This document shows, in pieces, positions 1 to 64,000 of a DNA stretch of 64,000 nt. A program made the translations under genes and the position numbers. The notes under the pieces were generated by a model, which made no database searches, was not told where the DNA came from, and saw only the letters and a list, made by a program, of their open reading frames with translations. The stretch is taken from positions 124,001-188,000 of IMG/VR virus record IMGVR_UViG_3300037264_008423; one strand, 5' to 3'. Position 1 is the stretch's first letter; each line of letters opens with the position of its first letter.

Positions 1-900
1 CGCCGCTTCATATTGCGTTCGGTGCCGCGCCAGTGACTTATTCGAGGAGCTGCGCGCAATCCACGGAAATTCCGCGTGCAGTTGGCGCAGGACTTCAACT
101 CGCGGGGCGTTTTCGGGCGCTTCCCGCCGGATGTCACCCAAGAAATGGCCGTCCGTCGTGCCCACCAGGTAGTAGCCTACCCAGTCGGGATCGGGCTGGT
201 AAAGAACGAAAGGGTCGTCCATGTCTTTGGGTTCAAAGTCCTCCTCCGCCTCGCGGAGGCCAGCGCGGGTGCGCGGGTCCCAGGAAACCTTGGAATAGCG
301 ACCGGCTTGGGACTGGTTGAGCAGCTTGCGCAGCTTTTCGTGCTTGGCCTTAAGCCGGTCCACCTGTTTATAGTCCGGCAAACCTACCGCTGTGCCGGTA
401 TCCGCAGTCGAGGGGGCCGGGGCGGAAGGTTCGCCATTGGTGCCGTCCGAAAAGTCGGAAGTGCTGTTACTGAGATACTCGGTGACCCGGCGCTTGCGCC
501 GTTTATTGCCGTGGTAAGTCCAGCCGGGAAACTGGCGGTGAAACGCGATTCGGCGGTCCATTTCCTCCCGGTCCTCAGCCCTTCTGCGTCGCAGGTAAGC
601 TTTGCGGCGGACTTCCTGCGCCCAGTAGGTCAAGGGTCTGCCCACCCGCACTCGTCCCCAGCGATCTTTGTAGATGGGCATGCTATCCGCTTCCCACCGG
701 TTTTTCTCCGCCCCCTGCTTGCCGAAAATTCCAGAATAGCTTTGACGGTCGTGGTGTTCAAGGGTGTCAAAGATCCAGGCGCGCGCTTCTGACTCGGACG
801 CGAAGTTTCGGCTACGGGCGTAGCGCGACCACCACTTCACCGTGTCCTCCGGGAGAATCGAATCCGGGTAAATTTCTTTAAAATCGTCTAGTTCGTCCAT
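1..900 (-). CDS. Hypothetical protein, 3'-truncated by the window edge; carries LRE-acidic-KD tag; probable head-associated protein
   Basis: Not in the ORF track. Manual translation from ATG at 900 (TAATG overlap with the upstream stop) is open to position 1: MDELDDFKEIYPD...GLREAEEDFEPKDMDDP... Confidence 0.8.
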   Translation of the reverse strand, partial: MDELDDFKEIYPDSILPEDTVKWWSRYARSRNFASESEARAWIFDTLEHHDRQSYSGIFGKQGAEKNRWEADSMPIYKDRWGRVRVGRPLTYWAQEVRRKAYLRRRRAEDREEMDRRIAFHRQFPGWTYHGNKRRKRRVTEYLSNSTSDFSDGTNGEPSAPAPSTADTGTAVGLPDYKQVDRLKAKHEKLRKLLNQSQAGRYSKVSWDPRTRAGLREAEEDFEPKDMDDPFVLYQPDPDWVGYYLVGTTDGHFLGDIRREAPENAPRVEVLRQLHAEFPWIARSSSNKSLARHRTQYEAA

Positions 901-1607
901 TATCCGGGTGGGTTAGGGGGTAGTTGCGGAATCTGCGGCGCTCGGCCCAGGTCGGGCACGGTTCCGCCGCCGCCAGGGGTGTCGGTAAAAGGACGGGCCG
1001 AGGCCAGTTCGTTGATATTGTCGATGGCACCCTGGACCTCATTACGCTTGTTGCGCATGGCACTATTGAGGACTTGGGTGTTGCTGCCGACCACGTTGCG
1101 GGTATAGTCGTCGAACTCCTTCTTGAAGTCGGTATCCGCGATTTCAGCCACAAAGTTCACCGCCTGCTCGGCGGAGCGACAGGCTTGCTGCAAGCATTGA
1201 AAATACTGCTCCCCCTGCGCCAAAATGTCGTTGACCCGACCCTGCACTTTATCGAGCTGCGCTTGGAGCTTGCCCATCCGCACCCAGGGGTGCTTTAAGA
1301 GTTGGTCGGTGAGCCGGGTGTAGGCGGCGGCAACCTGGGCCTGCAATCTCACAATGTCCTCGGTGGAGGGATTTTTGGGCAGGTTCAAAAACGGACACGC
1401 GCTGACTAAATTAGTATAGGCATCCAAGTTAACGAGGTATAGTGGAACTAAAGCGCCAATATCGGGAATAAATCCGCTCAGGTCGCCGATTTGCTCTAGC
1501 AGTTCAGCTAATCGACGCAGGGCATTAAACTTGCGGTTGATGAGCTTGACCGCTTCGTAGTAGTTATTGGCCAGGAAGTTGGTTAAAGCGCAGGGATTAA
1601 GAGCCAT
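900..1607 (-). CDS. Hypothetical helical protein
   Basis: 235-aa ORF, coupled by TAATG to the next gene. Confidence 0.8.
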   Translation of the reverse strand: MALNPCALTNFLANNYYEAVKLINRKFNALRRLAELLEQIGDLSGFIPDIGALVPLYLVNLDAYTNLVSACPFLNLPKNPSTEDIVRLQAQVAAAYTRLTDQLLKHPWVRMGKLQAQLDKVQGRVNDILAQGEQYFQCLQQACRSAEQAVNFVAEIADTDFKKEFDDYTRNVVGSNTQVLNSAMRNKRNEVQGAIDNINELASARPFTDTPGGGGTVPDLGRAPQIPQLPPNPPG

Positions 1608-1706
1608 AGGATAAATCGGCGAGCGCGGAATTAAGCCTATTCCAAGTTAGTAGCGGCATGCCCTTTTCTGCTTCAACGGGGCCGCGCTCGCCTAAATGTT
1701 TACAGT

Positions 1707-2162
1707 TTATTGCCATGTTCCTGGGTTTGTCAACACCATGCGATCAATGTAGGCCGTGACTGTGGCTGCGTCCGCGTCGATGGCATACTGCTCCAGGTAG
1801 GCTTGCATCCGGGACTCGGCCAGCCCTTGCTGGCGTAGCGTCCACCAGTTTTTGACCCAATCAAAGCGGCCTAGCTCGTTTTCGATGAAGTCATAGGCGA
1901 TGTCTTGCAGATCTTCCGGGTCGTCATCCTCCAGCAGGACTTCCACCAGGGATTGCGCCGCCTCCCGTATTGTCCGCGCCTCGGCGGCGCGGCGCATACG
2001 CTCAAACTTGTTGGCGAGCGCCTGCTCTTTAGCGAGCTGTCGGCGCAGCGCGGCCAGCCTGCCCTGGTAGTCCACGCCGCCGTGGCGGTTCTCGATTTCC
2101 TCGGCAGCCTGGGCCAGTTCCGCTTCAAGCCGCGAAACCCGTTCTGTGTAAGTGCTGGACAT
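1707..2162 (-). CDS. Hypothetical protein with LLE-acidic tag
   Basis: 151 aa; LVEVLLEDDDPEDLQDIA; GTATTTA 8 nt upstream of ATG. Confidence 0.8.
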   Translation of the reverse strand: MSSTYTERVSRLEAELAQAAEEIENRHGGVDYQGRLAALRRQLAKEQALANKFERMRRAAEARTIREAAQSLVEVLLEDDDPEDLQDIAYDFIENELGRFDWVKNWWTLRQQGLAESRMQAYLEQYAIDADAATVTAYIDRMVLTNPGTWQ

Positions 2163-2209
2163 AGCCAGTGTAAATACGTGTAGAAGAACTCAACCAAAGT
2201 TAAAAGTAT

Positions 2210-2707
2210 ATGAAGAACAATAAAATCCTCTCTCTCCTCCTGATCTTCCTTACGGCCTTGACTGTCCCTCTGGCGCTTACCGGCTGTAAAACCACGGAAA
2301 CAGGCACCAAAGTAGTGGACCCGGAGGTGGCGCGCCGGATCGCTCCGGCGATGCGCACGGCGGTTGCCGGTGCGGTCGTTTACGCCTACACCAAAGATGC
2401 CAATAGCGTTAAGTATATCGACGTGATCAAGACCGCGCTCCAGGAGTTTATTCTTTCAAACGATCTATCTCCCTCCAGTCTGCAAGCCAAGATTTACGCG
2501 CTCCCGGTTCGGGAATTGAAATCGGCTGAGGCCCAACTGATTATTACACCGCTATTGGCCGCCTATAAAGCGTTCGGAGAGGATTACGTCCGGGAGGGGC
2601 TGGGGGAACAAGAGGGGTGGAAGCTCTTAGTCAAGGCCCTCACGGACGGCATTGACGACGGTTTGCAGGGAGTGGACCAGATTAAGCAGGGCCGGTCCGG
2701 TAGCTAA
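2210..2707 (+). CDS. Putative lipoprotein
   Basis: Basic N-terminus, hydrophobic stretch and lipobox LTGC. Confidence 0.75.
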   Translation: MKNNKILSLLLIFLTALTVPLALTGCKTTETGTKVVDPEVARRIAPAMRTAVAGAVVYAYTKDANSVKYIDVIKTALQEFILSNDLSPSSLQAKIYALPVRELKSAEAQLIITPLLAAYKAFGEDYVREGLGEQEGWKLLVKALTDGIDDGLQGVDQIKQGRSGS

Positions 2708-2721
2708 GGTTGCTCCTGATT

Positions 2722-3138
2722 ATGATGCGTTTTTGGCTGGCAATTAGCTCTCTGCCGGTGCTGGCGGGGGCGGCGGCTTTGGAGATTACCAACGCCCCGG
2801 CTCCGGTCCCTTTGCCCGTGGCACCCCTGCTGCACAGCGGCTCGGAGCTGGTATCGTTTTGGAACGCTTTGATTGTGGCGGTGGTCCCTTTGGCTGTGGC
2901 CGGTATCCGCAGCGTGTTGCCACGTCTGCCCAAGCTGTTGTGGCCGGTTCTGGCGATGGTTTTTGGCGTGGCGGGGGAGTGGCTTTTGTCACAAAGCGGC
3001 GCGACCGGAGGTTCCTGGGAAGTAGGAGCCTTGTGCGGCGCGGCGGGAATTGGACTGCGCGAGATCACGAAGCAACTTTTGCCAGTTTTAATCCGATTAG
3101 ACGTGCCAAAAGGCAACGATCATAAAGAGTGTCTCTAG
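2722..3138 (+). CDS. Small multi-pass membrane protein (holin-like topology)
   Basis: Signal-like N-terminus and about 3 hydrophobic helices; follows the lipoprotein gene. Confidence 0.6.
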   Translation: MMRFWLAISSLPVLAGAAALEITNAPAPVPLPVAPLLHSGSELVSFWNALIVAVVPLAVAGIRSVLPRLPKLLWPVLAMVFGVAGEWLLSQSGATGGSWEVGALCGAAGIGLREITKQLLPVLIRLDVPKGNDHKECL

Positions 3139-3161
3139 CAGAGCTGGGGTCTTAACACGCG

Positions 3162-3196
3162 AAAGCCGACAGGGTATGGGTTCCCTGGCGGCTTTT
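3162..3196. terminator. Bidirectional intrinsic terminator
   Basis: AAAGCCG-A-CAGGG...CCCTG-G-CGGCTTTT hairpin between convergent genes. Confidence 0.65.
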
Positions 3197-3200
3197 AAAT

Positions 3201-4766
3201 TTATTGTGGCATGATGAGCAGATTAAAGCCCTGCCCCTGGAGCAGTATGCCGTTGGTGCCCAGCGGCACAGGCGTCGGCGGCGCGTTGGTGGTCGGCGGC
3301 GGGGTAGCCTCGCCTGGGCGCGACCTTAAAACGAAGGCATTGAACAGCGGTCCGGTGTGCGCGGGGGCGCTCGGCAGCCCATCAGGTTTGGCCGCCACGC
3401 GCCCACCCAGGGGCAGCGTGATGGGCTGACCCGTGTATTTGCCCGTAGCCACCGGACCGGCAAACCAATTTTGGGCGTCGCGAACCTCATAGTCCGAGTT
3501 GACGGGAATAGTGGACCCCAGGTTGATGGCGAGCTGCGGTTTAAGGTCCCAGTTGAATACCGCGAGGTTGGCTCGCCCCGTCTCGTAGCGATTGGGCCGG
3601 ATGAAGACCCGGCTGCCGGTTGGCTTACCCTTGGTGTAAACACTGGCGCTGTCGAAGCCCGTCGCGGCCCTCCAATTGGCATAAGTCAGTCCGCGCGACG
3701 CGTTGGTGTAAAACATAAAAGGCAGGTAGGGCGTTTCCAGGCTGTAGTAGGTGTTATAGTTCCAGGTGTGCCGGGTGGGCGACCACGGCAGTTGGGTTTG
3801 GTAGAACTCCAGCAGGTTTCCTGACCGGATAAACGTGTTGCCTATGGCGGTGATGCGCTCCCAGTCCGCGATGCGGCAGAAAACGTGGACAAAATTGTTG
3901 GAAAAGATCAGGTCCAGGCTGCGGCCCAGGACTTCGCCGCACTGGATTCCGCCCAAGGTGTCGTTCGGGAAGTAGAATATATTGTTTACAATCTTTATGT
4001 CCTGGGGCGGATCGCCGCCGTAGATGACAAATTCCCGCGCATTACCCGCGCGCGAAAGGCTGCCATTGTTAAAGGCAATATTGCCGTCCACCAGGTAGTG
4101 GCGCAGAAAAGCGGCGCTGGAGCCGTAAATCTGGATGCCATGATCGTAGCTGTTGAAGACGATGTTCTCCTCGATCTGTTTGCGCCCGGTGTTGTTTTGG
4201 GAATAAACTCCGTGCCCGTGTCCCCGGTCGGAACCTTGGAAGCCGTTATTGTAGATGACGCAGCCGTAAAGGAAGGAATCCGGGCCTTCCGTCCACAGGC
4301 ACGCGCCGTTGCCCAGCGTGTCGTGGATGATCAGGTTGACCAGGCCCACTCCGGGCGCTCTGATATTCAGGGCATCCAACGTTTTTAAATCGGAGGGCCA
4401 TGACCCTGGCTGGCTGGAAGTGTGGTTGGTTTGCCCACCCGCCACTTCAAAGTCGCGGTAGATGACATAGCCGCCTGAGTTTTGGGCAATGCCGCCCACC
4501 ACCCTGGCCCACTCGTTAGTGTGCGAGCGCACGGTAATAGGCAGGGAAGCGTTCCCGGCCAGCGTGCTGTAGAAAATGCCGGTGTAGGACCCGCTCCGCA
4601 GCCAGAGGGTATCGCCCGGCTTTAAACCGGCTTCGAGACCGGTTTGCAGCCCAAAAGGGGCGCTGACACTGCCGGTGCCCGTGCCGCCAGGGGCGGCGTA
4701 GAAATTGGCGGCCAGTGCCGTGCCTGCGCACGCCAGCCCCACGATCAGAGTTAAGATTGATTTCAT
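3201..4766 (-). CDS. Secreted right-handed beta-helix (pectin-lyase-like) protein
   Basis: Signal peptide ending ALA; PGDTLWLRSGSY; repeated N/G-rich beta-helix rungs (GHGVYSQN, NIVFN, GIQIY, NIAFNNG). Confidence 0.75.
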   Translation of the reverse strand: MKSILTLIVGLACAGTALAANFYAAPGGTGTGSVSAPFGLQTGLEAGLKPGDTLWLRSGSYTGIFYSTLAGNASLPITVRSHTNEWARVVGGIAQNSGGYVIYRDFEVAGGQTNHTSSQPGSWPSDLKTLDALNIRAPGVGLVNLIIHDTLGNGACLWTEGPDSFLYGCVIYNNGFQGSDRGHGHGVYSQNNTGRKQIEENIVFNSYDHGIQIYGSSAAFLRHYLVDGNIAFNNGSLSRAGNAREFVIYGGDPPQDIKIVNNIFYFPNDTLGGIQCGEVLGRSLDLIFSNNFVHVFCRIADWERITAIGNTFIRSGNLLEFYQTQLPWSPTRHTWNYNTYYSLETPYLPFMFYTNASRGLTYANWRAATGFDSASVYTKGKPTGSRVFIRPNRYETGRANLAVFNWDLKPQLAINLGSTIPVNSDYEVRDAQNWFAGPVATGKYTGQPITLPLGGRVAAKPDGLPSAPAHTGPLFNAFVLRSRPGEATPPPTTNAPPTPVPLGTNGILLQGQGFNLLIMPQ

Positions 4767-4828
4767 TTGGTTCTTTTCAGTATATTTGATTTTACTCGCG
4801 ATAACTACCAGTATATCTAATCTACACT

Positions 4829-5287
4829 ATGATTCCTAGGAATGATTTTTACGACCGCCTGGAGCACCACTGCCAGCCCTGTTCCGAGTGGGATGGCGTC
4901 TGCCTGCGGGGCCATGACCTGGCTAGTCCGACCGGCTGTCCCTTGCGCAAGTTCGCGCCCGTCCAGGCAGCCAGCTACGACCCGGACCGTGGCCGAGTCG
5001 TTCAGCCTCGGAATCAGCAGGGTTGCTCCGGCTGCGGAGCGGCCATTGACGCGGACGCGCTGCCGCCCATTACCTGGCCCCAGGTGATCGCTAATTTCGC
5101 CGCCTCGATGACCAACTGGATTAGAGCGGGGATGCCGCTGACCGACGCGAACGAGCATGGCCGCCGCTACGGAATTTGCACCCAGTGCCAGTCGCACTTT
5201 AAAGGCTACTACTGCAAGTTATGCCGGTGTGTCTGCTATATCAAAACCAAGCCGCAAACGGAGTATTGCCCCATCGGCAAATGGTGA
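4829..5287 (+). CDS. Cys-rich metal-binding protein (DUF6171-like C-terminus)
   Basis: RYGICTQC...CKLCRCVCYIKTK...CPIGKW, with a related N-terminal RLEHHCQPC...CPLRKF unit. Confidence 0.7.
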   Translation: MIPRNDFYDRLEHHCQPCSEWDGVCLRGHDLASPTGCPLRKFAPVQAASYDPDRGRVVQPRNQQGCSGCGAAIDADALPPITWPQVIANFAASMTNWIRAGMPLTDANEHGRRYGICTQCQSHFKGYYCKLCRCVCYIKTKPQTEYCPIGKW

Positions 5288-5995
5288 TCAAGCAAACCGG
5301 ATGACCGTGAAAGCGCACACTTCGAGCGTGGGCGTGGCGTAGCTCCAACTGAGAAAAGCGTGGTCTTGGGTCAAGGGCTGAGTCGCGCTAAAGGAAAGTC
5401 CGACTAAACGGGTCATATTGGTGATCGTTGTTAAGCCCTGTATCCGCTCGTAAAAGGTCGCCAGGTTTAAATCCAGTATTCCCGCCGCCGTGGTGGGCAG
5501 CCACAGGTCCACGGTAATGGGGGTGGGATTGCCGGTGACATAGGTGCCGCGCGCGATGTCCACAATAATCGGCGCGCGCTGGATCGCTGAGCTGCCGGGG
5601 ACAGGCAGCGCGGGAAGCAGGGCGGTCGATCCGCTGTTATATGACGTTGTAAATACGGAGCCAACTTTTTGAAACGTGGTCGCGCCGGGGGCAGCGGAGG
5701 TCAAGTAGTAGGCTCCGCCGCTGGTTTGAAAGGCCCAGTCCCAGGCGGTCCAACTGCCGGGTCCCGCGCCAATCGCGCTGGTTGTGGAGCCGAGAATCCC
5801 CGACGGTCCGGTCGCCATGCCTAGCGAAATGAGGGGCGCGCTCGTAGGCTGTCTCAAAAGGGAGGCGAGATTGACCTGAATGAGGGCGGCGATGCGGATG
5901 ACATTCCAGTTGCTTCCAAAAGTAACCGGGCGTAGCAGGTCTTCCCGGCCTAGTTGAAGCCGCTGCTCGGTTAAACGCTGAACGATGAAAGCCAT
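5288..5995 (-). CDS. Tandem paralogue 7 of 7, putative virion/receptor-binding beta protein
   Basis: MAFIVQRLTEQRLQLGREDLLRPVTFGSNWNVIRIA...SWSYATPTLEV...RFA. Confidence 0.8.
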   Translation of the reverse strand: MAFIVQRLTEQRLQLGREDLLRPVTFGSNWNVIRIAALIQVNLASLLRQPTSAPLISLGMATGPSGILGSTTSAIGAGPGSWTAWDWAFQTSGGAYYLTSAAPGATTFQKVGSVFTTSYNSGSTALLPALPVPGSSAIQRAPIIVDIARGTYVTGNPTPITVDLWLPTTAAGILDLNLATFYERIQGLTTITNMTRLVGLSFSATQPLTQDHAFLSWSYATPTLEVCAFTVIRFA

Positions 5996-5999
5996 ATGA

Positions 6000-6680
6000 T
6001 TATTGGAATCGAGAAAGGGTGATCTCCTTAACGTGTAAGACCGGCAAGGAACGGCTCCAGCCGATGAAGAAGTGGTCCCAGGCTTGGTTGCCGCTGAAAG
6101 CGAAATTTACTGTATTTACGCCTCCCGCGTTATATGGCGGAGTGGTGGTTTCCATGTTTATCATGTGCTGATAGGAGGTCAGATTGGTCATGACCGCGAG
6201 GTCCACGTGGGGCGAATAAGTGGTGAGTGTGGCTCCCGTGGCAGTTTTGATGAGGTCCAGGTAGAAGCCTGACACGTTGGGGCCGTGGGGTTGTGAAGCG
6301 ACGCGCAAAGCTAAAGAAGTGGTGGTGGTTTGGCTGTAAGCCGGGCCTACCTTTCTCCAAGCGGTAAATCCGGCAGAGTTACATGACTGATAGCGGTCGG
6401 GGCCGGAAGGGACCGTAATCCAGGTCATAGCGTGCGGGTTGGCGGTGCCCCAGGTGATGCCTAACGTGTCCACGCCATCATCCCGGCTTTTACTGTAAGG
6501 CCCCTCGCTGACTCCCAGGTTAAAATCACCGCCCGTAAAACTGGCGCGCGTGGCCATGAACAGGCGCACCCCGATGCGCAGCCAGGTCCAACCGGAACCG
6601 ATGGCCACTGGCCGGACAAAATCTTCCGCCGCCAGCTCCAGGCGTTGATCGCCGACTAAATTTTGAACAATGAAAGCCAT
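6000..6680 (-). CDS. Tandem paralogue 6 of 7
   Basis: Start reassigned to MAFIVQNLVGDQRLELAAEDFVRP...WTWLRIG by alignment to the paralogues. Confidence 0.8.
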   Translation of the reverse strand: MAFIVQNLVGDQRLELAAEDFVRPVAIGSGWTWLRIGVRLFMATRASFTGGDFNLGVSEGPYSKSRDDGVDTLGITWGTANPHAMTWITVPSGPDRYQSCNSAGFTAWRKVGPAYSQTTTTSLALRVASQPHGPNVSGFYLDLIKTATGATLTTYSPHVDLAVMTNLTSYQHMINMETTTPPYNAGGVNTVNFAFSGNQAWDHFFIGWSRSLPVLHVKEITLSRFQ

Positions 6681-6681
6681 G

Positions 6682-7365
6682 TTAATAAAAACGGGTGACG
6701 CAGACCTCACTGACATGCAGCGTCGGCACGCTGCGACCCCAGTGAAGGCAGACGCGGTTGAGGTTAAAGTTGCCGGGGTAGGCGGGAATGTTAATCGGAT
6801 TAAACGCAAGGGACACGGAAGTGGCGTCTTCGGCCTGCATGTCCGCCAGAAAGAGGGAGCGGTCCACGTGCGCGGCGGCGCTGCTGGAGGCTGCCATGCG
6901 CAGCGTAGCTGAGAGTGTCGCGCCGGGCCGACGCGAACTGAAATTGAAATCCACGTAAATCACGCCCAAGTCGGGGCTGAAAGGACCAGCAAGGAGGGTC
7001 GAGCCTCCTGTATAGGCGCTCTGCGTGGAACCCATCCGGTGATAAAGTGTGGAGGGATTGGAGGAGCAGCTCCAGTAGGTGGTGTTGTTAGTGATAGCGA
7101 TGTTGGTGGTAAAAAGCCGCAGGGAGACGGCTTCAATCGGGCTGGGATCAGTGTAGCCCGTGTCTTGGCACAGTCCGATAAAGATGCTGGCCGGGCGGTA
7201 GCAGACACGGCTTCCTCCCACCAGGCCGGAGGGCACGCTCAGGGTGTAGTGCAGGCCCACCCGTATTTTAAGCCACTGGTTGCCGAAGCTCATGGGCCGG
7301 ACAAATTCCTCCCGGCCCAGTTGCAGCGCGCCTTTTTCGATTAAAGATTGGGTGATGAATGCCAT
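6682..7365 (-). CDS. Tandem paralogue 5 of 7
   Basis: Start reassigned to MAFITQSLIEKGALQLGREEFVRPMSFGNQWLKIRVG. Confidence 0.8.
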   Translation of the reverse strand: MAFITQSLIEKGALQLGREEFVRPMSFGNQWLKIRVGLHYTLSVPSGLVGGSRVCYRPASIFIGLCQDTGYTDPSPIEAVSLRLFTTNIAITNNTTYWSCSSNPSTLYHRMGSTQSAYTGGSTLLAGPFSPDLGVIYVDFNFSSRRPGATLSATLRMAASSSAAAHVDRSLFLADMQAEDATSVSLAFNPINIPAYPGNFNLNRVCLHWGRSVPTLHVSEVCVTRFY

Positions 7366-7369
7366 AGAC

Positions 7370-8047
7370 TTATGCAAAACGAACGACCACCAGGTCAAAT
7401 ATCTCGATGGGCTGGGCATTGTCGTTCCAGGACACGGAGACCGAATCAAAGGGATACAGGCCGTTGTAGGGAATGCTCTGCACCGTGGCCCCATCAATGG
7501 CCCAACTGCCGGAGTAGGGGAGCTGGTCCACTTCCAGGAATCGGTAGAACAGGTCCAGGCTCAGATCGGTTTGGGCCTGGACGGCGCTGCCGGGATAGCT
7601 GGTAAGCGTTCCCACGTTATTGGCGGAGAAGTTTTTCATGATGTCCACGAAAAACAAGGACCGGTTGGGCAGAATGGGTCCATAGGCGGCACCGTAGTTG
7701 AAGTCCGAGATGGTGGATACACCGGCGATGCGCTTAATCCGTCGCGCGTATGCCGTGGAGAAATAGGGATTACCGCCTCCGGCGTTATAGGTCCAGGCCA
7801 CGGTCGCGTGGCTCATCTGCGCTCCGATAAACTCCACCGTGTTGGTGCTGCGATAGCCCTCGGCGGTGCCAGCGTTAACGCCTACGACAAATTGAGAGCT
7901 GGCAATGGTGGAACTCATGACCGCGCCCCAGCGCAAACCGATGCGGATGGACTGCCAGTCGGTGCCAAAGCTCAACTGGCGCAAAAATTCCTCATTGCCC
8001 AGTCGCAGCGACTTGCTTCCCACGATGGTTTCGACAATGCTCGCCAT
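7370..8047 (-). CDS. Tandem paralogue 4 of 7
   Basis: MASIVETIVGSKSLRLGNEEFLRQLSFGTDWQSIRIG. Confidence 0.8.
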   Translation of the reverse strand: MASIVETIVGSKSLRLGNEEFLRQLSFGTDWQSIRIGLRWGAVMSSTIASSQFVVGVNAGTAEGYRSTNTVEFIGAQMSHATVAWTYNAGGGNPYFSTAYARRIKRIAGVSTISDFNYGAAYGPILPNRSLFFVDIMKNFSANNVGTLTSYPGSAVQAQTDLSLDLFYRFLEVDQLPYSGSWAIDGATVQSIPYNGLYPFDSVSVSWNDNAQPIEIFDLVVVRFA

Positions 8048-8049
8048 AA

Positions 8050-9375
8050 TCAGTAAGAATAGAAGGTGCCGTAGCTCTGCCAGCCGGTGCCGCCGTCCAG
8101 CAGCGTAATGCTGCCCAGGCTGTAGGAATTAAAATTGTCCCACGGAAATCCGGCGCTGGTTCCGGCCAAGCCCACCTGCGCGGCTTCATTGGGATAGGTG
8201 GTTCCGGCAAAGTATCGGGCATAAAAGGGTCCTGACCAGTTGGTGCCAAGAGCCAGCATGGCCGCGCTGCCGCTTTGATACTGGTCAAAAGTGTCGTCAT
8301 TGCCCACGGTGGTGCCATACCAGTCGTTGGACATGCCCAGGACCGAGCTATTGCTGTAGGTGCCGCCTGACGCGAGCCACGGCCCCGACCAGTTGGTGCC
8401 GCCGTCCAAGCTTCCGCTGACCACGGTCCCCAGGCTATACTGGTCAAAGGAGTCATCCACGCCGGAGCTGGTTCCGGCCAAGCCATAAGTGGTCACCACG
8501 TTGGAGATGCCTTGCAGCACGTAAGGTCCGCTGAAACCGGAGCCGGAGTTTAGGAGCGTGACGGGACCCGGAGCCTGGGACAGAAAGTCATCGAAGCCTC
8601 CGGCCAGAAAGGGGTAGCTGGGTTGAGGAGTTCCCGCGTCCGTATAGACATTGGCGCACACGGCGTAAAGCTCAAGCGGATACGCCTGGTTAGACCAGAA
8701 GATGCTCAAGGTGTCCAGCGCCCCGGTCAATTCGGTTAGTGTCAGAACTTGCGCGGTAGGAGCCGTCCAAGTTTGGCCGGATATGACGGGCGTCCCCATC
8801 TGATCCACGGCGTCCAGGAGATGGTCGGCCCGGTAATCTTCCGTGGCGGCGTTGGCGGGAAAGAAAACCGAGAAGGTGCATTGTCCTGTGGTTGGGTTTT
8901 TGAGTATGTCCAGAACAATAGGGCTGCGACGCTTTTTGATGCCGACCCCCGCGACCGCGAAAATCGGGGTGCTGGCGTGGGTAACCACGGCGGTGGTGTC
9001 CACCCCGTTGGCTGGATTGCGCCAGCGCCGGTAAAAGTTGCCGCTCGCGGCGGGAGAAAAATAGGGGTTGCCCGATCCGGCGAAGTAAGTCCAACTGCGC
9101 CCCGTGCCGCCCACCACAGAGCCGCACACACTGAGGCCGAGGGCGTGCTCGCACAAAATTTTGGACATCGTGTTGGATCGGCCACTGGTTAGCCCCAGGG
9201 TCAGCATTCCGTCATGGAAGGTGGTTGCCGCCGTGCTGCGAAACGCGATCAGCATGCCGATGCGCAAGCGCATCCAGTCGCCCAAGTGACCCAGGGGGCG
9301 GAGCCATTCCTCGCCGCCCAGCAGCAAGGCTTTGTCTGGCACGTAGTTGAAAAATCGGGTGATGATCTGCGCCAT
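8050..9375 (-). CDS. Tandem paralogue 3 of 7 with C-terminal D-x-F-x-x-Y...G-T-x-W-S-G repeats
   Basis: MAQIITRFF...LLLGGEEWLRPL...WMRLRIG; four C-terminal repeats. Confidence 0.8.
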   Translation of the reverse strand: MAQIITRFFNYVPDKALLLGGEEWLRPLGHLGDWMRLRIGMLIAFRSTAATTFHDGMLTLGLTSGRSNTMSKILCEHALGLSVCGSVVGGTGRSWTYFAGSGNPYFSPAASGNFYRRWRNPANGVDTTAVVTHASTPIFAVAGVGIKKRRSPIVLDILKNPTTGQCTFSVFFPANAATEDYRADHLLDAVDQMGTPVISGQTWTAPTAQVLTLTELTGALDTLSIFWSNQAYPLELYAVCANVYTDAGTPQPSYPFLAGGFDDFLSQAPGPVTLLNSGSGFSGPYVLQGISNVVTTYGLAGTSSGVDDSFDQYSLGTVVSGSLDGGTNWSGPWLASGGTYSNSSVLGMSNDWYGTTVGNDDTFDQYQSGSAAMLALGTNWSGPFYARYFAGTTYPNEAAQVGLAGTSAGFPWDNFNSYSLGSITLLDGGTGWQSYGTFYSY

Positions 9376-9379
9376 AGGG

Positions 9380-10084
9380 TTAATATACTCGATACACGGC
9401 CACGCCGTAGATTTCCACAGCCACGTCAAATCGGGTCCAGGAGATCGCCAGAGCGTTGAGCACGCCGGTGCTCTCGTTGAAGGCTCCGGCTTGGGGGCCA
9501 GCCGAGCAGGCTGATAGCGAGACGCTCCCCACGCGGGGCGCGGCGCTATACTGGGCCACGGCTTCCAGCAGATTTTCGTAGGTGAAGTCCAGCACCACCA
9601 GGGAGGCGCTCAGCGATCCGAAGGCGCTGACCGTGTAGTTGGGGCTTCCTTTGGTGATATCAACGATCCAGATGGACCGGCGCGAGAGGCTGCCACTCGT
9701 GGCTGCCGTATAATTGGGATTGCCGTTACCAGCAATATGCGTGGAGATGGAACCTTTGCGGTAGCGGTAGTAAGCCGCGCTCTGGAAGTAAGGATTGCCG
9801 GAGCCAGCAATGTAGGCCAGGGAGTAGGCACCGGCTGGTCCAAAGCCAAAGCCCAGGTAGTTAGGGCAGTTCCAGGACAGCATGCCATAGGGATGGTTGC
9901 AAAGCCCAAAACAAAAGTCGGCGGCGGAAATGGTCGCATTAGCATCGAAAGCCATAAGCAATCCGATCCGCAGCCGAGTCCAGCCAGATCCCACCGTCAG
10001 GGGCCGGACATACTCATCGTTGCGCAGCGCCAGGCAGTGCTGGCTGTTGCCGCTGAAAAATTTTTGGCTGAGGATAAGTGACAT
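9380..10084 (-). CDS. Tandem paralogue 2 of 7
   Basis: LALRNDEYVRPLTVGSGWTRLRIG...FNESTG. Confidence 0.8.
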   Translation of the reverse strand: MSLILSQKFFSGNSQHCLALRNDEYVRPLTVGSGWTRLRIGLLMAFDANATISAADFCFGLCNHPYGMLSWNCPNYLGFGFGPAGAYSLAYIAGSGNPYFQSAAYYRYRKGSISTHIAGNGNPNYTAATSGSLSRRSIWIVDITKGSPNYTVSAFGSLSASLVVLDFTYENLLEAVAQYSAAPRVGSVSLSACSAGPQAGAFNESTGVLNALAISWTRFDVAVEIYGVAVYRVY

Positions 10085-10085
10085 G

Positions 10086-10820
10086 TCAGTTGGTAAGATC
10101 CTGCCAGGTTGCGTAAACGGCTATCCCATAAACCTCCAAGGGCACTGCCGCGTTGGACCAGTAGAGGCTGATACTGTCCACGGGTCCGGTGGATTCGTTG
10201 AAGGCCATAAGTCCGCTATTGTAGGCCACGGCGATCACACTGCCACGCAGAGTCAAGGTGTTTAGCCGCGTTTGATGCACTCCTTCCAGCAGGTCGCTCA
10301 TGCTGTATTCGGTCCGCGCCTCGGCGATGCTGGTGGGAAAGTAAACGGAAGTGGTCCAGTTGGGCGACCCTTTGTAAATGTCCGTAAACATGAATCCGCG
10401 AAATCCCTGTCCCGCCACGGGGTGGTAGCGTGTCCCCCCGTCCGCCCCCGCGTTAAATATCGTGCTACCGCGTCTGCTTGCCACTCCTTTGGCCGCGATG
10501 GAGTAATAGGGTGGAGGACCCGTGTTATACACGGCAGTCGCGGCCCCGTAGTATTCCGTGGCAAGGGTGCCCCCGATCCAGTTGGCGGTGCTGTTGGACT
10601 TCATGCCTTGGGTGTCGTCAATGGGCGAAGCGGACGCGCAGACCCCCAGGCCGTGGCGAGTGATGCTAAAGTTGCCGGAACCCTGGATGGCGTAAAGGAT
10701 GCCAATCCTGATCTTGTTCCAGCCGTTATCCCACTCCAGCTTGCGGACAAATTCCTCGTTGGTCAGGGTGAAGTAAGGATTCACCCCGTCACCAAACGTT
10801 CTGGTAGCAAACGATGACAT
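10086..10820 (-). CDS. Tandem paralogue 1 of 7
   Basis: FTLTNEEFVRKLEWDNGWNKIRIG...FNESTG. Confidence 0.8.
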   Translation of the reverse strand: MSSFATRTFGDGVNPYFTLTNEEFVRKLEWDNGWNKIRIGILYAIQGSGNFSITRHGLGVCASASPIDDTQGMKSNSTANWIGGTLATEYYGAATAVYNTGPPPYYSIAAKGVASRRGSTIFNAGADGGTRYHPVAGQGFRGFMFTDIYKGSPNWTTSVYFPTSIAEARTEYSMSDLLEGVHQTRLNTLTLRGSVIAVAYNSGLMAFNESTGPVDSISLYWSNAAVPLEVYGIAVYATWQDLTN

Positions 10821-10821
10821 A

Positions 10822-11736
10822 CTATAAAATAGCTCCTGTGCTGGACCAACCCGCTCCCGCGTCGATGTAACCGGGCGTTACCGATCCGTCCGCGTAGGCG
10901 ATCAGGCTGTCCTCGGCCTTGTGCAGAGCCACGGTTCCCGCCGTCCAGGCGGCGCTCCAGTAGGTGCCGCTGTTTAAGGTTCCAGGGGCCAATACCGGCC
11001 CATAGACAGTGCCATAAGTGGTGTAGGCTACCAGCGTGTCCGTGGCCACGAAGCTCAGGGGAGAGTTAAGCGGGTCAGACACCGGGCCGTTAATGCTGGC
11101 GGTGCCATACCAGTGGCTCATTAAGCCCAGTTCGCCTAGTCCACCGGTGGGTCCGTCCGCGTAGTGCTCAAATGTTTCGATGCCGTAGGCGGAGTCGCCA
11201 AAGGCGCAAATGAGACCGTTTTGGATTTGGACGGCCAGATCCGCCCGGTTGGAATTGGGAATTTGAGCCAGGTAAATCGTGTGCGTGCCCGTGCCAGCCA
11301 GCCCTAGCGTGGTGCCCAGCCAAGCCAGGACAAAGGAGTTGAGCAGCGTGCCTTGAACGGCCAGCGCGAAAGCGGCATTGGCCCCGGAAGTGCCGCTCGT
11401 AGCGATATGGTTGACCTGGCTGACGCCGGTGGTGCCGTTCCAGGCGGTTGTCAAGGCGGTGACGGCCACGTTATTGGTGGTGGGATCGAAGCTAGTGACC
11501 TCGGTCCAGTTGCCGTTGAGCGTTCCGCCCACCAGCCGAAACTCCTGCTGGGTGATCGAGACGTAGCAGGTCATGCCCTCGGCGCGGCGCTCGGCGGAAA
11601 TTCCATCGCGGTCCGCCAAGGTTTGGACTGTGTGGTGTCCGCCCCGGATCTCGCTTGTGTCCGCTACCGGAAACGTATTGACGGTGTTACCGGTGGTGAC
11701 TTTCGCTGCTAAAATTGTTCCAGGAATCGCGGCCAT
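10822..11736 (-). CDS. Tail-fibre-associated protein
   Basis: N-terminal RGGHHTV.TLADRDGI..ERR.EGM..YV module typical of phage fibre proteins; shares TAWNGT and GT.WS repeats with its neighbours. Confidence 0.65.
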   Translation of the reverse strand: MAAIPGTILAAKVTTGNTVNTFPVADTSEIRGGHHTVQTLADRDGISAERRAEGMTCYVSITQQEFRLVGGTLNGNWTEVTSFDPTTNNVAVTALTTAWNGTTGVSQVNHIATSGTSGANAAFALAVQGTLLNSFVLAWLGTTLGLAGTGTHTIYLAQIPNSNRADLAVQIQNGLICAFGDSAYGIETFEHYADGPTGGLGELGLMSHWYGTASINGPVSDPLNSPLSFVATDTLVAYTTYGTVYGPVLAPGTLNSGTYWSAAWTAGTVALHKAEDSLIAYADGSVTPGYIDAGAGWSSTGAIL

Positions 11737-11737
11737 A

Positions 11738-12778
11738 TCAGCTTACGACAATTTGATAAGTTCCGGTCAGCAGGTTATCGGACCGATACAGGTTATAGCT
11801 GCTTGCGTAACCGGAAGCATTGGTAAAGGAAATAACCGTCAAAGTCCAGGCGGTATTGGGCAGCCCGTTGACCGTGAACGTGGCCGCGCCCCAGGCCGCT
11901 GGATAAGCAAAGTAAACATACTCGGCGGCTGCTGTGAGGGTCCGGCTCTGGCTCCGGCTGCTGGCAAATTCGCCGTTCAGGGCGATGATTTGCGCGTCAT
12001 TCAAGGTGGATTGGTTGGAGACGCCCCAGTAACGCTTGTTACTGAAGCTGATGCTGGTATTGCCGTTGACGGGAGTGGTGCCATCCGTGGCGCTGAGTGT
12101 GTAGGTCCGGTTCGCGGTCCAGGTTCCCGCGTCCGCGTAGCTGCGCTGGGCTACAGGGAGCACCCCGATGCCCTGGTTGATCGACTGACCGGTGACATCC
12201 TTGTTGAACACCCAGTTGAGCGTGACACTGCTGACCGTTTGGCCAATTTCCACCGTGCCGACTGTATTTGTAAACGAAGTCAACTGGAGCGGCACGTAGA
12301 GCAGGTAATTGAGCGCGGCGGCCACGTTCGGGTAATCGAGGCTGGAATAAGGAACATCAACGGCGGAAATCTGGTTGGTTCCGGTGCCGAAGTCAACGTG
12401 GTTGAGATGGACGGTCCGGTCCTCGTCGCGGATGTAGTCCAGCGATCCGACCATCTGGTAAGTGGTCCAGGCCAAGTTGCTGCCGGAGACCGCGATGCTT
12501 TCCACGGCGGCGATCTCGGCCCGGATCTCGACAAAAGGATCGGCGGGTCCCTGGCTGATCATGGCCAGGGCGGACCAGTAGTCGGAATGGTTGCCTTCCG
12601 GGGCGGTGCCGGATACCGAGATTAAGGCAATGTATTTGGCTCCCTGGAAATCAATGGCATCGCGGGGACTATAGGTGCCTGAGTCGGCGTAGGTGCCGCG
12701 CAAGCGCAACTCGGACTCGGCCACGACGGTGCGCCGGTAAAGATGATCCGCGTATGCATATTGGTTTAGAGACGCCAT
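11738..12778 (-). CDS. Virion structural/tail-fibre-associated protein
   Basis: Start MASLNQY (GTAAGTA upstream); CBM5/12-like RGTY...Y...GAKYIAL...YW module; beta-rich C-terminus YVYFAYPAAWG. Confidence 0.65.
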   Translation of the reverse strand: MASLNQYAYADHLYRRTVVAESELRLRGTYADSGTYSPRDAIDFQGAKYIALISVSGTAPEGNHSDYWSALAMISQGPADPFVEIRAEIAAVESIAVSGSNLAWTTYQMVGSLDYIRDEDRTVHLNHVDFGTGTNQISAVDVPYSSLDYPNVAAALNYLLYVPLQLTSFTNTVGTVEIGQTVSSVTLNWVFNKDVTGQSINQGIGVLPVAQRSYADAGTWTANRTYTLSATDGTTPVNGNTSISFSNKRYWGVSNQSTLNDAQIIALNGEFASSRSQSRTLTAAAEYVYFAYPAAWGAATFTVNGLPNTAWTLTVISFTNASGYASSYNLYRSDNLLTGTYQIVVS

Positions 12779-12795
12779 CACTTTACTTACATGGA

Positions 12796-13533
12796 TTAAG
12801 GTGGTTGTGAAACCCTGCCGATGACCTGGCCTGTGCGTGTCTGAGTGAGTCCGCCCACGGTTTCTGTCCAAGCGCCCGTCAGAGCGCCGCCCGTGGGCGC
12901 GTCATTCATGGGGCAAAAGAGTAACAGGTTAGCGAGTTCAATGGTAGGAGGAAGATTTCTTGCGCCTGTGGCCAGGGAGAGGATTTGCGCGTCGGATAGC
13001 TGTTTATTCCAGATGGCAGCGTCGCACATGTAGCCGGAAAAATTAACAGTAGTGCTGCCGTTGTCCACGGCAATCCACCAATCATTGCCGCTTCCCCATA
13101 AGGTTGTAATGGGAGAGGGGGTGCCCTCTTGCGCGCCATTCACGTAAAGCCGCATCTGACCTCCATTTTTGGCGCTCACCGTCACATGATACCAGGTATT
13201 TACGGCGACTACAGTCGTGCCATAGACGTTCTTTACGCTGCCATCGTAGGTGTAGGCAATCCAGTTAGTCGCGCCGTTTTGGTGCATCGCGTGGGACCAC
13301 CCGCTGCTAGGGTCGCCCCCGCTGCGCGTAAAAATACCGGCATTATTCAAAACTTGGGCCGGTCTTAGCCACGCGGCCAGTGTGTATTCCGTGGGAGTGG
13401 CCGTCATACCGCCGCCGAAAAAGCGAGTGTAAACAGATCCACTAAAGTCATATACCCGGCTTTCGGCCACGGGCGCTGCTGCCGCTCTGGCCAGGGAGCC
13501 GACAAAAGAAGGATTACGCAGGCTTAAGCTCAT
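12796..13533 (-). CDS. LamG/concanavalin-A-like lectin domain protein
   Basis: YTLAAWLRP, NTWYHVTV, RLYVNG, FSGYMCDAAIWNKQLSDAQI. Confidence 0.85.
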   Translation of the reverse strand: MSLSLRNPSFVGSLARAAAAPVAESRVYDFSGSVYTRFFGGGMTATPTEYTLAAWLRPAQVLNNAGIFTRSGGDPSSGWSHAMHQNGATNWIAYTYDGSVKNVYGTTVVAVNTWYHVTVSAKNGGQMRLYVNGAQEGTPSPITTLWGSGNDWWIAVDNGSTTVNFSGYMCDAAIWNKQLSDAQILSLATGARNLPPTIELANLLLFCPMNDAPTGGALTGAWTETVGGLTQTRTGQVIGRVSQPP

Positions 13534-14957
13534 GCTTCGGACGTGGGAGCGCCAATTAAACTAACGGGAGCGTCATTGATACAGGTGAGCGCGAGGAGCA
13601 CGTCTTTAGTGTAAATCTGGCTGGGGGGAGTGGTTCCAAACCACTTGGTGGAGGCAATCTCTCCGCCCATGTAAAGCGGATGAACCACGTCATCCGCTTG
13701 CAGTATCACCGCGATTTCCGCGCCTTTACGGTAGTTTGTGCCGCTGACGGTCAGCGCGCCATTGACGCTCATCTGCTGGTAGGCGGGACCGGTAAAATTG
13801 GCGTAGAGGGTGCCAGCATACCCGGTGGTTCCCACGCCGACAATGGTATTGGGCACGACCAAGTTGCCGGTCATAGTGCCTCCCGCCGAGAAATTCGGCG
13901 AGCTGTTCTGACTGCTGTATGCCAGCCAGGCCAGGTTGCTGCCGGTGGTCGCTAGATTAAAAGCGTTGGTGCCCACGTTGGTGCCGATGGCGGCTAAGCT
14001 GTAGGCGGACTGGGCGAGACCGCGCGCGGTATTGTCCACGCCAGCCTCCGTTAGAGTGCCAATCCAGGTAATGGCCAGGTTTGCAAGCGCGGTTCCCGCC
14101 ACGGCTATGGGATGGGTCTGGTCCACGCCTGCGGTGCCAGATTGCGCCAGGTCATAGGCGCTCTGCGCCAGACTCAAAGCCGTTCCGCTGCCGCCACTGG
14201 CCGCCAGGGCATAGGCTTGTTCGGCGCGGTTACTGCCTGCTTCAGCCAGCACGTAGGCGGTGGTGCCCACGTTGGTGCCGATGGCCGCCAGATCATAGGC
14301 GCTCTGCGCCAAGGAGCGTGCCAGGCTGTCCACGCCGGAAGCGGCGAGGGTGCCGATCCAGGTGATCGCCAAGCCAGCCAGGTTTGTGCCGGTTTCCGCG
14401 ATAGGATACACCTGTTGAACGCCAGAAGTTCCATTCCAAGCCGTCTGGAGAGCCTGGTAGGCGGTTTGGTCGGCGGCTAGCGATGTGGTGAACGCTCCAT
14501 TGGCTAGGATTGTGGCGGTGTCGGCGCTGCTTTGGGCGTTGGTCCCGGCGTAGTAGGCGGCCAGCGCCAGGTTTGTTCCCGCTGCCGCGATCATCAGGGC
14601 GGTGTCGGCGGTTTCCGTGCCGGTTTGGGCCAGAGCCAGCGCCTCGTCCGCGACCGCTTGCGCCTCGGCGGCGGCGTTGGTTCCCGCTACGGCCAGCGCG
14701 TAGGCTTTTTCTTCGACGGTGGGAACGACCGTTTCTTTGAAGAGGACCAACTGCGCCCACATGCGCTGGCGCACAATGGCGCTGGGTGCGCTGTTGGTGC
14801 TGGCGACGATAGAAACGTAGTAGGCCCCGCCGTGAGATACCGATTCCCACGGTGGAGCGTAAAGAGTGCCTGGTGCCCACGTGCCGCGCCAGTTTAACTC
14901 TCCGTCAGACACATAAGTCGTGGTGCGACTTAAATTGCTATAGGCATAAACCGCCAT
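13530..14957 (-). CDS. Tail fibre protein with Ala/Gly/Thr repeats
   Basis: N-terminal WRGTW...Y...GGAYYVS module; repeated LAQSAYxLAxxGTN; GGTMTGNL fibre motif. Confidence 0.75.
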   Translation of the reverse strand: MAVYAYSNLSRTTTYVSDGELNWRGTWAPGTLYAPPWESVSHGGAYYVSIVASTNSAPSAIVRQRMWAQLVLFKETVVPTVEEKAYALAVAGTNAAAEAQAVADEALALAQTGTETADTALMIAAAGTNLALAAYYAGTNAQSSADTATILANGAFTTSLAADQTAYQALQTAWNGTSGVQQVYPIAETGTNLAGLAITWIGTLAASGVDSLARSLAQSAYDLAAIGTNVGTTAYVLAEAGSNRAEQAYALAASGGSGTALSLAQSAYDLAQSGTAGVDQTHPIAVAGTALANLAITWIGTLTEAGVDNTARGLAQSAYSLAAIGTNVGTNAFNLATTGSNLAWLAYSSQNSSPNFSAGGTMTGNLVVPNTIVGVGTTGYAGTLYANFTGPAYQQMSVNGALTVSGTNYRKGAEIAVILQADDVVHPLYMGGEIASTKWFGTTPPSQIYTKDVLLALTCINDAPVSLIGAPTSEA

Positions 14958-14977
14958 GCCCTAATTACGTTTCAATC

Positions 14978-15006
14978 CGCGCCCCGCATTTTTTGACCGG
15001 GGCGCG
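14978..15006. terminator. GC-rich hairpin, possible terminator
   Basis: CGCGCCCCG...CGGGGCGCG between the early block and the fibre operon; lacks a clear U-tract. Confidence 0.4.
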
Positions 15007-15007
15007 C

Positions 15008-15610
15008 TTACGGCGGGGAGGAAACGGTTAGGCTGGTGTCTGATTTAAGCTCGGCTTCCATGTGTTCCAACGCTAGGCTAAACTGCTCCGCCAAGTAGGG
15101 GACCTGGGCGTTGAAGATGGAAATCGGGTTTTCGGCTAGCGTGGAAAATTCGGCGCGGTCCGCCTTATTGACGTTGGGTTTGGCCTGAAGCTCCTTGGCG
15201 ATGGTCAGAAGCTTAACACACCCTTCGGTCAGATCGCACATTTGTAAACGAAACTTTTCCACGATCTCCTCACGTAAGGTGGTCTCCTGATCGTAAGGTT
15301 CAATTTGTTTGCCGTCGCGATGGTTGATGGTGCAGGGCACTCCGTTACCGTGGTTCAACGAGCAAAACAACTGGGCAAATTGCAGGGGGGTGAGCGTAAG
15401 ACTGAGAATGCGCTTGCGTTCGTGGTAATAGCGTTTCTTAGTCATAGGGTCTTGCACCATTTCCGCTTCGCTGATTTCCAACGAGACGCGACTGTGAACT
15501 GGCATGGTGCTGCCGAAAACCCGCTCGCTTGTGCCTGTGCTTCGGGCCACGGAAATGAGAGCGAAAGAGGGATGGCTAATGTTGTTGTCTTTTCCTTTGT
15601 CTTTTTTCAT
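15008..15610 (-). CDS. Hypothetical phage protein
   Basis: Start MKKDKG; HPSF...GVPCTI motif. Confidence 0.75.
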   Translation of the reverse strand: MKKDKGKDNNISHPSFALISVARSTGTSERVFGSTMPVHSRVSLEISEAEMVQDPMTKKRYYHERKRILSLTLTPLQFAQLFCSLNHGNGVPCTINHRDGKQIEPYDQETTLREEIVEKFRLQMCDLTEGCVKLLTIAKELQAKPNVNKADRAEFSTLAENPISIFNAQVPYLAEQFSLALEHMEAELKSDTSLTVSSPP

Positions 15611-15767
15611 AGTTTTGGTGTCTTTTTTCAAACTTGGCGCGCGGCAGGGCATCGGTGTCAGCCAGGGTCGAGCAAAGGACCACTTTTCCGGTGTGAAGCT
15701 GGACCGCGTAGGGGGCTTGGGAGGCGCTCAGGCCGTCCTTTCCTAGTTTGGGCAGGTCAAAGGGCAT
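15576..15767 (-). CDS. Small hypothetical protein
   Basis: 63-aa ORF filling a gap in a co-directional operon. Confidence 0.5.
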   Translation of the reverse strand: MPFDLPKLGKDGLSASQAPYAVQLHTGKVVLCSTLADTDALPRAKFEKRHQNYEKRQRKRQQH

Positions 15768-15794
15768 AGGTTTGTAATGTAAATAAGTTTAACT

Positions 15795-16163
15795 CTAATC
15801 CTGATCAGTGGATTCCTCCTGTTCGCTGACTTCTTCGGCACGACTCGCATGCCATTTGATCCAGCGATCAATCGCCCTGGGGCAGGCGGTGCCTTTGATT
15901 TGGTAGCAAATGCTCGGCACCCGGTTATAGATGAAGATGACCAGCTCGGCCAAACTGGCCAAAGCATCCTTGTCGGCTCTCCCCACCGCCTCAAACAGGT
16001 TATTGGACAGAACTGCGCGCAGAAAGTGGCCTGGTCCTGCGCCATGCTGGACGTAGTTGTAGAGTCCCCGCAGAACATGGACCGGGATGTGGCTATACTG
16101 CTCATGCCCGGTTGCGTGGATGTAGTCTATTTCAATTTCAATTTTAATGTCGGTGAGTTTCAT
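15795..16163 (-). CDS. Hypothetical phage protein
   Basis: GLYNYVQHG..PGHFLRAVLSNNLFEAVGRAD motif. Confidence 0.75.
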   Translation of the reverse strand: MKLTDIKIEIEIDYIHATGHEQYSHIPVHVLRGLYNYVQHGAGPGHFLRAVLSNNLFEAVGRADKDALASLAELVIFIYNRVPSICYQIKGTACPRAIDRWIKWHASRAEEVSEQEESTDQD

Positions 16164-16175
16164 GAGAGCGGCTGG

Positions 16176-16418
16176 CTAGCGGTAAACGATGACCACGGTG
16201 ACGGTATCAGGGTTGGCGGAACTGGCAATGCCCTGGTTGGCAATAGTGGATAGCGCCTCCAAGACCTGGAGTTTTTCCTCGCGGCTGAGGCAGTGGACCG
16301 TGCAAAAGATCTTGTCCGTCAGGGCTTCGTAAGTGACGTGAGGCTGGCAGTTCAGTGTGCCCAGGCTGGCCTGAACCAGCGCGATAGCGGCGAGCTGTTG
16401 GGGTGTGGCGTTTAACAT
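16176..16418 (-). CDS. Hypothetical protein
   Basis: 80-aa ORF in operon. Confidence 0.65.
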   Translation of the reverse strand: MLNATPQQLAAIALVQASLGTLNCQPHVTYEALTDKIFCTVHCLSREEKLQVLEALSTIANQGIASSANPDTVTVVIVYR

Positions 16419-16451
16419 AGTTCAATCGGGTGTTCGCAGTTTCTTTACATT

Positions 16452-16826
16452 TTAATTCGCGTTCCGTGTTTCTACGCGGAACGATTTCAGTTGACGACGC
16501 TCGCGCTCGCGCTCCCGTCGCCGGGCCTTTTGGACTTTGCGCAGGCGCGCTTTTTCCAAAAGTTGGCGCGCGACCGCGCCCCGGACCAGCCAGGCATAGA
16601 CGTGCTTGAGTTCAGCGGTGTAACGCTGGCGCGTGCCCAGCGCCCACATCTCCAGAACGTCCCCCGCTTTAAGGCGGACCACCAGCTTGCGGTTTTTATC
16701 GCAGCCGTAGTGCCCGTCCAGGGTGCCGCGCGTGCAGCGGGTTACCTCGGCGGCCACGGTTTTCGTGACAGGCTGCCCGTTCGCGTCCCGCTTGGGCTGG
16801 AACTGGCCTTGCAGGCGCTCGCGCAC
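16452..16826 (-). CDS. Basic hypothetical protein
   Basis: 124 aa, Arg-rich C-terminus. Confidence 0.65.
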   Translation of the reverse strand: MRERLQGQFQPKRDANGQPVTKTVAAEVTRCTRGTLDGHYGCDKNRKLVVRLKAGDVLEMWALGTRQRYTAELKHVYAWLVRGAVARQLLEKARLRKVQKARRRERERERRQLKSFRVETRNAN

Positions 16827-16898
16827 AATTATCGTTTTGCTTTTTCCAATTTAAATCATAGTGTTGATTATTAGAGCTAAGCCGACTGTCTGGTATAA

Positions 16899-16927
16899 AA
16901 TGTAAACTATTTTAAGTTTGGTGTAAA
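16899..16927 (-). promoter_or_regulatory. Sigma70-like promoter
   Basis: TTTACA-N17-TACATT in an AT-rich intergenic region. Confidence 0.55.
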
Positions 16928-17031
16928 GCTCTAAAATGTAAAATCGCGCATAAGCTTGATGGGAGCGGGGTTGGGCCGCTACCTCGACGGTTTAAAAAAG
17001 TTAGGGCTGCCAACAATGTAATTAAGCCAGA

Positions 17032-17352
17032 ATGTCAGAACACCGCATTCCAAGATATCAGGAACTCGAAAAACCGGAGTTCAAATCGGCCATTCCGCTA
17101 CACTTGGTTAACAAGCTGTCGGAACAGGAACAGTATTTGGTCGGCACGCTCTCCCGGATGGAGGCGCAGAACGAGTGGCTGATTCGGGCTGTGCTGGAGT
17201 CGAACCGCAGCATCATTGAGACGGATTTGCGCGTTCAGGATGTGCAGGACTGGAAGTCCATGATCAGCTCCAAATGGGCCGTGATCGTGGTCTTTATCCT
17301 GATGTGTATTCCAGTAGCTTTAAAGGCGCTCCTGGAGCGACTCTGGAAGTAG
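17032..17352 (+). CDS. Coiled-coil protein with C-terminal TM helix
   Basis: GTAATTA 7 nt upstream; C-terminal hydrophobic helix. Confidence 0.75.
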   Translation: MSEHRIPRYQELEKPEFKSAIPLHLVNKLSEQEQYLVGTLSRMEAQNEWLIRAVLESNRSIIETDLRVQDVQDWKSMISSKWAVIVVFILMCIPVALKALLERLWK

Positions 17353-17635
17353 CCGTGATCAGGGCGGCAGCGAGCACATACCAGCGGTAAAGGGCTTGCC
17401 AGTGCCGGATACGGCGGTCCCACAGGGAACGGTAATGGAGCAGCGTCCAGGCGTGAGTGACTCCATTTATGAGCAGGAGAAAAACCAGAAGCTCGTCGGC
17501 GTAAAAATTACAGGTCAGCAGCGCGCCGCTGAGGATCGCGGAGACGAGCACCAGGCAGTTGTCGATGTGGCGCTGGCGCTCGCAACGGACGATACTCACT
17601 AAAGCATGGTATCTCAATTCGTCCATGTCGTTCAC
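17294..17635 (-). CDS. Membrane protein
   Basis: Two or three hydrophobic segments. Confidence 0.5.
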   Translation of the reverse strand: MNDMDELRYHALVSIVRCERQRHIDNCLVLVSAILSGALLTCNFYADELLVFLLLINGVTHAWTLLHYRSLWDRRIRHWQALYRWYVLAAALITATSRVAPGAPLKLLEYTSG

Positions 17636-17689
17636 GTTATAGGAGCTGTAGTTGATAAACTATAGCGTGTTTGAGGTTAAGGGCAAGCT

Positions 17690-18106
17690 TCAAGGCACGG
17701 CTCTGTTGGTTTCTGCCTGGATTCTGTAAAACATCAGCGGCGTTAAGTTAGCGGTCCCGTCCAAAATAATCAGGGTGTTGGTTAAGGGATCGGCGCTGGA
17801 TTGAACCGTGCTGCCCAGCGTGCGCCAGTCTATCAGGTTGGTGCTGGACTGCAAGACAAAGTGGGTGCTCAGAAAAGGAGGCCACTCCACGTGAACCACT
17901 CGTGTCAATTGGCCGCCGATTTCCAGGACTTCCGTCCAGCCCCGCGCGCCGCTGGGGGCGGTCGAAAAACTGAGACTTTGGGCCGGGACCAAACCCTGGA
18001 CGGCGACACGCCGGGCTTTGAGCGCCGGGGGCAGCGGCGGAGGGGGCACGTTTTTAAACTGGCAGCCGACCCATCCAAGCAGGGCAATAAAGCAGAGATA
18101 CCTCAT
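17690..18106 (-). CDS. Exported/lipoprotein with LQSSTNL..W...FYR C-terminal domain
   Basis: Lipobox-like WVGC; FVLQSSTNLIDWRTL...MFYRIQ; GTAGTTA 8 nt upstream. Confidence 0.75.
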   Translation of the reverse strand: MRYLCFIALLGWVGCQFKNVPPPPLPPALKARRVAVQGLVPAQSLSFSTAPSGARGWTEVLEIGGQLTRVVHVEWPPFLSTHFVLQSSTNLIDWRTLGSTVQSSADPLTNTLIILDGTANLTPLMFYRIQAETNRAVP

Positions 18107-18117
18107 AACGAGAATAA

Positions 18118-18405
18118 CTACGGAAGGATCAAGCTTATCGGAATGCCCATGACGTTGAGCATCCGCTGGCGCAAACGGTCAATCTCCTGCTCGACATCAG
18201 TAAAGTGCGCGCCGTCAGGCATTGTCTTAAAGTCAAGTGTGATGTAGTTGGCGGGTGCCTCCACCACCCGCATGGCAAGCAGCCCTACGTGTGATTCAGT
18301 CGCTAAGTCAAAGGACTTGGCCCACCGGTCCAACCATTCTTGACTGTGCTCGATGAGTCCGGGCGGCGGGTAATCATCAGACATGAGTTCAAGGGATTCG
18401 TTCAT
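18118..18405 (-). CDS. Hypothetical protein
   Basis: 95-aa ORF in operon. Confidence 0.65.
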   Translation of the reverse strand: MNESLELMSDDYPPPGLIEHSQEWLDRWAKSFDLATESHVGLLAMRVVEAPANYITLDFKTMPDGAHFTDVEQEIDRLRQRMLNVMGIPISLILP

Positions 18406-18559
18406 GGTCGTGGTGCTTTAAGTGGCAGATGACGGTCAGGAGCATCAAGAGCGCGAGGGCCATAAAGGGAAAGTAGATGTGGATACCGTGCAGTTGAATG
18501 ACGCGGGTAAACAAAATTCCCACCAAGGTCCCCGCCAGTAAAAAAGTTATATGGATCAT
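18389..18559 (-). CDS. Small two-TM membrane protein
   Basis: Start MIHITFLLAG, ATGA-coupled to the upstream micro-ORF. Confidence 0.6.
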   Translation of the reverse strand: MIHITFLLAGTLVGILFTRVIQLHGIHIYFPFMALALLMLLTVICHLKHHDHERIP

Positions 18560-18624
18560 CCTTGCCCCCGGCTGTATTCGTCCCACATCCAGTCCCAATA
18601 AGACTTATACTCGTCCCAGCACAT
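18556..18624 (-). CDS. 22-aa Trp/Asp/Tyr-rich micropeptide MCWDEYKSYWDWMWDEYSRGQG
   Basis: GTTCT 7 nt upstream of ATG; stop overlaps the next ATG (ATGA); not in the ORF track. Confidence 0.5.
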   Translation of the reverse strand: MCWDEYKSYWDWMWDEYSRGQG

Positions 18625-18770
18625 AGGACATAGAACGGGATCGACGTTTAGTTTTTTTGTCCGTGTAAGCGGTCTGGCAGGGAATTGCGTGAACCTCCGG
18701 GCCGAGGACGCCGCAGCGTTCGCAGGCTTCCCAGGTCATCTCCAACATGAGGCTTTTCAGGTCTTCCGAA

Positions 18771-19055
18771 TCACATGCCAGGCTGGAAATCGTCTCGCTT
18801 CTGGCGGGGTTCCCAGGTGCGCCGCTCGATGGCGTCCCACACTCTTTTACAGGCGGGGAAGGCCATGCCGAGGGCGCGCCAGAGGGTTCTCCAGAAGGAG
18901 TAATCCTCGACGAAGATCCGCTCGCCGGTGAAGGTCCAGTAAGAACGGAAGCCCGACACCGCCCGAACGCGCCGGGGGCGAGCACTGTGACTTTCCCAAA
19001 ACCAGCAGGCGCTCCAGCATAAGAGGCGATTCTTTGAGGCATGGCGATTTTTCAT
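18771..19055 (-). CDS. Hypothetical Trp-rich protein
   Basis: 94-aa ORF in operon. Confidence 0.5.
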   Translation of the reverse strand: MKNRHASKNRLLCWSACWFWESHSARPRRVRAVSGFRSYWTFTGERIFVEDYSFWRTLWRALGMAFPACKRVWDAIERRTWEPRQKRDDFQPGM

Positions 19056-19069
19056 GGTTCGGTGCGCCG

Positions 19070-19411
19070 TTATCGGTCCTTTGATCGGAGCACTTTGAGT
19101 TCCTCTTCTGTAAATTCCCGATTGCCAAAATTTTTAATGACGGGAAAGACCCACTTAGCGAAATTGCCTACGGGCCGCTGTTTGGCTTTTTGCTCGGCGG
19201 CGCGCTTCTCAAGGGCAGCGTCTTCACGCTGGTTGAGGCTGCTTTCCTGGTCCTCGGTAAGCGAGGGGCAGCGAGGATCGTGCTCACAGGGAAAAGTGGA
19301 AAAGTGGCCGCAACGCTGGTTATAGTCCATCGCTTCCACCAGCCGGGTAAAACATTGTTCGTCCCCAAGACCGGCTTTAGAGACCAGGCAGTGTGATATA
19401 GGTATGCTCAT
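19070..19411 (-). CDS. Hypothetical protein
   Basis: 113-aa ORF downstream of the palindrome. Confidence 0.65.
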   Translation of the reverse strand: MSIPISHCLVSKAGLGDEQCFTRLVEAMDYNQRCGHFSTFPCEHDPRCPSLTEDQESSLNQREDAALEKRAAEQKAKQRPVGNFAKWVFPVIKNFGNREFTEEELKVLRSKDR

Positions 19412-19423
19412 GTCTCAGCAATA

Positions 19424-19455
19424 TCCACTTGAAATTGTAAACAATTTCAAGTGGA
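19424..19455. promoter_or_regulatory. Perfect 15-bp inverted repeat, putative operator or terminator
   Basis: TCCACTTGAAATTGT-AA-ACAATTTCAAGTGGA, 12 nt upstream of ATG 19411. Confidence 0.6.
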
Positions 19456-19489
19456 AAAACAATTCCACCCAGGAGACAGAACGGCTCTT

Positions 19490-20101
19490 TTAAAGGGCGA
19501 TGTTTTCGAGGTCGGCCAGCTTAATAGGACCGGCTGCGGTTACTTCCGCTGCCGGTTCCGAAAGGCTCTCCGCATCCGGGTAAAAATGAATGGAACTGCG
19601 GCTGCCGTGTTCCATCGTGTAGCCTAAGCCGCGCGCGGTCAGGTCTAACTCGTCAAGCAGCTTGGAGTTTTCTTCCAGGTGATCGGCCAGCAGTCCGCTC
19701 AGGGTCATGGAGAACGCGGCGTTTTGCGCGTATTCCGGGTAGGGTCCCCGATAAGCTCCCTGGGGCCACACCTTGAACTCGCCGGACAGCCCCTTGTTAT
19801 TCATGAACTCGGTAATGCTTTGGACCGCTTGGTCGGGCTGAAGCGAGCCGGTGTAGTCCTTGGGGTCCAGATCATCGATTTCCGCTTCTCCGATGTCCTG
19901 AAGCAACTTGTGAAGCTGGTAGAGCTGACCCGCGCGCTGGCGCGAAACATTGAGCTGCCTGCCGATGGTCCGGTAGGGCAGCTTGAGTTTGTCGCGCATG
20001 CGCGCGACGTAGGCGGCGCGCTCCCGCCGCACCGGATTGTCCGCTTCCGTCAGCAGGTCCACGACCGCGCTGATTAACCAGTTGTTATGCTCGTCCGCCA
20101 T
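19490..20101 (-). CDS. HTH-containing protein with acidic-KD tag
   Basis: Sigma-region-4-like YRTIGRQLNVSRQRAGQL; VVDLLTEAD and IGEAEIDDLDPKDY; GTAGTTA 6 nt upstream. Confidence 0.75.
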   Translation of the reverse strand: MADEHNNWLISAVVDLLTEADNPVRRERAAYVARMRDKLKLPYRTIGRQLNVSRQRAGQLYQLHKLLQDIGEAEIDDLDPKDYTGSLQPDQAVQSITEFMNNKGLSGEFKVWPQGAYRGPYPEYAQNAAFSMTLSGLLADHLEENSKLLDELDLTARGLGYTMEHGSRSSIHFYPDAESLSEPAAEVTAAGPIKLADLENIAL

Positions 20102-20110
20102 CAAGGCTAA

Positions 20111-20524
20111 CTACTCCACCCAGGGCACCTTGGCCGTGGCCAGCCGATGGGCATCGTCATTTTTAACGGTGCCAGCCGAATCTTCGGTAAGAACCTGGAG
20201 CTGGCCTTCGGCAAATCCCAGGCGCACGCCTGGGGGACAGTTGCGCGCCAGGCGCTTCAAGGCGCTGATCCAAAGGCGCACGGGCGGCGGCGGCGGGTCT
20301 TGGAGCCGATACTTGAGCTGGACCTTGGCGCTTTCCAGGAAGTCCCGGCCTCGCGCGCTAAGCTGAAATCGCTCCACTTGGTCGGGCGCGGCCAGCGCGC
20401 CCTGATGGTCCACCGGCTGGATAAAGGCCCGGTAGCGCATCATTTTGAGATAGTTGGCGCTCGTGGGCTGAAGGCGGCCATCGGCAACCGTTTGCAGCAA
20501 AGAGACAGGCGGGGTTCGGGTCAT
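20111..20524 (-). CDS. Hypothetical protein
   Basis: 137 aa, ATGA-coupled. Confidence 0.65.
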   Translation of the reverse strand: MTRTPPVSLLQTVADGRLQPTSANYLKMMRYRAFIQPVDHQGALAAPDQVERFQLSARGRDFLESAKVQLKYRLQDPPPPPVRLWISALKRLARNCPPGVRLGFAEGQLQVLTEDSAGTVKNDDAHRLATAKVPWVE

Positions 20525-20712
20525 GGCCGTAAAGCGCGCCGGGGGCTGACCACGGGCAGATGGGCAGGCAGGGGCGGTTGGGGACGGAGCACCGTTCCCG
20601 GTTCCTGGTTGCAGACCGGGCAGCGCAGGACACCTTGTGTAAGCTGCAACCGACCACGGCAGAAAGCGCAGGGGTCTCCCGCTTTTGCATTATTTTTGTT
20701 TACTTTAGACAT
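20521..20712 (-). CDS. Small zinc-ribbon protein
   Basis: CAFC...CPVC. Confidence 0.6.
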   Translation of the reverse strand: MSKVNKNNAKAGDPCAFCRGRLQLTQGVLRCPVCNQEPGTVLRPQPPLPAHLPVVSPRRALRP

Positions 20713-20781
20713 AACGACAAGGCCGTAAGGGTGCATAAAGCCAAGACCCAGCCGAGGACGCTGGCCTGCAAGTGACCGGGG

Positions 20782-21213
20782 TTAGCCTGGGCGCACCAGG
20801 ATTTCAGGGTTAAAAGCAGCGGGTCCGTGTGGCGGGGGCGGCGCGACGGGAAGCAGCGGAGCATGAGCCACAGGGGCAGCAGGACCAGCATCCTTAAACA
20901 CTGTTTGTTCAGAGATTCGCCAGCGGATATAGGCGCGGTCCTGGCTAAGCCGGGCAAACGGCTTTCGGCTGAGGTCATTGCGCAGTCGCCGCAAAAATTT
21001 GGCGTGCCCCGCCTCAGTGTCGAAGCAAAAGGCCGCGCCTTTATCCAAAGACTGGACCAATTCGGTGTAGGTGAGGCGCACCGCCTGGTGCTGAAGGCTA
21101 CAGACGACTTGCGCGTCACTCTGTTTCTCGAATATTCGGGCAGCATGATCTTTACCTTCCAACAGGTAGCCGTTGTTGCTGTTAACTACAAGCCAACCTA
21201 GATTATCACTCAT
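20782..21213 (-). CDS. Hypothetical protein
   Basis: Start MSDNLGW via TAATG overlap. Confidence 0.7.
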   Translation of the reverse strand: MSDNLGWLVVNSNNGYLLEGKDHAARIFEKQSDAQVVCSLQHQAVRLTYTELVQSLDKGAAFCFDTEAGHAKFLRRLRNDLSRKPFARLSQDRAYIRWRISEQTVFKDAGPAAPVAHAPLLPVAPPPPHGPAAFNPEILVRPG

Positions 21214-21602
21214 TAATGTTCCTTTCGCATCTGTGCCAGGAGTTTTTGAAAATTGTCCAAAAGCCACTTCACCATGCGCTTCACCCGGTGGGTCCCGCCA
21301 AAGTCACGGCACTCCGTAAGCGCCGGTAGTCCATTGACGTAGTAGTCGGCCTGATAGCCGTGCCCGACCAGCCACATATCCACCCGGAAATCAGGCTGGT
21401 GCTTGGAGAGCAGGATTTGAATCTGGCGCGCGGGGACGCGCACGCGTTTGGGCACACCGGCTAAAGTGAGAATGACGTTCTCGGTGCGGTTGTCCGGGTC
21501 TTCCTCGATCAAGCGGCAAGTCTTGATTTCGTCCTCGCTGAAGGACACGTAGCCGCTTTTTTCATTGCCAGCCGTGAGATGGTTAAGAAATATAATTTTC
21601 AC
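21213..21602 (-). CDS. Hypothetical protein
   Basis: 129 aa, coupled overlaps at both ends. Confidence 0.7.
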   Translation of the reverse strand: MKIIFLNHLTAGNEKSGYVSFSEDEIKTCRLIEEDPDNRTENVILTLAGVPKRVRVPARQIQILLSKHQPDFRVDMWLVGHGYQADYYVNGLPALTECRDFGGTHRVKRMVKWLLDNFQKLLAQMRKEH

Positions 21603-22258
21603 GTGAGGAGCAGGTTAATCCGTTCAAGCAAACTTTCAACTTGACCAGGCTGAACCAGCTCGCTAATGCGCTGGTTTAAGATGTCATACTTGGCCTTGAG
21701 TATGCCGAGGGACGCCAGGTAACTTTCCTTGTAGGGCAGGACGTGGACGCAATCCTTGTCGAAGCAGAACCCATGCAGTAGCTCGCAGGGCCTGGTGTAG
21801 TAGAGGCCCGTGTCCGGCGTGCCTTTGAGCCGGTAGTAGCTCGCGGCTTGTTCCGCAGGCGTGTAATCAAAAGTCATGTCCACGGCGGGTTCCCGGTTGC
21901 TCTCAAATATCGAATCACCCTGGCTGCCCTTTACTTTAAAGCCGACAATGATTACGGGATGCCAGTCCAGGTGCAGCAGTTCCCGGATTTGTTCCTCGCA
22001 CATTTTGCGCAAGTGATTGATATTGGCGTGCGCCAGGTGTGTGAAGGTAAACGCGGCGGATTTTATACCCGCTTTGTTCAAGTCACCGTGGTTTAGCGCC
22101 GCGTAAAAGCTAATCTTGGGGTCGGCGTTACTTGCGTTAGCCTGGGCATCGCGAGGACGTTCCAGGTAGATTTCATAGCGCACTATAAACTGGTTAAATT
22201 TAAAGTGCCAGGTGTCAATGAGCTTGCGGACGGGAGTGCTAATGCGCGAGGGATTCAT
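21599..22258 (-). CDS. Hypothetical protein
   Basis: 219 aa, coupled overlaps. Confidence 0.75.
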   Translation of the reverse strand: MNPSRISTPVRKLIDTWHFKFNQFIVRYEIYLERPRDAQANASNADPKISFYAALNHGDLNKAGIKSAAFTFTHLAHANINHLRKMCEEQIRELLHLDWHPVIIVGFKVKGSQGDSIFESNREPAVDMTFDYTPAEQAASYYRLKGTPDTGLYYTRPCELLHGFCFDKDCVHVLPYKESYLASLGILKAKYDILNQRISELVQPGQVESLLERINLLLT

Positions 22259-22842
22259 AGCGTGCGGGTTTGATAGCGCCGCTGTTCCTCGACCCAGGTC
22301 ATCCGGTCAGCCAGGCTGGGGGAAGTATAAGCGCGCCGATGCACCAGCTCATAGGCGGGTCCTAGGTCAAGCGCGCCGCTGAAGTCTAGCGTGCCGACGA
22401 CTCCGGCAGTTCCCTGGCGATTTTTGACGAGAGTCCAGCGGTTGCTGTGAAGAACGAGGACGACCTCCGCCAGGTTTTGGAGCCTGGCGGTGTTGTAGCA
22501 ATGAATCGAATGGCATACCGGGAGCAGGGCATATTTGGCGTGGCCCGTTACACAGACGACGGCAGGAACTTGAAGCCGGTCGGCTTGATGGATCATGCGC
22601 AGCAGCCGACCGTTATCATCATCAAATGGCACGGCATACTCGTCCAGATAGAGCAGTTTATGGCCGAGAGCGAGCGTCAGCGCGGCCAGCAGCGCGGTCT
22701 TGCCCGACTTGGGTCCGCCCGTGATCAGCCACAGGCCCCGAGGAGCCAGGCGGGAGAGAAGCGGGGCGACCTGGTAGTCCACGGAACCCGCGCTCGTCAT
22801 GTCCAGCGCGAGCTGCTTAAATTCCAGGTCCTCGTCGGTCAT
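22255..22842 (-). CDS. Small RecA/DnaB-like P-loop NTPase
   Basis: LWLITGGPKSGKT Walker A; LYLDE Walker B; AEVVLVL...LVKNRQG DnaB-like C-terminus. Confidence 0.65.
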   Translation of the reverse strand: MTDEDLEFKQLALDMTSAGSVDYQVAPLLSRLAPRGLWLITGGPKSGKTALLAALTLALGHKLLYLDEYAVPFDDDNGRLLRMIHQADRLQVPAVVCVTGHAKYALLPVCHSIHCYNTARLQNLAEVVLVLHSNRWTLVKNRQGTAGVVGTLDFSGALDLGPAYELVHRRAYTSPSLADRMTWVEEQRRYQTRTL

Positions 22843-23036
22843 GGTTCCGAGCGTTGTTTTCGGGCGCTGTAGCCGGAGCGGATTAGCTCATTGACCCGGC
22901 GATTGGCTTCTTTGGCCGGGATGTTTTCCACTTGGGTGCTGATGCTGCTTCCCACGCCGACAGTTACTTCGGCGTTTTCCTCGTCCGTGAAGCGGATGCG
23001 GATGCGGCTTTTGCCTTTGGTCAGGGTATAGGTCAT
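22839..23036 (-). CDS. Small hypothetical protein
   Basis: 65 aa, ATGA-coupled. Confidence 0.65.
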   Translation of the reverse strand: MTYTLTKGKSRIRIRFTDEENAEVTVGVGSSISTQVENIPAKEANRRVNELIRSGYSARKQRSEP

Positions 23037-23039
23037 AGC

Positions 23040-23723
23040 TTAGGATTCCATTGTCAATGGGTTAGCGCGGTTTAGCATGTGTTGAATCAGTTTGCGCGCC
23101 ACAGCCAGGCGCTCAAAATTAGACCCGGCACTGGCATGCTCCTTCAGGAGGTCATCGGGCCGTCCCGCGCGCGCCTCCGCAGCGGTAAACCCGCTGGCCG
23201 TAATCCGCAAGCAGTAGGTGCCGTCCTCGTTACGCTGGCGGCTAAAGCCCATCAGCGTGGGCGCGGGATCGCCGTAGGGGCCGGGGGCGATAGGCAGGGG
23301 CACTTCCTGCTGGGCCAGGTCTGCCAGATCCTCCTGCGCCTTTCTGTTTTTGAGCACCGACACGTTGCCTGCCAGGCGCGAGTCCAGCTCGGCCAGGTGG
23401 TATTGCACGATCTTATCCCAGGGAAAATCCTGCCATTCGGCGTGGGACCGGTTAAAGGTGATGGGATGCCGCGTGCGCTCCACCTGCACCTGAATCCGGG
23501 TGTAAGTCCGGGTGTAGCGGCTGCCGCGCGGCACAATCGTAACCCTGGCCTCGGCCACGCAGCCGGTGGGAAGGTCTTTGGCGCGCGTAACGACAGCGTA
23601 GTGCTCCACCGCGCTCTCACGCCCTAGAGCACGCAGCAGGCCCACCAGGCGCACCACCGCCTCGCCGCACTTTTTGGCGTAGTGGCTGTTATTCGCCTGC
23701 GTATCGTCTTTGTCTTCGTTCAT
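23040..23723 (-). CDS. Hypothetical early protein
   Basis: 227 aa, directly behind a sigma70-like promoter. Confidence 0.75.
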   Translation of the reverse strand: MNEDKDDTQANNSHYAKKCGEAVVRLVGLLRALGRESAVEHYAVVTRAKDLPTGCVAEARVTIVPRGSRYTRTYTRIQVQVERTRHPITFNRSHAEWQDFPWDKIVQYHLAELDSRLAGNVSVLKNRKAQEDLADLAQQEVPLPIAPGPYGDPAPTLMGFSRQRNEDGTYCLRITASGFTAAEARAGRPDDLLKEHASAGSNFERLAVARKLIQHMLNRANPLTMES

Positions 23724-23729
23724 AGCGAA

Positions 23730-23757
23730 AATGTAAACAAAATAAACTCCGCGTCAA
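23730..23757 (-). promoter_or_regulatory. Sigma70-like promoter (leaderless)
   Basis: TTGACG-N16-TACATT, 6 nt before ATG 23723. Confidence 0.7.
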
Positions 23758-23790
23758 GCCCAAATGCTAACTATTTCGTGGTTTAGCGGG

Positions 23791-24150
23791 TCACCAGATC
23801 TTCGTAGCCACGTTTTGGCGCGCGCTGTCCCGCCATTCCACGCAGAATTTCTGGCCGAACGTCAGCAGCAGGCCATCGTCCGAGCAGCCCGGCTCGCCAG
23901 CCAGTTGGATGTAGAGGCCGGTCTCCGCGTCCGTGCAGGCAGCGACCACCAGACTTTGATCCGTAAGCCGCGAGCGCCAAATGGTCTGGTCCTGGAACAG
24001 GCCGGGGCTGGGCTGGGACTCGTAAAAAAGCTTTTTAGCTTCCCGGTAAAGGATAGTGACTCGGTTGCCATCGAGTTTGGATCGGTTACCCAGGAGCGCC
24101 GCGTTCAGGGAGGGCAGGTGCTTGGGACTGATTAGGTGTGGATTTAGCAT
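23791..24150 (-). CDS. Hypothetical protein
   Basis: 119-aa ORF. Confidence 0.6.
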   Translation of the reverse strand: MLNPHLISPKHLPSLNAALLGNRSKLDGNRVTILYREAKKLFYESQPSPGLFQDQTIWRSRLTDQSLVVAACTDAETGLYIQLAGEPGCSDDGLLLTFGQKFCVEWRDSARQNVATKIW

Positions 24151-24670
24151 AAAGTATTTTAACCTGGACCCTGGCTTCCTCGGCCCGGCACCAGTATTTG
24201 GCCGTCAAGCCCAGCCAGATGGAGGAATCCTGCGCGAAAAGTGCGTCGCTTACCGCTTTGCCGATGTTGTCCCAGTCCGGTGTCTGCCGACAGGGCTGGC
24301 CCTGCATTTGCCCCTTCTTTTTGCCGGACCACGAGGGCGGCATGGGCACGTGCGCGGTCACCAGGAGGATATCCGGCGCGCCCGGCAGCGATCCCGCCGC
24401 CTCGCGCAGGCCGTCCGCGAAGGCCCGGTAGCGCATCACACAGGGACGGTGCAGGAACTTGTCCCGGCGCGTCATGCGGGGCTTGCCCACGGGTGTGCCC
24501 CGGCAGCAAAACTCCCGCACCGTGAACCGAGCCAGCGCCAGAACCGGCCACAGCTCTTTTTCATCCGCCGTGGTCGGGGGAGGGGCCACGGAGGGTGGCC
24601 CCAACGGCGCTAACCGCTGGGTATTGACCCTGGCGGCCATCGCTCTAAACTCTTGGGGTGTGATGCCCAT
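24086..24670 (-). CDS. rusA: RusA-family Holliday junction resolvase
   Basis: PVGKPRMTRRD, PDWDNIGKAVSDALF..DSSIW...KYW. Confidence 0.85.
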   Translation of the reverse strand: MGITPQEFRAMAARVNTQRLAPLGPPSVAPPPTTADEKELWPVLALARFTVREFCCRGTPVGKPRMTRRDKFLHRPCVMRYRAFADGLREAAGSLPGAPDILLVTAHVPMPPSWSGKKKGQMQGQPCRQTPDWDNIGKAVSDALFAQDSSIWLGLTAKYWCRAEEARVQVKILYAKSTPNQSQAPALPERGAPG

Positions 24671-24741
24671 GTTTACATTTTATTTTACAAGTTGTGAACC
24701 GGCGCTATCCTGCTCCCCAAGAGAACGTATTTAAAGTTGCT

Positions 24742-26481
24742 ATGCCGGATCAAGTTGAACCAGTGGGCCAGGCTCCCGTCGCCGAGACACCGCCAGCCAA
24801 GCCAGCGCGAAAACCGAAAGTTTCTCCCCTGGAGAAGCTGAAGCAGAAGTATCGGCTGGACGATACGGTGCGCATTTTGGAAGCGGGACCCGATGGCAGG
24901 CCGCTGGGATCGGGGCCGCTGCTGGACCCGGAGGTCTTCAACCGGTTTGCCGCGCTGGACCCCTCCAAGGATAAGCGTTACCTGGACTGGATGCTGTTTC
25001 AAGTTGGGGGCGGCGTGGCGGCTTTTAAGCGGAGCATGGAGCAGTGGGGCGTGGATATTCCCGAAGTCCAGCCCGACGATTTAATCCGGCGATTTAACAC
25101 CGAGATCACGAACCGGCTCTCCACGGTGGATTTGAATGAGATTGCCAGGTCAACGGGCATACCGCAGCTTCCCCGCCTGTCCGCCGAGATCAGCCAGGCC
25201 ATGACTCCCCGTGATCCGGTCGCATCCTACCAGAGCTTATTGGCTTTGCTCCAGCAGCGCCAGCTCCGTCCGGGCAAGGAGGAAAAGCTGGCCATGGAGC
25301 TGGTCAGCCACAAGCTGAAGAAGTGGATCAAAGACCAGAGCGACGTGCGCGTGCGCGACCGGGTTCACATCATGACGGTGTGGAGCCGCACGCTGCGAGG
25401 CATGACCCGCGAACAGGCCGAGGCCGAGTGGCAGCGGATCATGCCCACCCGGATGCGGGAGTATATGCTGGGCGACCAGGATAGCTCCAAGCGGACGCTC
25501 TTCGGATTCAATCGGCACTGGCCGGGCCGGGAAAGCCGTTACGAAACCGTTCACGACGAAATGAAGACCTTTCTGCAAAACGCGGAGCGGGTCAAGCGGC
25601 GCAACGATCAGTTGGAAAAGTATAACGCGCAGATCGCGATCAAGAACGCGCAGCTTCCCCCGGAGCGCCAGTTGCCGCTGCGGGAACCCATCGAGGTTGA
25701 CTTGAATATCGGGAAAGTGACGCTAGACGAGAAAAACATGGTTCTGAGCTATCGCGGCCCTTATCCCACGGTGCAGGAATTGTCCAAGGCGAATGAGGCG
25801 ATTTCGGAAATGCCGCTGCGGGATCGAGTCCGGGCGGATGTGCGCTACGCGGGTCCGCAGGGAAAAGAAGGCCCCGGAGAGAAACTTTACTCCGACGAAA
25901 ACCTGGATGTGTTTGTGCCTTTGACGATGGCGGCCAGTGTGCAGTCAGGCCATCCCGGTTGGGAGATCAGCGATCCAGCGCAGTATCAAAGCATTAAGGC
26001 CAAAAGCCAAGGCCACAGCATGACCGCTTGGACGGCCAATTACTCCGGGCTGGATGTGGTCGGTGATGAGGGTGGAGGGGGTCGCGATTACATGCGCGTG
26101 CCCATCATCTTCCATTTAAAGAGAGCGGTTAAACCGGAGTTTAGTCGGCTCCTGCTGGCCACGCCTATTGACGAGTTGGTGGAGCTGAGTCCTCCCTACT
26201 TAGGCTTAAAGTTCCGCATGGGAGAGACCAGAGAAGTGATCCTCAAAGATCTGGTGCAGCAAATGAAGAGCACCCTGCCGCGCGACGTGTATCTGTCCAC
26301 GCTGCGCAGCGTGCGCGACGCCATCCGCTTTATTCAAAAGTGGGCCGGAGGTTTTGATCCGGGCCGCGTCGTGGCTGATCCCACCGCCTATCACCTGCGA
26401 CGCATGGGCGGTCCCGCGCGCAGCTTCAAGGAGGAGATCGAGCTGAGAGCGCGCCAAACCATGAATTTGCTTATCGCATGA
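24742..26481 (+). CDS. Large hypothetical, probably virion-associated protein
   Basis: Start MPDQVEP 8 nt after GTATTTA; DPSKDKRYLDW and KLYSD...VPLT.AAS motifs, recalled from large-phage proteins. Confidence 0.8.
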   Translation: MPDQVEPVGQAPVAETPPAKPARKPKVSPLEKLKQKYRLDDTVRILEAGPDGRPLGSGPLLDPEVFNRFAALDPSKDKRYLDWMLFQVGGGVAAFKRSMEQWGVDIPEVQPDDLIRRFNTEITNRLSTVDLNEIARSTGIPQLPRLSAEISQAMTPRDPVASYQSLLALLQQRQLRPGKEEKLAMELVSHKLKKWIKDQSDVRVRDRVHIMTVWSRTLRGMTREQAEAEWQRIMPTRMREYMLGDQDSSKRTLFGFNRHWPGRESRYETVHDEMKTFLQNAERVKRRNDQLEKYNAQIAIKNAQLPPERQLPLREPIEVDLNIGKVTLDEKNMVLSYRGPYPTVQELSKANEAISEMPLRDRVRADVRYAGPQGKEGPGEKLYSDENLDVFVPLTMAASVQSGHPGWEISDPAQYQSIKAKSQGHSMTAWTANYSGLDVVGDEGGGGRDYMRVPIIFHLKRAVKPEFSRLLLATPIDELVELSPPYLGLKFRMGETREVILKDLVQQMKSTLPRDVYLSTLRSVRDAIRFIQKWAGGFDPGRVVADPTAYHLRRMGGPARSFKEEIELRARQTMNLLIA

Positions 26482-27143
26482 GAGCCGAAACGCTAGCCCT
26501 GGTCCCCCCCATCCTCGGTCACCTGCTGGAGGACAACGACGAGGACGACTTCGACATGAAGGATCTGGCGGAGCTGGGTACCGAGGACATGTGGATTCAG
26601 ATTGATGGCGACTTTGGCGATCCCTGGGAATACGGGGGCGACTGGTATAACTCCGTGACCAACGAGGTTATCCACTGGGACGGCATGGAGATGGAAACCG
26701 AGGGGCCGGACGCGCCCACGGACCCGGACGATGTGGAGGTTCCGGCCAGCATGACCGCCGCGTTGGACCGGCGTTTCCCCTTGGACTACATGGACCCGGA
26801 TGGAGACGAGGAGTGGACGCGGCGCGTGCGGGACGACAATGAGCGCGAGCGCGAGCGTTTAATCGGCCAGTATCAGTATGCGCGCGCGGCCTATTTGGAC
26901 GCGCGCAAACCTCACACGGTGTTTATTATTGACATCAATCCCGATGGCGTGCTGGACCACTGGCTGCAAGGCAGGGTGGAAGATGCCGCGCGGACAATGG
27001 GCATGCCCGTGGCGGATTTCACGGCCATGCCCTTAGCCAGCCAGATGGTGGAGTTTGGCCGCTATCTTGGATACAGCGACCTCGGTTATTCGGAAAGAAT
27101 GTCCAAAATTGAGCTGGCGCGCCAGCTCAACACCACGCTTTAG
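26478..27143 (+). CDS. Acidic protein with LLE-acidic-KD tag
   Basis: ILGHLLEDNDEDDFDMKDLA. Confidence 0.8.
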   Translation: MRAETLALVPPILGHLLEDNDEDDFDMKDLAELGTEDMWIQIDGDFGDPWEYGGDWYNSVTNEVIHWDGMEMETEGPDAPTDPDDVEVPASMTAALDRRFPLDYMDPDGDEEWTRRVRDDNERERERLIGQYQYARAAYLDARKPHTVFIIDINPDGVLDHWLQGRVEDAARTMGMPVADFTAMPLASQMVEFGRYLGYSDLGYSERMSKIELARQLNTTL

Positions 27144-27835
27144 CGCAGGCCGTTGAGTAGGTCCCGCACTAGCTCGTGCGCGGCCTCCGCCACACTGGAC
27201 TCGGTAATACCCTGAGTGCCGCAGATCCAATCCGCCAGCGCCGCCCCGAAGTCCTCGAAAATTTCCTGGGAAGAGTAGGCGGAGATCAAGGGAACCAGCG
27301 GGTGATAGCGGCGCAGATTGGCGTAAGCCTGAGTGGCTCCCCACTTGCGCAGGTTCACGTTTTGTGATTGCGCGTAGGGCACGCCGTTAGCGATCATGGC
27401 GTTGGCCAGGTTGAGGGCCACGTAGCGGTCCATTGCCGTTTTAAACGACTCCACCATGTCCCGGTAACTTTTAAAGTCCGGGGTCAGCTTGCGCTGAACG
27501 GCGTCGATCTGCTCGGACTTGGGCAGGCAGAGCTTATTGGTCCAGCGCCGCTTAAGGGGCGTCTTAGCCTGAGCGTAAAGCAGATGGCCGAACTCCCGGA
27601 TCAGGGCGTAGCAACCGGCTTGGCTGGATTTTTCCAGCAGGGAGGGGTAAAGGGAAATGCGGTGCGAGCCGTCCCGCGCCACTTCCGTATCGCTGGTCAC
27701 CCGCTGCTCCTCCATCTTGTTCCAGACGATCTCGCTCCACAGCCGATTCACGTGGCTCAGCTCGGCGACGGGACCGTCCTTCAAGAGTGTCCCCGCCGCT
27801 TGAATCAGGCTATCGTAGCGGGTTTCCGCTGGCAT
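27140..27835 (-). CDS. Zincin-like fold protein with degenerate HExxH
   Basis: ISLYP...LIREFGHLLY...SAYSSQEIFEDFG; start MPAETRY. Confidence 0.6.
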   Translation of the reverse strand: MPAETRYDSLIQAAGTLLKDGPVAELSHVNRLWSEIVWNKMEEQRVTSDTEVARDGSHRISLYPSLLEKSSQAGCYALIREFGHLLYAQAKTPLKRRWTNKLCLPKSEQIDAVQRKLTPDFKSYRDMVESFKTAMDRYVALNLANAMIANGVPYAQSQNVNLRKWGATQAYANLRRYHPLVPLISAYSSQEIFEDFGAALADWICGTQGITESSVAEAAHELVRDLLNGLR

Positions 27836-28793
27836 CGACGGGGATGCTGCTGAACTCGCGCGCGTTAGCTTGGGTGATATAAAGGTTCTGATAAAGTCCG
27901 TATTTGACGGGGAGTTTAAATTCATTGGGTCTTGTTTTCCAGGTTTTGCACTTTCCGCTGACGCGCACCCGCTTGGGTTGCCCGGTGGTGTAGCGTTCCG
28001 TGCGGCTATAAAATTCCTGCCCGTAATGGGCGCTCATGCAGACGAGTTTGGTCACTTCCCCAGGGTAGGTGGGTTCGTCGGTTGAGAGGGTGCCGCCCAG
28101 GATGTCTTTGATGGATTCGTCGTCATCATCCAGTGACTCAACCAAGTCTCCAAGAAATATCGGGTGCGACAGCTTATGGATCTTCGCTTTCCGGCCCCAA
28201 CGCCGATAGGAGCCGTGGTCATAGTCCAATGGATAGCCTTGCAGGGCTTCTCCCGCGTTCAGGCGGTATTTTATTTCCCGCCAGGGACCAAAGCGCCTTG
28301 CGCTCCGGGTCGGATAGAGTCCCATAAGTCGCCAGGACTTGTCAAAAGAGCTGCCGTGCTTATTACCTTGGCGGCCAATTTCCCCCTCCTCCGTCACGGG
28401 GAAGTATTCGCTGCCATCGTAGATTTCATAGGCGATCTGGCGCGCGCGGGGAGCGACGCCGGAGATGTCCTTCAGGTCATAGTCTTCCTCCTCCTCGTCC
28501 TCTCTTAGCGCAGGCTTCTTAAGTGGATGCTTGAAGATGTCTTTCTGCGGATCGGGATCGTTTACTTTCTCAACCTCTTTTTTCAGGCGTTCAATCTCGT
28601 GACGGTTGCAGGTGACGCATTTGCGGTTGACTTCGGCCTCGCCGTAGCTGCGGAAAGCGCCGTGCAGGGTGCTGCAACCGGGGCAGCGGCAGGTGTAGAT
28701 GGGTCCGTTGCGCAGGCGCTTGACAAAGATGCCCGTGCCCTTTTCCTCCAGGGTGCCCAGCAGATTTTCAATGATGATGTCGGCGGCGCTCAT
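27810..28793 (-). CDS. Multi-module protein with two internal acidic-KD tags and an N-terminal Zn finger
   Basis: IIENLLGTLEE; CRCPGC..CVTC; LREDEEEEDYDLKDIS; LVESLDDDDESIKDIL. Confidence 0.8.
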   Translation of the reverse strand: MSAADIIIENLLGTLEEKGTGIFVKRLRNGPIYTCRCPGCSTLHGAFRSYGEAEVNRKCVTCNRHEIERLKKEVEKVNDPDPQKDIFKHPLKKPALREDEEEEDYDLKDISGVAPRARQIAYEIYDGSEYFPVTEEGEIGRQGNKHGSSFDKSWRLMGLYPTRSARRFGPWREIKYRLNAGEALQGYPLDYDHGSYRRWGRKAKIHKLSHPIFLGDLVESLDDDDESIKDILGGTLSTDEPTYPGEVTKLVCMSAHYGQEFYSRTERYTTGQPKRVRVSGKCKTWKTRPNEFKLPVKYGLYQNLYITQANAREFSSIPVDASGNPLR

Positions 28794-29569
28794 TCGTTCC
28801 AAATGGTTTTGCCGGTGAGTCCGTCTAAGAGCGCCACGTAGTCTCCATTCTGGTTGGTGACGACAACATACTGGCTGCCTTTAGGCATGCGTTCCCCCTG
28901 GACCATCGACTGGAGCTTGTCCGTGTCCTCGTAGCGCAAGTCGTCGTCCAGAGCCTCGGTCGCGACCCAAACGCCATAGTCGCTGCCATCGCCTGGATGC
29001 GAGCCGACGTAGGTGTAAGGCGGAGTGTGCTCTTCCAGCGCACTGATCAGGGTTTCCCAGCAAAACTCCGGGTCGGATTGCGCGATTTCCTCGGTGTAGT
29101 TCTGGCGCAGTTCCTCGGCTTCCTGGGGGGCGACCGATTCCAAGGCATCCAGAAAGGCGGGGATCAGGTCCTCTTCATGCATCGTGGCGTGGCTGATGGT
29201 GCCCAAGGGTAGATACCGTTTTTCCACGTAGTCCGGCAGGATGTCTTTGATATCATCCTCGTCCTCGACGCTCTCCACCAACTGCCAGCCGTGAGTGGGG
29301 TGTTGATAGAGCAGCGTGGCCATAACGCGGCGCGGTTCGCGGCTGCCGAACTGGCCATAGATGTAGGTTTCACCCTGGGGATTGGTGTGCTGAAAAGTGC
29401 CGGTGCAGCACAGGCCCAGGTGTTTAAATTTGCGCTCGATGGCCTGGTCAAGCATCTGGTTTTTCGTGAACTCGGCCCCGGCTTCGTCCGGCGCGGACAG
29501 ATCTTTCAGATCAAAGTCATCATCGTCGGATTCAAGTAGCGCCCGGAGAATTTCATTAATCCGTTTCAT
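28790..29569 (-). CDS. Two-module protein with acidic-KD tags
   Basis: MKRINEILRALLESDDDDFDLKDLS; LVESVEDEDDIKDIL; C-terminal LGTISHATM..EDLIPAF...GSHPGDGSDYGVW module. Confidence 0.8.
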   Translation of the reverse strand: MKRINEILRALLESDDDDFDLKDLSAPDEAGAEFTKNQMLDQAIERKFKHLGLCCTGTFQHTNPQGETYIYGQFGSREPRRVMATLLYQHPTHGWQLVESVEDEDDIKDILPDYVEKRYLPLGTISHATMHEEDLIPAFLDALESVAPQEAEELRQNYTEEIAQSDPEFCWETLISALEEHTPPYTYVGSHPGDGSDYGVWVATEALDDDLRYEDTDKLQSMVQGERMPKGSQYVVVTNQNGDYVALLDGLTGKTIWNE

Positions 29570-30248
29570 GGGGGTCTTGACTCCGATAATCACTTTGCTG
29601 CCAGGCCCAAAACTCAGGATCGTCCGGGTCAAAGTCCTGGAAGAAGGAAGCGTAAGGGTCGGAGCCGAAGCCCGTGGGGCGTGGCAACCCCTGTTCGCCG
29701 GAATCTTTGTGCTTGAGATGACCGGAGCGATAGTGTCGCGCACGCTCTTGGCCTACGGAGCCAGCGCGCATCTTGGGGTCCACGTGATACAGGCGGCGCT
29801 TGGCAGCCGAACTGATCTTCATGCTGTGCAGGAGCTGACGAAAGAGGGCGGATATTTCAGATTGGCGCTTGCGCTGAAAGTGGGGATAAGTGACATATTT
29901 ACCTTCCGGGTCATGCTCGCTGGGCCGGTAGTTATCAGGGTTTTCCTTCCATTCTGGCGATTTCCAGATCATGCCCCGCCAGTCCCGTATATGACCATTC
30001 GTCGTCGGAGACCACTGTTTTTTTGTCTCGTAGTAAACTCCCAGGCTTTTGTCCAAGTAGGCAACCGGCGTCAAAAACGAGATGAGGAAGGTGTAGCCCG
30101 GCATGTCCACCAGCTTCCAACGGCCAAACCGCTTGACCTGGGTTTTACCGGCAATGGGTGCCGCCTCCGGCTCGGCGATGTCCTTAACGCTGAAATCATC
30201 CTCGTCCGCCTCCAACAGGCGATTAATAATGGAGACGCAGAAGTGCAT
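29556..30248 (-). CDS. Tagged protein with S(F/Y)LTPVA domain
   Basis: IINRLLEADEDDFSVKDIA; ISFLTPVA...WSPTTNGHI. Confidence 0.8.
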   Translation of the reverse strand: MHFCVSIINRLLEADEDDFSVKDIAEPEAAPIAGKTQVKRFGRWKLVDMPGYTFLISFLTPVAYLDKSLGVYYETKKQWSPTTNGHIRDWRGMIWKSPEWKENPDNYRPSEHDPEGKYVTYPHFQRKRQSEISALFRQLLHSMKISSAAKRRLYHVDPKMRAGSVGQERARHYRSGHLKHKDSGEQGLPRPTGFGSDPYASFFQDFDPDDPEFWAWQQSDYRSQDPHETD

Positions 30249-30757
30249 TAAAAGTCGGAGGAGCTAATGCGCTCGTCGCTGGCTGATTTGCAAAACGGCA
30301 TTTTGTTCCAGGGCACCCTGGTCGCGGCGGACGCTTGGCGTTTCGACCAGCGCACGTGCTGGGCCAGCTCCTTGAACCGCTGCAAAAGTTCGTCCTGGGG
30401 CATCCGGGGATAGCGGGGTTCCACTTCGCTCCAGCGGCGGTAGCCGCCTGCGGGTCCCATGCCAATCTCATTGAGCCACTTGACCACGTGCCGCCAGGTC
30501 GCGTTGGACCAGTAGCGGTCCGTGATGACCACGCCTTTGCCCGGCTCATACATGGCCACGGGGGTCAGGTAGGAGACGCAGAATTGGCGCTGGCCGATGG
30601 TCACGTTGGCCCACCGGTCGAAGCGTTCCACGCGGCCTTCCTCGTGCGAAGGCTCAGGCGGCTCGTTGGGATCACCGCCGAGGATGTCCTTAATCGTCTC
30701 CTCATCCTCGCCGTTGTCTTCCAACAGCGCCTCAACCAGATCCTCGATCTCTTTCAT
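30248..30757 (-). CDS. Tagged protein with S(F/Y)LTPVA domain (paralogue of neighbour)
   Basis: LVEALLEDNGEDEETIKDILGG; VSYLTPVA...WSNATWRHV. Confidence 0.8.
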   Translation of the reverse strand: MKEIEDLVEALLEDNGEDEETIKDILGGDPNEPPEPSHEEGRVERFDRWANVTIGQRQFCVSYLTPVAMYEPGKGVVITDRYWSNATWRHVVKWLNEIGMGPAGGYRRWSEVEPRYPRMPQDELLQRFKELAQHVRWSKRQASAATRVPWNKMPFCKSASDERISSSDF

Positions 30758-31365
30758 CTTACGGCGGTGACCGGCACGGGTGTCCGCTGCGGATTCTGTG
30801 GCACCAGGCCCAGTTCTTCTTGGGAGTAAACGCTGTCACCCTGGGGTTTCTGCTGGTCGGGCGCGAAGCCCACTTGAAACCGGCCATCGGGCATTCGCTT
30901 CTCGATGACGCCATTGGCTTTAACGCCCTGGCGCGCCACAGTCACCGGCACTCCCACCGCGTAGGGTTCAGGCGGTTGGCCGCTGGCGGGATTGGGCATG
31001 GCGATGCTGATCAAACCCGGCGCGGGTTTTCCCGTGGCGGGAGCGGCCACTTCACTCAGGACGTGGCGGCGGCGGGTGTGCAGCACGGCCAAGTCATGGC
31101 TCTCCGCGACGGGCAGCGCCTCCGGCGTGTATTGCTCCGGTTTGACCTGGGCCAGTTGGCGCATGGACTCAATGACACCCAGGTCATTGGTCACCCGCAG
31201 GAAACCGGAATCTTCCAAGTCGGGCAGCAGCCAGCGCCGTTTAAGGGCCTCCGCCACGCCTTCCACCCCGATGGCTGACCGAATTTCTCCAGGCAGAACA
31301 ATGGGGTTCATGCGGTTGCGCCGATCCAACAGGGATTTGGCGATTTCAGGGGGTGTCATATTCAT
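30754..31365 (-). CDS. Hypothetical protein
   Basis: 203 aa, ATGA-coupled. Confidence 0.75.
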   Translation of the reverse strand: MNMTPPEIAKSLLDRRNRMNPIVLPGEIRSAIGVEGVAEALKRRWLLPDLEDSGFLRVTNDLGVIESMRQLAQVKPEQYTPEALPVAESHDLAVLHTRRRHVLSEVAAPATGKPAPGLISIAMPNPASGQPPEPYAVGVPVTVARQGVKANGVIEKRMPDGRFQVGFAPDQQKPQGDSVYSQEELGLVPQNPQRTPVPVTAVR

Positions 31366-31371
31366 ACTTAT

Positions 31372-31962
31372 CTATACTTTTCGCGCTAGCTCTTTGTCTA
31401 TGGCTTTGTCCGCGCCCAGGTCTTCTTCCGCTTCCGATCCAAGATCGCCTGCCAGCCCCTCCTCGGATTCCGCGTCCAGCGCGCCGGGAGCGTCCTCTTC
31501 CGGCCCGAAATCAGGACTCATGGGCGGAGCGCCCCGGCCCAGTCCACCGGCCATCGGGTCCAGTTGGTTGGTATCGATGCCACGGGGTAGTTCCTCTTCG
31601 GAGGCAATGAGTCGCCGTAGCTGGTTCAGCAGGGAGGAAAAATAGTTGCGCAACGGCCACTTGGCGGAAGATTGCTGCTCGGCGGCGGCTTTTAGAGGTT
31701 CCAACTCGTCGATGTTGATGGAACCGGTAATCTCGTTGTCCCGCCAGGTGTTTAAAAAAGCCCGGATGCGGTCGGCGTTCTCGAAATTTCGGGCGGCTTC
31801 TTGATCGTCGAGCTTTTGTTGAAGCTGGTTTTCGATGGTGCCATACCAGGAAACTATCGCCTGGCCGGAGAATGCTTCCAGCAGGGGCGGCAGCACATTC
31901 TCCAACGTCCTGAGCGTGCCCAGGCTCTCGTAATCATGGTAGGTTTTCATTAGGGTCATCAT
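31372..31962 (-). CDS. Hypothetical protein with acidic C-terminus
   Basis: 196-aa ORF. Confidence 0.75.
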   Translation of the reverse strand: MMTLMKTYHDYESLGTLRTLENVLPPLLEAFSGQAIVSWYGTIENQLQQKLDDQEAARNFENADRIRAFLNTWRDNEITGSINIDELEPLKAAAEQQSSAKWPLRNYFSSLLNQLRRLIASEEELPRGIDTNQLDPMAGGLGRGAPPMSPDFGPEEDAPGALDAESEEGLAGDLGSEAEEDLGADKAIDKELARKV

Positions 31963-33139
31963 CGTCAGGCAACGGAGGTAGCGCAGGTAATCCCGTTTTA
32001 GGAGCGGGTAAACCGTTAGGGTTTTCCCGGTGCCAGCGTTCCCGCTCGGAGGCGCTCATGCCCAGGTAGGTCATGGGCGCGAATTTGCGTCCCGAAGGCG
32101 CAGCGGGGGGTGGCTCGCTCAAAAACTCTTCAGCAGACCCCGCCTGGCCTCCCTGCGCGCTCGCACCAAAGGCTTCACTCTGAACGCGGCGCTTGACTTG
32201 CTTGTTGACAATGGGCTGCTTGACGGTCCATTGCTTGGGCATGGCAAATTTAGTGCCCCTGCCGTAGGGCGCTGGTTTCTTAATAATGCCAGCTCCCGCG
32301 ATCCCCTGGGGTCCGCCGTCCACGGTGCCCATGCTGCCCGTGGTGGTCATCTCCTGGAGGCCCCCTTCCTTGATACCCATCTTTTTTAGAAACTTAGCTT
32401 TTTTTCCCTGATATTGAGCACGGTCTTGGGACTTGTTCACAGCGGCCAGGGAGCCGCGTTTAAAGGTGCCTTTTTTAACGGGCTGCATCGCCTGCTTGTC
32501 GGCTTGAGCTTCGGGCAAGTCGAGCAAGTCATCCACGTTGACATCATCCATTTTTAGGCTGTCGTGGATGGCTTTCTCCGGCGTCTCGCCCTGTTTGGGT
32601 TTGCCGACCCCCGCTTGGCGCTGGCCCATTTCACCATCGTCGGTTTCGACCGGATTCAGCTCGTCGCTGCGGTCCAGCGGTTCGGTCGCAAATTCTCTCG
32701 CCTGCTGGTTGATGGCCTTGACCTTTTGGTCCGGTTTGTCCTTGTCGCCCGTGTCCACGGTGGTGATTTCCAGAAAACGAACTCGATATTCGGCAGGTTC
32801 GCTGGTCATGGCGGCATCGCCAGGCTTGGTGACCACCCAGCCCATCTCCGCCAGCTTATGCATGGCTTCGGCGGTGCCCAGGACGGTCAGGATGTCGCTG
32901 TAACGTTCGCGGTTATCCGTGCAAAGGCAGAATCCCTCCGGGTCCATCTGGAGATCGGAGTCACTGATGCCGAACTCGCTCAGGGCCTTGGCTAAAGGCG
33001 TTTTCTTGGCCTTCAACTCGCCTTCCACTTCATCGGCGGCGGCCTCGAACAATTGCTCCAGGTTTTCCGCCAGATTCGTTTCCACCGAATCCGACTCAGC
33101 CGACTCCAGGAACAGGAAGCTTAGCAAATTCTTTTTCAT
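31934..33139 (-). CDS. Acidic/low-complexity protein, possible prohead core or scaffold-like
   Basis: Start MKKNLLSFLFLES after GTAGTTA; multiple hydrophobic-x-E sites (FLES, LFEA, LQEM). Confidence 0.7.
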   Translation of the reverse strand: MKKNLLSFLFLESAESDSVETNLAENLEQLFEAAADEVEGELKAKKTPLAKALSEFGISDSDLQMDPEGFCLCTDNRERYSDILTVLGTAEAMHKLAEMGWVVTKPGDAAMTSEPAEYRVRFLEITTVDTGDKDKPDQKVKAINQQAREFATEPLDRSDELNPVETDDGEMGQRQAGVGKPKQGETPEKAIHDSLKMDDVNVDDLLDLPEAQADKQAMQPVKKGTFKRGSLAAVNKSQDRAQYQGKKAKFLKKMGIKEGGLQEMTTTGSMGTVDGGPQGIAGAGIIKKPAPYGRGTKFAMPKQWTVKQPIVNKQVKRRVQSEAFGASAQGGQAGSAEEFLSEPPPAAPSGRKFAPMTYLGMSASERERWHRENPNGLPAPKTGLPALPPLPDDDDPNENLP

Positions 33140-33252
33140 GCCTTTAACTGTCGTAACTACAATCTGCCCCGCCCTGCCATCGGCGCTCGGTTTTGTAAAC
33201 AATTAGCGGCTTGCTTTGTGCCTACAAGCATATGGATGCTGTTTTGGATTTA

Positions 33253-33281
33253 TTGACAGGTATTATACGCTCTGGTAGATC
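33253..33281 (+). promoter_or_regulatory. Sigma70-like promoter of the HNH gene
   Basis: TTGACA-N17-TAGATC, 9 nt before ATG; weak -10. Confidence 0.4.
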
Positions 33282-33290
33282 ATATAGTAT

Positions 33291-33860
33291 ATGCAAGCCA
33301 CTAAGCTGACGTTTGTGAAATCGCTCGGTGTCAACAACTATCATCAAAGGGTGTCCCTTTGGCGTTGTGAGTGTGGGCGAGAAAAAGCGATTATCCACAG
33401 CCGGGCGGTTAGAGGTGCGACTAAGAGCTGCGGCTGTCTTCAGCGCGAAGCTCTGGCCAAAACAGTTGCGATTTATCGCAGGAAACCTTACGGCGAATCC
33501 TGTTTCAATAGTCTGTTTGGACTTTACCGGGCAGGAGCTAAAAGGCGCGGCTTCTGCTTTGATCTTACTCCGAATGAGTTTGCGAAACTTGTAGCGCAAC
33601 CGTGCTTTTACTGCGGGTGCCAGCCCAGTTCCAAACACCGTAGAAGTAGCTGCTACGGAGAATTTGTTTACAGCGGCATTGACAGAGTGAAAAACACGGT
33701 CGGTTATACCTTGGAAAATTGCGTTCCGTGCTGCCAGATTTGCAACAATGCGAAACGGACTCTCAGCTTGGTAGAATTTGTAGAATGGATTACGCGGATA
33801 CACAGGCACATTAATAGGTCCGGCGTCTTGGAAAAATTAAAGCATCTGACCACCACCTAG
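33291..33860 (+). mobile_element. Free-standing HNH homing endonuclease
   Basis: WRCECG...TKSCGC N-terminus; CFYCG; GIDRVKNTVGYTLENCVPCCQICNNAK; AT-richer, antisense to its neighbours. Confidence 0.85.
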
Positions 33861-35463
33861 GAAACATATGACTGCACCTGTCATAAAGTGATAGGAAATC
33901 AGAATCTAGGATATACGTTTGACCAACATCAGTGTCGCTTCTTACTATTCTACCGCAGGCTTGAATGATACTTTTAACGGCTTCCATGTCATACCAACTG
34001 GCGTCCATCTCTTTTTTGGCGGCGACTTGCCGGTCGCCCAGGTAGGGGTAAGGAACCTTGGCAATGATCTGCCAGCGCGCCAATTCCTCGGCAAAATCAA
34101 AGCCCTCGGTCATGGAGGGGCTGATGATGACCGTGGGTTCGTCGATGAACTTGTGCTGGCGAAAGGCGCTGTCCCGGTCGTCCGAACTGGTGGGAAAAAT
34201 CAGGCGGGGGCCGTGAGGCGTGGACCGGAGCGCCTGGTATATGACTTGGCCCAGCTCGTAGCTGTTGCAGTGGATGATGCCCTTGGTGTCAGGGTGACAT
34301 TCGAGGATTTTTTGAGAGAATCGGAGGAAGGCAGGCAGGGTCTCGCTGCGATTGCGACGGCTCATGGAGCCGATTGTGGTCAGGAAGATGGGCCGATTGG
34401 CAATCGGGAACGTGCTATTCAGATTAAGCCAGGCCACATCGTTAGGGTCAAGACCCAAGCTTCGGCAAAACACGGGCTTACTGCCGGGATAGGCGCTCAT
34501 AAATACGCGGATATGGCCCATCTCCAGGATCAGTTTTTGGCTAAAGGGGGCGGCGTCCAGGGGCTTCGCTATCGCTTCCATAGCGCCGTGCCGGTTCGGT
34601 TCCTGCCAGAATACCCAGTTACCAGGGTCGTCGTGGATCAGCTTGGCTCCCTGTAAAGTCTTGCCGTAGTGCGTTTCCAGATCCAGCTTCTCTTGGGCGA
34701 TTTTGCGGTCTTCCGGCGAGTCCGCGGTCGGTTCCCAACCGGCGAGCGCCTCCAACCGGGTGCTCAGGATGGGCAGATACCGGGCGAGAAGCCATTCGGA
34801 AAAGTGAATGACACTATCAAAGCCAGGCACCGACTTAATCGTGGGGGTCCACCGGCCCAAAGTTTCCTGGGTGAGGCTAACCTCCGCAAACTTAAGGATT
34901 TGCCTCTCCAGGGAATGGCACTCATCCAGGACCAGGACTTTGCGCGGCAGCATCCGGCCCACATTTTGGTGCTCGGTGAACAAGTAGGGGTAGTTGGTGA
35001 CCGACATCGTGGCTTTGGACCAGGCGTTGCGCGCCCGGATGTAGGCGCAGGAACCGTCCCGCACGCAGGCGCATTTGGTCTTGCGGCTGAGTCCATAGGC
35101 GCAAGTGCCGAAGTTCAGGCACTTATACTCCGAGGAGGACTTGATCGACCGGCACAGCAGATCCGCATGGGGGACGATATAGCGGCTGATATCGTTTTGC
35201 ATCTGGTCCTGGAGCATTTTTTGCGTGACCAGGTAGTAGCCGCCGTTATCGCCGGGGACCTCCTGGGTCTGCGCCCAAAAGCAGCACGTAGCCCCGATAG
35301 CGGACTTGCCGATCCCAGTGGGAGCGGCGATGACGATGTTCAGGAAGCCCTCGCTGACCTTGCGCTCAATATACTCCAGGGAGGAAACCTGCTTGGCACG
35401 CGGTTCTCTGAGCACAAAGTGCCGCATGATTTCGGAAGCGGTTGCTGGTGCGTTTACATTCAC
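33811..35463 (-). CDS. DinG/XPD-like superfamily 2 helicase
   Basis: APTGIGKS, VLDECH, MSA, SPSMTEGFDF, KVPYP, QACGRIVRS; GTG start 8 nt after GTTCT. Confidence 0.9.
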   Translation of the reverse strand: MNVNAPATASEIMRHFVLREPRAKQVSSLEYIERKVSEGFLNIVIAAPTGIGKSAIGATCCFWAQTQEVPGDNGGYYLVTQKMLQDQMQNDISRYIVPHADLLCRSIKSSSEYKCLNFGTCAYGLSRKTKCACVRDGSCAYIRARNAWSKATMSVTNYPYLFTEHQNVGRMLPRKVLVLDECHSLERQILKFAEVSLTQETLGRWTPTIKSVPGFDSVIHFSEWLLARYLPILSTRLEALAGWEPTADSPEDRKIAQEKLDLETHYGKTLQGAKLIHDDPGNWVFWQEPNRHGAMEAIAKPLDAAPFSQKLILEMGHIRVFMSAYPGSKPVFCRSLGLDPNDVAWLNLNSTFPIANRPIFLTTIGSMSRRNRSETLPAFLRFSQKILECHPDTKGIIHCNSYELGQVIYQALRSTPHGPRLIFPTSSDDRDSAFRQHKFIDEPTVIISPSMTEGFDFAEELARWQIIAKVPYPYLGDRQVAAKKEMDASWYDMEAVKSIIQACGRIVRSDTDVGQTYILDSDFLSLYDRCSHMFPRWWSDALIFPRRRTY

Positions 35464-35514
35464 AGGCAGACAGAACGGGTTTTTCGTAAGCAATTTTAAT
35501 CTGGTATGTAGTTT

Positions 35515-35922
35515 ATGGCGAATATTCGATTTAGCTATGCCAATGAGCGTTTTTTAAGCGGACAGCTCAATTGGCTGGCGCAGACCTTCCGAGTGGTGAT
35601 GGTCGATACCACCATTTACCAGGTCCAGGCTACGGTTCACCGGCATTTGGCCGACGTGCCGCTGACCGCTCGAATCCACGTCTCTCCCCCCTTGACGGGA
35701 ATGACCGCGACCGGGGGCCGGGCGATGGCGGATAACGTAACCACCAGCGTCGTGATCGGTCCCACGGTGCAGGCTGTGATCATTTTTCATGACACCGGCG
35801 ACGCAAGCACTTCCGAGCTGATCGTTTACCTGGACACATTGTATGGGCTGCCTTACCACCCGCAGGGCGAACCCGTGGTTATCCACTGGGATACCGGACC
35901 CAACGGGATCTTCCTACTATAG
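35515..35922 (+). CDS. Virion structural (tail-associated) protein
   Basis: FLSGQLNW...DTG..STSELIVYLD...GLP..P.G..V.I.WD.G.NGIF.L pattern typical of phage tail proteins. Confidence 0.7.
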   Translation: MANIRFSYANERFLSGQLNWLAQTFRVVMVDTTIYQVQATVHRHLADVPLTARIHVSPPLTGMTATGGRAMADNVTTSVVIGPTVQAVIIFHDTGDASTSELIVYLDTLYGLPYHPQGEPVVIHWDTGPNGIFLL

Positions 35923-35939
35923 CCGGTAAAGCCCCGATT

Positions 35940-36137
35940 ATGAAGCTTAAATATCCTTTACGGGTTGGATCGAGCCTGCTGGCGGCTGGCACGGAATTGC
36001 GCCCGGCCTCGCTGGAGGAAACACAAAAAGTCTGGCCTGGGATCAGCTATCAACCGGGGAGCAAGCAAGTGGCGGCTTGGCTTCCCCTGGAAACAGACCA
36101 TCCCATTATTTTGCACCGGATACAGGTTGACTTATGA
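35940..36137 (+). CDS. Small hypothetical protein
   Basis: 65 aa, ATGA-coupled to the baseplate gene. Confidence 0.6.
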   Translation: MKLKYPLRVGSSLLAAGTELRPASLEETQKVWPGISYQPGSKQVAAWLPLETDHPIILHRIQVDL

Positions 36138-38461
36138 ACACTGAAAACACACTGCGGTATATCCGCACGGATTACCAGGCGCACAAAGACGCGCTTTTGC
36201 AGCGGGTGCGCGCCCGTTACCCCAGGGTTTGGAACGATTTTTTAAACAACTCCTTCGGCATTTTGCTGGTGGACCTGATTGCCTGGGCCACGGCGACCCT
36301 GGCTTTTCTGATCAACCGGGTTGCGGGAGAGCAGTTTGTCAATACCATGACCCTGCGGGAGTCGGCGGTCAATATCGGCAGTTTTACCGCTTATCAACTG
36401 CGTGGACCGACCGCCGCGACGGTGTTCTGCGAGGCGCGGATCAGCGCGGCGCAACCCGTGGCCACAGTCACCATCAGCCAGGGAACCGTTATTCGCAGCT
36501 CCGAAAACTCCCTGTCTTACGAAGTGGTCAGGGACTACTACATTCTGCCAGGCGATACGACACCGGTAACGCCCATCGTCAACATTTCGCCGTTTTTATC
36601 CGGCGCGCAAGTATTGTCCACCTACGCGCTGGTCACGCCCGGCTCCAGCAATGTGGATCTGCTGGATACGACCATTAACTTGCGGGACTACCTTCAGGCT
36701 GGCCAGGTCTTCAGGGTGGAGGGGGAATCGGAAGGCTATGTCATCCAGGATATTCAAGCCTCGCCGGGCGCGGTCAGCAATAATCGAATTGTATTGACTA
36801 CTCCCTACAGCGGCGCGGTCCAGGCCAGTCTGGCCGCCCTGGCCTACGATCAGCGCATCGAGTGCGTGCAGGGCTTAACCGTTCGGGATGGCTTTGCTTC
36901 TCCGCCCGATCAGGCGCTCTCCTACGTGTTAAAGTTGAGCGCGACGCCGGTGATCGAAGGTTCGGTTTCCGTGGCGGTAAATGGCGCGCCTTGGGCGCGT
37001 GTTACCAGCTTTGCCCGTTCGACCGGTGACGCGCAGGTCTATATGTTCAAAGTGACGGCCTCCGGTCAGCCTTTGGTGATTTTTGGCGATGGCACGCTGG
37101 GCGCGGTTATTCCCACGGAAGCGACTATCCCGGTGACCTACCGGGTGGGCGGCGGGTCCGAGGGCAATCTGTCCCTGAATGCCATCGACACTTCAGTAAC
37201 CGGGCTGCTGGCCTCCGCCAACAATCCGATTACCGTCGCGATTACGAACCAGACTTCCGAGGGAATCGGGGGCCGGGACGCTGAAACGCTCGAAGAGGCG
37301 CGCATTGGCATTCCTGCCGCCACGCGCGCCAATGACCGGGCCGTAACGCTGGACGATTACCAGACTATCGCCATGACCTACCCCAGCGTGGCGTTTGCCC
37401 GGTCGGCGGTGCGCCCGGAAAACGCGCTTTTAGAAGGCAATGTGGTTTTTGTTTACGCCTGGGCCAGGGGGCCTTTAGGCACGCTGGTGAACCTGTCTCC
37501 CGCGCTGAAGCTAGGTCTGGAAGACTACATGCAGACCAAAGCTATCGGCACTGATTTGGTGCGGATTGGCGATGGCACCGCCCGGCCCATGCCGGTGAGT
37601 CTGCGCTTTCGGGTCCTGCATGGCTTCAGCGTCACGGATACGACGCTGTTGGTGCAGGATACGCTCAATCAGCACGTGGACGTTTTGCGACCCGGACAGC
37701 CCGTGCTTTACTCCAACCTGGTGCGCGCCCTGGATGAGGTTTATGGCGTGGATACCGTCACAATGGCCGCGCCCACGAGCGACCTTTTTCCCTCTAATTC
37801 CCTGGAGCTTTTTACCCGGCCTGACGCCAACTACGCTTACGCCCTGGATAAAAATGGCGTGGGCACCCCCACTTTCAGCGCGGTGGACGGGGTAGTGGTT
37901 AGCCAATATCTCGCCCAGTTGCCTGTTTATCCGCTGCAAGCCTGGTCCCTGCGCCTGTTCCTGGGCGTGCGCGAGTTGACGATCCAGCCGGGGATTCTGC
38001 CCGGCTCGGCCCAGCTTTTCGGAGACAATCTGAGCGCGGACCTGGCTTTTCCCTCCACCGTGAATCTGTTGACTGGATCGGTTACCCTGTTTATCAAGGG
38101 CGCGCCGGGTGACCTAGCCCTGAAGCTCGTTCCGGTAAAAGGCTACGCCACGGAGAAGAATATTAACATCTACGTGGGCTATTCCGGCAATACCTCGCAA
38201 ACGAAGCGCCGCGAAATTCGTTCCGCGATCCGGTCCTATGGCGAGGGTCTCGCGGTGGGCGCGCCCCTTTACGCTTCCCAGGTATCCGGCATTGTCGGTT
38301 CCAAGTCCAACTTGACCGAGGTTATCCGCGCGATTAGCGGGGTCACGGCGGTGAATCGGGTCGCGTTGGACGTGCCGGGCAATACCGAGGCCGTGCTCAA
38401 TACGGTGGAGACCGAGTTGCTGCGAATCAAGGACGTGATTCTCAATAACGACGTGGATTAG
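36134..38461 (+). CDS. Baseplate wedge protein (T4 gp6 / baseplate-J-like)
   Basis: Y..TDY...K..L, WNDF, IFGDG..G..P, YRVGGGSEGN, GGRDAETLEEAR, RAVTLDDY. Confidence 0.9.
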   Translation: MNTENTLRYIRTDYQAHKDALLQRVRARYPRVWNDFLNNSFGILLVDLIAWATATLAFLINRVAGEQFVNTMTLRESAVNIGSFTAYQLRGPTAATVFCEARISAAQPVATVTISQGTVIRSSENSLSYEVVRDYYILPGDTTPVTPIVNISPFLSGAQVLSTYALVTPGSSNVDLLDTTINLRDYLQAGQVFRVEGESEGYVIQDIQASPGAVSNNRIVLTTPYSGAVQASLAALAYDQRIECVQGLTVRDGFASPPDQALSYVLKLSATPVIEGSVSVAVNGAPWARVTSFARSTGDAQVYMFKVTASGQPLVIFGDGTLGAVIPTEATIPVTYRVGGGSEGNLSLNAIDTSVTGLLASANNPITVAITNQTSEGIGGRDAETLEEARIGIPAATRANDRAVTLDDYQTIAMTYPSVAFARSAVRPENALLEGNVVFVYAWARGPLGTLVNLSPALKLGLEDYMQTKAIGTDLVRIGDGTARPMPVSLRFRVLHGFSVTDTTLLVQDTLNQHVDVLRPGQPVLYSNLVRALDEVYGVDTVTMAAPTSDLFPSNSLELFTRPDANYAYALDKNGVGTPTFSAVDGVVVSQYLAQLPVYPLQAWSLRLFLGVRELTIQPGILPGSAQLFGDNLSADLAFPSTVNLLTGSVTLFIKGAPGDLALKLVPVKGYATEKNINIYVGYSGNTSQTKRREIRSAIRSYGEGLAVGAPLYASQVSGIVGSKSNLTEVIRAISGVTAVNRVALDVPGNTEAVLNTVETELLRIKDVILNNDVD

Positions 38462-38482
38462 GTTTTCGGTTCTTGGGTGCGT

Positions 38483-39229
38483 ATGGCAAAAACCAAAGCA
38501 CCCGATGTCAGCACCCTGTGCGAAGCGGCCTATCAAAAAGGACTGGCGCTCGGCCAGGCGCAATGCGCCCAGCTTCAGATAGAAAAGATGTCCCTGGTTC
38601 AGCAAGTCAACGGGCTGAACGTGCGCTGCCTGGACCTGCTGCTCGATGTGGACAAACTGCGGTCCAAAGTGGGGCTGCCGTTTCGACGGCGACTGCCGGA
38701 CACGCGCCGGTCCGTTACGCACAAGTTCACCGTGGGCGGCCACGAGGGCTACATGTCGGTCGGCATGTTTGACGATGGCGCTCCGGGCGAGCTTTTCATC
38801 ACGATGGCCAAGGAAGGCTCGACGATTGGCGGCCTCATGGACACGATTGGCACGCTTACCAGCCTGTGCTTGCAGTATGGGGTGGGCATTGAAGTGCTGT
38901 CGGACAAGTTCAGCTACCAGAGATTTGAGCCTTCCGGCTGGACCGGCAACGCGGAAATTCGCAATGCTACGTCCATCATCGATTATGTTTTCCGCTGGCT
39001 CCAGTTTCAGTTTGTCGCGGTCCGTGCCGTCGCGCCTCCCGAAACCGTAAAGGCGCTTGTTGTCGCCACGCCGAAACCGCAGCGGGAGATGGCTTTGGCC
39101 TTGTCCGCAGCGGCGATCAACGAAGTGCAGAACGATAATCCGCCTTGCCCCAAGTGCGGCCACATTACCGAGCGCGCGGGAAAATGCCATCGGTGCCCCA
39201 ACTGCGGCGAACAAACCGGCTGCTCTTAA
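38483..39229 (+). CDS. Stand-alone class II ribonucleotide reductase C-terminal (TSCPD-like) domain with Zn ribbon
   Basis: RRRLPDTRRSVTHKF.VGGHEGY, PGELFI.MAKEGST, RFEPSG, SIIDY.FRWL, CPKCG...C.NCG..TGCS. Confidence 0.85.
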   Translation: MAKTKAPDVSTLCEAAYQKGLALGQAQCAQLQIEKMSLVQQVNGLNVRCLDLLLDVDKLRSKVGLPFRRRLPDTRRSVTHKFTVGGHEGYMSVGMFDDGAPGELFITMAKEGSTIGGLMDTIGTLTSLCLQYGVGIEVLSDKFSYQRFEPSGWTGNAEIRNATSIIDYVFRWLQFQFVAVRAVAPPETVKALVVATPKPQREMALALSAAAINEVQNDNPPCPKCGHITERAGKCHRCPNCGEQTGCS

Positions 39230-39232
39230 GCT

Positions 39233-40225
39233 ATGGAAGCGAGAATTGTTTTTACCACCATCTATCCGCCCACGGCCAGCCTGATGAGCTGGCAAGCGAC
39301 CGGCTTGAAAATGTTCGGGATCGGGGACCGCAAAACACCAGCGGACTGGTCCCTGCCGGGCTGCTGTTTTACGTCGGCTCACGAGCAGGACCTTATGAGC
39401 CACGCTTTTGCGAGCAAGCTGCCCTGGAACCATTACGCGCGAAAAAACCTCGGTTACGTGATGGCGCTCAAGGACGGCGCGGACGCCATTGTGGATGTGG
39501 ACGATGATACCGCGCCCAAACCAAGCTGGTCCCTGCCTGATTTCAGTTTTTACGGGCGCGTGGTTGGCACAGACACCGGTTGGCTTAATGCTTATCGTAT
39601 TTTCATGGATCAATTTGTTTATGTTTGGCCCAGGGGCTTTCCCCTGAGTCAGGTCAGTCGTTCCAGGGATGAGCCGACTGTGTGTTCCATCCAGCGTGTT
39701 AAAGTGGGAGTCTGGCAGGGCTTGGTGGACGTAAACCCGGATGTGGACGCGATTCACCGGCTGATTTTTCCCTTTGATTTTAATTTTGCGGAACGCGCGC
39801 CCATCGCGTTGAACGCAGGCAGCGTTTGTCCTTTCAATTCACAAAATACGGTGATCTGCCGCGCGCTGTTTCCTCTGCTGTATCTGCCGACCACCGTGAG
39901 CTTTCGCTACACGGACATTCTGCGCGGCCTGGTTGCCCAGCCCATTATGTGGAAATATGACTACCGGTTGGCATTCGCGCCGCCCAACGCCATCCAGTGC
40001 CGCAATCCGCATGACTTGATGGCGGATTTCCGGTCGGAAGTGCCCATGTATCTTTCAGCGGAGAGTGTCCCGGCGCTGGTGGGGGAAGCCATTAAAAACG
40101 GTAAAAATATGCTGGACTGCCTGACGCTAGCTTACTACGAACTGGCGCGTAGAAGTATCGTGGAACTCTCGGAGTTGACGCCGCTCTGCGAGTGGTGTGA
40201 AATCATGAAACCTCATTACCTATGA
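39233..40225 (+). CDS. STELLO-like (DUF288) glycosyltransferase
   Basis: GDRKTP.DW, YARKNLGY, DVDDD, WPRGFPL, PDVDAIHRL, PFNSQNT, SFRYTDILRG. Confidence 0.85.
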   Translation: MEARIVFTTIYPPTASLMSWQATGLKMFGIGDRKTPADWSLPGCCFTSAHEQDLMSHAFASKLPWNHYARKNLGYVMALKDGADAIVDVDDDTAPKPSWSLPDFSFYGRVVGTDTGWLNAYRIFMDQFVYVWPRGFPLSQVSRSRDEPTVCSIQRVKVGVWQGLVDVNPDVDAIHRLIFPFDFNFAERAPIALNAGSVCPFNSQNTVICRALFPLLYLPTTVSFRYTDILRGLVAQPIMWKYDYRLAFAPPNAIQCRNPHDLMADFRSEVPMYLSAESVPALVGEAIKNGKNMLDCLTLAYYELARRSIVELSELTPLCEWCEIMKPHYL

Positions 40226-41013
40226 AATACAAATATCTGGCGGTTATCCTGGCGATTAAAAATGACTTCTGTCTGGAGGAAACCATCCGCGAGCTGCGGA
40301 ACCAGGACGTGGCCGATGTGCTTATTATTTCACCGCGCTACTATTGGTCGGATCACGCGCCTCAGTCGGAGGCGGACCTGGAGGAAATCATGGCCATCGC
40401 GCGGCGCGGCGACGCGTCTGTTGTCCAGGCGGACCTGCTCGCCAGCCATAAAACCAACCAGGCGATTTACACCGAGGCCCTTTACCGGAATTATGGCGGT
40501 AAGCTGGCCGCCAAGCGCGGCGCTCAGTATGTCTTGACGGTGGACGCGGACGAGCTGTGGCTGCCCGGCACCCTGGAGGAGATTGACGCGCTGGCCACGG
40601 CGGAGCCGGTGACCGTCTGCCTCCCCGCCATTCCCGTGCTGGGTGTGCCGGGGCTGCCGGTCTTGGGGGCGAAGGACACGATTCTAGTGGCCAGCGCGGT
40701 GGACATCCGGTTTGAGTGGGGACGCGCGACCACGGGACCGCGCGTAATGGGAACGACCCCGGTCCTGCACTTTAGCGCCACGCGGCGCTCCCTCCAGGAA
40801 GTGATTGACAAAAGCCGCAAGTCCGCGCATTACCCCGATCCCACTTATGATTTTGAGGGTTGGATCAGGGATACTCTTCCCCAGGTTCGGGTGGGCATGA
40901 AAAACGTCCACATGTATAAGTCCCCGGACAACATCTGGCCGGAAGTGCGCGCCTGGACCCAAACGGAGCTGGAGCTAATTCCCACCAGCCTGCATCCGTA
41001 TCTTAAGCGGTAA
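40222..41013 (+). CDS. GT-A fold (GT2-like) glycosyltransferase
   Basis: RN.G...YVLTVDADELW DxD motif; LHFS. Confidence 0.7.
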   Translation: MKYKYLAVILAIKNDFCLEETIRELRNQDVADVLIISPRYYWSDHAPQSEADLEEIMAIARRGDASVVQADLLASHKTNQAIYTEALYRNYGGKLAAKRGAQYVLTVDADELWLPGTLEEIDALATAEPVTVCLPAIPVLGVPGLPVLGAKDTILVASAVDIRFEWGRATTGPRVMGTTPVLHFSATRRSLQEVIDKSRKSAHYPDPTYDFEGWIRDTLPQVRVGMKNVHMYKSPDNIWPEVRAWTQTELELIPTSLHPYLKR

Positions 41014-41638
41014 GCACGCTATTCGAGCAAATTTCCAGAAACCCGTCCAGGGTGACAAAAGGACCGGGATGCTCCTTTTGCATCACGGCGCAGACCTCCC
41101 AGCCATCAATCGCGTTGCCCACGGCAGGCGCTTCAAAGACGGCCAAGACCCGGTATTTGCAGGCTTCGGCCAGCCGGTAGTAGTGATGGCAGGTAAAGTA
41201 GTGGTAGCCGTGCCGGGGCCAACTGCCCGTTTTGGGATTATTGAAAAAGAGCAAGCCGTCTGCGCGGCACCAACGATGGCAGTTGGCGCGGCACTGGCAG
41301 TTGGCGCGGCACTGGTAAAGGCGGGGCAAGCCCGGACCCACGTGCTCGCTGGTGCCGAAGTCCGTCACTACGTCAAAGGCATCGTTCCATTCGGATCGGT
41401 TGATAGGTTCCGCCAGGTCAAGGGCAACGGAATCCCGCTCCCCGTTCAGGTCCACGGACGTGTGGTAAGCGCCGTGGGCTTCAAACCACGCTTTGGCGGA
41501 ATAGCCTTCCGGCACGGTGCCGTGGCAATACATCTGCTGCGAACCCAGCTCCATGATCTTCAGGCCGATCCAGTTGCGATTCAACGCTCTTCGGATTTGT
41601 TTTTGAAGGCTATCCAGGCTGAACGGAACCACTCCCAT
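41003..41638 (-). CDS. Class I SAM-dependent methyltransferase-like protein
   Basis: IMELGSQ, SVDLNG, FDVVTDFGTSEHV. Confidence 0.75.
   Translation of the reverse strand: MGVVPFSLDSLQKQIRRALNRNWIGLKIMELGSQQMYCHGTVPEGYSAKAWFEAHGAYHTSVDLNGERDSVALDLAEPINRSEWNDAFDVVTDFGTSEHVGPGLPRLYQCRANCQCRANCHRWCRADGLLFFNNPKTGSWPRHGYHYFTCHHYYRLAEACKYRVLAVFEAPAVGNAIDGWEVCAVMQKEHPGPFVTLDGFLEICSNSVLTA
41277..41315. repeat. Exact 18-bp in-frame tandem duplication
   Basis: TGGCAGTTGGCGCGGCAC x2, giving QCRANC-QCRANC. Confidence 0.9.
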
Positions 41639-41643
41639 AGATT

Positions 41644-42186
41644 TTATTTCCTTTCCAGCACGGTTAAACCGTGGCAGCGACTAAATCGCTCTTTAATTTT
41701 CCATTCTTCAGCCTGGGCAGTAAACTCCTCAATAGCCTGCCACAGTCCTGGTTTAAGGCCACACTGGTCCACGTCGCCAAAAGTGGTGGTATCATGCAGT
41801 AGAATGTAAGTTTTTACCTGTTTGGCGTGCCGGTCTAGCTCAACTTTTAAGTGATCGTAGGTATGGTATGAGTCGATAAAGAGCAAATTCGTAGGTTCAA
41901 TACTAACTTCGGCGGTATTACCGAGCAAGAACTGAAAATCAATCCCCGCCGCCGTCGCGCACGCTTCTACCTCGTCCACTTCAAGTCGCCGGATTACGTC
42001 ATATGAGCGCATGCGCCGGGGATAACCGGCAAGCAGCGCCCAGGTGGAAGTGCAGTCATAGACGCCAAATTCGGTTATGAGCGCGCACTGGCGCGCGTAG
42101 TCGCGGATGACGCGCATGTGGCCCACCATGTCGGTGGGGGCTAGCACTTGTTCTTCAAATTTGCGCTCAAGGGTTGGACAGGTCAT
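41644..42186 (-). CDS. Class I SAM methyltransferase (Methyltransf_24-like)
   Basis: EFGV...ST, LLFIDSYHTYDHL..EL, ILLHDT; start MTCPT. Confidence 0.85.
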   Translation of the reverse strand: MTCPTLERKFEEQVLAPTDMVGHMRVIRDYARQCALITEFGVYDCTSTWALLAGYPRRMRSYDVIRRLEVDEVEACATAAGIDFQFLLGNTAEVSIEPTNLLFIDSYHTYDHLKVELDRHAKQVKTYILLHDTTTFGDVDQCGLKPGLWQAIEEFTAQAEEWKIKERFSRCHGLTVLERK

Positions 42187-42923
42187 GGCGCGCCATGTCC
42201 CTTCTGCCATTCGCGCAGCGATTCCGCGTCTTTTACCGGGTGCCAGATTCCAGGCTTATCCGGTGTAACCGGGTTTGCGTATTGGTAATGAATGCCGGGT
42301 CCTTTCGGGCCGTTGAAGCTCTCCGGTTCAAATCCCGCTACCGCCGCCAGCGATCCGAATCGCAGCTCTGGAGAGCCGGGTGCCTGGCACCAGGGGTTTG
42401 ACTTGAAAGCTTCGGCGATGCCGCTGAGGCATCGCCGGGAAAAGAGGCAGACAATGGGCATCATGCCGCGCAGGCAGTGCGCCAGGCCGTGGTCTCGAAA
42501 TTCCTGATGGCCCGGCGTGTTCTTAAACCAGTAGTCAAAGGTGTTTCCCGCTGGCATGGTCGCTTGGGGTTGACGGGCGTCCATGACACAGGCGGCTACC
42601 GCGTCCCGGTCGTAGCTGGCCCCGTAAAATAATTTGGGGTGCAAGGTAAACCATGTATCATACTCCACGACCATGTAGCGATCAAAATCGATTCGGGCTT
42701 CGGAAAACCACCACTCATAAACTAGGTGGTCCATATGACCCCAGCGCCAACGCGCGTAACCGCTGTAGGTTTCCGGTGTTTGTCCAGGGGGCGGAGGCCG
42801 CTCGCCAAAAGAAAGCGGAATAGCGGTTAGTCCGAGGTCTGCAATGGCGGCCAGGTGTTTGGTGACCAGGGGGTTGTCTAAGGGTTGGTGGTGCAGGAAA
42901 AGCACGCCACATTCTTTATTCAT
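42183..42923 (-). CDS. Putative glycosyltransferase-like protein
   Basis: FDRYMVVEYD DxD-like motif; C-terminal WHPVK; cluster context. Confidence 0.5.
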   Translation of the reverse strand: MNKECGVLFLHHQPLDNPLVTKHLAAIADLGLTAIPLSFGERPPPPGQTPETYSGYARWRWGHMDHLVYEWWFSEARIDFDRYMVVEYDTWFTLHPKLFYGASYDRDAVAACVMDARQPQATMPAGNTFDYWFKNTPGHQEFRDHGLAHCLRGMMPIVCLFSRRCLSGIAEAFKSNPWCQAPGSPELRFGSLAAVAGFEPESFNGPKGPGIHYQYANPVTPDKPGIWHPVKDAESLREWQKGHGAP

Positions 42924-42931
42924 AGGTTTGA

Positions 42932-43504
42932 TTATTTAATGACTACTAATACGTCGTCAAATCGATTTTTGGCGTAGCGGAGATCAACAATGCGCACCGT
43001 GCGCTGCGGATCGAGTGCCTTGAACAGTTCTCGGTCGCGGTCGATGTTTTCAATATCCTCGATGATGTAAATGCCTCCCGGTGCCAGCCGGTGCCGGAAA
43101 TTTTGGTAAATGGCCAGTTGGTCGGCGACCGCGTGGCTGGCATCCTCGATGATGACGTTGAAGAGCAAGCCGCTGAGGTGCTGTTCGACTTGGGCGGGAT
43201 CAACCGCGTTAAAGAGCAGGATACGATGCGTGCCCTCGTCGATCACGGGCCGTAGATTAACCAAGCCCAACGGGTGGTCATTTAAGTCAACGCCATAGAC
43301 GCTGCCATCACTGAAATACTCCTCCAGCGCCCTGAGCGAGGAACCGGTTAATATCCCGATCTCCAGCACACGAGCGCCGGGTAGGCGGTAAGGTGCCAGG
43401 AGTATCTCGTAGGCGTCCACGAAGCTATGGACGGTTGCTTTATCGGAGCCGGAATGACAATCCGGGCCGCCATAACGGCGGAAAATTTCCGCGAGTGTTT
43501 TCAT
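42932..43504 (-). CDS. Class I SAM-dependent (sugar O-)methyltransferase
   Basis: SDK..VH, VLEIGI..GSSL, IIEDASH, GGIYIIEDI. Confidence 0.85.
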   Translation of the reverse strand: MKTLAEIFRRYGGPDCHSGSDKATVHSFVDAYEILLAPYRLPGARVLEIGILTGSSLRALEEYFSDGSVYGVDLNDHPLGLVNLRPVIDEGTHRILLFNAVDPAQVEQHLSGLLFNVIIEDASHAVADQLAIYQNFRHRLAPGGIYIIEDIENIDRDRELFKALDPQRTVRIVDLRYAKNRFDDVLVVIK

Positions 43505-44415
43505 GCGTCTTCCAAGAGCTGCCGCAATTGGCCTGAGTCAGGTCGGCGCAGGTCCAGCAGCGTGCCTTTAATCTCGACCCTGGTAAGATCAAAACTGTAG
43601 CCCAGGTTCTCCGGGTGCGCCAGATTGATGATGGTTCCGCTGGATAACCAGCTCGCCACGCCACCCGAACTGGACCTGTTCTTGACGTAATATTTGCACT
43701 TGGAAAATAGCCAAACCATGAGCGCCGGTTGCAGTCCGCGCTCGAATCCGCTGACGGGTGTGAAGCGTTCCGGGTTTTGCAGGCAGCCAGCGGGTGAGGA
43801 GAGAAATTCCTGGATCATGAAGGCGGAGGGATAGCGCCTCAACAGGGGCAGGAGCACGCCGGTCTCCTCGGCGGTTGCCATAATTCTCAAATTTGGTTCC
43901 CGTGCCAGGATCGCGTCCAGGTAGGGGTAATAGGTTTCGATGGGCAGACGTGGGCGGCCATCGGTCACGCAATCGGTTCCGCGCCAGGTCAAGCCAATTA
44001 GCTGGCTAAAATTCAGGTTGTATTTTTGAACCAGGGCCTCGCCGCGCAAGTTTACCGAATCGCTGAAGATCAAGTTTTTTCGGTAGTAGGCTTTAATCTC
44101 TGTCAAAGGCAACCCCATCAGGCTATGCTGCCCGGCCTCCGGGCAGTTTTCCCACAGCCAGGTAAGATCGCACGGCGGCGGCGGGGCTTTCCGAAATACA
44201 GGTTGAACAAAATACCAGTCATACATGTTGGGACACCCCTTGAACATGGCGGGGTCCTGGTAGGGCTGCAACGAGCGGTTGGGCGCTTGCGGCCAATGAA
44301 GGTAGCCTTGATGGCCCATTTTTTCGGCGGCGTAAAGCTGCCATAGACCACAATAGACCCACGTGGTCAGCGTAGCGCCGGTGTCGGATTTTTCCAAGTA
44401 AACGGTTTTCGTCAT
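43501..44415 (-). CDS. NodZ/fucosyltransferase-like GT-B protein
   Basis: N.YDWYF.QP, IGLTWRGTD, ATAEE, LFSKC...SS; start MTKTVYL. Confidence 0.65.
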   Translation of the reverse strand: MTKTVYLEKSDTGATLTTWVYCGLWQLYAAEKMGHQGYLHWPQAPNRSLQPYQDPAMFKGCPNMYDWYFVQPVFRKAPPPPCDLTWLWENCPEAGQHSLMGLPLTEIKAYYRKNLIFSDSVNLRGEALVQKYNLNFSQLIGLTWRGTDCVTDGRPRLPIETYYPYLDAILAREPNLRIMATAEETGVLLPLLRRYPSAFMIQEFLSSPAGCLQNPERFTPVSGFERGLQPALMVWLFSKCKYYVKNRSSSGGVASWLSSGTIINLAHPENLGYSFDLTRVEIKGTLLDLRRPDSGQLRQLLEDA

Positions 44416-44416
44416 A

Positions 44417-45070
44417 TTAAGGGTCAAAATGTTTGGACAGGTAGGGCCAGAATCCGTGGAATCCGAAGGTCTGAGCAACAAAAAGCCAGGGATTTCCGCC
44501 GTAGGCGTAGCGCATGGCTTGATCCGGGGTTCCGAAGCACAGTCCACTTTGGACCAGTTGCTCGCGCAAATGACAGCTAATCACGCCGTCCTCGTGGCTC
44601 CAATTGTTTCCGGGTGTTCCGTCATAGGAGTGCTGGCCGTCTTTGGGCGGCAATAGCTCCGCCACGCGGTCGAGCAGCGCCTTGGACCGCAGGGAAAAGC
44701 CTCCGCTGCCCACGGAGCTGGACATTAGAGTCTGGTGCTGGATAAATAGGGGACCCAGGTAGTCGCAGAGCAGCCATTTCGGGTCCCATTGGCTGGTGTC
44801 GATGATCCATCCGTCATGCTGCACCACCTGCACGTGGCTGGTATGGATGTGACCGGCGAGGTCTTTGAGCATAAATGCCGAGTAGCCGTTTAGTCCGTCA
44901 AAATGCTGAATGGCCACTTTGTGCGCGTAAGCGGTAGGCAGTGACGTGAAGAGCTTTATGTCTGCAAAGTCGCAGAGCGATTTGCACTTTTCGATTACTC
45001 TTATGGCGCGCTCTACGTTGAAACAGTCCGCGCAGACGAGGGTGACAGAGGCTAGATTAAGTTTGTTCAC
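44417..45070 (-). CDS. DUF5672-like putative glycosyltransferase
   Basis: VQHDGWII..W...DYLG, VGSGGFSLRSK, HED, FGFHG. Confidence 0.8.
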   Translation of the reverse strand: MNKLNLASVTLVCADCFNVERAIRVIEKCKSLCDFADIKLFTSLPTAYAHKVAIQHFDGLNGYSAFMLKDLAGHIHTSHVQVVQHDGWIIDTSQWDPKWLLCDYLGPLFIQHQTLMSSSVGSGGFSLRSKALLDRVAELLPPKDGQHSYDGTPGNNWSHEDGVISCHLREQLVQSGLCFGTPDQAMRYAYGGNPWLFVAQTFGFHGFWPYLSKHFDP

Positions 45071-45795
45071 GAGTTCATGCCTTGGGCAAGCAGAATTACA
45101 CTATCAGAGATGCCGGTCATGTCGTTGGTTTCGCCATATTTATACATACCATTGTTAAAATAGTGGAGATAAACAGGTTCAGAAGTGAGTGTCATGCCGA
45201 GTTTATAGGCCAGGATGCTGGCCACAGACTGGTCATGGCGATGACCCAGGCACCGTTCGTCCTGAGATTCGGCGCGAGTCTGGTTGTCCCACCCGCCGCG
45301 CACGCAATCGGTGTTTAGCACGTAGTGGTTAAACTGCTTCAGGAACTCACGCGCCTGGGGGTGGGATAGACACAGGCCGAAGCAGATGGCCATCAACATG
45401 GGCATCTGTTGCGCCGCGTCCCGGCTGACACCCAAAATATCGAGCGCGCGGTCGTTGGTCCACTGGGCGCAGTTCCAACCCGCAGGGAGAAAGAGGTAGC
45501 CCTTTTCTTCGATCCGGTCAAAGAGGGGTTCCAATGGCTTGATCGCGAAAACGGAAGCGTCAGCCCAAAGCAGGGTGACCATGCGCAAGCTGGCGGCCCG
45601 GTTGAGCGCCGCCACTTTAAACGCGTAGGGTCGGTCCGCGTGGGTGGGGCAGTCCAGTTGGTATTCATCCTGGAAACAAAGAGTGTGCCCGGACCACCGG
45701 TGATCCTCCAGACTGCGGCGCAGCCGGGCCTGTCCACGGGGATACCAGAGGTTAGGCCAGTTGCCGGGCTTGGCAAAATTTAAAACGCATCTCAT
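45067..45795 (-). CDS. Putative glycosyltransferase (GT-A-like)
   Basis: YAFK, LLWADAS, HRHDQSVASIL. Confidence 0.7.
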   Translation of the reverse strand: MRCVLNFAKPGNWPNLWYPRGQARLRRSLEDHRWSGHTLCFQDEYQLDCPTHADRPYAFKVAALNRAASLRMVTLLWADASVFAIKPLEPLFDRIEEKGYLFLPAGWNCAQWTNDRALDILGVSRDAAQQMPMLMAICFGLCLSHPQAREFLKQFNHYVLNTDCVRGGWDNQTRAESQDERCLGHRHDQSVASILAYKLGMTLTSEPVYLHYFNNGMYKYGETNDMTGISDSVILLAQGMNS

Positions 45796-46415
45796 CGGCG
45801 CGCCAGAATCAGATTTTCGCCGTTCATGTGAATCTTTTTAAAACCGTGGGAGGCAACCAGATTTTCCATCGGCTGGGCGCAGCCGTCGTGCTCCACGCAG
45901 ATGACGGCGGTTTCAGTGAGGTAATCCCACGGGAAGTTGGAAAACAGGTCCCAATTGCAGCTTTCCACATCCAGGTTGATGAACTCGAACCGCTTGCCAA
46001 AACGGTTAAACAGCTCCTCCAGAGACACGGATTTCAGCGTGTAGTTTCTGAATTTCACCCCACCGGCACCCGCCGACCACTTCTTCACGTGTTCCGGGTT
46101 GGAAGAGGAAACCGCGTCGCCGCCAGCATCCCAAAAGTCCAGCCAGCCGCCTTCCACGGTGATGGCGGCGTTCACGCAAATGACATTGGGGTTACCCCGG
46201 TGGACCTGGAGCAGGCCGGAGAAGGGCAGGGGTGACGGTTCCACGCAGATCCCCGACCAGCCCATCTCGGCCAGGCGCAGGGTATTGCTAAAGGTTTTGC
46301 CGTCATACGCGCCGATGTCCAGGAAATGGCCTGCGGATGCTTTTTCGGTCAGGAAACCGGCTTGCCGGAGCAGGTCGAGGATGACCGATTCCTCGTTGTT
46401 TTGACTGTAGCTCAT
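45792..46415 (-). CDS. FkbM-family methyltransferase
   Basis: YSQNNEE, FLDIGAYDG..FSNT, GWSGICVEP, INLDVE, ICVEH. Confidence 0.9.
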   Translation of the reverse strand: MSYSQNNEESVILDLLRQAGFLTEKASAGHFLDIGAYDGKTFSNTLRLAEMGWSGICVEPSPLPFSGLLQVHRGNPNVICVNAAITVEGGWLDFWDAGGDAVSSSNPEHVKKWSAGAGGVKFRNYTLKSVSLEELFNRFGKRFEFINLDVESCNWDLFSNFPWDYLTETAVICVEHDGCAQPMENLVASHGFKKIHMNGENLILARR

Positions 46416-46491
46416 AGTATCATCTTTTCCCAAAAGAACGGGCTGGACGGGGGTCCTTTTTGGAAAAAGTAAAAAATATGCATTTTGCCTA

Positions 46492-46520
46492 TTGACGGCT
46501 AACTATAAATTGTTTACCTT
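46492..46520 (+). promoter_or_regulatory. Sigma70-like promoter
   Basis: TTGACG-N17-TACCTT, 9 nt before ATG 46530. Confidence 0.7.
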
Positions 46521-46529
46521 TTCTACCTA

Positions 46530-47441
46530 ATGAACAAGAAACTGCTAAAAGAGTTGCTGCGGATTCCCTCGCACGTGCGCGAGGAAAACCTTCTTACGGA
46601 TTGGCTTATGGCTTATTTTAACAGTCGTCACGACTGCGCGGTCCGGCGCGATAAGATGGGAAATGTTTACGTTACTAAGGGCATCCAGCCGCCCTACCCC
46701 TGTGTGTGCGCTCACCTGGACACTGTTCACCCCTTGACGAACTACCTGATTCAAGAGGAGGGGGACACGCTTTACGCCGTGGATTGGACGGAACAGCGAG
46801 TGGGCTGCGGCGGAGACGATAAGGCCGGAGTTTATCTGTGCCTGCGCATGCTGGACCGCTACCCCAGCCTGAAAGCGGCCTTTTTCGTGCAGGAGGAAAT
46901 CGGCTGTCAAGGGTCAAGAGCTGCGGACCCTCAGTTTTTCACCGATGTGGGCTATGTGATCGAATTTGACTCACCCTGCGATGATATTCTAAGCTTCACT
47001 TGCGACGGGGTGCGCTTGTTCCCGCTAGAGGGTCCCTTCTACGAGGCGGTCTATCCGCAGTTGCAGAAATTTGGAGTGCTCAATTGGCAGCACCACCCCT
47101 ACACGGATGTATCCATTTTGAAGCGGCGCTTTCCTTTTCCCTGTTTGAACCTTCCCGCAGGCTATTTCCGCATGCATTCCTCCCTGGAGTATGTGCAGAT
47201 GGCGGCGGTGGAAAACACAGAGCAATTGGCCGTGTCGCTGATCGATGCCCTGGGATGCTGCGTTTACTCTTTTCGGGTCATCGAGAATGGCGCAGCGGAC
47301 CACAAATCGCCCGTGCTGGTGACTTACCTTAAGACGCACGATTATGAGAAGCGCGTTCCTGTCCCGCCCAGCACGGAGGGCGCGCGGGGATCAATCGAAA
47401 ACCGACTGAGAAAACTGGGAGCATCCCAACCCAAGCCATGA
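46530..47441 (+). CDS. M20/M28/M42-type zinc peptidase
   Basis: AHLDTVH, GGDDKAG, EEIGC, YTD, GY..MH. Confidence 0.85.
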   Translation: MNKKLLKELLRIPSHVREENLLTDWLMAYFNSRHDCAVRRDKMGNVYVTKGIQPPYPCVCAHLDTVHPLTNYLIQEEGDTLYAVDWTEQRVGCGGDDKAGVYLCLRMLDRYPSLKAAFFVQEEIGCQGSRAADPQFFTDVGYVIEFDSPCDDILSFTCDGVRLFPLEGPFYEAVYPQLQKFGVLNWQHHPYTDVSILKRRFPFPCLNLPAGYFRMHSSLEYVQMAAVENTEQLAVSLIDALGCCVYSFRVIENGAADHKSPVLVTYLKTHDYEKRVPVPPSTEGARGSIENRLRKLGASQPKP

Positions 47442-47560
47442 TCACACCCGAAGACAACCCGGTGAACGAGAAAATGCTGCGCCGCCATGCGCGGCAAGTG
47501 CAGACCAAACTCAAAAGGATGTTTGGCACAGATGAAAGCGGCGAACCGCGCGCCGCTTAA
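47438..47560 (+). CDS. 40-aa hypothetical peptide
   Basis: MITPEDNPVNEKMLRRHARQVQTKLKRMFGTDESGEPRAA; ATGA-coupled; not in the track. Confidence 0.45.
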   Translation: MITPEDNPVNEKMLRRHARQVQTKLKRMFGTDESGEPRAA

Positions 47561-50004
47561 TCCTCGATCCGGTCCAAGGGGGGGCGCTGGCGACGGCGGC
47601 GCAGGCGGTGTCCTGGCCGCTCGCCGCCTTGGTCTTCCTCTGGCCGCCATTCCAGCTTCTCCAGAATGCTCATGGTCATGCTGCGCGGTTCCACGTTGCC
47701 CCGGAAGTGCTGATAGGCGGTCCCATGCCGATTCAGAAATACGAAGTAACGGATGATGTTTTGGGCATACTCGTCGTCCGTGGCGCACAGGCCAATGGCC
47801 ACGTCCACAATTCCCGCCTTCTCAAACGATCCCTGGAAGCTCTTCATGCTGGGCACCGCCAGGTCCACCGTTTCCTTGTTGCACCGGTCGGGCAGGATGA
47901 CCGGGCAGCCAAATTCGGAACCCAGGGCGCGCGCTTCCAGATAAATCTCACCCTGGGCGCGCCACTCGCTGGTCCGCTTGGGATCGGAACTGGGCTTTAC
48001 GGTTTCGGCGAAGTCGATGATGATGGCCTTGGGTTTGACGCCGAAGCGCGCGCTGGCAGTCAGCGCATGGGAGCGGATGTCGCCGCTAATCGTGGCCGCG
48101 CGCGAGGGAAAGCCTTTGATCAGCAGGGTGGAATTAAGCCTTTCGTTGGCCATTTGCAAGGCTTTTTCCGTAAACGTTTTCTTGTTCTGGTAGATCATGT
48201 CAAACGGCAGATCGGTCAGATTGCAGAGACAGCGCACGGCGGCAAGCTCCTGGCTGATCTCGCAGGGATAGTAGAACACGGGGGAGCCGGTGTTCTCGAT
48301 CATGTTCATGGCCAGGTTGATGCAGAAGGCGGTGTTATGGGTGACCGTGAAGTCGCTGTGCAGGTAGCGGCGATTTCCGTCGATTTCTATGCCAAACCAC
48401 TCTTGGTTGCCTACTGGCGCTACTTTTATCGTTGTTCTGTCCGAGGCTTTTTTAGAATCGGTTCCGTGCTTCCTGGCAACCTTGGTTGGAATTTCGCTGA
48501 TTCGGCCCTGAACATAAGTTCTATAGGCGATTGAGAATATCTTTTTTCCTTTTACGATGCATTGGCTGCGAAACGGGCGTATGAAGCTTTTAAAGCCTAA
48601 ACTTCTAGCAAGCCAGCAAGTATCTTCGCATAGCAGTCGGTTTGTGTCTGTAAAAATGAATCCACGGTTATTGGCGTGGCTACCGTCACTGTCAATTAGT
48701 CCGGCCAACAGTCGCAGGCGTGTGGCTTGGCTATTTATTTTGTAAACAAATGGGATATGCTTGTTGCGCAGGAGATTTAAAGCGCGCAGTCCGTTTATGA
48801 TCGGATTTTGGCCTTTGCCCTGTCCAACGAGAGACACCTGCGTGCAGCGCGTTTTCTTTCTATAGGTGGTTACGCGTAACCCTGCCTTAGTGGCAAAGTC
48901 GTGTAGAAAAGGCGTAATTTCCGGGTCATCGTCCCCTACGCTTATAGAAGCTTCATGCGAACTGCCATCCCCAAGCCAAAGACCAAGAAAATAAGGATCT
49001 AACGGCACGCTCACTGCGGGGAAGTCAACTCTGACTTTGTAACCTTTCCAATCTCGGTGGAAGTTTGCTGATTTTTTCGCATAGTCTTCAGCCGTAATCT
49101 CCAGAATTTCACCCAAGTGATACCTGTCTGTAAACCTTCCAACCGGCACCGTGCCCGGTGGTCTTTTCACACAGAGAATGTGGTCGTGGGTGACCGTATA
49201 GCTGTCGCCGTTTGCTTGGGTGACCCGATACATAGGGGCGCAGCCCCGGCCACAACTAAGCACGTTGCGGGGTGTTCCGTCGTCTCCCATGATTTTATCT
49301 CCGGGAGCAAGCTGGCAAATTTGTTTAATGGTGCCGTCAAACATTAGTATCTGCGTGTCAGGGCTTTCACATTTATATCTTTTAGGCGGAGCTAAAATTG
49401 CAATGAGCCAGCCGGGACCCCAGCCAAAGGGCCAGATGCGGTCCAGATCTCCAAAGCCAGTCTGGATGCCGTAGTCGCGCTTGGTCACGGTGTCCAGGAC
49501 CAGTTGGATGTCGCTCTCCCCGGATTTGATGCGGTAGCCAATGTCTTTGAGGTTCTGCCCCACTTTGAGCGCGTCCTCGAACAGTTTGGTAAACCCACCA
49601 GGGGGAGCCTCACCGGTTTTGTGGTAATTGATGGCTTTGTCGCAGGCGATGTAGAGGGCGCGCTCCCGCGCGAACTCCACGGTCTTTTCCACCGCGTAAT
49701 CCACGTCCGACGTGTCCAGCGTGGTGATCTTGCGCACAAAGGCCATGATGTTGCCTTCCTCCTTGGCGTCGGAGGACCGCAAGATGGCGTCGTAAACAAT
49801 TTGGCTGAGGGCTTCAGGCTGAGGGAAACGTCCGTTTTTATTCCAGTAGGCGAAGAGCGCGCGCGCTGTGGCCACACGCGGCACGCTGGTAAAATAGGCG
49901 GAGTTCAACGTTCCCGCGTTGTGCATGAACCTTTCCGGGTGCGCGATAATCGACGCCAGGAGCAGGTCTTGGAACGAACCGTCGTATGAGTATTTTTCAA
50001 ACAT
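47557..50004 (-). CDS. Replicative DnaB/gp41-like helicase, intein-containing
   Basis: TGFGDLD, APPKRYK/T P-loop, IKGFP, IIIDFAE, SFEKAGIVD, NRHG. Confidence 0.85.
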   Translation of the reverse strand: MFEKYSYDGSFQDLLLASIIAHPERFMHNAGTLNSAYFTSVPRVATARALFAYWNKNGRFPQPEALSQIVYDAILRSSDAKEEGNIMAFVRKITTLDTSDVDYAVEKTVEFARERALYIACDKAINYHKTGEAPPGGFTKLFEDALKVGQNLKDIGYRIKSGESDIQLVLDTVTKRDYGIQTGFGDLDRIWPFGWGPGWLIAILAPPKRYKCESPDTQILMFDGTIKQICQLAPGDKIMGDDGTPRNVLSCGRGCAPMYRVTQANGDSYTVTHDHILCVKRPPGTVPVGRFTDRYHLGEILEITAEDYAKKSANFHRDWKGYKVRVDFPAVSVPLDPYFLGLWLGDGSSHEASISVGDDDPEITPFLHDFATKAGLRVTTYRKKTRCTQVSLVGQGKGQNPIINGLRALNLLRNKHIPFVYKINSQATRLRLLAGLIDSDGSHANNRGFIFTDTNRLLCEDTCWLARSLGFKSFIRPFRSQCIVKGKKIFSIAYRTYVQGRISEIPTKVARKHGTDSKKASDRTTIKVAPVGNQEWFGIEIDGNRRYLHSDFTVTHNTAFCINLAMNMIENTGSPVFYYPCEISQELAAVRCLCNLTDLPFDMIYQNKKTFTEKALQMANERLNSTLLIKGFPSRAATISGDIRSHALTASARFGVKPKAIIIDFAETVKPSSDPKRTSEWRAQGEIYLEARALGSEFGCPVILPDRCNKETVDLAVPSMKSFQGSFEKAGIVDVAIGLCATDDEYAQNIIRYFVFLNRHGTAYQHFRGNVEPRSMTMSILEKLEWRPEEDQGGERPGHRLRRRRQRPPLDRIED
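48334..49371 (-). mobile_element. Intein (346 aa) with LAGLIDADG homing endonuclease
   Basis: Begins CESPDTQILMFDG, block B TVTHDH, LGLWLGDG and LLAGLIDSDG, ends VTHN followed by Thr; AT-richer than the extein. Confidence 0.95.
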
Positions 50005-50026
50005 AGCCAGGCCACACAGAACGAAA

Positions 50027-51055
50027 TCAACCAGGTCGATGGTCGTAGAGGGATGGATAGCCTTGGACCAGGTTCAGGCACTCGTAGTGCTGAATAGCGG
50101 CGGCCAGCCAGATCCAGACCTTAACGGGATCGGTAAACGTGGTTGCGCTGTCGGCCAGGAAGTCGTCCGTTTGAAACCCGCGCAGGGCCAGGACGCGCGT
50201 AACGGCTTCCGGGAAAACTCTCTGGCGCATGTGGAACAGGGCTACCGCCTGCGTGGGGTGGGTTTTAAGCTTGCCCAGGATGTGCGCCACTTGCCAGCGA
50301 TGCCGCCGAAAAACTTCGGGGACCTCTTTTTGTTTTCGCTCCAAGTGCGCGGACAGCACATCGTGGAAGTAGGAAGGCTCCAGCGCCAGCCAGCAGGGGT
50401 GCAGTTGAAGCTCCCTGGATTGGTAAAGCTGCCCGGTGATCTGGCCCGACCGGAACAGCTTATAGCCGATAATCCAGGAGCCTGCGGTGATTTCAGAGCT
50501 AAGGAGCAAGCTTTCAAAATCCTGCTTGGCGATCTCTGTTCCCATCATCCGGTCAAGGCTGCGGATGTCAAACGTTCCGTATTGACGCTGACAGGCCGCC
50601 GCGAAGACTTTGACCTGGCGCACGGCATGCTCCGTGGTCAAGACTCTGGCGTGGAAATTTTCATCGGGCCGGGACTGCGCCCAGCCGGTCATGTTGGCCA
50701 GGATAAACAGTTTAACAGAAGTGCCACTCTGGCGCGCCCTGGCCAGGACCAGATCGCGCTGGCGGCCCACCCGACCGGGCGCTCGGTGCTCGAAGACCCA
50801 TTCGTGGCATAGCGCGTAAACATGTTCCAGGTCCGCCGCGTCGGGGTCCAGGCTGTAAACATCTCCGTGCTCGTAGCGATGCAGGGTATAGGGCACAAAG
50901 TTAAACTCGGCCCGGTGGAGGGGCACGCGCCGCGCCAAGTGGCCCATGAGTTCCGCGCAGGCGGCGCGATGGGGGCATACGGGACAGGCGGGGTTATCCC
51001 GGTTTTGTTCCAGCCCGAAGCAGGGCAGCGGCGGATCGTAGGCTTGTCTTTCCAC
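50027..51055 (-). CDS. Hypothetical replication-region protein with N-terminal Cys cluster
   Basis: GTG start 8 nt after GTTCT; PCFG...CPVCPHRAAC. Confidence 0.75.
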   Translation of the reverse strand: MERQAYDPPLPCFGLEQNRDNPACPVCPHRAACAELMGHLARRVPLHRAEFNFVPYTLHRYEHGDVYSLDPDAADLEHVYALCHEWVFEHRAPGRVGRQRDLVLARARQSGTSVKLFILANMTGWAQSRPDENFHARVLTTEHAVRQVKVFAAACQRQYGTFDIRSLDRMMGTEIAKQDFESLLLSSEITAGSWIIGYKLFRSGQITGQLYQSRELQLHPCWLALEPSYFHDVLSAHLERKQKEVPEVFRRHRWQVAHILGKLKTHPTQAVALFHMRQRVFPEAVTRVLALRGFQTDDFLADSATTFTDPVKVWIWLAAAIQHYECLNLVQGYPSLYDHRPG

Positions 51056-51086
51056 AGCCTTAAAGAACGATTTGGTTCTAGCCCTC

Positions 51087-54000
51087 ATGCCAGAAAATGA
51101 GCAAGTCGATGCGGAGACCAAAAAACCACGGGCACCCCTGCGGGTTTTTCGCACCCACGCGGGTGAGCCGGTCAGCTACACGGGGGTCAAAAAGTTTTTT
51201 AAGGACATCATCACCTACCACAACGGCTCCCGGATGGAGGGCAAGCGCGAGCTGGTGGAGCTGGCGGACCCCAACCTGCCGTTAGGCGACCGTCCGCTGA
51301 TACCCGGCAGGCACAGCCCGGTGTGCGCCGCGTGCGGCCTGGACCAGATGGGAGCCAAGCGGCCCTACCTGGAATATGCGGGGCCAGACCGACCGGTGGT
51401 CACGATCCTGGTGGAATGCGTGTCTAAAAGGGACGATGATCGGGGACAGATCGGGGTGGGCAACCCTATCGCCTACCTGTCCAGCCTCATCTACCGGCTG
51501 GAATCGGTCCATAAGGTAAGCCTGGGCGAGATCCGCTGGGTTCCCATCACACGGTGCGCCTACCGGGAGGGAAAACCTCCCAACTACAAAACGAAAGGCA
51601 ATTGGTGCCGTTACCACGCCATCCAAGACCTGATCCTCCATCCGCCCAAAGTGGTCATTCCCGTGGGCACGGACGTGCTGGGCCTTCTATCCCACAAAAG
51701 CAACGCCCAAGACTGGAGCGGACGGCTTTTAACCTGGCGGGGCTGGCCTGATGACTGGCTCACGGAACCGGACTACATACTGGACCGGACCGATCCCGCG
51801 CACAAGGAAGGCACGGTGCGCGGACACCCTATCTTTGGACCGGCCCCCCAGGTAAGGATACCAATGGTGCCACTGCAAAGTCAGCGAATCGTGCTGGCCG
51901 CGCAGAACGAAGTGGTCACCCGGCGCTGGGTGGACCATTTGATTTACGCGCTTAAGGTGGGAAAAATGGAAATCCCGCCTCCCGACTATATCCGGCCCTG
52001 GTATCACCTTAGCCTCGATCCGCAGGAGATTATCCAAATCTTGCAGACGGTGATTCAGTATGCTAATGCGCACCCGCCCTTTCGCGTGGCTTACGACACC
52101 GAAACTACCGGGTTGAAGGCATGGGCTTACTATAAGCGCGTGAGCGCCGATGAGGTCACCCGCTCCGCTGATCCCCGCATTGTGTTCATGATGTTCCGCT
52201 GGGTTAACCCGGAAACACAGCAGCCGGAATCGCTGGGCTTTCCCTGGGACTACCCGGAGAGCGAGCTGAAGCCGTTTTTACAGGCCATCACACCCTACGT
52301 GGTCGAACTGCTGGCCACGGCCAGCATCGTGGGCCACAACTTGACCTTCGATGAATTGTTCACCATCGCGACGGTGGGCACCGAGCCAGCCGAGCACGAG
52401 CCTTTTACGCCGGACGGCGCGCTCAATCCATCCTGGCTGTGGCTGCAAGACCGAATTAACCTGCTCGCAAGCGCGATGGGCTGGGATACCTGGCACATGG
52501 CTTTCACCGTTCAGAAGCGACGCGGGAGCTTGGGTCTGGAAGTCATTACTTATGGCTACGCCCCTGATTTGGCCGGTTACGAGGAGGACATGACCCTGCT
52601 GATTGATCTGCATGGCGATCTGATGAACCCCGCCAATAATAAGGGAGGCCACTACGCCAATTGTCCCAAGCCTCTGTGGGAGACTCACTTAAAACCCTAC
52701 GTGATGGGCGACGTGGAAGCGACCTATCGGGCCAGGGACGCGCTGGCCGTGGAACTGAGCCAGACCCAAGGCTACCGTATCCCGATGGCCAAGCCAGGGG
52801 TTCCCGGACGCTTCCGCTACTACACCTGTCCCAACCGGGAGTGGGTTTACCAAAATATCATGGTCCCCGCCTCGCGAACGCTCACCAAAATAATGGCCAG
52901 GGGTATGCACATCGACGCCGAGGAACTGATCACCCAGGAACAGGTTTACCCCGAACGCGTGGAAGCCGCCAAGCGCGAATTGCGCGACGTGGACCCGGCC
53001 ATTAGCGCCTGGTGCCAGACCAAACTGAGCGAATCCCAGCAGGTGAAAGAGGGCCAGTCCTCCGAGGATCGGGTGCTGTGGGAACTGGATCTGGAAAATA
53101 AAAGTCAGTTGAAGGAGCTGCTGTTCCAGGTCTTAAAGTGTCCCATCCAACGCATGACAAAGAGCGGACGTAAAATTTATGGCGATGAACTCGCTGGCTG
53201 GGAACACCTGGAATGCGCGATCAAGCTCGAATACGCGGCAGTGGACAAATACACCCTGAACCGGCTAGCCGTGGATCACCCCAACCTGCGTCCGCTCCAG
53301 CAATATCGTAAAGAGTTCAAGCTCTATTCCACCTATGTGCGGCCTTTGCGCAACATGATGGCCGAGCGCCTGGACAAAAAGCAGCGGGTCAAGGAGCCAC
53401 ACCTGTCCGTGGACCACTGCATTCATGCTCAATTTATGCTGACCGGGACACGGGGAGGGCGTCTGTCCTGCCGCGACCCCAACCTGCAACAGCTTCCGAA
53501 TGACGGCAAGGTGAAGCGCCTTTTTAGTTCCCGATTTGGCTCTCGTGGCTGTATCTATGCCGCCGATCTCAGCCAGATCGAGCTGCGCCTTATGGCGGCG
53601 GCCTGTGGTGACGCGTCAATGGTTGGCGCGTATTTGAACGATGTTGATCTTCACTCCTTGACCGCCAGCAAAATCGCCTGGAGCGACGGTAAGATCTCCT
53701 ACGAGGAGTTCACGAAGAAGCACATGGAGAAGCTCCAGCACGAGGGCCACGCGGACCAGGCCAAGGATTTGGAACTGAAGCGTAAGATCGCAAAAACCGT
53801 AAACTTTTTAACGGGTTACGGCGGCGGTGCTTTTGGTTTACAAAATGTTCTTGCGAACAACCAGGTTTACATTACGCTGGAAGAGTGCGAGCACATTATC
53901 GACTCGTTCTTTGAAGCTTATCCCGCGCTTCAGCGTTTCCTGGGGGTTTACAAGGATTTCATCTTAACCAACGCGTGCGCCGTGTCGCTCTTTGGCCGGG

Positions 54001-54419
54001 TGCGCTTTTTCGAGGAAGTCCGGGGCGAAGACCAGGAGGCGACCAGCAAGGCGCTTCGCGCTGGCTGCAACCACCTGATTCAAAGCACGGCCAGCGACAT
54101 GATGCTGCTGTGCCTGATCACTATCGAGGCGCTCATGCGCGATGCCGGATTAAATTCCCTGCTGGTTTCCACGGTCCACGACAGCTTGGTTGTGGATGCG
54201 CTGCGCGAAGAGTTGCCGCAGATCCATGACATCGCGTATGGGGTGATGAACGACATCCCCACGGTCATTCAGTCCATGCTGCCTGGCTACGATACGTCCT
54301 GGATGATTGTGCCGCTGGCCGGGGATAGCGAAGTGGGCTTGAACTACCTGGAAACCAATAAAATATCCGGGTCCAACCCGGACTGGGAGGCTCTGCTGCA
54401 ACCCTGGAAGAAGGGATAG
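51087..54419 (+). CDS. polA: Family A DNA polymerase with N-terminal uracil-DNA-glycosylase-like domain and 3'-5' exonuclease
   Basis: CAACGL...TRC...WC...PKVVIPVG UDG-like; YDTETTGL, GHNLTFD exonuclease; GRLS..PNLQQ, DLSQIELR, AKTVNF..GYG, TVHDS. Confidence 0.95.
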   Translation: MPENEQVDAETKKPRAPLRVFRTHAGEPVSYTGVKKFFKDIITYHNGSRMEGKRELVELADPNLPLGDRPLIPGRHSPVCAACGLDQMGAKRPYLEYAGPDRPVVTILVECVSKRDDDRGQIGVGNPIAYLSSLIYRLESVHKVSLGEIRWVPITRCAYREGKPPNYKTKGNWCRYHAIQDLILHPPKVVIPVGTDVLGLLSHKSNAQDWSGRLLTWRGWPDDWLTEPDYILDRTDPAHKEGTVRGHPIFGPAPQVRIPMVPLQSQRIVLAAQNEVVTRRWVDHLIYALKVGKMEIPPPDYIRPWYHLSLDPQEIIQILQTVIQYANAHPPFRVAYDTETTGLKAWAYYKRVSADEVTRSADPRIVFMMFRWVNPETQQPESLGFPWDYPESELKPFLQAITPYVVELLATASIVGHNLTFDELFTIATVGTEPAEHEPFTPDGALNPSWLWLQDRINLLASAMGWDTWHMAFTVQKRRGSLGLEVITYGYAPDLAGYEEDMTLLIDLHGDLMNPANNKGGHYANCPKPLWETHLKPYVMGDVEATYRARDALAVELSQTQGYRIPMAKPGVPGRFRYYTCPNREWVYQNIMVPASRTLTKIMARGMHIDAEELITQEQVYPERVEAAKRELRDVDPAISAWCQTKLSESQQVKEGQSSEDRVLWELDLENKSQLKELLFQVLKCPIQRMTKSGRKIYGDELAGWEHLECAIKLEYAAVDKYTLNRLAVDHPNLRPLQQYRKEFKLYSTYVRPLRNMMAERLDKKQRVKEPHLSVDHCIHAQFMLTGTRGGRLSCRDPNLQQLPNDGKVKRLFSSRFGSRGCIYAADLSQIELRLMAAACGDASMVGAYLNDVDLHSLTASKIAWSDGKISYEEFTKKHMEKLQHEGHADQAKDLELKRKIAKTVNFLTGYGGGAFGLQNVLANNQVYITLEECEHIIDSFFEAYPALQRFLGVYKDFILTNACAVSLFGRVRFFEEVRGEDQEATSKALRAGCNHLIQSTASDMMLLCLITIEALMRDAGLNSLLVSTVHDSLVVDALREELPQIHDIAYGVMNDIPTVIQSMLPGYDTSWMIVPLAGDSEVGLNYLETNKISGSNPDWEALLQPWKKG

Positions 54420-54429
54420 TAATTAGAGT

Positions 54430-55344
54430 GTGAATGCGAGATTGATCATCGAAAAGTTGGCGGCTCTGGATGAAGCACCGGTCGCACCAGAAGTTGAGCC
54501 GGATGTGAAACCGGGAGTGGAGCCAGATGCGCCTCCCGCGCCGTCACGTCCCAGGCGGACTGAACCGGCGCGGCCCACGCGCCCTTCCCCCAGCCCGTGG
54601 ACGGTGCCCCCGGACTACGAGCCGGGCACTTTTCCGAGGCCCAAGGCGGAGGACGAATCCGAATCGATTGAATCCTGGCTGGAAGTGACCCAGCAGCCGA
54701 TCCGCGATTGGGAGTGGGATGGCAATCATCTGCGATTGATCATGCTGGACGGCTCCGTGGAGACCTACACCCGCGATCAACTGTCTGAATTTGGCGTGTT
54801 TGACTCCGGGGAAAGCCAGGCTTTCGCGGAGAGCCAGGACGACGATGATGACGACGCTGGCCAGGCGGAGGCAGAAGAGGATGATACCGAGGATGAAGAG
54901 GGCGCTGCCGAGAGTCCTTTTGGCGATGAGGGAGAGAGCTTAGATTCCTGCCCTTGTCCCGCTGGAGCGCCTTCCGGGCCGGACAGCACCATCCAGAGCA
55001 TTCTAGGGGGTGAGGACACGCAAGTTATCACCGGCGAGCCAGCCGAGCGCCTCGCCTCGGCGGTGAGTGACGTAGTTTCGGCGATTATCGGATTGGTCAC
55101 CGGCGACAGTCCGCCTGCGGGTGATCCCACAGGTGATTCCGCCTGCGGCGCGGCTTCAGGAGAATTAGATTTGGCCGCCTCGGATCAGCGGCCCGACGAG
55201 GATTACGACCAGGGCCAACTGGCCCAAGGCGTCGAAGTGGAGCAGGAGCACACCCAGGACATGGACGAGGCCAAAAAGATCGCCAAAGACCACCTGGACG
55301 AGGACCCGCGTTACTACACCAAACTTAACCAGATGGAGGGCTGA
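54430..55344 (+). CDS. Acidic protein with C-terminal DUF5661-like domain
   Basis: GVEVEQEHT.D...AKKIAKDHLDEDPRYYTKL; GTAATTA 4 nt upstream. Confidence 0.8.
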   Translation: MNARLIIEKLAALDEAPVAPEVEPDVKPGVEPDAPPAPSRPRRTEPARPTRPSPSPWTVPPDYEPGTFPRPKAEDESESIESWLEVTQQPIRDWEWDGNHLRLIMLDGSVETYTRDQLSEFGVFDSGESQAFAESQDDDDDDAGQAEAEEDDTEDEEGAAESPFGDEGESLDSCPCPAGAPSGPDSTIQSILGGEDTQVITGEPAERLASAVSDVVSAIIGLVTGDSPPAGDPTGDSACGAASGELDLAASDQRPDEDYDQGQLAQGVEVEQEHTQDMDEAKKIAKDHLDEDPRYYTKLNQMEG

Positions 55345-56585
55345 TGCGCGCTTGGGAAATCATCGAGGCCATCGACGACCCCAGCGGCCTGATCCACCCG
55401 GAAAAGCATCAGGCCATCGGCGGTCGCACCCACCCGCTGGGCAGGCACCCCGCTTACCCGGAGCACACGCCTGGACCCGAGGAGCGCACGACCAACTACG
55501 AGGAAGTGCTGGCCAGCCGTCAATGGCAGAAGATTTTGCAAAAGGGCCAGCGTTACCTGGGGGTTCCCTTGACGCGGCAAGCGTTGCCGGTTATCCAGCG
55601 CAAGCTGATCCAGGCCATGCAGTTGATTGCCCAGGCGGAGGCCGAGCATAAGGAGGAGCTGGAAGCCCTGGCCATCGAGCTGGTGTTCGAGCTGCCGGAG
55701 TTTAAAAGCGCCCGGCAAGCGTATGAGTCCAACCAGATTGTCATTGACGCTCAACTGACCGATGAACCCAGTCTGGAGGGGACCCTGACGAGCGACGAGC
55801 CGGAGGCTCAGGCTCCCCTGCACCAAGAGCGAACGCCTGCTGAAAAAGAGTGGATCAACAAGATGATCCAGCGGCGGCACTTTACCAACGCCATGATCCA
55901 AGGCTCCGCTGTCTCCAACAACTACCTGTTCGAGTTGGCTGGGCAAGCCCTGGACCGCATTCATCCTCAACTGCGCCAAGCCTATGGCACGCTCATGGTC
56001 GCCACGGAGACCGGCTACTGGATGTTCCCGCAAAGCGCCGTCATTCAAGGGGCGCGCGCTCAAACTCAGGTAGGTTCCACCAAAGTGGATTTTACGGACG
56101 AGCAGGAAATGGACCAGGACGAGCCGGAGGCTACCCCCGCCCAGCGCCGACCTAAAGTAAGCGCCCAGGCGCTTCATTTTCCCGTTTTGATTCAGGAAAT
56201 CATCAAAGGCTTGACGGAATTAGCCTCGCTGCCCAGCCTGCCGCGTGACCCGGATGAACGCCAGGAAGTCATGAACAAAGCCGACCTGGTGGACATGGAG
56301 GCGTGGCACATGATCCTGGGTCCACAGCTTTGGGACCAGTTCGTGGCCGCTACGGACGCCGAAAACGAGCGCGAGCTGACTTTTCACCTTTATCGCTATA
56401 TCCAACAGATGGATGTGGACCAGTTCAACTCTTTCATGCGCGAAATCTACGCCAAGACACCCAGGGGCATCCAATTGTTGCGCCAACTGGCGCAGCGGGT
56501 AAAGGCGGATCTACAGGCGTACGAGGAGGGCCAGGCAGGCATGGGTGAGTCCGTGCGCTGGCTGATTCGCGCGCTCATTGATTAA
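55344..56585 (+). CDS. Hypothetical large-phage protein, probably virion-associated
   Basis: 413 aa; E..HKEELE.LAIELV, RRHFTNAMIQG, FPVLIQEIIKG, GPQLW. Confidence 0.8.
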   Translation: MRAWEIIEAIDDPSGLIHPEKHQAIGGRTHPLGRHPAYPEHTPGPEERTTNYEEVLASRQWQKILQKGQRYLGVPLTRQALPVIQRKLIQAMQLIAQAEAEHKEELEALAIELVFELPEFKSARQAYESNQIVIDAQLTDEPSLEGTLTSDEPEAQAPLHQERTPAEKEWINKMIQRRHFTNAMIQGSAVSNNYLFELAGQALDRIHPQLRQAYGTLMVATETGYWMFPQSAVIQGARAQTQVGSTKVDFTDEQEMDQDEPEATPAQRRPKVSAQALHFPVLIQEIIKGLTELASLPSLPRDPDERQEVMNKADLVDMEAWHMILGPQLWDQFVAATDAENERELTFHLYRYIQQMDVDQFNSFMREIYAKTPRGIQLLRQLAQRVKADLQAYEEGQAGMGESVRWLIRALID

Positions 56586-56980
56586 ACTTTGACCTCCACT
56601 ACCGCGCCACAGTGTTCGCATTTGTAGCGCATTTCCGTTTTACCGTTCGCCGATTGCACGCGGGTCGCCGCGCTCTTAATGCTTTTCCGGCACGCGCCGC
56701 AAAGCAGGACAAAATCCGCAGGAATTTCCGGCTGCGGCTTGGGGGGTGGGGCCGGGCTGGGTTCCGGTTCTAGCGGGGGTAGGACTTGAGCGGCGGGAGC
56801 ATTAATCGAAATCGAGGAAGTGGTGACAGGCTCAGCCGGGTTCATCCAGACATGTGTCTGCGTCGCGGACCGGCTGCCCCGCACGAAGTCGTAAGCCAAT
56901 TTTAGCAGGACCACGGTCAAGGTCAATAGCCAGGCTGCGCCGCAGATCCAAAAAGTTTGAGCGCAAATATTTTTAAGCAT
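56582..56980 (-). CDS. Membrane-anchored zinc-ribbon protein
   Basis: N-terminal TM, Pro-rich linker, CGAC...CEHC. Confidence 0.7.
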   Translation of the reverse strand: MLKNICAQTFWICGAAWLLTLTVVLLKLAYDFVRGSRSATQTHVWMNPAEPVTTSSISINAPAAQVLPPLEPEPSPAPPPKPQPEIPADFVLLCGACRKSIKSAATRVQSANGKTEMRYKCEHCGAVVEVKV

Positions 56981-57021
56981 AATTATTTTTGTTTACAAAT
57001 TCTACCCCATGCATCATCTTA

Positions 57022-59109
57022 ATGGAAAGAACCGAATATATGACCATAACTGACGCCCAACGGATCGTGGCTCTTAGAACTGAACTCACTGACCACGCCT
57101 ATCGCTATTACATCGCCAACTCGCCTTTTATTTCCGATGACGAGTATGACCTGAAGTTTAAACAGCTCGTGGAAATGGAGAATCAGCACCCCGAAATGTT
57201 CGACCCCAATTCGCCCACTCAGCGCGTTGGTTCGCCAATTCCCGGAGAGCAGCGCAAAATGCATCACCGGGTGCGTATGCTGTCGCTGGATAACACGAAC
57301 AGTCTTGACGAAGCGATGGATTTTCTGTCGGGTCAAGAGGGGAGAGAAGTGACTTTGGAGATGAAAATTGACGGCCTGAGCCTGCACCTGGACTACGAAA
57401 AAGGCAGGCTGGTCCGCGCCATCACGCGCGGCGATGGATCGGATGGCCAGGACGTGACGGAAAACGCGCGCACCATCCATACCCTCCCCCTGGTGCTGCG
57501 CCGACCCGTGGACATTTCAGTGCGCGGCGAGGTTTATTGGAGTCTGACCCAGTTTGAAAAGTATAACACGACGGTCGCCGAGGGAGACCGGTTTGCCAAT
57601 CCGCGCAATGGGGCTTCCGGCAGTCTTCAGCTCAAGGATTCCAGGGAAGTGGCGCGCCGCCACTTGAGTTTTGTGGCCTACAGCGTCCCCACGGATCTTC
57701 CCCCAGCCGTTACCACCCAGGAGGCCCTGCTGGAATATCTGGAAAGCCTGGGATTTATCAGCACCATGACGCTGCCGGTGCGCGCGGACATGGCCGGGCT
57801 GCCCTACTTGACCAGCGTGATTCAGCGGGAGGAGTTAGAGCGCGCGATTGGGTTTCTGAAAGAGTATCGGGCAAGCTTGGACCTGGAGACCGATGGCCTG
57901 GTGATTAAGCTTTCCTCCCTGGCGCTTCAGCGCGATTTAGGCGAGGGCACGCGCGCGCCTAAATGGGCGGCGGCCTACAAATTTCCCCCGGAGAGCAAAG
58001 AGGCGCTGCTCCTGTCCATCGCTCCGCAACTAGGTCGAACGGGACAAATTACGCCCGTAGCTAAAATCGAACCTGTGACGCTGGATGGCGTGGTGGTTCA
58101 GAGCGTGTCCCTGTGCAATCAGGACGAACTGGACCGGCTGGGCATTGATATCGGCGACTATGTTCAGGTCCAGCGCAGCGGCAAAGTGATTCCCAAGATC
58201 GTGGGCCTGGCGCGGCCCTCTCCTTCCAAGTCCAGCCCCCATCAGAGTTTTCAACTTCCCAAAACCTGTCCGTGTTGCGCCACAACTTTGATCCGCCCCC
58301 AGGGCATGGTCCACCTATACTGCCCCAACCCGGACTGCCCGGATCAGGTTTACGCTCGCCTGGTTTACGCCCTGGGCAAAGAGGCGCTGGACATTGACGG
58401 TTGCGGGGACATTACCGTGCGCTTGCTGGTGGAAAAAGCAGGTGTGAAGAAACTGTCCGATCTGTTCGCTTTAACCGAGTTTGGATTCATTAAGGGCGCG
58501 GCCCAGCGCAAGCTGAAGGAGGGTATCGAGGCCGCCAAGAAAGCTCCGCTTTGGCGCAAGTTGGCGGCGCTCAGCATCGAAGAAGTGGGCAGGGTCAAGT
58601 GCCAGGACTTGGCCACTAAATTCAGCCAACCGGTGCCTGCGGATGAATTACAAAAAGAGGAGACGGCGGAAAAGCCGGAAGACCAGCTCAACCCCATCCT
58701 GCGCATGATGAACTACTCCGGGCAGGTCGAACGCCTGATCGGCGCATCAGCTAAAGACCAGCTTATCAACTATCTGTATGACCATATCGACGAGCTGGAG
58801 CGCCTGGCCGATCACGGTTTTATTTTCAGCGCGGACGCCCGGTCTGCCGGTCCGCTCAGTGGCAAGACTTTTTGCATCACGGGCACGCTCATGAGCGGCA
58901 AGCGGGATGAAGTTAGCGCCTTGATCGAGAAGCTAGGCGGTGTGGTCAAGGGCGAGGTCACCAAGAACGTCGGGTTTTTAATTCAGGGGATGGGCGGGGG
59001 CAATAAAAAGGCGGCAGGCGCGCTCAAACACGGCACCCGGACGATCACTGAGGAGGAACTTTATCAGATGATGGGTGTCCCTATGCCGATCATGGGAAAA
59101 ATTGAGTAA
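57022..59109 (+). CDS. ligA: NAD-dependent DNA ligase
   Basis: YRYY, MLSLDN, EMKIDG, TRGDG, RGE, NPRN, DGLVIK, GRTG.ITPVA, Zn finger, C-terminal BRCT. Confidence 0.97.
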   Translation: MERTEYMTITDAQRIVALRTELTDHAYRYYIANSPFISDDEYDLKFKQLVEMENQHPEMFDPNSPTQRVGSPIPGEQRKMHHRVRMLSLDNTNSLDEAMDFLSGQEGREVTLEMKIDGLSLHLDYEKGRLVRAITRGDGSDGQDVTENARTIHTLPLVLRRPVDISVRGEVYWSLTQFEKYNTTVAEGDRFANPRNGASGSLQLKDSREVARRHLSFVAYSVPTDLPPAVTTQEALLEYLESLGFISTMTLPVRADMAGLPYLTSVIQREELERAIGFLKEYRASLDLETDGLVIKLSSLALQRDLGEGTRAPKWAAAYKFPPESKEALLLSIAPQLGRTGQITPVAKIEPVTLDGVVVQSVSLCNQDELDRLGIDIGDYVQVQRSGKVIPKIVGLARPSPSKSSPHQSFQLPKTCPCCATTLIRPQGMVHLYCPNPDCPDQVYARLVYALGKEALDIDGCGDITVRLLVEKAGVKKLSDLFALTEFGFIKGAAQRKLKEGIEAAKKAPLWRKLAALSIEEVGRVKCQDLATKFSQPVPADELQKEETAEKPEDQLNPILRMMNYSGQVERLIGASAKDQLINYLYDHIDELERLADHGFIFSADARSAGPLSGKTFCITGTLMSGKRDEVSALIEKLGGVVKGEVTKNVGFLIQGMGGGNKKAAGALKHGTRTITEEELYQMMGVPMPIMGKIE

Positions 59110-59169
59110 GCTGTAAAGGGTTGGCTGGCATGACTTTGCGTTGTCCGTAAAAATATTTTCATTTTTAAT

Positions 59170-59198
59170 TTGCATTGTTTACGAAAATAATTTAGTTT
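59170..59198 (+). promoter_or_regulatory. Sigma70-like promoter of the tRNA-array leader
   Basis: TTGCAT-N17-TAGTTT with AT-rich upstream sequence; 10 nt before ATG 59209. Confidence 0.55.
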
Positions 59199-59208
59199 CT
59201 GCTTGTCA

Positions 59209-59397
59209 ATGAGACGTAATGTCTTTACGGTGAAAGTGCAAATCAGAATGAACTTAGAGCGTCACATGTCAGTCAATTTAAAACCCGCCAATTCGGGACG
59301 GCATTATGCTGCCCTGATTCAAGGGTGGGATAGTGCCGCCGTGTTGTGCTTTAGCGCCCGTAGCACACGCGAACCAGGTCAGGAGGTAGCAGGATAG
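59209..59397 (+). CDS. Putative attenuator leader peptide (62 aa; alternative start 59248)
   Basis: Last codons GAG GTA GCA GGA TAG coincide with the antiterminator strand; contains all 20 amino acids. Confidence 0.55.
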   Translation: MRRNVFTVKVQIRMNLERHMSVNLKPANSGRHYAALIQGWDSAAVLCFSARSTREPGQEVAG

Positions 59398-59460
59398 GGT
59401 CGCACTCCAAAGAATTTTCATCCTGCTACCTCGAAAGAAGTCAGCAGGATTTTTCATTTT
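59383..59460 (+). promoter_or_regulatory. Antiterminator/terminator switch
   Basis: 59383-59395 pairs perfectly (13 bp) with 59420-59432; alternatively 59420-59450 forms a GAAA-capped hairpin followed by TTTTCATTTT. Confidence 0.75.
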
Positions 59461-59570
59461 ATGCCCCAGTGGGGACGAGAGCCAGGCCGTTAATCTGGTA
59501 AACGCCACAGTTAAAGACCCGTGGGTTCAACTCAGACTTGAGATCGTAGGTGTGTGTTCTTTGTTGAAAG

Positions 59571-59621
59571 GCCCCACGGCCTGTAGCCGCAAGCCGGTGA
59601 CCGCCGTGGGGCTTTTATTTT
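59571..59621 (+). terminator. Second terminator-like hairpin
   Basis: GCCCCACGGC-N22-GCCGTGGGGC followed by TTTTATTTT. Confidence 0.55.
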
Positions 59622-59696
59622 AAACCGTATTTAGAGAAAGAAAATTATGCCGACGCGCCAAGCCGAATCACAGAAGATCGCAGCCGCCGCGCGCAC

Positions 59697-59770
59697 GCGG
59701 GTATGGTCTAACAGCAGAACGAGGCGGTGCCAGCGCTTAGGTGGGGGTGCGATTCCCCCTACCCGCTCCA
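59697..59770 (+). tRNA. tRNA-Gly(GCC)
   Basis: GCGGGTA/TACCCGC acceptor, U73, CCA; anticodon loop GTGCCAG; T-loop TGCGATT. Confidence 0.9.
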
Positions 59771-59779
59771 AATTTAGAA

Positions 59780-59850
59780 TGCTACCGGTCTCAACGGTGA
59801 CGTGATTCAGACCACTGAGTCATCCGAGTTCTATCCTCGGCGGCTGCACC
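59780..59850 (+). pseudogene. tRNA-like element or degenerate tRNA
   Basis: T-arm CCGAG-TTCTATC-CTCGG, stem TGATTCAG/CTGAGTCA, imperfect acceptor stem. Confidence 0.35.
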
Positions 59851-59852
59851 GT

Positions 59853-59928
59853 GGGGGCGCATGTTCCGTAGCGGCGAGATTGCCTTGCAAGCAAACTGGG
59901 TCGGGTGCGACTCCCGTCACCTCCACCA
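59853..59928 (+). tRNA. tRNA-Ala(TGC)
   Basis: G3-U70, A73, CCA; loop CTTGCAA; T-loop TGCGACT; atypical D arm. Confidence 0.8.
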
Positions 59929-59934
59929 AATCTT

Positions 59935-59963
59935 TTGACAGATTTTTTTGCGCGCGGTAAGGT
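59935..59963 (+). promoter_or_regulatory. Sigma70-like promoter (leaderless)
   Basis: TTGACA-N17-TAAGGT, 5 nt before ATG 59969. Confidence 0.75.
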
Positions 59964-59968
59964 CAAGT

Positions 59969-60157
59969 ATGAAACGTAAACACTTTCTATATGGCCTGCT
60001 CGCAGGCGCGGCGTCCACTTTAATGCTGGTCTTGTTCCTAGGCGCGGCAGATCCCACTTGGCTGGACATCGCAAGCAGCCTGAAGCGGATCGCCCATTCC
60101 CTGGAGATGATCTCCGGCCAGCGGCCCGGTTGGAAAATTCCATACGCGGGTAAATGA
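59969..60157 (+). CDS. Small exported/membrane protein inside the tRNA array
   Basis: MKRKHFLYGLLAGAASTLMLVLFLGAA signal-like N-terminus. Confidence 0.7.
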   Translation: MKRKHFLYGLLAGAASTLMLVLFLGAADPTWLDIASSLKRIAHSLEMISGQRPGWKIPYAGK

Positions 60158-60162
60158 CCTTC

Positions 60163-60236
60163 GGGGCCATAGCTCAATAGCAGAGCGGGTCGTTCGCAAC
60201 GACTAGATCGGGGTGCGACTCCCCGTGGTTCCACCA
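60163..60236 (+). tRNA. tRNA-Ala(CGC)
   Basis: GGGGCCA/TGGTTCC, G3-U70, loop TTCGCAA, CCA. Confidence 0.9.
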
Positions 60237-60241
60237 GATTT

Positions 60242-60316
60242 CGGCTGCGTAGCTCAATAGCAGAGCGTGCGCGTCACATGCACAAGGAACCCGTGCGATT
60301 CGGGCGTGGCCGACCA
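60242..60316 (+). tRNA. tRNA-Val(CAC), apparent 8/4 fold
   Basis: CGGCTGCG/CGTGGCCG acceptor, CCCG/CGGG T-stem, loop GTCACAT, A73, CCA. Confidence 0.75.
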
Positions 60317-60332
60317 TTTTGTTCTAAAGCTT

Positions 60333-60776
60333 GTGATCAATAGTAAACAAATCAAAGCTGAATTAGCCGTCATAAAGGTGCAGGAAGCGGCACTTAAAAT
60401 GGGCCGGATATGCAGCAAACCTGTCATTGAAGGGACGCGCTACGATTTGATAGTTGATGACGGTAAGCGTCTTATGCGCGTTCAAGTCAAATACTGTGGT
60501 GGTTATTACGATGGCGTTGTTGCGGTTAAACTTAAAAGTTATGGTAGGCAGGGGGCAGACCGTAGCTATTGCGCCAGTGAAATCGACGCCGTTATAGCCT
60601 ATTCTGATGTGAATGACCGGCTTTATTGTCTGCCGATTACTATGCTAGCGGACAAAACAACCATCCGCTTGCGCCATGCTCGTCCTAGAAACAATCAAAA
60701 GCAGCGGATTTGGCAGGCAGAAGACTTTATATGGGGCTGTAGCTCAAATAGGCAGAGCAGCACGATGGCATCGTGA
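60333..60776 (+). CDS. PD-(D/E)XK homing-type endonuclease (group I intron-associated family)
   Basis: KAELAV, RYDLIVD, RVQVK, Y..SEID; GTG start 7 nt after GTTCT; 3' end overlaps tRNA-Ala(GGC). Confidence 0.85.
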   Translation: MINSKQIKAELAVIKVQEAALKMGRICSKPVIEGTRYDLIVDDGKRLMRVQVKYCGGYYDGVVAVKLKSYGRQGADRSYCASEIDAVIAYSDVNDRLYCLPITMLADKTTIRLRHARPRNNQKQRIWQAEDFIWGCSSNRQSSTMAS

Positions 60777-60809
60777 AGGTTGAGGGTGCGATTCCCTTCG
60801 GTTCCACCA
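60733..60809 (+). tRNA. tRNA-Ala(GGC)
   Basis: GGGGCTG/CGGTTCC, loop ATGGCAT, T-loop TGCGATT, ACCA. Confidence 0.85.
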
Positions 60810-60815
60810 ATTTTT

Positions 60816-61031
60816 GCCAATAAGCTGGGCGGTTGATCGAGACTTCCGTCTGGCCGAACGCGGTTACGATCAGCCGGGGGAACCGGTAAAACCTACGGCT
60901 GTTGGGAGCGAGGCTTGCCGAGCAGCAGGCCGCTTTGGCAGTATTTCACGGCACCCAACGTGGGACGGCGGCAGGCCGGTCGTGCGGTCTGTAAACGCGA
61001 CTCCGCCCGTCAGCGTAAAACAGGTGCCGTG
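60816..61031 (+). ncRNA. Structured ncRNA candidate (two multi-stem domains)
   Basis: CGGTTGATCG/CGATCAGCCG, GGCTTGC/GCAGGCC, CACGGCACC/GGTGCCGTG, CAGGCCG/CGGTCTG; lies between tRNAs. Confidence 0.55.
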
Positions 61032-61034
61032 TTT

Positions 61035-61110
61035 ACGGCAGTAGCTCAATTAGCAGAGCGGCGGTCTCCAAAACCGTTGGTTGGGGGTGCGAGTCCTCCC
61101 TGCCGTGCCA
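61035..61110 (+). tRNA. tRNA-Trp(CCA)
   Basis: ACGGCAG/CTGCCGT, loop CTCCAAA, G73, CCA. Confidence 0.92.
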
Positions 61111-61113
61111 TTT

Positions 61114-61353
61114 TTAGCGCGCGGGTTTTACTTTGCGCCGGGCGCGCGCCTTGCTTTTAGCAATGGGCGCTTGTTGGACATAACTCGGACACTTCGGGTT
61201 TTCGCAGTGACCGCCTTTTTTCACCAACCAGCCGCAAGCGCATTGGCTGAAGCAGTCACATTTTAAGAATCCCTGGGTGCCGCACGTGGGACAGACCACC
61301 GTGGCATCGATCAGGCGCTCAATGGCGCTCAAAGGTTTAGTTTGCATCGGCAT
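61114..61353 (-). CDS. Small Cys-rich protein antisense to the tRNA array
   Basis: CPTC..CDC..CACG..CENPKC. Confidence 0.6.
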   Translation of the reverse strand: MPMQTKPLSAIERLIDATVVCPTCGTQGFLKCDCFSQCACGWLVKKGGHCENPKCPSYVQQAPIAKSKARARRKVKPAR

Positions 61354-61378
61354 ACACTAAGTCATAGAATCAATTTTA

Positions 61379-61463
61379 CCCACAGTCCAGAAAGAGTGGA
61401 GGAAGGTCCCTACGCGCCACAGCGGAAGTAACGGGGCCAGGACCACAGTGGTTTGGACTGGGG
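61379..61463 (+). ncRNA. Rod-like hairpin RNA candidate
   Basis: CAGTCCAGA/TTTGGACTG, GTGG/CCAC, GGTCCC/GGGGCC nested stems with purine-rich internal loops. Confidence 0.45.
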
Positions 61464-61468
61464 TGAAC

Positions 61469-61556
61469 GGGCGTGTGACCGGAGCAGCAATCGGCACGGG
61501 CTGTAAACCCGTCGGCCTAAAAACCTACGCAGGTGCGAGTCCTGCCACGCCCCCCA
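61469..61556 (+). tRNA. tRNA-Tyr(GTA)
   Basis: GGGCGTG/CACGCCC, loop CTGTAAA, long variable arm, unusual C73, CCA. Confidence 0.88.
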
Positions 61557-61561
61557 TTTTA

Positions 61562-61650
61562 AGCGCCGTAGCTCAGAGGCAGAGCAAACCCAAAGCCTGT
61601 AACCAGGTGAGCGGTGGGGATGAGAGGTTCGAGTCCAATCCGGCGCACCA
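61562..61650 (+). ncRNA. tRNA-like RNA with expanded anticodon arm
   Basis: GCGCCG/CGGCGC-ACCA, canonical D arm and GGTTCGAGTCC, but a 24-nt insert in place of the anticodon loop. Confidence 0.6.
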
Positions 61651-61679
61651 TTCTTCCGTCTGGCGGTGTAATTAAAGGC

Positions 61680-62102
61680 ATGAACAGCAAGATTATCGGG
61701 GATATTTCCGAAGCATCCGTAATTGCGGCTCTTTTAAAATCGGGTTTGAACGTGTTAATGCCTTTCGGTGACAGGAACAGGTATGATATCGTGATTGAAC
61801 ATGACGGAAAATTTGAACGTGTGCAGATAAAAACAGGTAGGCAGCGCGGGAGAGTTATAGTCTATAATACACAGAGTTCAACTCGCGTTAACGGCAAACG
61901 GTGTGAATTAGGCTACCAAGGCCAAGTTGAAACTTTTGCGGTTTATCACCGTGAGCTGGATCGGGTCTATATGGTTCCTGTCGGTAAAGCAGCTACCGGT
62001 AAAGGGAGTTTGCGCTTGGGGCCTAAAGGCGGTTCTGGTGTAGGACCAAGATGCCTTTACGCTGATGACTATATTTTAAGGAGCGTTAGCTCAGTCCAGT
62101 AG
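61680..62102 (+). CDS. PD-(D/E)XK homing-type endonuclease (group I intron-associated family)
   Basis: GDISEA, PFGDRNRYDIVIE, RVQIKTG; GTAATTA 5 nt upstream; 3' end overlaps tRNA-Asp. Confidence 0.88.
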   Translation: MNSKIIGDISEASVIAALLKSGLNVLMPFGDRNRYDIVIEHDGKFERVQIKTGRQRGRVIVYNTQSSTRVNGKRCELGYQGQVETFAVYHRELDRVYMVPVGKAATGKGSLRLGPKGGSGVGPRCLYADDYILRSVSSVQ

Positions 62103-62156
62103 AGCAATCGACTGTCTATCGAAAGGTCAGGGGAGCAAAGCCCCTACGCTCCGCCA
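62080..62156 (+). tRNA. tRNA-Asp(GTC)
   Basis: GGAGCGT/ACGCTCC, loop CTGTCTA, G73, CCA; aberrant T-loop AGCAAAG. Confidence 0.85.
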
Positions 62157-62159
62157 TTT

Positions 62160-62268
62160 TTGCTTCCACAGCGCCGCCCCTGAAAGCGGCGACTGTTACG
62201 ATCCAGACAGGACAGATCGAGCCGGTTAAATAGAGTCCTTCTTTAATTGGCGGACAGCATGGAAGCAA
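62160..62268 (+). ncRNA. Four-way-junction RNA candidate with loop-loop pairing
   Basis: TTGCTTCCA/TGGAAGCAA closes three hairpins; loops contain complementary AGGAC/GTCCT. Confidence 0.6.
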
Positions 62269-62284
62269 TTTGTTCTTACGCGGT

Positions 62285-62899
62285 ATGACGAAACAGGAAC
62301 AGCTACAGGCCCTTTCTTACCGCGTGATCCGCTGCCGCCAGTGTCCGCACCTGGTCCTATCCAGGACGCAGACCGTGTTTGGCACCGGTAATCCCGACGC
62401 GGAGTTCATGTTCGTAGGAGAGGCACCCGGCAAAGATGAAGACCGGATCGGCGAGCCGTTTGTTGGCCGCGCCGGGAAATTTTTAACCAGCTTGATCCGC
62501 CTGATGGGATTTACCCGCGATCAGGTTTACATCGCCAACGTGCTCAAGTGCCGCCCGGACGCGGAATCAGGCAATCGCAAGCCGGAAGCGGAGGAGATGG
62601 AAAACTGCCTGCCGTTTTTAAAGGAGCAGATCCAGATCATCCAGCCCAAAGTTTTAATCGCCCTGGGCGCGACCGCCCTGGAGGGCTTGAAGGGCAAAAT
62701 CGCGCCCATCAGCCAAGTGCGCGGCCACATCTATGACTTTCACGGCACGCCCCTGGTGCCCACGTTTCACCCGGCCTACGTGCTGCGCAATTCGGCCACG
62801 GAAGTCCGCAGCCTGGTCTGGCGGGATTGCTGCCGCGCAATGGACTTGGCCGGTTATGACACCCTGGACCGGCGCGAATGGGTGCCGGACATGGCTTAG
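62285..62899 (+). CDS. Uracil-DNA glycosylase family 4
   Basis: CRQC.L, VGEAPG..ED..GEPFVGRAG, ANVLKCRP, PTFHPAY; GTTCT 8 nt upstream. Confidence 0.95.
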   Translation: MTKQEQLQALSYRVIRCRQCPHLVLSRTQTVFGTGNPDAEFMFVGEAPGKDEDRIGEPFVGRAGKFLTSLIRLMGFTRDQVYIANVLKCRPDAESGNRKPEAEEMENCLPFLKEQIQIIQPKVLIALGATALEGLKGKIAPISQVRGHIYDFHGTPLVPTFHPAYVLRNSATEVRSLVWRDCCRAMDLAGYDTLDRREWVPDMA

Positions 62900-64000
62900 G
62901 ATTGAGCGATGAAATTAAGGCTGGCGTAAATGGTTTCCCCAGCGCCAGTGAGCCTTTGCGCGCAGAGCCATAGCTCGTCGCGCCTGCCGCCGATGGACAT
63001 GCCCAGCCCAAAAAAGCCCGTCATTCCAATGTTGGCCAGGCTGGTGCTGGCAATCGCGTAAGCGGCCATAACCTCCGTGCCGCTGACACACGTGTTCGTG
63101 TTGGTCGTCGCGGCGGCATACTCCACGGCGCTGTTCGGGATGGGCACCCAGGAAATCGCGCCTGCGCCGTTGATGGTTGGGTTGACCACCAGGGAGCACC
63201 GCAGCGCGGCGTTGCTGGTGCAGGCGGCGGATAAGCCCGTGGGGCTGACCGTGGCGTGGGTGCCGCTCGTCGTGAGGCGGAGGCCCAGGACCGCGTATAA
63301 ATTCGCGTCGTTGCCGGTGGCAAAAGGATTAGTTCCCCGGCTCACCGCGCGCGGGTAGCCCGTATTGATAATGCCGCCCTCGCTAATGACCGTGGAGCAG
63401 ATGCAGCTCAGCGTGGCCGCCGCCCCCGCGCCGCTGCTGGCGAGTTCGTAGCGCAGCGGCAAATTCGGTGAGGAGGTATAAACGTCGGTGGACTGGTTGG
63501 AGTGGTGCGCGTCATGGACCCGGACCATGTGATGGCCAAGGATAAACCCGAAATGGACCGTGCCCACCCCTAGCCACTCAAAGTCGATAAACATGATTTG
63601 CGCTTTGGACAGATCCAGCGTAATCCCGGAGGGTCCGGTCCCGTCCAGCCGGTCCATGTTCCAATCCGCCTGAGCAAACGTTTCCGCCGCCAAGCCGTTT
63701 TTCCGCAGCACAAAGGCTGGTCCGCTGGCCGTCTGCTCCAATAAAAATCCGTTGAAATCGTCGAAGTAGCCGACACGCCGGGTAATGCCGGTGGAGGCGG
63801 CTCCCATCACGAAGGTCATCATGACCAACTGCGATTTTCCGGGTTGATAATTGAATCGGCGATAGGTCTGCCGGACGCGCGTGCCAGCAGTGCTGGCCGA
63901 GACCCCCAGCAGGACTTTGGCATTGGTCCGATCATGGGTGCTGGAGGTTCCCGTGCCGCTGGTCGGCTGGTCGTCCCACAGGTGGGGCGCGGCGTCCATG
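62896..64000 (-). CDS. Virion structural protein (5' end probably outside the window)
   Basis: RQT.RRFNYQPGKSQL, Q.DWN.DRLDGTGPSG, IDFEWLGVG.V.FG, PNLPLRYE pattern of large-phage structural proteins. Confidence 0.8.
   Translation of the reverse strand, partial: MDAAPHLWDDQPTSGTGTSSTHDRTNAKVLLGVSASTAGTRVRQTYRRFNYQPGKSQLVMMTFVMGAASTGITRRVGYFDDFNGFLLEQTASGPAFVLRKNGLAAETFAQADWNMDRLDGTGPSGITLDLSKAQIMFIDFEWLGVGTVHFGFILGHHMVRVHDAHHSNQSTDVYTSSPNLPLRYELASSGAGAAATLSCICSTVISEGGIINTGYPRAVSRGTNPFATGNDANLYAVLGLRLTTSGTHATVSPTGLSAACTSNAALRCSLVVNPTINGAGAISWVPIPNSAVEYAAATTNTNTCVSGTEVMAAYAIASTSLANIGMTGFFGLGMSIGGRRDELWLCAQRLTGAGETIYASLNFIAQS

What the first reader, a model, noticed from the sequence alone, without database searches (positions are those of the whole stretch)
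62160..62268. Four-way-junction RNA with kissing loops after tRNA-Asp
Seen: a 9-bp closing stem TTGCTTCCA/TGGAAGCAA encloses three hairpins: CAG-CGCCGC/GCGGCG-A-CTG, CGATC/GATCG and GCCGGTTAAA/TTTAATTGGC. The loops of the last two carry complementary AGGAC and GTCCT. It fills the gap between the tRNA CCA and the UDG GTTCT motif. I do not recognise it as a known family.
Basis: seen in the sequence. Interest (0 to 1): 0.62.

Follow-up and report, generated by a model that had tools for sequence, protein, structure and literature searches.

The report
Orphan structured insert after phage tRNA-Asp
A 109-base stretch between the last tRNA of a jumbo-phage tRNA array and a uracil-DNA glycosylase gene does fold on paper into the four-armed shape described. 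It is a one-off insertion with no relatives, no known family and no expression data, so it is only a weak candidate RNA.

Summary
The sequence observation holds. Window 62160-62268 (+) folds into a 9-bp closing stem around three perfect hairpins (MFE -41.9 kcal/mol, z -3.86, stable in every flank tested), and it sits exactly between the CCA of a non-canonical tRNA-Asp(GUC) and the GTTCT motif before the UDG gene.

The evidence for a functional RNA family is thin:
- GC-corrected, about 1% of 120-nt windows of the same 238-kb phage genome fold as well (rank 39 of 3972).
- The 5-nt "kissing" complementarity arises in 7-10% of shuffled loops.
- Rfam gives nothing.
- The element is single-copy in the genome.
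- It is absent from the same junction in 10 related phage contigs. In the relatives without a homing endonuclease (HE), the tRNA-Asp CCA lies 4-9 nt from GTTCT. In the relatives that carry the endonuclease + tRNA-Asp module, homology stops exactly at CCA-TTT.
- Pattern scans and a covariance model found no homologue. Covariation and expression therefore could not be tested.

My best reading is a lineage-specific insertion at the edge of a mobile endonuclease + tRNA-Asp module. It is probably transcribed as the tail of the tRNA array and acts at most as a local structured spacer. Interest is low to moderate. Several conserved RNA features nearby look more promising.

The parts
61680..62102 (+). 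PD-(D/E)XK homing-endonuclease ORF (PDDEXK_5, I-Ssp6803I-like). Its 3' end overlaps the tRNA-Asp gene.
   Evidence: Pfam PF11645, E 9e-30. PDB 2OST, E 2.3e-10. Homologues in related contigs always precede a tRNA-Asp.
62080..62156 (+). Non-canonical tRNA-Asp(GUC) with T loop AGCAAAG, U37 and an encoded CCA. It forms the right end of the endonuclease + tRNA module.
   Evidence: Rfam tRNA, 51.3 bits. Not called by ARAGORN. Orthologues in L008, L059, L060, L065 and L066.
62157..62159 (+). T-run trailer between the CCA and the closing stem. The other tRNAs of the array also carry a short T-rich trailer after their 3' end.
   Evidence: Read directly.
62160..62268 (+). The 109-nt element: the predicted four-way junction. 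Single copy and an insertion relative to relatives.
   Evidence: Fold. Single copy. Insertion shown in the alignment.
62160..62168 (+). 5' strand of the 9-bp closing stem (it doubles as a terminal inverted repeat). It pairs with 62260-62268.
   Evidence: Pair probabilities 0.7-1.0 for 8 of the 9 pairs.
62169..62195 (+). Hairpin 1: 9 bp with one bulged A (62192), loop CCCUGAAA.
   Evidence: Pair probabilities 0.97-1.0. There is a weak, non-significant resemblance to the 3'-terminal hairpin of the CC0196 model (14 bits, E 0.34).
62199..62219 (+). Hairpin 2: 5 bp, 11-nt loop carrying AGGAC (62209-62213).
   Evidence: Pair probabilities 0.72-0.87.
62221..62251 (+). Hairpin 3: 10 bp with two G.U pairs, 11-nt loop carrying GUCCU (62235-62239).
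   Evidence: Pair probabilities 0.85-0.99 for 9 of the 10 pairs and 0.48 for the loop-closing pair. The G.U pairs favour the + strand as the RNA.
62252..62259 (+). Unpaired junction strand GGACAGCA. It repeats the GGACAG of loop 2 and could compete for the GUCC of loop 3.
   Evidence: Read directly. 4-nt complementarity.
62260..62268 (+). 3' strand of the closing stem.
62272..62276 (+). GTTCT gene-start motif: the right border of the insertion and the first base conserved with relatives.
   Evidence: Conserved in L002, L003, L004 and L008. Genome-wide, 9.6% of GTTCT copies lie 6-9 nt before the start of an ORF of 80 aa or more, against 1.4-7.0% for the other 19 arrangements of the same five letters.
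62276..62326 (+). Conserved hairpin holding the UDG start codon (62285). It is not part of the insertion.
   Evidence: RNAalifold on 5 phages: 11 pairs, 4 with compensatory double changes.
62285..62899 (+). UDG-superfamily gene (a source labels one homologue 'uracil-DNA glycosylase family 4').
   Evidence: Pfam PF03167, E 1e-37. Homologues.

Best explanation
The element is a lineage-specific, single-copy 109-nt insertion. It sits at the right-hand edge of a mobile homing-endonuclease + tRNA-Asp module, where that module meets the gene-start signal (GTTCT) of the UDG gene.

It lies on the same strand as the whole ligase, tRNA array and UDG block, with no terminator in between. It is therefore most likely transcribed as the tail of the tRNA-array transcript.

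Once the tRNA-Asp 3' end is cut, the RNA would fold by itself into a compact four-way junction only 3-4 nt after the cut. I infer that it acts, if at all, as a local structured spacer or cap. It would insulate tRNA-Asp folding and processing from the UDG leader hairpin and shield the neighbouring RNA end from exonucleases. I do not think it belongs to a conserved RNA family.

Shown: the insertion, its borders, its uniqueness and the predicted fold. Inferred: transcription, processing and any cap or spacer role.
For: - Context. The window is part of a 238-kb, 96%-complete virus record. The element ends a + strand tRNA array.
- Insertion in the HE-less relatives. The tRNA-Asp CCA is 4 nt (L004-L007) or 9 nt (L002) from GTTCT, and the alignment shows a clean gap of about 110 nt.
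- Insertion in the HE-carrying relatives. In six related modules where the endonuclease ORF abuts tRNA-Asp (L008, L059, L060, L061/62, L063, L066), and in L065, which carries the same tRNA-Asp variant, homology to the window ends at CCA-TTT. Each carries different DNA after that point.
- Native empty site. The 'CCA + T-run + GTTCT + 7-8 nt + start' arrangement occurs elsewhere in this genome, at genome 184321 and 194907.
- Uniqueness. There is no second copy by BLAST or by covariance model and no coding potential.
- Fold. It is robust and favours the + strand. No terminator-like site lies between the tRNA and UDG.
- Precedent. The T4 tRNA cluster holds a homing endonuclease (SegB), is transcribed as one precursor, and ends with the small 'species I' RNA (PMC2330249).
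Against: - No transcript data exist. Only the DNA of the source sample covers the element.
- Relatives manage without any such spacer, so a needed cis function is not obvious.
- About 1% of windows of this genome fold equally well, so the structure could be incidental.
- If GTTCT is a promoter rather than a translation signal, the element is a 3' tail and not a 5' leader. I cannot tell which.
Confidence: 0.42

Rival explanations
1. It is a stand-alone small stable RNA of about 110 nt, cut out of the tRNA-array precursor like T4 species I/II RNAs. It would act in trans, for example as a ligand of the phage's own Ro60 ring protein (a divergent Y RNA) or as a decoy for a host RNA-targeting defence.
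For: - Its topology is that of YrlA-type Y RNAs: a closing stem around three hairpins, about 110 nt.
- The same phage encodes Ro60/TROVE (genome 205564-206628), a tmRNA, and sub-threshold full-length YrlA-like RNAs (36.6 and 27.8 bits).
- The fold is clean and + strand biased.
- It sits at the end of a tRNA cluster, as T4 species I RNA does.
Against: - It has no GNCGAAN0-1G Ro60-binding motif and no T or D arm.
- It is not found by the YrlA model, even at E 10.
- It lies 19 kb from Ro60, whereas reported Y RNAs lie within 4 kb (PMC4201824).
- It has no homologue in any relative, although those relatives keep other small RNAs of the array.
Confidence: 0.2
2. It is DNA-level debris with no RNA role: either a miniature inverted-repeat element or a repair or recombination scar left when the endonuclease module homed next to UDG. 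On this reading the fold is a by-product of inverted repeats.
For: - It has perfect 9-bp terminal inverted repeats, flanked by TTTT on the left and TTT on the right. That is compatible with a 3-bp target duplication of the native CCA-TTTT-GTTCT site.
- It sits exactly at a module boundary where every relative differs.
- Fold stability is only top 1% and the kissing is not significant.
Against: - There is no other copy in the phage.
- The 50 IMG/VR hits and 2 prokaryote-genome hits that share the termini are unrelated inside.
- T runs flank every tRNA here, so the 'duplication' may be coincidence.
- Three internal perfect hairpins with G.U pairs on one strand are not what a simple inverted-repeat element or snap-back repair gives.
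Confidence: 0.28
3. It is a cis-regulatory RNA for UDG (a riboswitch, thermosensor or self-cleaving ribozyme) that controls the start-codon hairpin just downstream.
For: - It lies directly upstream of a conserved hairpin that holds the UDG start codon.
- Four-way junctions with loop-loop contacts occur in some ribozymes and riboswitches (general knowledge).
Against: - No Rfam ribozyme or riboswitch matches at any threshold.
- Relatives keep the UDG leader hairpin without the element.
- No alternative pairing between the element and the leader appears in the folds.
Confidence: 0.05

Closest known systems
T4 species I / species II RNAs (small stable RNAs encoded in the phage T4 tRNA gene cluster)
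   Same: They are small non-tRNA RNA genes embedded in a phage tRNA cluster that also holds a free-standing homing endonuclease. They are co-transcribed with the tRNAs, and species I is the last gene before the transcript ends (PMC2330249).
   Different: The T4 RNAs are experimentally observed stable species and occur in several T-even phages. This element has no expression data and no relative.
YrlA-type bacterial and phage Y RNAs (Rfam RF02553), ligands of Ro60
   Same: Size of about 110 nt, with a closing stem enclosing three hairpins and loop-loop tertiary contact. The same phage encodes Ro60 and YrlA-like candidates.
   Different: There is no tRNA-like T or D arm, no GNCGAAN0-1G motif and no YrlA model hit, and the element is 19 kb from Ro60. 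The complementary loops are hairpins 2 and 3, not 1 and 3.
Miniature inverted-repeat elements (for example Correia or RUP-type elements of about 100-150 bp)
   Same: Size, perfect terminal inverted repeats, a possible short target duplication, and an intergenic insertion that is co-transcribed with neighbours.
   Different: It is single copy. No family shares the termini in IMG/VR or in 185,579 prokaryote species genomes. The terminal repeats are only 9 bp.
Flanking DNA co-converted with free-standing homing endonucleases (T4 SegB and other Seg enzymes; I-Ssp6803I family for the enzyme fold)
   Same: The element lies at the edge of an endonuclease + tRNA module in a phage tRNA cluster. Homing carries flanking sequence along and creates mosaic borders (PMC2330249). 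The enzyme is PDDEXK_5 / 2OST-like.
   Different: No cleavage site, donor or recipient was identified. That the element arrived by homing is inference only.

Membership tests
Any Rfam 15 family | Covariance-model score at or above the gathering threshold | tested here: not met
   No hit on the whole window at gathering. No hit at E<=10 on 59000-63000. On 62150-62285 alone there were only 14.2-bit and 12.7-bit partial hairpin hits.
tRNA or tRNA-like cloverleaf | Acceptor, D, anticodon and T arms with T-loop and D-loop signatures | tested here: not met
   No tRNA hit on either strand by ARAGORN or by Rfam tRNA at E<=10 on the isolated region. Stem lengths are 9/9/5/10 and loops are 8/11/11. There is no significant alignment to neighbouring tRNAs.
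Y RNA / YrlA | Long stem formed by the 5' and 3' ends, 80-130 nt overall | tested here: met
   9-bp closing stem, 109 nt. Feature as given in PMC4201824.
Y RNA / YrlA | GNCGAAN0-1G (Ro60-contact) motif near the 5' end | tested here: not met
   The motif is absent from 62160-62268 (sequence; motif from PMC4201824).
Y RNA / YrlA | Encoded within about 4 kb of the Ro60 gene on the same strand | tested here: not met
   Ro60/TROVE lies at genome 205564-206628 (+) and the element at 186160-186268 (+), about 19 kb away.
Y RNA / YrlA | tRNA-like module (T arm, acceptor-like hairpin, D arm) detected by the YrlA model | tested here: not met
   The YrlA model finds other places in the genome (up to 36.6 bits) but not the element at E<=10.
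Miniature inverted-repeat transposable element | Terminal inverted repeats | tested here: met
   TTGCTTCCA / TGGAAGCAA, 9 of 9.
Miniature inverted-repeat transposable element | Target-site duplication | tested here: inconclusive
   TTTT on the left and TTT on the right. All tRNAs of the array are followed by T runs and GTTCT motifs are preceded by them.
Miniature inverted-repeat transposable element | Multiple copies, or a parent IS with the same ends | tested here: not met
   One copy in the phage. Pattern hits elsewhere are unrelated inside. The host genome is unknown, so this test is incomplete.
Intrinsic terminator | GC-rich hairpin followed by a U tract | tested here: not met
   No terminator-like site was called in 62157-62284. 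Hairpin 1 is followed by ACUGUUAC.
Self-cleaving ribozymes with multi-helix junctions (twister-sister, hairpin, hammerhead) | Conserved catalytic core recognised by the family models | tested here: not met
   No hit at E<=10. Cleavage itself is not testable here.
Stable RNA of a phage tRNA cluster (T4 species I/II type) | Non-tRNA RNA gene inside or at the end of the tRNA transcription unit, on the same strand | tested here: met
   It follows the last tRNA of the 59697-62156 array on the + strand with no terminator between.
Stable RNA of a phage tRNA cluster (T4 species I/II type) | Accumulates as a discrete processed RNA | not testable with these tools
   No RNA run holds the phage.

The most novel reading that the evidence does not exclude
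The element is the first seen member of a new class of phage small RNAs. It would be a compact four-way junction, locked by a loop-loop kiss, that is released from a tRNA-array precursor and acts in trans. It could, for instance, be an unorthodox partner of the phage-encoded Ro60 or a decoy against a host RNA-targeting defence. On this reading its relatives are simply too rare or too diverged for exact-pattern scans.
Probability: 0.1. Interest if true: 0.6.

Novelty: new member of a known kind. Interest (0 to 1): 0.25.

Why it matters
If it were a real RNA, it would add to the very small set of non-tRNA RNAs known from phage tRNA clusters. Those RNAs (T4 species I/II) have had no assigned function for decades. 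It would also come from a phage that carries its own Ro60, Y-like RNAs and tmRNA.

As it stands, its main value is as a marker of mosaicism. It shows where a homing-endonuclease + tRNA-Asp module joins the resident genome. It also drew attention to conserved features nearby that can be tested by covariation: the hairpin motif before tRNA-Tyr, the UDG start-codon hairpin, and the GTTCT gene-start motif.

Tried and rejected
- Rfam at three stringencies: nothing.
- Paralogue in the 238-kb genome by blastn-short and by a single-sequence covariance model: none.
- The same model on 45 related, pattern-hit or UDG-bearing loci: one hit only, 18 bits in L067. That locus had been pre-selected for identical termini, lies inside a 418-aa ORF and folds differently, so I rejected it.
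- Decayed copy of the ancestral tRNA-Asp (as in L002/L004), of the window's own tRNA-Asp, or of other spacers of the array: local alignments are no better than shuffles, z -0.2 to 1.3.
- Remnant of the minus-strand small ORF that follows tRNA-Asp in L008 and L060: no tblastn hit even at E 100.
- Coding potential: stops in all + frames. The 50-aa minus-strand frame has no homologue among 5.8 billion proteins.
- Exact or degenerate pattern scans:
  - Termini in IMG/VR: 50 hits, all at chance level inside.
  - Loop 2 + loop 3, loop 1 + loop 2, and loop 3 + junction in IMG/VR: 0, 0 and 1 chance hit inside a coding region.
  - Loops in prokaryote genomes: 0.
  - Termini in prokaryote genomes: 2 chance hits.
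- Metagenome scan for the tRNA-Asp variant: 2 more modules, neither with the element.
- Close relatives in IMG/VR through UDG, ligase or a UDG alignment: none above 46% identity.
- Sequencing runs: only the source sample covers the element. Two runs of another study hold near-identical short pieces elsewhere in the array but not here. There are no RNA runs, no variants and no joints at the element.

Full report
**Setting.** The window is bases 124001-188000 of a 238,436-bp virus record judged 96% complete, that is, a jumbo phage from a sediment metagenome. On the + strand, an NAD-dependent DNA ligase gene (56989-59109) is followed by a tRNA array from 59697 to 62156. The array holds seven Rfam-positive tRNAs; ARAGORN misses two of them. 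Inside the array are two PDDEXK_5 endonuclease ORFs (60267-60776 and 61614/61680-62102). The second matches PDB 2OST at E 2.3e-10. From my own knowledge, 2OST is I-Ssp6803I, the tRNA-intron homing endonuclease. After the array comes a UDG-superfamily gene (62285-62899). The next gene (62896-63999) is on the minus strand and matches a virion structural protein family. The finding is the 109 nt between the last tRNA and UDG.

**Observation.**
- RNAfold gives the same four-way junction: -41.9 kcal/mol, z -3.86, and none of 200 dinucleotide shuffles as stable.
- Helix probabilities are 0.7-1.0, and the fold survives in four larger contexts, including the tRNA and the UDG 5' end.
- The minus strand is worse (z -3.15), because the two G.U pairs of hairpin 3 become mismatches. 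This weakly favours a + strand RNA.

Two controls lower the weight of the fold.
- After correcting for GC, 38 of 3972 windows of the phage's own genome fold better.
- The 5-nt AGGAC/GUCCU match appears in 6.9% of loop shuffles. A match between any loop pair appears in 8-10%.

The region has stops in all + frames and no credible ORF. An independent Logan contig of the source run confirms the sequence without differences.

**Known families.** Nothing in Rfam 15 matches. This holds at gathering threshold, at E<=10 on 4 kb, and at E<=10 on the 136-nt region alone, where only 12-14-bit partial matches to hairpin 1 appear. The element is not tRNA-like on either strand, and it has no significant similarity to any tRNA or spacer of the array.

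**Comparative evidence.** UDG homologues of 59-80% identity and endonuclease homologues of 49-72% identity exist on metagenomic contigs, and I fetched their surroundings. These relatives share the order ligase, tRNAs, UDG.
- In the relatives without the endonuclease (L002; L004-L007), a different tRNA-Asp(GUC) sits directly before UDG. Its CCA is 4 or 9 nt from GTTCT.
- A three-way alignment shows the window's element as a clean insertion of about 110 nt. Conservation resumes at GTTCT.
- In contigs where the endonuclease ORF is seen (L008, L059, L060, L061/62, L063, L066), it always runs into a tRNA-Asp gene. L008, L059, L060 and L066 share the window's odd T loop (AGCRAAG) and U37, as does L065, which was found through that tRNA variant.
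- BLAST homology to the window stops at base 62160, the first base of the element. Each contig then continues with something different: a minus-strand ORF in L008 and L060, other ORFs or tRNAs, or another small RNA motif in L065.
- In L008 homology resumes inside UDG.

So the element occupies a variable junction at the edge of what looks like a mobile endonuclease + tRNA-Asp module. It is seen in this phage only.

**Searches for any homologue.**
- There is one copy in the genome, by BLAST and by a covariance model built from the sequence and its structure.
- That model finds nothing in 45 related or candidate loci, except a pre-selected chance match inside an ORF.
- Eight IMG/VR scans, two prokaryote-genome scans and one metagenome scan gave only chance hits or modules without the element. 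These used patterns for the termini, the loops, and the tRNA-Asp variant.
- IMG/VR holds no close relative of this phage.
- Covariation therefore cannot be tested.
- No RNA run holds the phage, so expression cannot be tested either. The only full holder is the likely source sample.

**What the surroundings say about how it would work.**
- All genes from the ligase to UDG are on one strand, and no terminator-like site separates the tRNA from UDG. The element is therefore very probably transcribed with the tRNAs.
- GTTCT is not peculiar to UDG. Across the genome, 28 of 291 GTTCT copies (9.6%) lie 6-9 nt before the start of an ORF of at least 80 aa. The 19 other arrangements of the same letters give 1.4-7.0%. 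The motif usually follows an A/T-rich run, and twice it occurs as AGAAC-N6-GTTCT between or before genes.
- The native arrangement 'tRNA CCA, T run, GTTCT, 7-8 nt, start codon' occurs elsewhere in this genome, for example after tRNA-Val at window 60316. It is what the HE-less relatives have at UDG.
- Directly after GTTCT, a hairpin (62276-62326) that contains the UDG start codon is conserved among five phages, with compensatory changes in 4 of 11 pairs.
- The element is thus wedged between two self-contained signals: the tRNA trailer and the gene-start motif with its leader hairpin.
- Whether GTTCT is a promoter core or a translation signal is open. The element is accordingly either the 3' tail of the tRNA transcript or the 5' leader of the UDG message.
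- T4 offers a precedent. Its tRNA cluster is one precursor that contains the SegB homing endonuclease gene and ends with the small species I RNA. SegB targets the T-arm sequence of tRNA genes and co-converts flanks (PMC2330249).

**The Y RNA idea.** A relative (L093) and this phage itself encode Ro60/TROVE. The phage also has a tmRNA (55 bits, above the 47-bit threshold) and sub-threshold but full-length YrlA-like RNAs with clear T arm, acceptor-like hairpin and D arm. YrlA has the same gross topology as the element: a closing stem around three hairpins. I tested membership against the features given in PMC4201824.
- Size and terminal stem are met.
- The Ro60-contact motif GNCGAAN0-1G is not met.
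- The tRNA-like arms are not met.
- The YrlA model score is not met.
- Location within 4 kb of Ro60 is not met.

The element is not a Y RNA by these criteria, although binding to Ro60 cannot be excluded without an experiment.

**The mobile-element idea.** The 9-bp perfect terminal inverted repeat and the T runs on both sides would fit a tiny inverted-repeat element with a 3-bp duplication. Against this, there is no second copy in the phage and no parent element. No family shares these ends in the collections scanned, and T runs are the rule at both kinds of flank anyway.

**Verdict.** The structure prediction is correct, and the element belongs to no described family. It is nevertheless a singleton insertion whose fold and loop complementarity are within what this genome produces by chance about once per hundred windows.

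I rate the readings as follows.

| Reading | Confidence |
|---|---|
| Orphan insertion at a homing-module border, co-transcribed, at most a local structured spacer | 0.42 |
| Inert DNA scar or mini-element | 0.28 |
| Trans-acting small RNA | 0.20 |
| Cis-regulator or ribozyme | 0.05 |

Interest is 0.25.

Noticed in passing
window 61385-61465 (+); also L002 1905-1995, L004 3632-3722, L065 1421-1514: A conserved hairpin RNA motif of about 85 nt sits just upstream of tRNA-Tyr (closing stem, GUGG/CCAC stem, GGYCCC/GGGRCC stem, with invariant AGGAA and CGGAAGUAA). In L065 it sits right after the tRNA-Asp variant. RNAalifold gives 25 pairs, 8 with compensatory changes in only 4 sequences. There is no Rfam hit. 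It looks like a real, undescribed phage RNA motif and a better candidate than the finding.
   Followed up: partly
window 61680-62156 and 60267-60806; L008, L059, L060, L061/62, L063, L066 (and the tRNA variant in L065): PDDEXK_5 (I-Ssp6803I-like, PDB 2OST E 2e-10) endonuclease ORFs always run into a tRNA gene. The second one is linked in six related contigs to a tRNA-Asp(GUC), in most of them with T loop AGCRAAG and U37. HE-less relatives carry a different tRNA-Asp at the UDG junction. This suggests a mobile endonuclease + resistant-tRNA module.
   Followed up: partly
window 59746, 59904, 60212, 60785, 61086, 61532 (T arms): Six T arms in the array (five Rfam-positive tRNAs and an uncalled tRNA-like stretch) read GGUGCGAnUCC, with G at position 55 where U (pseudouridine 55) is near-universal. 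Several tRNAs outside the window show U-G-C-G-A or other non-UUCRA T loops. Given that T4 SegB recognises the T-arm sequence, this could reflect endonuclease or host-nuclease avoidance.
   Followed up: no
window 61557-61650 (+): A tRNA-like RNA has an acceptor stem ending in ACCA, a D arm and a canonical GGUUCGAGUCC T arm. Its 'anticodon arm' is replaced by a longer stem capped by a tetraloop. Neither ARAGORN nor Rfam tRNA calls it, and there is only a weak YrlA partial hit nearby.
   Followed up: partly
window 62272-62326 (+): The UDG start codon (62285) sits in a hairpin conserved in five phages, with 4 of 11 pairs showing compensatory changes. GTTCT lies just 5' of it.
   Followed up: partly
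genome-wide, e.g. genome 175068/175075, 184321, 194907, 209141: GTTCT preceded by an A/T-rich run lies 6-9 nt before many start codons: 9.6% of copies, against 1.4-7.0% for the 19 other arrangements of the letters. It sometimes occurs as a palindrome AGAAC-N6-GTTCT between divergent genes whose start codons are only about 30 nt apart. It is a phage-wide gene-start signal of unknown kind, either promoter core or ribosome-binding substitute.
   Followed up: partly
outside the window: genome 205564-206628, ~203211-203641, 211669-211780, 188828-188930, 204588-204652: The phage encodes a Ro60/TROVE protein (133 bits), a tmRNA (55 bits, above threshold) and several sub-threshold YrlA-like RNAs, one about 1 kb upstream of Ro60. 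Relative L093 (from a 246-kb contig) also has Ro60 plus a TubZ-like tubulin.
   Followed up: partly
window 59850-59930 (+) and 60807-61034 (+): The first is a further tRNA-like stretch ending in CCACCA with a GGUGCGACUCC T arm, called by no tool. The second is a 228-nt non-coding spacer between tRNA-Ala(GGC) and tRNA-Trp. The spacer shares only a 9-nt word with the element, which is not significant.
   Followed up: no
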